Virus record (IMG/VR): IMGVR_UViG_3300020041_000038
Span: 1 to 6,060 of that record
Strand: one strand, 5' to 3'
Length of the DNA: 6,060 bases
Origin: a virus
In this document: piece by piece, positions 1 through 6,060 of the stretch
Position numbering within the stretch: position 1 is the stretch's first letter
Layout: each line of letters begins with the position of its first letter
Made by a program: the position numbers and the translations under genes
The notes under the pieces: model-generated
Told to the model about the DNA's origin: nothing
The model's database searches: none
Seen by the model: only the letters and a program-made list of their open reading frames with translations

Positions 1-121
1 AAGCAAATGAAGCTTCAACAGCAATACGCTTTGGAGCAGATGCAAAAACAAGGTGAAATCAACTACGCAAACTGGCAGAAACAGTTTGATTATGAGAATG
101 CTTACAACGATCCCACGAAGG
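1..121. repeat. Terminal redundancy, copy 1. Identical to 5940..6060; wrap-around of a circular genome
   Basis: Base-by-base comparison: positions 1..121 (aagcaaatgaagcttcaacagcaatacgc...cccacgaagg) match 5940..6060 at a constant offset of 5939. The repeat lies inside a continuous reading frame. Confidence 0.95.
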
Positions 122-1116
122 TTTTCGATCGTTATTTGAAGGCTGGTGTTACCCCTGCGGCCGTTTTAGGCGCCTCAGGTGTTGGCATTAATGCTACCAT
201 GTCTGGCGGTTCTTCAGGCTCCGTCGGTGCTGGCGGCCCTTCAGGCGGTTCTTTCGACTTTTCCAGTCCTCTACCTCCTGGCGCTGGCTCTGCCGCCGTG
301 GGTACCGCTCTCGATGCCTTGGGCGTCAATTCAACCATTGAGCGTAATAAGGCCGCCGCTAATCTCGATAACGCCCAAGCTGAAGATATTCGTAACAAGA
401 TGCCTACTAAGGAGCAAGGCCAGGCTCTTATCGAGCTCGAGAAGCAGCTAAAGCTAGCTAACGTCAACAGTCAGTCTTCGCTTGCTACTTATTATGGCGA
501 GTTAGCTATCAATCAGGAAGCCTACAACAAGTATGCGGACCTCGCTGCCACTTATGATTTCCAGCGCATCCAGTCTGCGTATGCTGAACAGGTTGAGCGT
601 ACTCGTCGCCTTCGTGCTGAGAATGATGCTGAAATCCCTCTCCTCGAGCAATCCGCAGCTGCTAACCTCGCTTATCTTCGCGCCCTTGCTTGCGCCTCTA
701 ATGCCTCCGCTCGAGAATCCTGGACCCGCACTGGCCTTCTCGACATTCAGCAGCAGGATATGCAGCGTATGTTTGAAGTCACTTGGGATACCCCCGTAAA
801 AGTGCCCCTGGTTGACGAGAAAGGCAAACCTACTGGAGAGTTCGAAGAGATTACAGGTCGTGAATATTACTCTTACCTCCGCGGTCTTGATATTAGCCAA
901 GGTCGTCAGAGTCTTTCCGGCAATTGGTTTAGCATTCGCAAGGATAAGAATGCTCTGTTTTTCGATGTTACAAAGGCGTTCGCTACTGCCGCGGGCATTT
1001 ACGCCGCTTCTAAAGCCGGAGCTCCTACCGGGACAGAGACTATGTCTGAGCGCTATAGCCGGGATGGCGAATTTGTAGGAGGTACACTCGTTACCCGACG
1101 CAATCTGAAGCGATAG
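1..1116 (+). CDS. VP2: DNA pilot / minor capsid protein VP2 (protein H-like), C-terminal part. This is the same gene as 5799..6060, continued across the circular junction
   Basis: The frame is open from base 1 (codons aag caa atg...) to TAG at 1114..1116, and is in phase with the ATG at 5799 once the 5939 offset is applied. Its features are typical of microvirus pilot proteins: a Q-rich coiled-coil-like segment (QQKQMKLQQQYALEQMQKQ), a KAGVTPAAVLG motif resembling the conserved AG-NP motif, and a Gly/Ser-rich low-complexity tract (SGGSSGSVGAGGPSGG). The track ORF 7..1116 is only the part downstream of an internal Met. Confidence 0.85.
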   Translation, partial: KQMKLQQQYALEQMQKQGEINYANWQKQFDYENAYNDPTKVFDRYLKAGVTPAAVLGASGVGINATMSGGSSGSVGAGGPSGGSFDFSSPLPPGAGSAAVGTALDALGVNSTIERNKAAANLDNAQAEDIRNKMPTKEQGQALIELEKQLKLANVNSQSSLATYYGELAINQEAYNKYADLAATYDFQRIQSAYAEQVERTRRLRAENDAEIPLLEQSAAANLAYLRALACASNASARESWTRTGLLDIQQQDMQRMFEVTWDTPVKVPLVDEKGKPTGEFEEITGREYYSYLRGLDISQGRQSLSGNWFSIRKDKNALFFDVTKAFATAAGIYAASKAGAPTGTETMSERYSRDGEFVGGTLVTRRNLKR

Positions 1117-1199
1117 TGAACAATTTTTTAGACGTTTTGAACTTTGTATTTGTTGCTCCTTGTTGCATCTTTGCATTGTAAACCAATAACCATATTGTT

Positions 1200-1520
1200 A
1201 TGAAAAAAGTAACCAAACAGTCTCGTATTAATGATTTGGTGATCGACGTTATCGAGTACGCTTTCACTGAATGGCTTGTCCGCCAAGGTATATTCAGCGC
1301 TTTTAAGGTGAACTACGAGAGCACTGTTTCGCCCTATCGGAGTTTTCGCGAACGCCTGCGTGCTCATATTCGGCGCTCCCTTTGTAGTCCTGGCTTTGAT
1401 CCCAGTAGGCTTATTTCCTCCGCCTTCTTATTTGCTGCGACATCCGAGGGCGTTGAATTTTGGCAAAAGCAGTCAGCTGCTTGGGAGCGATTTTATGCAA
1501 GATTACAAGCAAGACTTTAA
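1200..1520 (+). CDS. Hypothetical small basic protein, 106 aa, Arg-rich
   Basis: ATG at 1200, TAA at 1518..1520, same strand as the core genes. It occupies its own space between VP2 and the next ORF without overlap. By hand count it is net basic (about 17 K/R against about 10 D/E). I recognise no motif. Confidence 0.55.
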   Translation: MKKVTKQSRINDLVIDVIEYAFTEWLVRQGIFSAFKVNYESTVSPYRSFRERLRAHIRRSLCSPGFDPSRLISSAFLFAATSEGVEFWQKQSAAWERFYARLQARL

Positions 1521-1531
1521 ATTATACTATT

Positions 1532-1855
1532 ATGGCAGAAATTCATGTTGTTATTCGCCGTATCAACCCGGCCCTCAAAATCGACCTTGTTCAGGTAGGA
1601 CGTCTTAAAGATTGTCAGTTTGAGCCTCTTCCTCCCAGCGCTATCGAGAACTCCCCTATTACAGACTTTTTAAAGAGTTCGAATATTAGCGATTCGTCTT
1701 ACGTCAACCATTCGGATATCTCCAAACTCATCGCCGCATGCGAGAGTCTTCCCGGCTTCGATATCGAGTTTTTTGACAATACGATTATTCTTATTTTCGA
1801 CTTTGAACTTGACTGCAATGAAAGCACGACGAAAGAAGAAGAGCCGGGGAACTAA
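1532..1855 (+). CDS. Hypothetical small acidic protein, 107 aa
   Basis: The first ATG in frame is at 1532 (MAEIHVVIRR...), 11 nt after the previous stop. The track start at 1460 is a TTG that overlaps the preceding ORF. Stop is TAA at 1853..1855. A strong intrinsic terminator follows 45 nt downstream. The C-terminal half is D/E-rich (FDIEFFD...DFELDCNESTTKEEEPGN). Confidence 0.55.
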   Translation: MAEIHVVIRRINPALKIDLVQVGRLKDCQFEPLPPSAIENSPITDFLKSSNISDSSYVNHSDISKLIAACESLPGFDIEFFDNTIILIFDFELDCNESTTKEEEPGN

Positions 1856-1900
1856 GGTAGTAACCCGCCCTCTTGGTGGAAGAGTTCTTTGACTGTGACG

Positions 1901-1935
1901 CTCCCCGGGGAGTTTTCCTCCCCTGGGAGTTTTTT
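1901..1935 (+). terminator. Rho-independent terminator
   Basis: ctccccggggag (1901..1912) pairs with ctcccctgggag (1918..1929) across the loop ttttc (1913..1917). This gives 11 bp, mostly G:C, with one C/T mismatch (1906/1924), followed directly by TTTTTT (1930..1935). It sits just after the last ORF of the VP2 block. Confidence 0.8.
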
Positions 1936-1947
1936 GCTCTCGAACTC

Positions 1948-2081
1948 ACCGAATTTATTCGGTATATAGATTCGCGAAGTGAGCCATGGAGCTCGAAGAC
2001 GCGCAGCGTCCCGGCCGTTAAGGCCGTCGAGCGGCGTAACGAAGCAGTTTTCGCGCTCGAAAGTACCGTCTTTCGAAGCGC
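1948..2081 (+). other. Cluster of stable stem-loops in noncoding DNA; candidate ssDNA replication or priming element
   Basis: Pairings traced by hand. (a) 1948..1963: accgaa/ttcggt, 6 bp, loop ttta. (b) Palindrome ttcgcgaa at 1971..1978. (c) A three-way junction at 1991..2032: outer stem gctcga/tcgagc (1991..1996 with 2027..2032) encloses hairpin gacgc-gca-gcgtc (1998..2010) and hairpin cggcc-gttaa-ggccg (2012..2026), leaving only two unpaired junction bases. (d) 2053..2081: gcgctcgaaag/ctttcgaagcgc, 11 bp with one bulged A, loop taccgt. There is no ATG-initiated ORF here. Confidence 0.6.
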
Positions 2082-2099
2082 ATAATAACGTTTTCGGAT

Positions 2100-2300
2100 A
2101 TGGATTATTTTGACTTTCGACCTAGATCTTCTCCAATAATTGACTGCGTTTCTTACCGCTACTCCGTTGGCGCATATCGCGGCAAAAATCGAATTGTTAT
2201 TGCTTGGTTCGCCGACGAGGCCTCCGCTGAAGATTATCTCACTCGGTGTCGCCTCGAGAGGCCTTATATTAAGTTTGATTGCCTTCAAAGCCTATTTTAA
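2100..2300 (+). CDS. Hypothetical 66-aa protein whose stop overlaps the Rep start
   Basis: ATG at 2100. The stop TAA at 2298..2300 shares its last base with the VP4 ATG at 2300..2302, giving a TAATG overlap. It fills the gap between the structured noncoding tract and VP4 exactly. The composition is non-repetitive and globular-looking (YSVGAYRGKNRIVIAWFADEASAEDYLTRC). Confidence 0.5.
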   Translation: MDYFDFRPRSSPIIDCVSYRYSVGAYRGKNRIVIAWFADEASAEDYLTRCRLERPYIKFDCLQSLF

Positions 2301-3370
2301 TGCCTTGTTCATCACCCATATGGATACGTAATCGTCGCTATTTTGACAAAAAGAATCCTTGTCGAAATGGTTCTGACGTTGCTAAGTCTGCTTTAGCTCT
2401 TCGTCCCTGGGACATTGCCCGCCAATGGTTAATGGTCCCGTGCGGAAAATGCGAGGACTGCCTGCGTCGCCAGCGTAATGATTGGTTCGTGAGACTAGAG
2501 CGTGAGCTTGCCCGTTGCAAGGCGGATAGCCTACAGGCGATATTTATTACCATTACGATCGCCCCTAAGTATTATGACGAAGCGTTACTTGACCCCTCTA
2601 AGTTTATTCGACGATGGAATGAACGCGTCCGTCACACGCTTGGACATTCTTTCAAGCACGCGTTTTTTCAAGAGTTTGGTACTCATCCGGAAATAGGCTC
2701 AGAGCCTCGTCTACATTTCCATGGTTTTTTGTTTGGCACCAACTGTTTGTACAACGATATTCGAGTGGCCGTCCGCGACCTTGGCTTTGTTTGGCTAGCA
2801 AAGGCTACCCATAAGCGTGCTCGTTATTGCGTTAAGTATGTTACTAAACAGATTCAATTCAACCCCGAAGACGTTTCGGATAAATATGTTACTGTAAATG
2901 GAAATCTTACACCTTTATCTTGCCTCCTCCAACATCGCCGCTATACGCGAAAATTCATATCTGCTGGCGTTGGTGATTTTCTTGGCTATATGCCTCGGCC
3001 TTCTGCTCGTATTTCGTCGTGGTCTTATTTCGATTTTGAGAAGCGTATCAATTATAATTACTCGATTCCTCGATATTACCTTAGATACCTTAAACAAGAA
3101 GACGAAGTTTCACGTTCGATTGCTGCTGCTGACTCTTACGCACGTTTTAGCAAGTCTCCTTTGGTTAAACGTATTGTGTCTTTGTGTGTTGAGCGGTTCA
3201 ATCTCAATTCCGCCGTATCCCGTAGAGAGGCATATACGTGGGAACTGAAGCAGATAATGCGTTTTTCTGCATCCTCTCGCAAGCTACCCGATTTTGATCC
3301 CCCTACTTGGTTAGATTTGGATATTCTTCAATTCTGGCAAGATCATTACAAACTTCAACTAAACATTTAA
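2300..3370 (+). CDS. VP4: Replication initiation protein VP4 (HUH rolling-circle endonuclease, phiX174 gene A-like), 356 aa
   Basis: Start chosen at ATG 2300 (MPCSSPIWIRNRRY...), which fits the usual microvirus VP4 N-terminus. The track start at 2279 is a TTG. Motifs seen: Cys cluster CGKCEDC (2441..2461), motif 1 FITITI (2543..2560), HUH motif LHFHGFLF (HFH at 2714..2722), and a two-tyrosine motif YCVKYVTK (Tyr codons at 2825..2827 and 2837..2839) with the Y-x-x-K-Y spacing of phiX174 protein A. Stop is TAA at 3368..3370. Confidence 0.92.
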   Translation: MPCSSPIWIRNRRYFDKKNPCRNGSDVAKSALALRPWDIARQWLMVPCGKCEDCLRRQRNDWFVRLERELARCKADSLQAIFITITIAPKYYDEALLDPSKFIRRWNERVRHTLGHSFKHAFFQEFGTHPEIGSEPRLHFHGFLFGTNCLYNDIRVAVRDLGFVWLAKATHKRARYCVKYVTKQIQFNPEDVSDKYVTVNGNLTPLSCLLQHRRYTRKFISAGVGDFLGYMPRPSARISSWSYFDFEKRINYNYSIPRYYLRYLKQEDEVSRSIAAADSYARFSKSPLVKRIVSLCVERFNLNSAVSRREAYTWELKQIMRFSASSRKLPDFDPPTWLDLDILQFWQDHYKLQLNI

Positions 3371-3373
3371 TTT

Positions 3374-5164
3374 ATGGGAAAACAGCCTTTTATTTCTCAT
3401 GCCGTAAATGGCTACTCTCGATACGACGTTCCCGAGAGTAAAGCCTTTACTTGCACGCCGGGTATTTTGTATCCAGTGCGCATTGATTTTGTTAACGCCC
3501 GTGACCGCGTATCTATTGAGCAAGGCATCGATGTTCGTAGCAACCCGCTCGCTGTCCCAACCTTTAATCCTTTCACTGTTCGGCTCCATCGTTTTTACGT
3601 GCCGCTTCAGTTGTATCATCCTGAGTTGAGGACGAACAGCAGTAAATTTGATATGAACAATCTAAGCTTGAACTTTATTGCCGCTTCCACTACCGGTTCA
3701 TACGAATACACGACCGACAACTACCCTTACTCTAACTCGTTGCTTCGTTGGCTACGTGTCGTTCCCGCATCTATTCCGACTCCGACTTCGAGTAACGTAC
3801 CAGTGTCCCCCAGCCTCACGGCAGCTCAGTTGTCGTATCCCTTAGGCTGGTGCAATGCCGACACTTATCTTGCTTACTGGGACATCGTTCGTAATTATTA
3901 TAGCTATTCTCAGTGGGGCCTTTATTCCTTTGCTTGGCCTTCTAGCTGGTATTTTATTCCCAATTCTACCGGCACTGCGTATAATGTCCCTCAGTTTAGT
4001 GAGAAGGCGGTGTTTTTTAGTCAGAGGTTTGGCAATCTTGAGTTTTTGGACGCATTCTTCGAGAGTCAGTTTTACCCTTCGTCCGTAACTTCTCCGAATA
4101 ACACGTATAATCGAGGGAACCTCTTCTCGCAGGTGCTTTTGTCTGATCTTGGTGCTACAATCACCGCCTCTAAGGACGGTTACCCCGTTTCTACTATTTA
4201 TCCTGGAAACACGACGTTGACGACCGCCGGTCCCGCAGGCCAATTTTCTACCACCGCCGCTAACACGACCGTTACTACTCTTGGCGCCTTCCTCGTCGCT
4301 CATCCGATGGCCGTCGTGCCCTCGAATCCTGATCGTTATAGCAGGTTGCTTCCTGTCGGCTCTTCCGAAGGGGTTTCGATGACTGGCGTGTCGACCATCC
4401 CTCAGTTAGCCATTGCTTCTCGTCTTCAGGAATACAAAGACCTTCTCGGTGCTGGCGGTAGTCGTTATAGTGATTGGCTGGAAACGTTTTTTGCCTCTAA
4501 AATCGAGCATGTAGACCGCCCCAAGCTTCTCTTTAGCGCCTCGCAGACTGTTAATGTGCAGGTTATCATGAATCAGGCTGGAACTGGCAATTTCAGCGGC
4601 CCAAATGTTACCGGTTCTCTTGGTCAGCAGGGTGGCGCTATCGCTTTCAACGAGCGTTTAGGTCGGCGGCAGTCTTATTATTTCCGCGAGCCTGGTTATA
4701 TCATTGATATGTTGAGCATTCGACCCGTTTATTACTGGGCCGGCGTTTATCCTGACTATCTCCACTATACCGGTGCTGACTACTTTAATCCCATCTATAA
4801 CGATATTGGATATCAGGACGTTCCGGGATTCCAGTTTGGCTTTGGAACCACATCTGCCTCGGAGACTGTGGCTTATGAGCCTTGTTTTAACGAGTTTAGA
4901 TCTTCTTATGACGAGGTTCTTGGTCAGCTGTCCCGTTTTCAAACTTCAAAAAGTCAGATTCCCCTTTACGCTTATTGGGTACAGCAACGCGTTTTGTCCG
5001 CAAGCTATAATGCATACTACTCTCTCCTGTTTACGGATATGGGTCAGGTTAATTCTCCATTCGCGTCTAACTCGGAGGATAACTTCTTTGTCAATCTTTC
5101 GTATTCCATTCAAAAGAAGAATTTGGTTAACAAGACCTTTGCTACTCGTTTGTCTAATCGCTAA
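3374..5164 (+). CDS. VP1: Major capsid protein VP1 (protein F family), 596 aa
   Basis: This is the longest ORF, with ATG at 3374 three nt after the VP4 stop. It has segments characteristic of microvirus F/VP1 proteins: an N-terminal block SRYDVPESKAFTCTPGILYPVRIDFVNARDRVSIE, then PFTVRLHRFYVPLQLY, RLQEYKDLLGAGGSRYSDWLETFF, GYIIDMLSIRPVYY, EPCFNEFRSSYDEVLGQL, and the C-terminal FFVNLSYSIQKKNLV. A poorly conserved-looking S/T/N/P/Y-rich central region fits the variable surface insertion. Confidence 0.95.
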   Translation: MGKQPFISHAVNGYSRYDVPESKAFTCTPGILYPVRIDFVNARDRVSIEQGIDVRSNPLAVPTFNPFTVRLHRFYVPLQLYHPELRTNSSKFDMNNLSLNFIAASTTGSYEYTTDNYPYSNSLLRWLRVVPASIPTPTSSNVPVSPSLTAAQLSYPLGWCNADTYLAYWDIVRNYYSYSQWGLYSFAWPSSWYFIPNSTGTAYNVPQFSEKAVFFSQRFGNLEFLDAFFESQFYPSSVTSPNNTYNRGNLFSQVLLSDLGATITASKDGYPVSTIYPGNTTLTTAGPAGQFSTTAANTTVTTLGAFLVAHPMAVVPSNPDRYSRLLPVGSSEGVSMTGVSTIPQLAIASRLQEYKDLLGAGGSRYSDWLETFFASKIEHVDRPKLLFSASQTVNVQVIMNQAGTGNFSGPNVTGSLGQQGGAIAFNERLGRRQSYYFREPGYIIDMLSIRPVYYWAGVYPDYLHYTGADYFNPIYNDIGYQDVPGFQFGFGTTSASETVAYEPCFNEFRSSYDEVLGQLSRFQTSKSQIPLYAYWVQQRVLSASYNAYYSLLFTDMGQVNSPFASNSEDNFFVNLSYSIQKKNLVNKTFATRLSNR

Positions 5165-5175
5165 TACTTACTCTT

Positions 5176-5472
5176 ATGCCTCTTGATTGGTTATTGCAGG
5201 ATGCTCCTGCCTATGTTTCTCGCGGTCAGCGTATCCTTTCGGTTCTCGACGGTTCTGGCACTGTTGACGTCCTCCCTGGTCGTCCGGATGTAGTGGTAGA
5301 GCCTTCTGACTTCGATAAGGGTGAAAAGTTCAACCCTGAGATTGATTTTGATCCTAATTCCTTCTCTCGCATGGATAAGTTCGACGGCCTCGAGGTTGGT
5401 CAGGAACTTATTGATTCAGAGTTGGATAGATCGAAGCCTGCTCCAAAAACCCCTAATCCTGAAGAAAAATAG
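5176..5472 (+). CDS. Hypothetical acidic 98-aa protein; weak candidate for an internal scaffolding-type protein
   Basis: ATG at 5176, 11 nt after the VP1 stop; TAG at 5470..5472. By hand count it has about 21 D/E against about 11 K/R. It is rich in D, F and P (EPSDFDKGEKFNPEIDFDPNSF) and has a Pro/Lys-rich tail. The functional label rests only on position and charge. Confidence 0.5.
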   Translation: MPLDWLLQDAPAYVSRGQRILSVLDGSGTVDVLPGRPDVVVEPSDFDKGEKFNPEIDFDPNSFSRMDKFDGLEVGQELIDSELDRSKPAPKTPNPEEK

Positions 5473-5605
5473 TACACTCTTTACTTGACGATATATGCTA
5501 CGTGCGCGGACCCCTTCGCCGAGAGTTCGTGAATCGTTGAAGGTTATTGGTAACGACTGCCGGAGAGGCCGCGCATTTTTCTATCGTTCTTTAAATTTTG
5601 TCCCT

Positions 5606-5797
5606 ATGTCTGACACTAAGCCATCTTTTTATAAGTCGAAGGCTTTTTGGACGCTTGTTTCGTCTATAGTCGCCGCATTAGCTGCTTTTTTTCTTGCCTC
5701 GTGTTCGGCGCAGGCTAAAGTTTACCGCAACGGTGTTCATATCGACACTGTCCGTGTAGATTACGTCGTTCGTTCGAACAATTTTTCGCTTCCGTAG
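5606..5797 (+). CDS. Small predicted lipoprotein, 63-aa precursor with a mature part of about 31 aa. Candidate lysis/release or superinfection-exclusion factor
   Basis: From ATG 5606 the product is MSDTKPSFYKSK-AFWTLVSSIVAALAAFF-LASC-SAQAKVYRNGVHIDTVRVDYVVRSNNFSLP. That is a Lys-containing n-region, an uninterrupted hydrophobic h-region, and a canonical lipobox L-A-S-C with Cys at residue 33. TAG at 5795..5797 lies one base before the VP2 ATG. The alternative upstream ATG at 5495 would add an Arg-rich 37-aa extension running through a structured intergenic tract and would bury the signal peptide, so I consider it less likely. Confidence 0.6.
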   Translation: MSDTKPSFYKSKAFWTLVSSIVAALAAFFLASCSAQAKVYRNGVHIDTVRVDYVVRSNNFSLP

Positions 5798-5798
5798 T

Positions 5799-6060
5799 AT
5801 GAGACTTATTGATTTCAAGAGCTATGTCGAGCCCGTCTCCACTGGCGCTATACTCGGTGCCGCTGGCATTTCAGCCGGCGGTCAGGTTGCCTCTGGCTTA
5901 TTTAAACCTTCGCTCAATAGGCAATGGAAATACCAGCAGAAGCAAATGAAGCTTCAACAGCAATACGCTTTGGAGCAGATGCAAAAACAAGGTGAAATCA
6001 ACTACGCAAACTGGCAGAAACAGTTTGATTATGAGAATGCTTACAACGATCCCACGAAGG
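5799..6060 (+). CDS. VP2: DNA pilot / minor capsid protein VP2, N-terminal part. It runs off the window end and continues as 1..1116
   Basis: I translated by hand from ATG 5799: MRLIDFKSYVEPVSTGAILGAAGISAGGQVASGLFKPSLNRQWKYQQKQMKLQQQ... with no stop before the window end. The Gly/Ala-rich hydrophobic N-terminus is typical of microvirus VP2. The ORF is missing from the track only because it has no stop inside the window. The reconstructed full length is 418 aa. Confidence 0.85.
   Translation, partial: MRLIDFKSYVEPVSTGAILGAAGISAGGQVASGLFKPSLNRQWKYQQKQMKLQQQYALEQMQKQGEINYANWQKQFDYENAYNDPTK
5940..6060. repeat. Terminal redundancy, copy 2. Identical to 1..121
   Basis: Same comparison as for copy 1; offset 5939 nt. 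Confidence 0.95.

Follow-up and report, generated by a model that had tools for sequence, protein, structure and literature searches.

The host start site of complementary-strand synthesis is known for the coliphages phiX174 and G4; in the dominant microviruses of gut viromes, it is essentially undefined. In phiX174, the PriA primosome assembly site (n' site) is a single hairpin of ~55 nt within structured intergenic DNA of the viral strand. The primase origin of G4, St-1 and alpha3 (hairpins I–III) is a cluster of intergenic hairpins on the viral strand and includes a GC-clamped GNA/GNNA mini-hairpin. Such mini-hairpins have been proposed to resist SSB and to mark the primase entry site, and motifs of this kind are reported at the priming sites of G4, St-1 and alpha3, in RSF1010 ssiA and in the ssDNA promoters of N4 (PMC13037366). 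Intergenic hairpins that lie upstream of Rep in the small reekeekee- and roodoodoo-microviruses have a conserved loop and stems that show compensatory substitutions, and they were tentatively proposed as a minus-strand initiation site (PMC9865509). In rolling-circle plasmids, the single-strand origin (sso) is a fold of ~150–200 nt in the displaced strand that has one orientation and occurs in several structural classes; its position relative to rep varies, it is exchanged like a cassette, it has a conserved 6-nt loop and it is not strictly essential (PMC5703833; PMC8860593).

A candidate for such a start site is present in a virus record from IMG/VR (IMGVR_UViG_3300020041_000038), of which positions 1 to 6,060 were analysed (the window, 6,060 nt). 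It is supported by covariation and has clear module boundaries, and its natural deletion and swap variants make the question testable. The initial annotation had described positions 1936–2099 as a hairpin-dense noncoding tract that is richer in GC than other intergenic DNA. The GC content is 0.52–0.55, compared with 0.35–0.40 in the spacer at 1117–1199, and all four structural elements that had been listed can be read from the sequence where they were placed. Its noncoding character was also borne out. Relatives show 1-nt indels and gains or losses of whole modules, on which grounds a coding function was rejected, and neither the ORF at 1873–2085 (+ strand) nor the 165-aa minus-strand ORF at 1791–2288 has a family match. 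Upstream, a conserved small basic ORF of 24 aa (MKARRKKKSRGTKVVTRPLGGRVL; 1818–1892, + strand) overlaps the end of orf107 (1532–1855) and resembles the J/VP8 DNA-binding proteins. Its frame is kept in relatives, where substitutions are synonymous or conservative (CCT>CCC, CTT>CTA, TGA>TAA, R>K). Because 1818–1892 encodes this J-like peptide, positions 1856–1892 are conserved and the true noncoding start is 1893. The further statement that the tract is the only long stretch free of genes proved wrong, as 5473–5605 (+ strand) is also noncoding and far more widely conserved. This rival cis element consists of CTTTACTTGACGATATATGCTACG, a GC stem (GCGCGG...CCGCGC) and a T-run. It was found in 113 of 121 genomes, with indels that are not multiples of 3, and its conservation is one of sequence. 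The whole clade has it, as do 60 microvirus records in GenBank, without exception on the + strand; its folding does not differ significantly from that of shuffles (z −0.69).

The conserved unit, or cassette, spans 1945–2081 (137 nt) and has a fixed order: hairpin A with TATATA, then module Y or an alternative element Z of ~100 nt, then hairpin H. Versions with Z are about 185 nt long. Hairpin A (module A; 1948–1963, + strand) has 6 bp, ACCGAA(TTTA)TTCGGT, and its 3' foot is the motif GGTATATAG (1961–1969, + strand), recognized from alignments. An 8-nt palindrome, TTCGCGAA, is present at 1971–1978 as had been described, but it is not conserved in relatives, is probably incidental and was rejected as a functional part. 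The unpaired 5' flank of Y, CGAAGTGAGCCATGGA (1975–1990, + strand), corresponds to invariant alignment columns, and GCC at 1983–1985 is able to pair with GGC at 2033–2035. Module Y (1991–2032, + strand; GCTCGA-A-GACGC(GCA)GCGTC-C-CGGCC(GTTAA)GGCCG-TCGAGC) reads as a compact, perfect three-way junction of 16 bp with 32 of 42 nt paired. It is built from stems P1 (1991–1996 with 2027–2032), P2 (1998–2002 with 2006–2010), which is closed by a G-N-A triloop as a GCGNAGC mini-hairpin, and P3 (2012–2016 with 2022–2026), which carries a GTTAA loop. Y is followed by a linker, GGCGTAACGAAGCAGTTTTC (2033–2052, + strand), predicted to be unpaired, in which many columns are invariant or nearly so. Module H (2053–2081, + strand) is a hairpin of 11 bp with a bulged A, GCGCTCGAAAG/TACCGT/CTTTCGA(A)GCGC. 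The AT-rich leader at 2082–2099 (+ strand) precedes orf66 and is assigned to that gene rather than to the cassette, because it is also present in relatives without the cassette.

The tract holds DNA hairpins and a three-way junction that are real and are maintained by compensatory evolution. The annotation's impression that it folds unusually well was confirmed against dinucleotide shuffles. Folded as DNA, 1936–2099 gave z = −2.88 (2 of 200 shuffles as good) and 1856–2099 gave z = −4.10 (0 of 200); hairpin A, Y and H alone gave −4.70, −3.02 and −3.50 (0 of 200 each), and the centroid structures hold exactly the described elements. In an alignment of 34 diverse relatives (A3), 97.4% of the cells at paired positions are paired, compared with 92.0% in shuffles (0 of 500 as high), and slid controls reached just 26–41%. 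Compensatory double changes occur at 10 pairs (0 of 500 shuffles), with a covariation score of 0.184 as against 0.083 in shuffles (0 of 500). Double changes affect four of the six pairs of helix 1, which is hairpin A (e.g. AU 18/GC 15). Helix 2 (1983–1985 with 2033–2035) has three pairs that never vary and is thus uninformative on covariation. In Y, pairs of P1 vary as CG24/GC9/AU1 and CG18/UA16 and one of P3 as GC23/AU8/CG3, with 100% of cells paired, while the G and A of the triloop are fixed and its middle base takes all four values across the alignments. G23, T24 and A25, in the GGTATATAG motif, are invariant in A3. TATATA or TAAATA precedes Y or Z in every clade, including the one that lacks hairpin A. 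H hardly varies in its inner stem, CGAAAG/CTTTCG, or in its 6-nt loop, which is TACCGT or, rarely, TACCGC, and the exact 18-mer is found in 74 IMG/VR contigs. Variants of H from metagenomes keep this core and have different but compensated outer stems (GCGCT../..AGCGC, GCCG../..CGTGCGC, CTC../..GAG and CCGGCCTTT../..ATTGGCCGG); pair 121/140 varies as UA28/GC5/CG1.

Two observations touch on the choice of strand, and both count against a priming role. By nearest-neighbour energy, the sense and antisense strands fold about equally well (−50.7 vs −52.9 kcal/mol), and this asymmetry was rejected as a test of the folding strand. In stems, G.T exceeds A.C (22–30 cells vs 4); the excess may reflect C>T mutation pressure, which predicts the same pattern, instead of selection for one strand, and it was demoted to weak evidence.

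The cassette is a modular, dispensable and horizontally exchanged noncoding unit of gut microviruses. Among 80 relatives identified by VP4, 48 carry Y and H, nine carry Z, six carry another junction, four have Y only, one has H and Z, one has H only and 11 have none. H is absent from 30 of these 80 close relatives with intact VP4 (87–92% identical). Missing modules have not been relocated but occur nowhere in the genome, and A+Y, H and Z were gained or lost independently, with clean deletion derivatives in existence. H accompanies Y or Z as a unit, in a fixed relative order and orientation. Z+H of a close relative of the window is 94.3% identical to that of MG945515, although the VP4 proteins are only ~29% identical, and a third clade (VP4 27% identical), which lysogenises Alistipes, carries A+Z+H. 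The cassette is common to microviruses whose Reps are just 27–30% identical and yet absent from near-identical ones. Its site varies as well, lying upstream of orf66–VP4 in one clade and after VP2 in another. In both forward clades it lies just 3' of a terminator-like hairpin and outside coding units; in the Alistipes-prophage clade it is preceded by VP2 and a terminator and followed by ~500 nt of other noncoding DNA. This related prophage clade indicates that the likely host is Alistipes or another member of the Bacteroidales, and a search of GTDB genomes for prophages related to the window clade (by VP1) found none.

With the tract as query, a blast search of 50,697 phage records gave two matches, both microviruses (MG945664 and MG945515). 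The 72,556 plasmids of PLSDB gave no match to the full Z+H and A-Y-H queries. A host or plasmid source was rejected on these plasmid results, and the single weak match (E 0.04), to an IS91 gene of Skermanella, is due to chance. The exact H 20-mer occurs four times in 185,579 species genomes, each time within a gene. The cassette does not have the properties of an IS200/IS605-type or MITE-like element, bacterial genomes holding only chance intragenic matches to the H 20-mer.

Cassette orientation follows compositional skew, not gene direction. The sense strand of the cassette is the coding strand in 96 unique contigs and the non-coding strand in 13. Across 111 unique contigs it is never A-rich (T minus A −0.007 to +0.199), and in nearly all of them it is clearly T-rich. 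In the MG945515 clade, the cassette is antisense to every gene. Fourfold degenerate sites in this inverted clade (A.46, G.28, C.18, T.09) are the mirror of those in the window (T.46, C.29, G.13, A.12), and VP1 relatives of MG945515 from rodents, flamingo and Antarctic cryoconite also have the mirrored skew. These data represent about four independent clades only, so that orientation and skew would agree by chance about 1 time in 8 to 1 in 16. In ssDNA phages, a preference for NNT codons is known to mark the viral strand (PMC3278643), and judged by this skew, the T-rich strand is presumably the packaged strand. The rule that the T-rich strand is packaged is weakened by the isolated gokushovirus phiMH2K, because its coding strand is A-rich (fourfold sites A.47, T.24), although not as a clean mirror image; for the same reason, an A-rich coding strand carries less weight as proof of negative sense. 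It is possible, though doubtful, that the cassette marks the encapsidated strand and that the MG945515 lineage consequently comprises negative-sense Microviridae that package the complement of their mRNA; no report of such polarity in Microviridae was found in the literature. If orientation truly reports the packaged strand, it would offer a way to assign genome polarity from sequence alone and would point to a whole microvirus lineage with opposite polarity.

Among known systems, the sso types (ssoA, ssoU, ssoT, ssoW, ssoL) resemble the cassette in many respects. Both are folded elements of similar length (the cassette has ~140–190 nt, and its folds are significant and supported by covariation), come in several structural forms (for the cassette, these are Y, Z and the junction of module T), vary in position relative to rep and are exchanged between replicons sharing a host. 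Both also have a conserved 6-nt loop and are non-essential. In contrast, the cassette has no sequence similarity to any PLSDB plasmid and no RSB or CS-6 consensus. The CS-6 consensus is TAGCGT/A, whereas the cassette loop is TACCGT. The carriers differ too, being Firmicutes plasmids for sso and a Bacteroidales microvirus for the cassette, and an sso is one long imperfect palindrome, whereas in the cassette a three-way junction lies between two hairpins. Primer synthesis at an ssoA-type origin depends on RNA polymerase, and ssDNA accumulates when such an origin is lost. The G4-type origin shares with the cassette an intergenic hairpin cluster on the microvirus viral strand (presumed for the cassette) and the GC-clamped mini-hairpin, which is GCGNAGC in P2 of Y. 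However, there is no homology, as the blast matches of the tract lie outside the G4 and phiX174 groups; the cassette has a true three-way junction, is dispensable and is horizontally exchanged, and no CTG primer start was identified in it. The phiX174 PriA site is likewise structured intergenic DNA of the viral strand (again presumed for the cassette), but it has no sequence similarity to the cassette. PriA binds branched substrates, which a three-way junction could resemble. The reekeekee- and roodoodoo-hairpins are similar in adjoining Rep and in having compensated stems and a conserved loop. They are, however, simple, one or two in number and vertically conserved within a clade, whereas the cassette has several modules with a junction, alternative versions, variation in presence and absence, and transfer between clades.

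The initial annotation had offered a complementary-strand origin, a priming site or a Rep origin. A complementary-strand origin or priming site agrees best with the data, and it is tentatively proposed, at slightly less than even confidence, that the cassette is an sso-like, host-recognised signal for complementary-strand initiation. The cassette would fold on one strand, the T-rich and presumably encapsidated one, and act as ssDNA. It may be recognised by the priming machinery of the Bacteroidales host (primase, RNA polymerase or a PriA-type primosome) and would serve as an accessory signal that starts the minus strand, helping to convert the single strand into a double strand. In function, it would then be a counterpart of the plasmid sso and of the G4-type origin hairpins. 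This proposal is favoured because the cassette is a folded and presumably strand-specific element carrying mini-hairpins with GNA loops, is common to phages with very different Reps, is dispensable and exchangeable in the manner of plasmid single-strand origins, and is oriented along the T-rich strand. P2 of Y reads GAC-GCGNAGC-GTC, and the alternative junction of relatives carries GCGAAGC and CCGAAGG. Because a ~94% identical cassette spans such divergent Reps, the recognizing factor would belong to the host and not be Rep; because 11 of 80 close relatives have no module at all, the cassette would not be the sole minus-strand start. Exchange of the sso kind would mean that replication signals that determine host range move between unrelated microviruses.

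The cassette might instead be a passenger, namely a recombination hotspot, a selfish unit or an ssDNA element without a priming role (a packaging aid, a nuclease or SSB shield, or a decoy against defence systems), that persists by exchange between co-infecting microviruses. Its patchy presence among genomes with closely similar VP4, the independent gain and loss of its modules, its near-identity across very divergent phages and its occurrence in both orientations relative to genes are consistent with this, but strong purifying selection on pairing, loop and linker in several clades speaks for a function of benefit to the carrier. Moreover, no direct repeats, target-site duplications or terminal repeats are found at the junctions of deletion derivatives, no transposase is associated with the cassette and no copies are found in plasmids or, judged by the H 20-mer, in bacterial genomes, so that the passenger explanation is unlikely. 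Action as RNA, either as a structured 5' leader of orf66–VP4 that affects expression or mRNA stability or as a small RNA from a TATATA promoter, is somewhat less likely still. The cassette of the window clade is directly upstream of orf66–VP4, TATATA lies 8–12 nt before the conserved block in all clades, the inverted clade has TTGATA-N16-TATATA on its cassette strand, and covariation that tolerates G.U is equally compatible with RNA. Against this, neighbouring genes differ from clade to clade and are all antisense in the MG945515 clade, a GNA triloop with a free middle base is the signature of a DNA mini-hairpin, and Rfam 15 gave no match at E up to 1 with the window and five relatives (Z, alternative-junction and H3 versions). 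Bacteroidales promoters use TAnnTTTG, and this motif lies elsewhere in the intergenic region of genome L100, not at the cassette. The −35-like hexamers are unconserved and promoter-like sites are not enriched (8 vs 7.1 expected).

The remaining readings concern proteins acting on H or on the whole unit. It is quite improbable that H, perhaps with the linker, works as an operator in duplex DNA, bound as a palindrome by a dimeric regulator of orf66–VP4 from phage or host. H is an inverted repeat of 8–11 bp round a 6-bp centre with a near-invariant sequence, and a palindrome is indifferent to orientation; the near-invariant loop and linker, which count against priming, would also fit a sequence-specific protein on duplex DNA. 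However, the four outer-stem variants change sequence with pairing kept, as is usual for a folded strand but not for base-specific contacts in a duplex. The loop TACCGT, being asymmetric, would go unread by a symmetric dimer and yet is invariant, and H travels with Y or Z in fixed order and orientation. The weak sigma-70-like match that H overlaps (2057–2086) was rejected as a promoter, as it scores 9 of 12 and its −10-like CATAAT is unconserved. The cassette is very unlikely to be the place where VP4 (Rep) starts or terminates viral-strand synthesis, with a nick in or beside a hairpin, although it adjoins rep in two clades, origins of HUH Reps are often hairpins and it keeps a fixed orientation with respect to the presumed viral strand. 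No genome could do without an essential origin, and here 30 of 80 relatives with intact Rep have no H and 11 have no cassette, while phages with dissimilar Reps share it. The tract has no phiX-type CAACTTGATATTAATAAC-like sequence and no phiX/pC194-type nick sequence (CTTGATA core), and the conserved block at 5473–5605 is a better candidate. The only phiX-like nick site in the window, CTTGATATTA at 886 inside VP2, is unconserved in relatives and was rejected. Barely credible is the reading of H as a dif-like XerC/D attachment site for lysogeny. Its geometry is 11+6+11, as in a 28-bp dif site, and Alpavirinae-type and gokusho-type prophages were reported to use dif-like sites (PMC3091885). The H arms, however, do not match the dif consensus, and the cassette-bearing Alistipes prophages L165, L139 and L163 have a separate canonical junction repeat, ATTTAACATAATGA..., which corresponds to L100 2531–2554, about 500 nt from the cassette (H at 3081–3098). 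H was rejected as a dif/Xer site on these junctions of a related clade, on the rarity and intragenic location of its 20-mer in bacterial genomes and, for the window, on the lack of prophage relatives of its VP1. The sole match to a dif arm in the window is at 2264 on the minus strand, with two mismatches.

The cassette is bordered by two further features. Downstream is orf66 (2100–2300, + strand), a conserved small protein without a family match, the stop of which overlaps the VP4 start; in MG945664, orf66 is deleted and the cassette is retained. Just upstream, and adjoining the tract as originally delimited, is module T (1901–1935, + strand), a hairpin CTCCCCGGGGAG/TTTTC/CTCCCCTGGGAG followed by TTTTTT (z −4.35, 0 of 200 shuffles). 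Module T alone combines a GC-rich stem-loop with a T-run on the coding strand, as in an intrinsic terminator, and no T-run follows A, Y or H; an internal mismatch caused T to be missed in a scan for the terminator consensus. A hairpin of −7 kcal/mol or better with a T-rich tail is found at this position in 70 of 96 relatives, with 61 distinct stem sequences. In eight relatives, the loop of T is itself a three-way junction with two GAA-triloop mini-hairpins, and in MG945790 the outer stem of this junction is wholly replaced with pairing kept.

The spacer between a J-like ORF and orf66 holds a new, covariation-supported and horizontally exchanged cassette of gut microviruses, which makes it more interesting than a generic hairpin-rich spacer. 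The cassette (about 1945-2081) comprises hairpin A followed by TATATA (hairpin at 1948-1963), a three-way junction termed Y (1991-2032; outer stem P1, inner stems P2 and P3) and the bulged hairpin H (2053-2081). Hairpin A, Y and H, and an 8-nt palindrome (1971-1978), are present where the initial annotation had placed them, and the predicted structures of A, Y and H coincide with those it described; the palindrome is not conserved in relatives. Folded as ssDNA and compared with shuffles, 1936-2099 gave z = -2.88 and 1856-2099 gave z = -4.10, and the single elements each beat all of 200 shuffles (A, z -4.70; Y, z -3.02; H, z -3.50). A stronger terminator-like hairpin with a T-run, module T (1901-1935, z -4.35), had been overlooked. 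The noncoding status claimed for the tract was borne out by frame-breaking indels and module turnover among relatives.

The relatives comprised 9 GenBank and 80 IMG/VR genomes with 87-92% identical VP4 (the Rep), the census set of 80 having been found without reference to H. Across them the spacer is modular. Module T is present in all, and 3' of it A, then Y (42 nt) or Z, an unrelated multi-stem element of about 100 nt, and then H occur in fixed order and variable combination. Y plus H was found in 48 of the 80 census genomes, Z in 9, Y alone in 4, H plus Z in 1 and H alone in 1; in another 6 the T loop has grown into a three-way junction unlike Y, which bears two GAA triloops, and 11 have no module. 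Genomes lacking modules in the spacer had none elsewhere in the genome. Several relatives seem to have arisen by clean deletion; L070 is L053 without A and Y, and hairpin A has collapsed in L086. A crude terminator rule recognised module T in 70 of 96 relatives, with 61 different stem sequences. The expanded T loop is a junction of about 65 nt with two GAA-triloop mini-hairpins (L005-L012, L014, L039, L077, L083), and in MG945790 its outer stem is wholly replaced with pairing kept.

The structure of the cassette is under selection. The covariation check proposed in the initial annotation revealed compensated stems in an alignment of 34 diverse cassettes, and none of 500 shuffles equalled the alignment in any measure: canonical pair cells (97.4% versus 92.0% in shuffles), both-sided changes (10 pairs) and covariation score (0.184 versus 0.083). 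When partners were slid by 1-3 columns, pairing fell to 26-41%. Compensated pairs include two in P1 of Y (CG24/GC9/AU1 and CG18/UA16), one in P3 (GC23/AU8/CG3) and one in hairpin A (AU18/GC15). The H core, CGAAAG-TACCGT-CTTTCG, is invariant, and at least four outer-stem variants, mutually compensated, surround it. Other, unrelated extended stems enclose the core, as CGAAAG-TACCGT/C-CTTTCG, in metagenome contigs (L168, L195, L206/L243, L241), and the use of H may extend beyond the clades analysed. The P2 triloop of Y is G-N-A, in which N takes all four bases, giving GCGNAGC; this motif, and GCGAAGC and CCGAAGG of the alternative junction in the T loop, are 'mini-hairpin DNA' motifs of the kind reviewed for the G4, St-1 and alpha3 priming sites, RSF1010 ssiA and the N4 single-stranded promoters (PMC13037366).

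The same cassette is found in distant phages. A, Z and H of L133, a close relative of the window, are 94.3% identical over 156 nt to MG945515, on the opposite strand, although the VP4 of MG945515 is only about 29% identical. This inverted clade has many more metagenome members, with both Y and Z versions; metagenomes also add members of an Alistipes-prophage clade and a clade with a different H stem. Clade by clade, the cassette lies 5' of orf66-VP4, after VP2 and a terminator, or directly 5' of VP4 in antisense. The distant Alistipes-prophage clade (VP4 27% identical) carries the cassette and is found both circular (L100) and integrated in contigs of Alistipes (Rikenellaceae), in which a flanking gene is 97% identical to an Alistipes chromosome. 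Integration is at a canonical dif-like site (attP, ATTTAACATAATGAATAGTATTATAT), with a direct repeat of about 24 nt, ATTTAACATAATGA..., at both junctions (L165, L139, L163, L190, L176, L217, L198 and L225 versus circular L100). The cassette is some 500 nt away from this repeat, and a promoter of textbook Bacteroidetes type (TTTG...TACATTTG) is nearby.

The cassette could also serve, unexpectedly, as a guide to genome polarity. The gene-coding strand carries the cassette sense in 96 unique contigs; in 13 others, which form the MG945515 clade, the opposite strand does. No contig has an A-rich sense strand (T minus A, -0.007 to +0.199), and almost all show a clear T excess on it, an agreement of orientation and skew that spans about four independent clades only. 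Base composition of the coding strand in the inverted clade is 36% A and 17% T. At 4-fold degenerate sites, MG945515 (T.09, C.18, G.28, A.46) mirrors the window (T.46, C.29, G.13, A.12) almost exactly; L100 has T.50, C.29, G.14 and A.07. Reversed skew was also found in five VP1 relatives of MG945515 (44-59% identity). An A-rich, T-poor coding-strand lineage (MG945515, L101, L115, L128, L173, L186, L203, L234 and others; also L261-L265) has 34-44% A and 16-18% T, and.33-.65 A and.06-.15 T at 4-fold sites. In ssDNA phages, the strand that is encapsidated is recognised by its preference for NNT codons (PMC3278643). This preference is seen in phiX174, Chp2 and SpV4, and the A-rich lineage mirrors the bias of phiX174 and of the window clade. 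Taken together, orientation and skew are most simply explained if the cassette acts on a strand that is single-stranded for part of its life, and if the anti-coding strand is what the MG945515 lineage packages. The A-rich lineage may be negative-sense, of which no report was found in the literature searched, although the coding strand of the isolated gokushovirus phiMH2K is also A-rich, without being a mirror image. The stems show an excess of G.T over A.C, which C>T mutation pressure alone can produce.

By analogy, we infer that the cassette would work most like a single-strand origin (sso) of rolling-circle plasmids. Conserved single-stranded stretches (GGTATATAG, GAAGTGNAGCC and GGCGTAACGAAACAGTTTTC) would be flanked, on the strand that is packaged, by the SSB-resistant mini-hairpin junction and by invariant H. 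This ensemble would give the priming enzymes of the host a place to land and start, and progeny as well as incoming strands would be converted faster to the replicative form. Plasmid ssos are cassette-like, about 160 nt long, orientation-dependent, variable in position and host-range-limiting, and they fall into several classes and have a conserved 6-nt loop (PMC5703833, PMC8860593). The mechanism agrees with these descriptions and with a tentative proposal for Rep-adjacent hairpins in very small microviruses (PMC9865509), but by sequence the cassette belongs to neither, and it was not found in plasmids. Since relatives survive without it, the cassette must be accessory or redundant; T, the junction inside T or a second noncoding block (5473-5605) could overlap with it in function.

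To host priming we assign not quite half of our confidence, and the remainder is shared among an RNA role, a passenger or other ssDNA role, a duplex operator, a Rep origin and a dif site. On the complementary strand the triloops would be T-N-C, so their conservation points to the sense strand of the cassette and suits DNA more than RNA; the cassette matched no known RNA family. The Rep origin, an option in the initial annotation, was rejected because an essential origin cannot be missing, yet the cassette is absent from 11-30 of 80 Rep-intact genomes and is common to phages with very different Reps. H has the 11+6+11 geometry of a dif site but is not one: the junction repeat in the Alistipes-prophage clade is a separate dif-like site, and this reading keeps a very small residue. 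The exact H 20-mer occurred only inside genes in 185,579 species genomes.

A better Rep-origin candidate is the second block, which also contradicts the description of the cassette tract as the only long gene-free stretch and is far more widely conserved. Spanning about 5460-5605 (+), it consists of CTTTACTTGACGATATATGCTACG, a GC stem (GCGCGG..CCGCGC) and a T-run, and is about 75-90% identical, always on the + strand, in 60 GenBank microvirus records, the rest of which can hardly be aligned. It shows no significant folding (z -0.69); a Rep origin, promoter or small RNA are candidate roles. The first 37 codons of an annotated 100-aa ORF (5495-5797, +) fall within it, and distant-clade homologues align at residues 43-97 only; the true start is probably ATG 5606, which would give a membrane protein of about 63 aa.

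The window (6060 bases) is a single circular microvirus genome, 5939 nt long, plus a 121-nt terminal redundancy. All genes are on the + strand: besides this membrane protein, they are the VP2 pilot protein (5799 across the junction to 1116), orf106 (1200-1520), orf107 (1532-1855), the J-like ORF (1818-1892), orf66 (2100-2300), VP4/Rep (2300-3370; PF23343, phrog_942), VP1 (3374-5164; PF02305, phrog_514) and orf98 (5176-5472). The order VP4-VP1-...-VP2 is the Bacteroidales-associated (Alpavirinae-type) layout (PMC3091885). The J-like ORF, MKARRKKKSRGTKVVTRPLGGRVL, is in a different frame from orf107 and overlaps its end, and 1856-1892 is still coding; its 24 aa are highly basic, it is conserved in relatives through synonymous changes, and it is probably a J/VP8-type DNA-binding protein. 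It is left without annotation in related GenBank records. Almost every other relative conserves orf66, but MG945664 (5990-6039) and L059 have lost it by deletion, and it is therefore dispensable; MG945664 retains the cassette, which is thus independent of orf66.

Some relatives have insertions or partial tandem duplications immediately 3' of H, which suggests a recombination or assembly breakpoint there. L091 has about 400 extra nt after H, and L214 has two H copies 2654 nt apart. The conserved unpaired flanks of Y, CGAAGTGNAG and CGAAACGTAG, resemble imperfect direct repeats, and their positions (alignment columns 38-47 and 100-110) are swapped in the metagenome variants L219 and L255.

Follow-up and report, generated by a model that had tools for sequence, protein, structure and literature searches.

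The open reading frame at 5606-5797 of the window (the whole 6,060-nucleotide stretch of viral DNA analyzed here) is a real gene, and it is core to a clade of gut microviruses. Its product is predicted to be a miniature lipoprotein that, once cleaved, would leave a lipid-anchored peptide of only 31 residues, and we tentatively propose that this peptide acts on the host envelope in the release of progeny. Microviruses rank with the most abundant phages of the gut. Those other than phiX174 have no known lysis gene (PMC3394797, PMC7062461), and in the genomes described here the lipid-anchored peptide is the best candidate for the breach of the envelope.

Layout of the Genome and of the Prolipoprotein Gene

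The window holds a complete, circular microvirus genome, 5,939 nucleotides in length, together with 121 nucleotides of terminal redundancy. Direct reading reproduced the coordinates, the 63 codons, the LASC lipobox, and the mature part of about 31 residues that the initial annotation had given for the gene. The gene, its parts, and its neighbors are as follows.

5606..5797, plus strand: prolipoprotein gene, 63 codons and a TAG stop (ATG at 5606, TAG at 5795-5797)
5606..5701, plus strand: signal peptide, residues 1-32, by direct reading
5606-5641, plus strand: n-region (K5, K10, K12), three Lys within the first 12 residues
5642-5701, plus strand: uncharged residues 13-32, of which residues 30-32 open the lipobox
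5693..5704, plus strand: lipobox L30-A31-S32-C33, Cys33 codon at 5702-5704
5702..5794, plus strand: mature peptide C33-P63, 31 residues, CSAQAKVYRNGVHIDTVRVDYVVRSNNFSLP
5176..5472, plus strand: acidic scaffold-like ORF of 98 residues, the upstream neighbor
5799..6060 and on through the circular junction to window position 1116, plus strand: pilot gene VP2, the downstream neighbor, with PHROG pilot-protein matches
3374-5164: F-type major capsid gene
2279-3370: Rep gene

The complete product has 63 residues, MSDTKPSFYKSKAFWTLVSSIVAALAAFFLASCSAQAKVYRNGVHIDTVRVDYVVRSNNFSLP. The ATG of VP2 at 5799 lies 1 nucleotide past the stop of the lipoprotein gene, and the rebuilt VP2 comprises 418 residues. 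On the upstream side, the scaffold-like ORF is kept free of stops in 78 of 80 close loci and in 10 of 27 divergent or other loci (14 gave a match), and family searches with it, PHROGs included, returned no match. The position that the initial annotation assigned to the gene, between the capsid module and the pilot gene, holds in the window and in many relatives but varies across the homolog family, where the gene may instead lie between VP2 and VP4 (Rep), straight after VP1, or after Rep. A scan for sigma-70 promoters and terminators detected none near the lipoprotein gene.

Purifying Selection and Distribution of the Gene

Homologous proteins numbered 337, and then 766, in a set of 5.8 billion proteins, and homologs were located in 41 GenBank microvirus records and 148 IMG/VR stretches. 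We compared the locus in 80 of these 148 stretches, which with the window gave 81 sequences. None of the 80 IMG/VR loci examined breaks the 63-codon frame, and the 81 nucleotide versions, window included, are without exception distinct, intact, and 192 nucleotides long. Across the same 80 loci the peptide, in the form termed type A below, is 77-92% identical to that of the window. The dN/dS ratio over the 81 sequences is 0.067 at a dS of ∼1.4, a value at which synonymous sites are near saturation, and the shifted frames gave ratios above 1, with the two shifted sense frames exceeding 2.6. Mean column entropy is 0.27, 0.16, and 1.12 bits at codon positions 1, 2, and 3, respectively.

Selection is not uniform along the protein, with a dN/dS of 0.045 for the signal peptide and 0.093 for the mature part, and it is an oddity of this gene that the signal peptide is the better conserved of the two. 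Within the signal peptide, Phe-14, Trp-15, Leu-17, Ala-24, and Phe-29 are invariant across divergent homologs, and in the mature part a core reading G43-V-H-I-D-T-V-R-V-D-Y-x-x-R-S is invariant or nearly so.

Presence was assessed in 34 full-length, previously unseen IMG/VR genomes that had been collected by similarity of the capsid protein (VP1) alone. The lipoprotein gene was found in 33 of the 34, in 31 by the strict pattern and in the remaining two as type-B alleles, and it is present in all 21 GenBank relatives (14 with type A, five with type B, and two further ones with type B). The initial annotation had taken the ORF for a stand-alone miniature lipoprotein gene that is probably functional, and the strong purifying selection, the invariant lipobox cysteine, and the near-universal presence in the clade all uphold that view; in the relatives both the ORF and its lipobox are conserved, with neither stops nor frameshifts in the 80 IMG/VR loci.

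The genomes that carry the gene are strongly mosaic, and the lipoprotein allele follows the Rep/scaffold backbone and not the capsid and pilot genes. One and the same type-A allele is found with VP1 alleles whose identity ranges over 63-90% and with VP2 alleles at 40-92%, and type B belongs to genomes whose Rep and scaffold backbone diverges further, although it also occurs once beside a capsid 86% identical to that of the window.

Lipoprotein Signal and Exchange of Signal and Mature Modules

We assessed the signal with a rule of the PROSITE PS51257 type, which asks for a charged n-region, an uncharged h-region, the motif [LVI][ASTVI][GAS]C, and a cysteine at positions 15-35. The window protein satisfies it with K5, K10, and K12, the uncharged residues 13-32, and L-A-S-C with the cysteine at position 33, and no other ORF of 40 or more residues on either strand of the genome does so. 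Shuffled genomes contain 0.14 rule-passing ORFs on average, and because 12% of them hold at least one, the lipobox pattern of a single genome is by itself just suggestive; it is conservation in the relatives that makes the lipoprotein call firm. The strict rule is passed by 268 of 287 database family members, and the members that fail mostly have a Glu at -2, an unusual residue at -3 or -4, or truncated or frameshifted gene calls. The cysteine is kept in all 81 close sequences, in 14 divergent GenBank sequences (down to ∼35-50% identity), and in five type-B sequences, and position -1 is always Ser, Ala, or Gly in these same sequences.

The strongest argument pointing to the predicted lipoprotein status comes from the exchange of modules. 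At least four different mature peptides, recognizable by the following segments, occur behind the family signal peptide (…SKKFWTL..IVAAL.AFF..).

Mature type A: …GVHIDTVRVDY…
Mature type B: …HYVVQSASSIKSGDTTRTTITYEQ…
Mature type C: …TLTVRGAQVDSLDF…
Mature type D: …VLTFRGQGDVEFRYQG…

Mature type A, for its part, also follows two or three signal peptides of unrelated sequence, and in every combination the signal and mature halves meet at [A/S/G]-Cys. That the swaps keep this junction is what would be expected if cleavage and lipidation at the cysteine were required and the mature lipopeptide were the effector. The median mature length in the family is 31 residues, as in the window. An AlphaFold2 model from a 22-sequence alignment places a helix over residues 12-40, with the mature part at low confidence (pLDDT ∼50). 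From its sequence, the mature part reads as a putative strand-turn-strand.

Hosts and Predicted Location of the Lipopeptide

Homologs are found inside microvirus prophages, complete with Rep, capsid, scaffold-like, and pilot genes, that are flanked by bacterial genes in Alistipes chromosomes, among them that of the cultured A. montrealensis kh20. Three Alistipes loci were found in a genome scan with the A2 alignment, and a capsid-based scan of GTDB genomes found nothing. Since relatives reside in Alistipes prophages, the hosts would be Bacteroidales: relatives of the window phage infect or lysogenize Alistipes, and the window phage itself may have a host of this kind. The genes in the window all lack a Shine-Dalgarno motif and have leaders rich in A and T, as is typical of Bacteroidota. 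The G+C content of the window is 47%, lower than is usual for Alistipes.

Surface lipoproteins of Bacteroidota need acidic residues after the cysteine, in the forms CS(D/E)2, K-(D/E)2, or Q-A-(D/E)2 (PMC6222051). In the window peptide, positions +2 to +6 read S-A-Q-A-K, with no acidic residue, and across the family Asp or Glu occurs at these positions in only five of 308 members and is absent from the other 303. As the acidic export motif is lacking, the lipopeptide is predicted to face the periplasm and not the cell surface, with the inner and the outer membrane alike possible as its site.

Database Searches

In searches against Pfam, PHROGs, NCBIfam, and PADLOC the only similarity was a weak one to lipoprotein signal peptides: the matches, all below threshold, fell on this part of unrelated lipoprotein families, YgdI/YgdR, Lpp/OprI, and mycoplasma lipoproteins among them. 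Nineteen diverse family members had no match in Pfam at E ≤ 10, and when all PDB chain sequences were searched with the profile, only chance matches came back, at E ∼1. Searched exhaustively with the profile, 1.84 billion representatives yielded only 71 clusters at E ≤ 0.001, nearly all of which carry this signal peptide or this mature peptide, and two long proteins matched the profile only through a short repeated motif. The sole family member with a bacterial name sits in an Alistipes prophage. Searching the literature for a microvirus lipoprotein or lipobox, we found no description; the only prior trace of such a protein is the automated name "lipoprotein" borne by one nr entry, DAW10193.1.

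Comparison with Known Small Lipoproteins and Lysis Proteins

The gene resembles the small effector lipoproteins of mobile elements and, as far as its sequence tells, is a member of none of their families. The likeness had been described as one of architecture only, and so it proved, with no match in Pfam, NCBIfam, PHROGs, PADLOC, or the PDB sequences.

The closest parallels are offered by the colicin lysis or bacteriocin release proteins (BRPs; Lysis_col, PF02402), such as ColE7 Cel and the pCloDF13 BRP. These are likewise tiny prolipoproteins without an enzymatic domain, having mature peptides of ∼28-33 residues compared with 31 here, and they too come from a mobile element that has to get a large cargo out across a diderm envelope. 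In the BRPs the signal peptide is a stable one that takes part in the effect, a property that parallels the unusually conserved signal peptide of the microvirus gene. However, there is no sequence similarity between the two, the microvirus protein falls outside PF02402 when tested for membership, its signal peptide has 32 residues against 19 in the BRPs, and it is the product of a Bacteroidales phage gene and not of an enterobacterial plasmid gene. The target of the BRPs is the outer-membrane phospholipase A, and they release proteins and not virions. The colicin lysis proteins have a 47-residue precursor with a 19-residue signal peptide, and overexpressed BRPs cause lethality and quasi-lysis (PMC2896534).

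T5 Llp, the Cor proteins of T1 and phi80, and Rtp45 of phage Rtp are also small phage lipoproteins, which act at the periplasmic face of the outer membrane and bind a host envelope protein (PMC9586334, PMC12685063); Rtp45 is roughly 6 kDa (PMC12685063). The microvirus peptide differs in being about half this size, in having no disulfide pair, in lacking any sequence match to them, PDB included, and in an allele that does not appear to co-vary with the capsid and pilot alleles.

With the spanins (the lambda o-spanin Rz1 and the T1 u-spanin gp11) the gene shares small size, phage origin, an N-terminal lipoprotein signal, and a possible role in envelope disruption. Unlike the case of Rz1, there is no i-spanin partner, endolysin, or holin, and the mature part is neither rich in proline nor provided with an extra cysteine; an o-spanin role fails because a partner gene and an endolysin are absent from the genome. 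Compared with gp11, the 63-residue protein ends in RSNNFSLP and has no C-terminal transmembrane segment. Some relatives contain longer "fused" ORFs of 160-230 residues, in which the lipoprotein module is followed by a stretch overlapping another gene and by a J-like basic tail, with a short hydrophobic stretch ahead of that tail; all are putative ORFs. We rejected these as a u-spanin-like protein, the middle part overlapping a normal gene in another frame and the frame being stop-poor by composition, and they may be passively open frames.

Protein E of phiX174 and the single-gene lysis proteins of the ssRNA phages are, similarly, each one small membrane-targeted protein, encoded in a minimal genome and used without a muralytic enzyme. 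In contrast to E, the microvirus gene stands alone and is not overprinted, has a lipobox and a predicted cleavage site, and would act, if it does, from the periplasmic side. A search for homology to E gave no match to a lysis family in Pfam or PHROGs.

A Candidate Role in Progeny Release

We propose that the 31-residue lipopeptide is a host-envelope effector for progeny release, that is, a single-gene lysis or release lipoprotein, a tentative reading to which we give somewhat less than an even chance. Translation from the ATG at 5606 would give the 63-residue prolipoprotein, which, following established lipoprotein biology, would be exported by Sec, receive a diacylglyceryl group on Cys-33 from Lgt, and be cut before that residue by signal peptidase II. 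The 31-residue lipopeptide would then be left anchored on a periplasm-facing leaflet, where it may act in the manner of the colicin-release lipoproteins and not as an enzyme, its short strand-turn-strand engaging a host component of envelope maintenance from the periplasmic side. The well-conserved signal peptide may add to the effect, as the stable BRP signal peptide does.

The lipoprotein is the genome's only product with an export signal, and family searches of the genome for an endolysin, a holin, or a peptidase found none. The M15 peptidase was absent from all 144 lipoprotein-bearing genomes, and the lipoprotein was absent from all seven M15-bearing microviruses inspected, including phiHBP1 of B. 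fragilis, the first cultured Bacteroides microvirus (PMC13064476). As the two never co-occur, they behave as alternatives, a complementarity that is confounded by phylogeny in that the seven M15-bearing genomes belong to other clades. Also pointing towards release are the mature length of 31 residues, which agrees with that of the colicin lysis proteins (PMC2896534) and is about half that of the exclusion lipoprotein Rtp45 (PMC12685063), and the association of the allele with the Rep/scaffold backbone.

We also considered lysis ORFs embedded in other genes in the manner of E, for which hydrophobic frames at 3855-4088 in VP1, 2898-3248 in VP4, and 179-451 in VP2 were candidates, the one in VP4 being open in 78 of 80 relatives. 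These are unsupported because synonymous-codon shuffles give open frames of equal length (median p of 0.83 for VP1 and 0.27 for VP4).

Several observations count against lysis. No similarity to lysis proteins was found in sequence or structure, a non-enzymatic lipopeptide of 31 residues could not itself cut peptidoglycan, and quasi-lysis of the colicin type releases proteins and is not known to release 25-nm virions. The gene is retained in prophages, where a constitutive lysis gene would be harmful; a cytoplasmic lysis factor of the Q-beta A2 type is possible instead; and the existence of several divergent mature types is a pattern also expected of exclusion factors that determine specificity. 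On indirect evidence, we lean towards lysis or release over exclusion. The more specific claim, that the family represents a new class of single-gene lysis protein in which a cleaved, lipid-anchored peptide of 31 residues with exchangeable modules kills Bacteroidales hosts from the periplasm as a functional alternative to the M15 peptidase of other Bacteroidota microviruses, is a bolder one that we put forward with still greater reserve.

Both lysis of microviruses outside the phiX174 group and the basis of carriage immunity are open questions (PMC3394797, PMC7062461), and a short, conserved, clade-wide gene is a synthesizable candidate for microvirus lysis or for superinfection immunity. Were the peptide to cause lysis, whatever it targets would offer a new point of antibacterial attack in Bacteroidales, and a new lysis class would expose a new weakness in the envelope of a phylum abundant in the gut. 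Were it to act in exclusion, it would lead to the receptor that these phages use or to their route of entry. Resources for testing include a cultured Alistipes with a related prophage, the precedent of a sequence-resurrected microvirus, and a cultured Bacteroides microvirus that uses the peptidase. The interest of the gene is real, yet unproven.

Alternative Functions

The main rival to release or lysis is superinfection exclusion, to which we give a somewhat lower chance. On this account the lipoprotein would bind the periplasmic side of the outer-membrane receptor or the incoming pilot conduit and keep further phage from adsorbing to, or injecting into, infected cells, lysogens, and debris, in the manner of T5 Llp at FhuA and of Rtp45 at LptDE. 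A small lipoprotein whose predicted location, without the surface-export motif, is the periplasm fits such a role (PMC6222051), and small-genome lytic phages do encode factors of this kind, which attach to the periplasmic rim of their receptor in part by beta-sheet addition (PMC12685063, PMC9586334); however, the PDB profile search and the empty Pfam result give no similarity to Llp, Cor, or Rtp45, and the mature peptide is only about half as large as the known exclusion lipoproteins. Retention of the gene in Alistipes prophages would also suit exclusion, as would the finding that carriage of a gokushovirus confers superinfection immunity by an unknown mechanism (PMC7062461), whereas the strong purifying selection bears no arms-race signal and presence in nearly every genome would be expected of an essential function more than of an accessory one. 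Although the alternative mature types on one signal peptide resemble the swapping of specificity modules, one type-A allele occurs with varied VP1 and VP2 alleles and thus does not appear to co-vary with the proteins that would set receptor or entry specificity. The gene does abut the pilot gene in the window, but adjacency to VP2 is not conserved.

Some other role in the envelope is unlikely, be it remodeling or vesiculation for replication or for chronic release from a carrier state, the countering of an envelope-based host defense, or assistance to assembly at the membrane. Function is here unconstrained by family membership, and persistence of microviruses in carrier states has been reported (PMC9753089, PMC7062461), but we see no positive pointer to any one of these alternatives. 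A role of this sort would be favored by some relatives in which the module continues in frame into a long ORF ending in the J-like basic tail, but these fused ORFs may be open only passively.

It is highly improbable that the protein works as an uncleaved signal anchor whose helix blocks wall synthesis at a membrane step, in the way that phiX174 E acts on MraY and LysM on MurJ, the cysteine being conserved for another reason. The hydrophobic segment is long (20 residues) and is the most conserved part of the protein, and AlphaFold2 models one continuous helix over residues 12-40. Against this, there is no similarity to E, and mature type A works with at least two or three unrelated signal peptides while [ASG]-C is always kept, which argues for cleavage and lipidation at that site, with the mature peptide as effector, and makes an uncleaved anchor unlikely.

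A Structured Element Upstream of the Gene

We attach almost no weight to the idea that the true product is a 100-residue protein starting at 5495, a start that the initial annotation had entertained, or that the ORF is not a gene, for although many automated gene calls give the 100-residue form, the upstream frame in about one-third of the close loci stops 3-4 codons before Met-38 or is frameshifted, other loci read the same upstream DNA in a different frame, the region is taken up by a structured non-coding element with compensatory base changes, and codon-level purifying selection acts on the 63-codon core. The element lies outside the gene, with the following features.

5502..5580, plus strand: structured non-coding element, from comparative covariation
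5502-5509 with 5569-5576: stem of the element, GTGCGCGG and CCGCGCAT, enclosing inner helices
5576-5580: T-run of the element

Folded as a single DNA sequence, the upstream region was not significant, and the structure emerged only by comparative analysis; a search of Rfam with the element gave no match. In an alignment of 54 sequences, for which the consensus fold has 22 pairs, 98.3% of the cells are paired, and sliding the partners lowers this to 33-47%. Compensatory changes occur at ten pairs, and the observed values are not reached in any of 500 shuffles. Judged by this strong covariation, the region upstream of the ATG at 5606 is a non-coding structured element, and the start at 5495 is rejected on this ground as well as for its closed or shifted frame. 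The 100-residue ORF, open in the window and unconserved as an ORF in the relatives, is an artifact that is spurious because the structured element occupies the same stretch, and a widespread annotation error is corrected with it.

Modular architecture and long open reading frames

The lipoprotein family proved to be modular: one signal peptide precedes mature peptides of at least four kinds that look unrelated to each other, and the window-type mature peptide (type A) is found in turn behind other signal peptides. In all combinations the signal and mature modules meet at a constant [A/S/G]-Cys join, and type B, an alternative mature peptide behind the same family signal peptide, frequently carries Glu at -2 (L-E-S-C). 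Shuffling of this kind was seen in the database homologues P0270-P0284 and in six of the compared genomes.

Loci showing module shuffling
L095, 2547-2744
L097, 2387-2584
L099, 2428-2625
L129, ~2789-2986
L109, ~6896-7105
L110, ~6887-7120

Roughly half of the clusters formed at 50% identity carry the lipoprotein module as the N-terminus of an ORF of 160-230 aa, in which it is followed by a Ser/Thr/Pro-rich stretch and, at the end, by a J-like basic tail. Homologues P0230-P0268 have the module in this position, as do four of the compared loci.

Long ORFs with an N-terminal lipoprotein module
L087, 4688-5320
L106, 1512-2114
L107, 6501-7085
L108 (Alistipes montrealensis kh20), 6902-7594

The middle of these ORFs overlaps a normal-looking gene in a different frame, and it is the start codon of this overlapping gene that creates the Cys codon at the junction. 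Because synonymous shuffles of the overlapping gene leave the long frame open (P = 0.06-0.46), the 160-230-aa ORFs may be passive read-through ORFs, the other possibility being a real fusion or frameshift product.

A tail of the same J-like type also occurs in the window, on a small ORF that overlaps, in a different frame, the 3' end of a 131-aa ORF (1460-1855).

1773-1892 (ATG at 1818), + strand, small ORF with basic tail, ending MKARRKKKSRGTKVVTRPLGGRVL

This tail is similar to the phiX174 J DNA-binding protein; the pattern RRGGRRG..RPK.K.IPLGGSHL is also kept in the relatives L085, L087, L106 and L107.

An overprinted gene within the Rep gene was considered and gained no support.

2898-3248, +1 frame, hydrophobic ORF of 116 aa lying within the Rep gene

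Of 80 close relatives, 78 have this frame open. That is no evidence of overprinting, because shuffles show that an open frame of equal length is already expected from the amino-acid sequence of Rep by itself (median p = 0.27).

A structured element upstream of the lipoprotein gene

The region that separates the scaffold-like gene from the lipoprotein gene contains a highly conserved element with no match in Rfam.

5502-5580, + strand, structured non-coding element

Conservation extends into both flanks (~5492 to 5588). The outer stem of 8 bp is GC-rich and invariant, compensatory changes occur in 8 of the 9 pairs of the inner helix, and the loop GAGAGTTCGTGAAT is conserved and followed by a T-run. 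The acceptance of G-T/G-U wobbles in the pairs points to the + strand as the acting strand, either as viral ssDNA or as mRNA. The element may serve as a transcription attenuator or terminator behind the capsid module or, alternatively, as a complementary-strand origin. Where the lipoprotein gene occupies other genomic positions, the element is missing directly upstream of it.

Distribution of the lipoprotein gene and genome mosaicism

None of the 144 lipoprotein-bearing genomes encodes an M15 peptidase, and no member of the lipoprotein family is present in the seven M15-bearing microviruses inspected (L154-L160).

L154 (Bacteroides phage phiHBP1, PV598014), 84-488, - strand, M15 peptidase gene

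The two genes thus behave as mutually exclusive accessories of Bacteroidota-type microviruses, in a comparison confounded by phylogeny, as the M15-bearing genomes belong to other clades.

Lipoprotein-bearing microviruses also occur as prophages integrated in Alistipes chromosomes (L102, L104, L107 and L108-L110).

L102 (GCA_019425285.1), ~7300-13500, microvirus prophage with lipoprotein gene

Several of these sit between a znuA-type ABC transporter operon and an HTH_3/HIT-family gene pair, an arrangement suggestive of a recurrent integration site.

Compared with the window, the whole genomes L001-L153 are extremely mosaic. Their capsid alleles fall into two identity groups (~88% and ~68%), as do their pilot alleles (~85% and ~42%), and the Rep, scaffold and lipoprotein backbone is steady at 85-90% identity; capsid and pilot alleles assort independently of one another and of this backbone.
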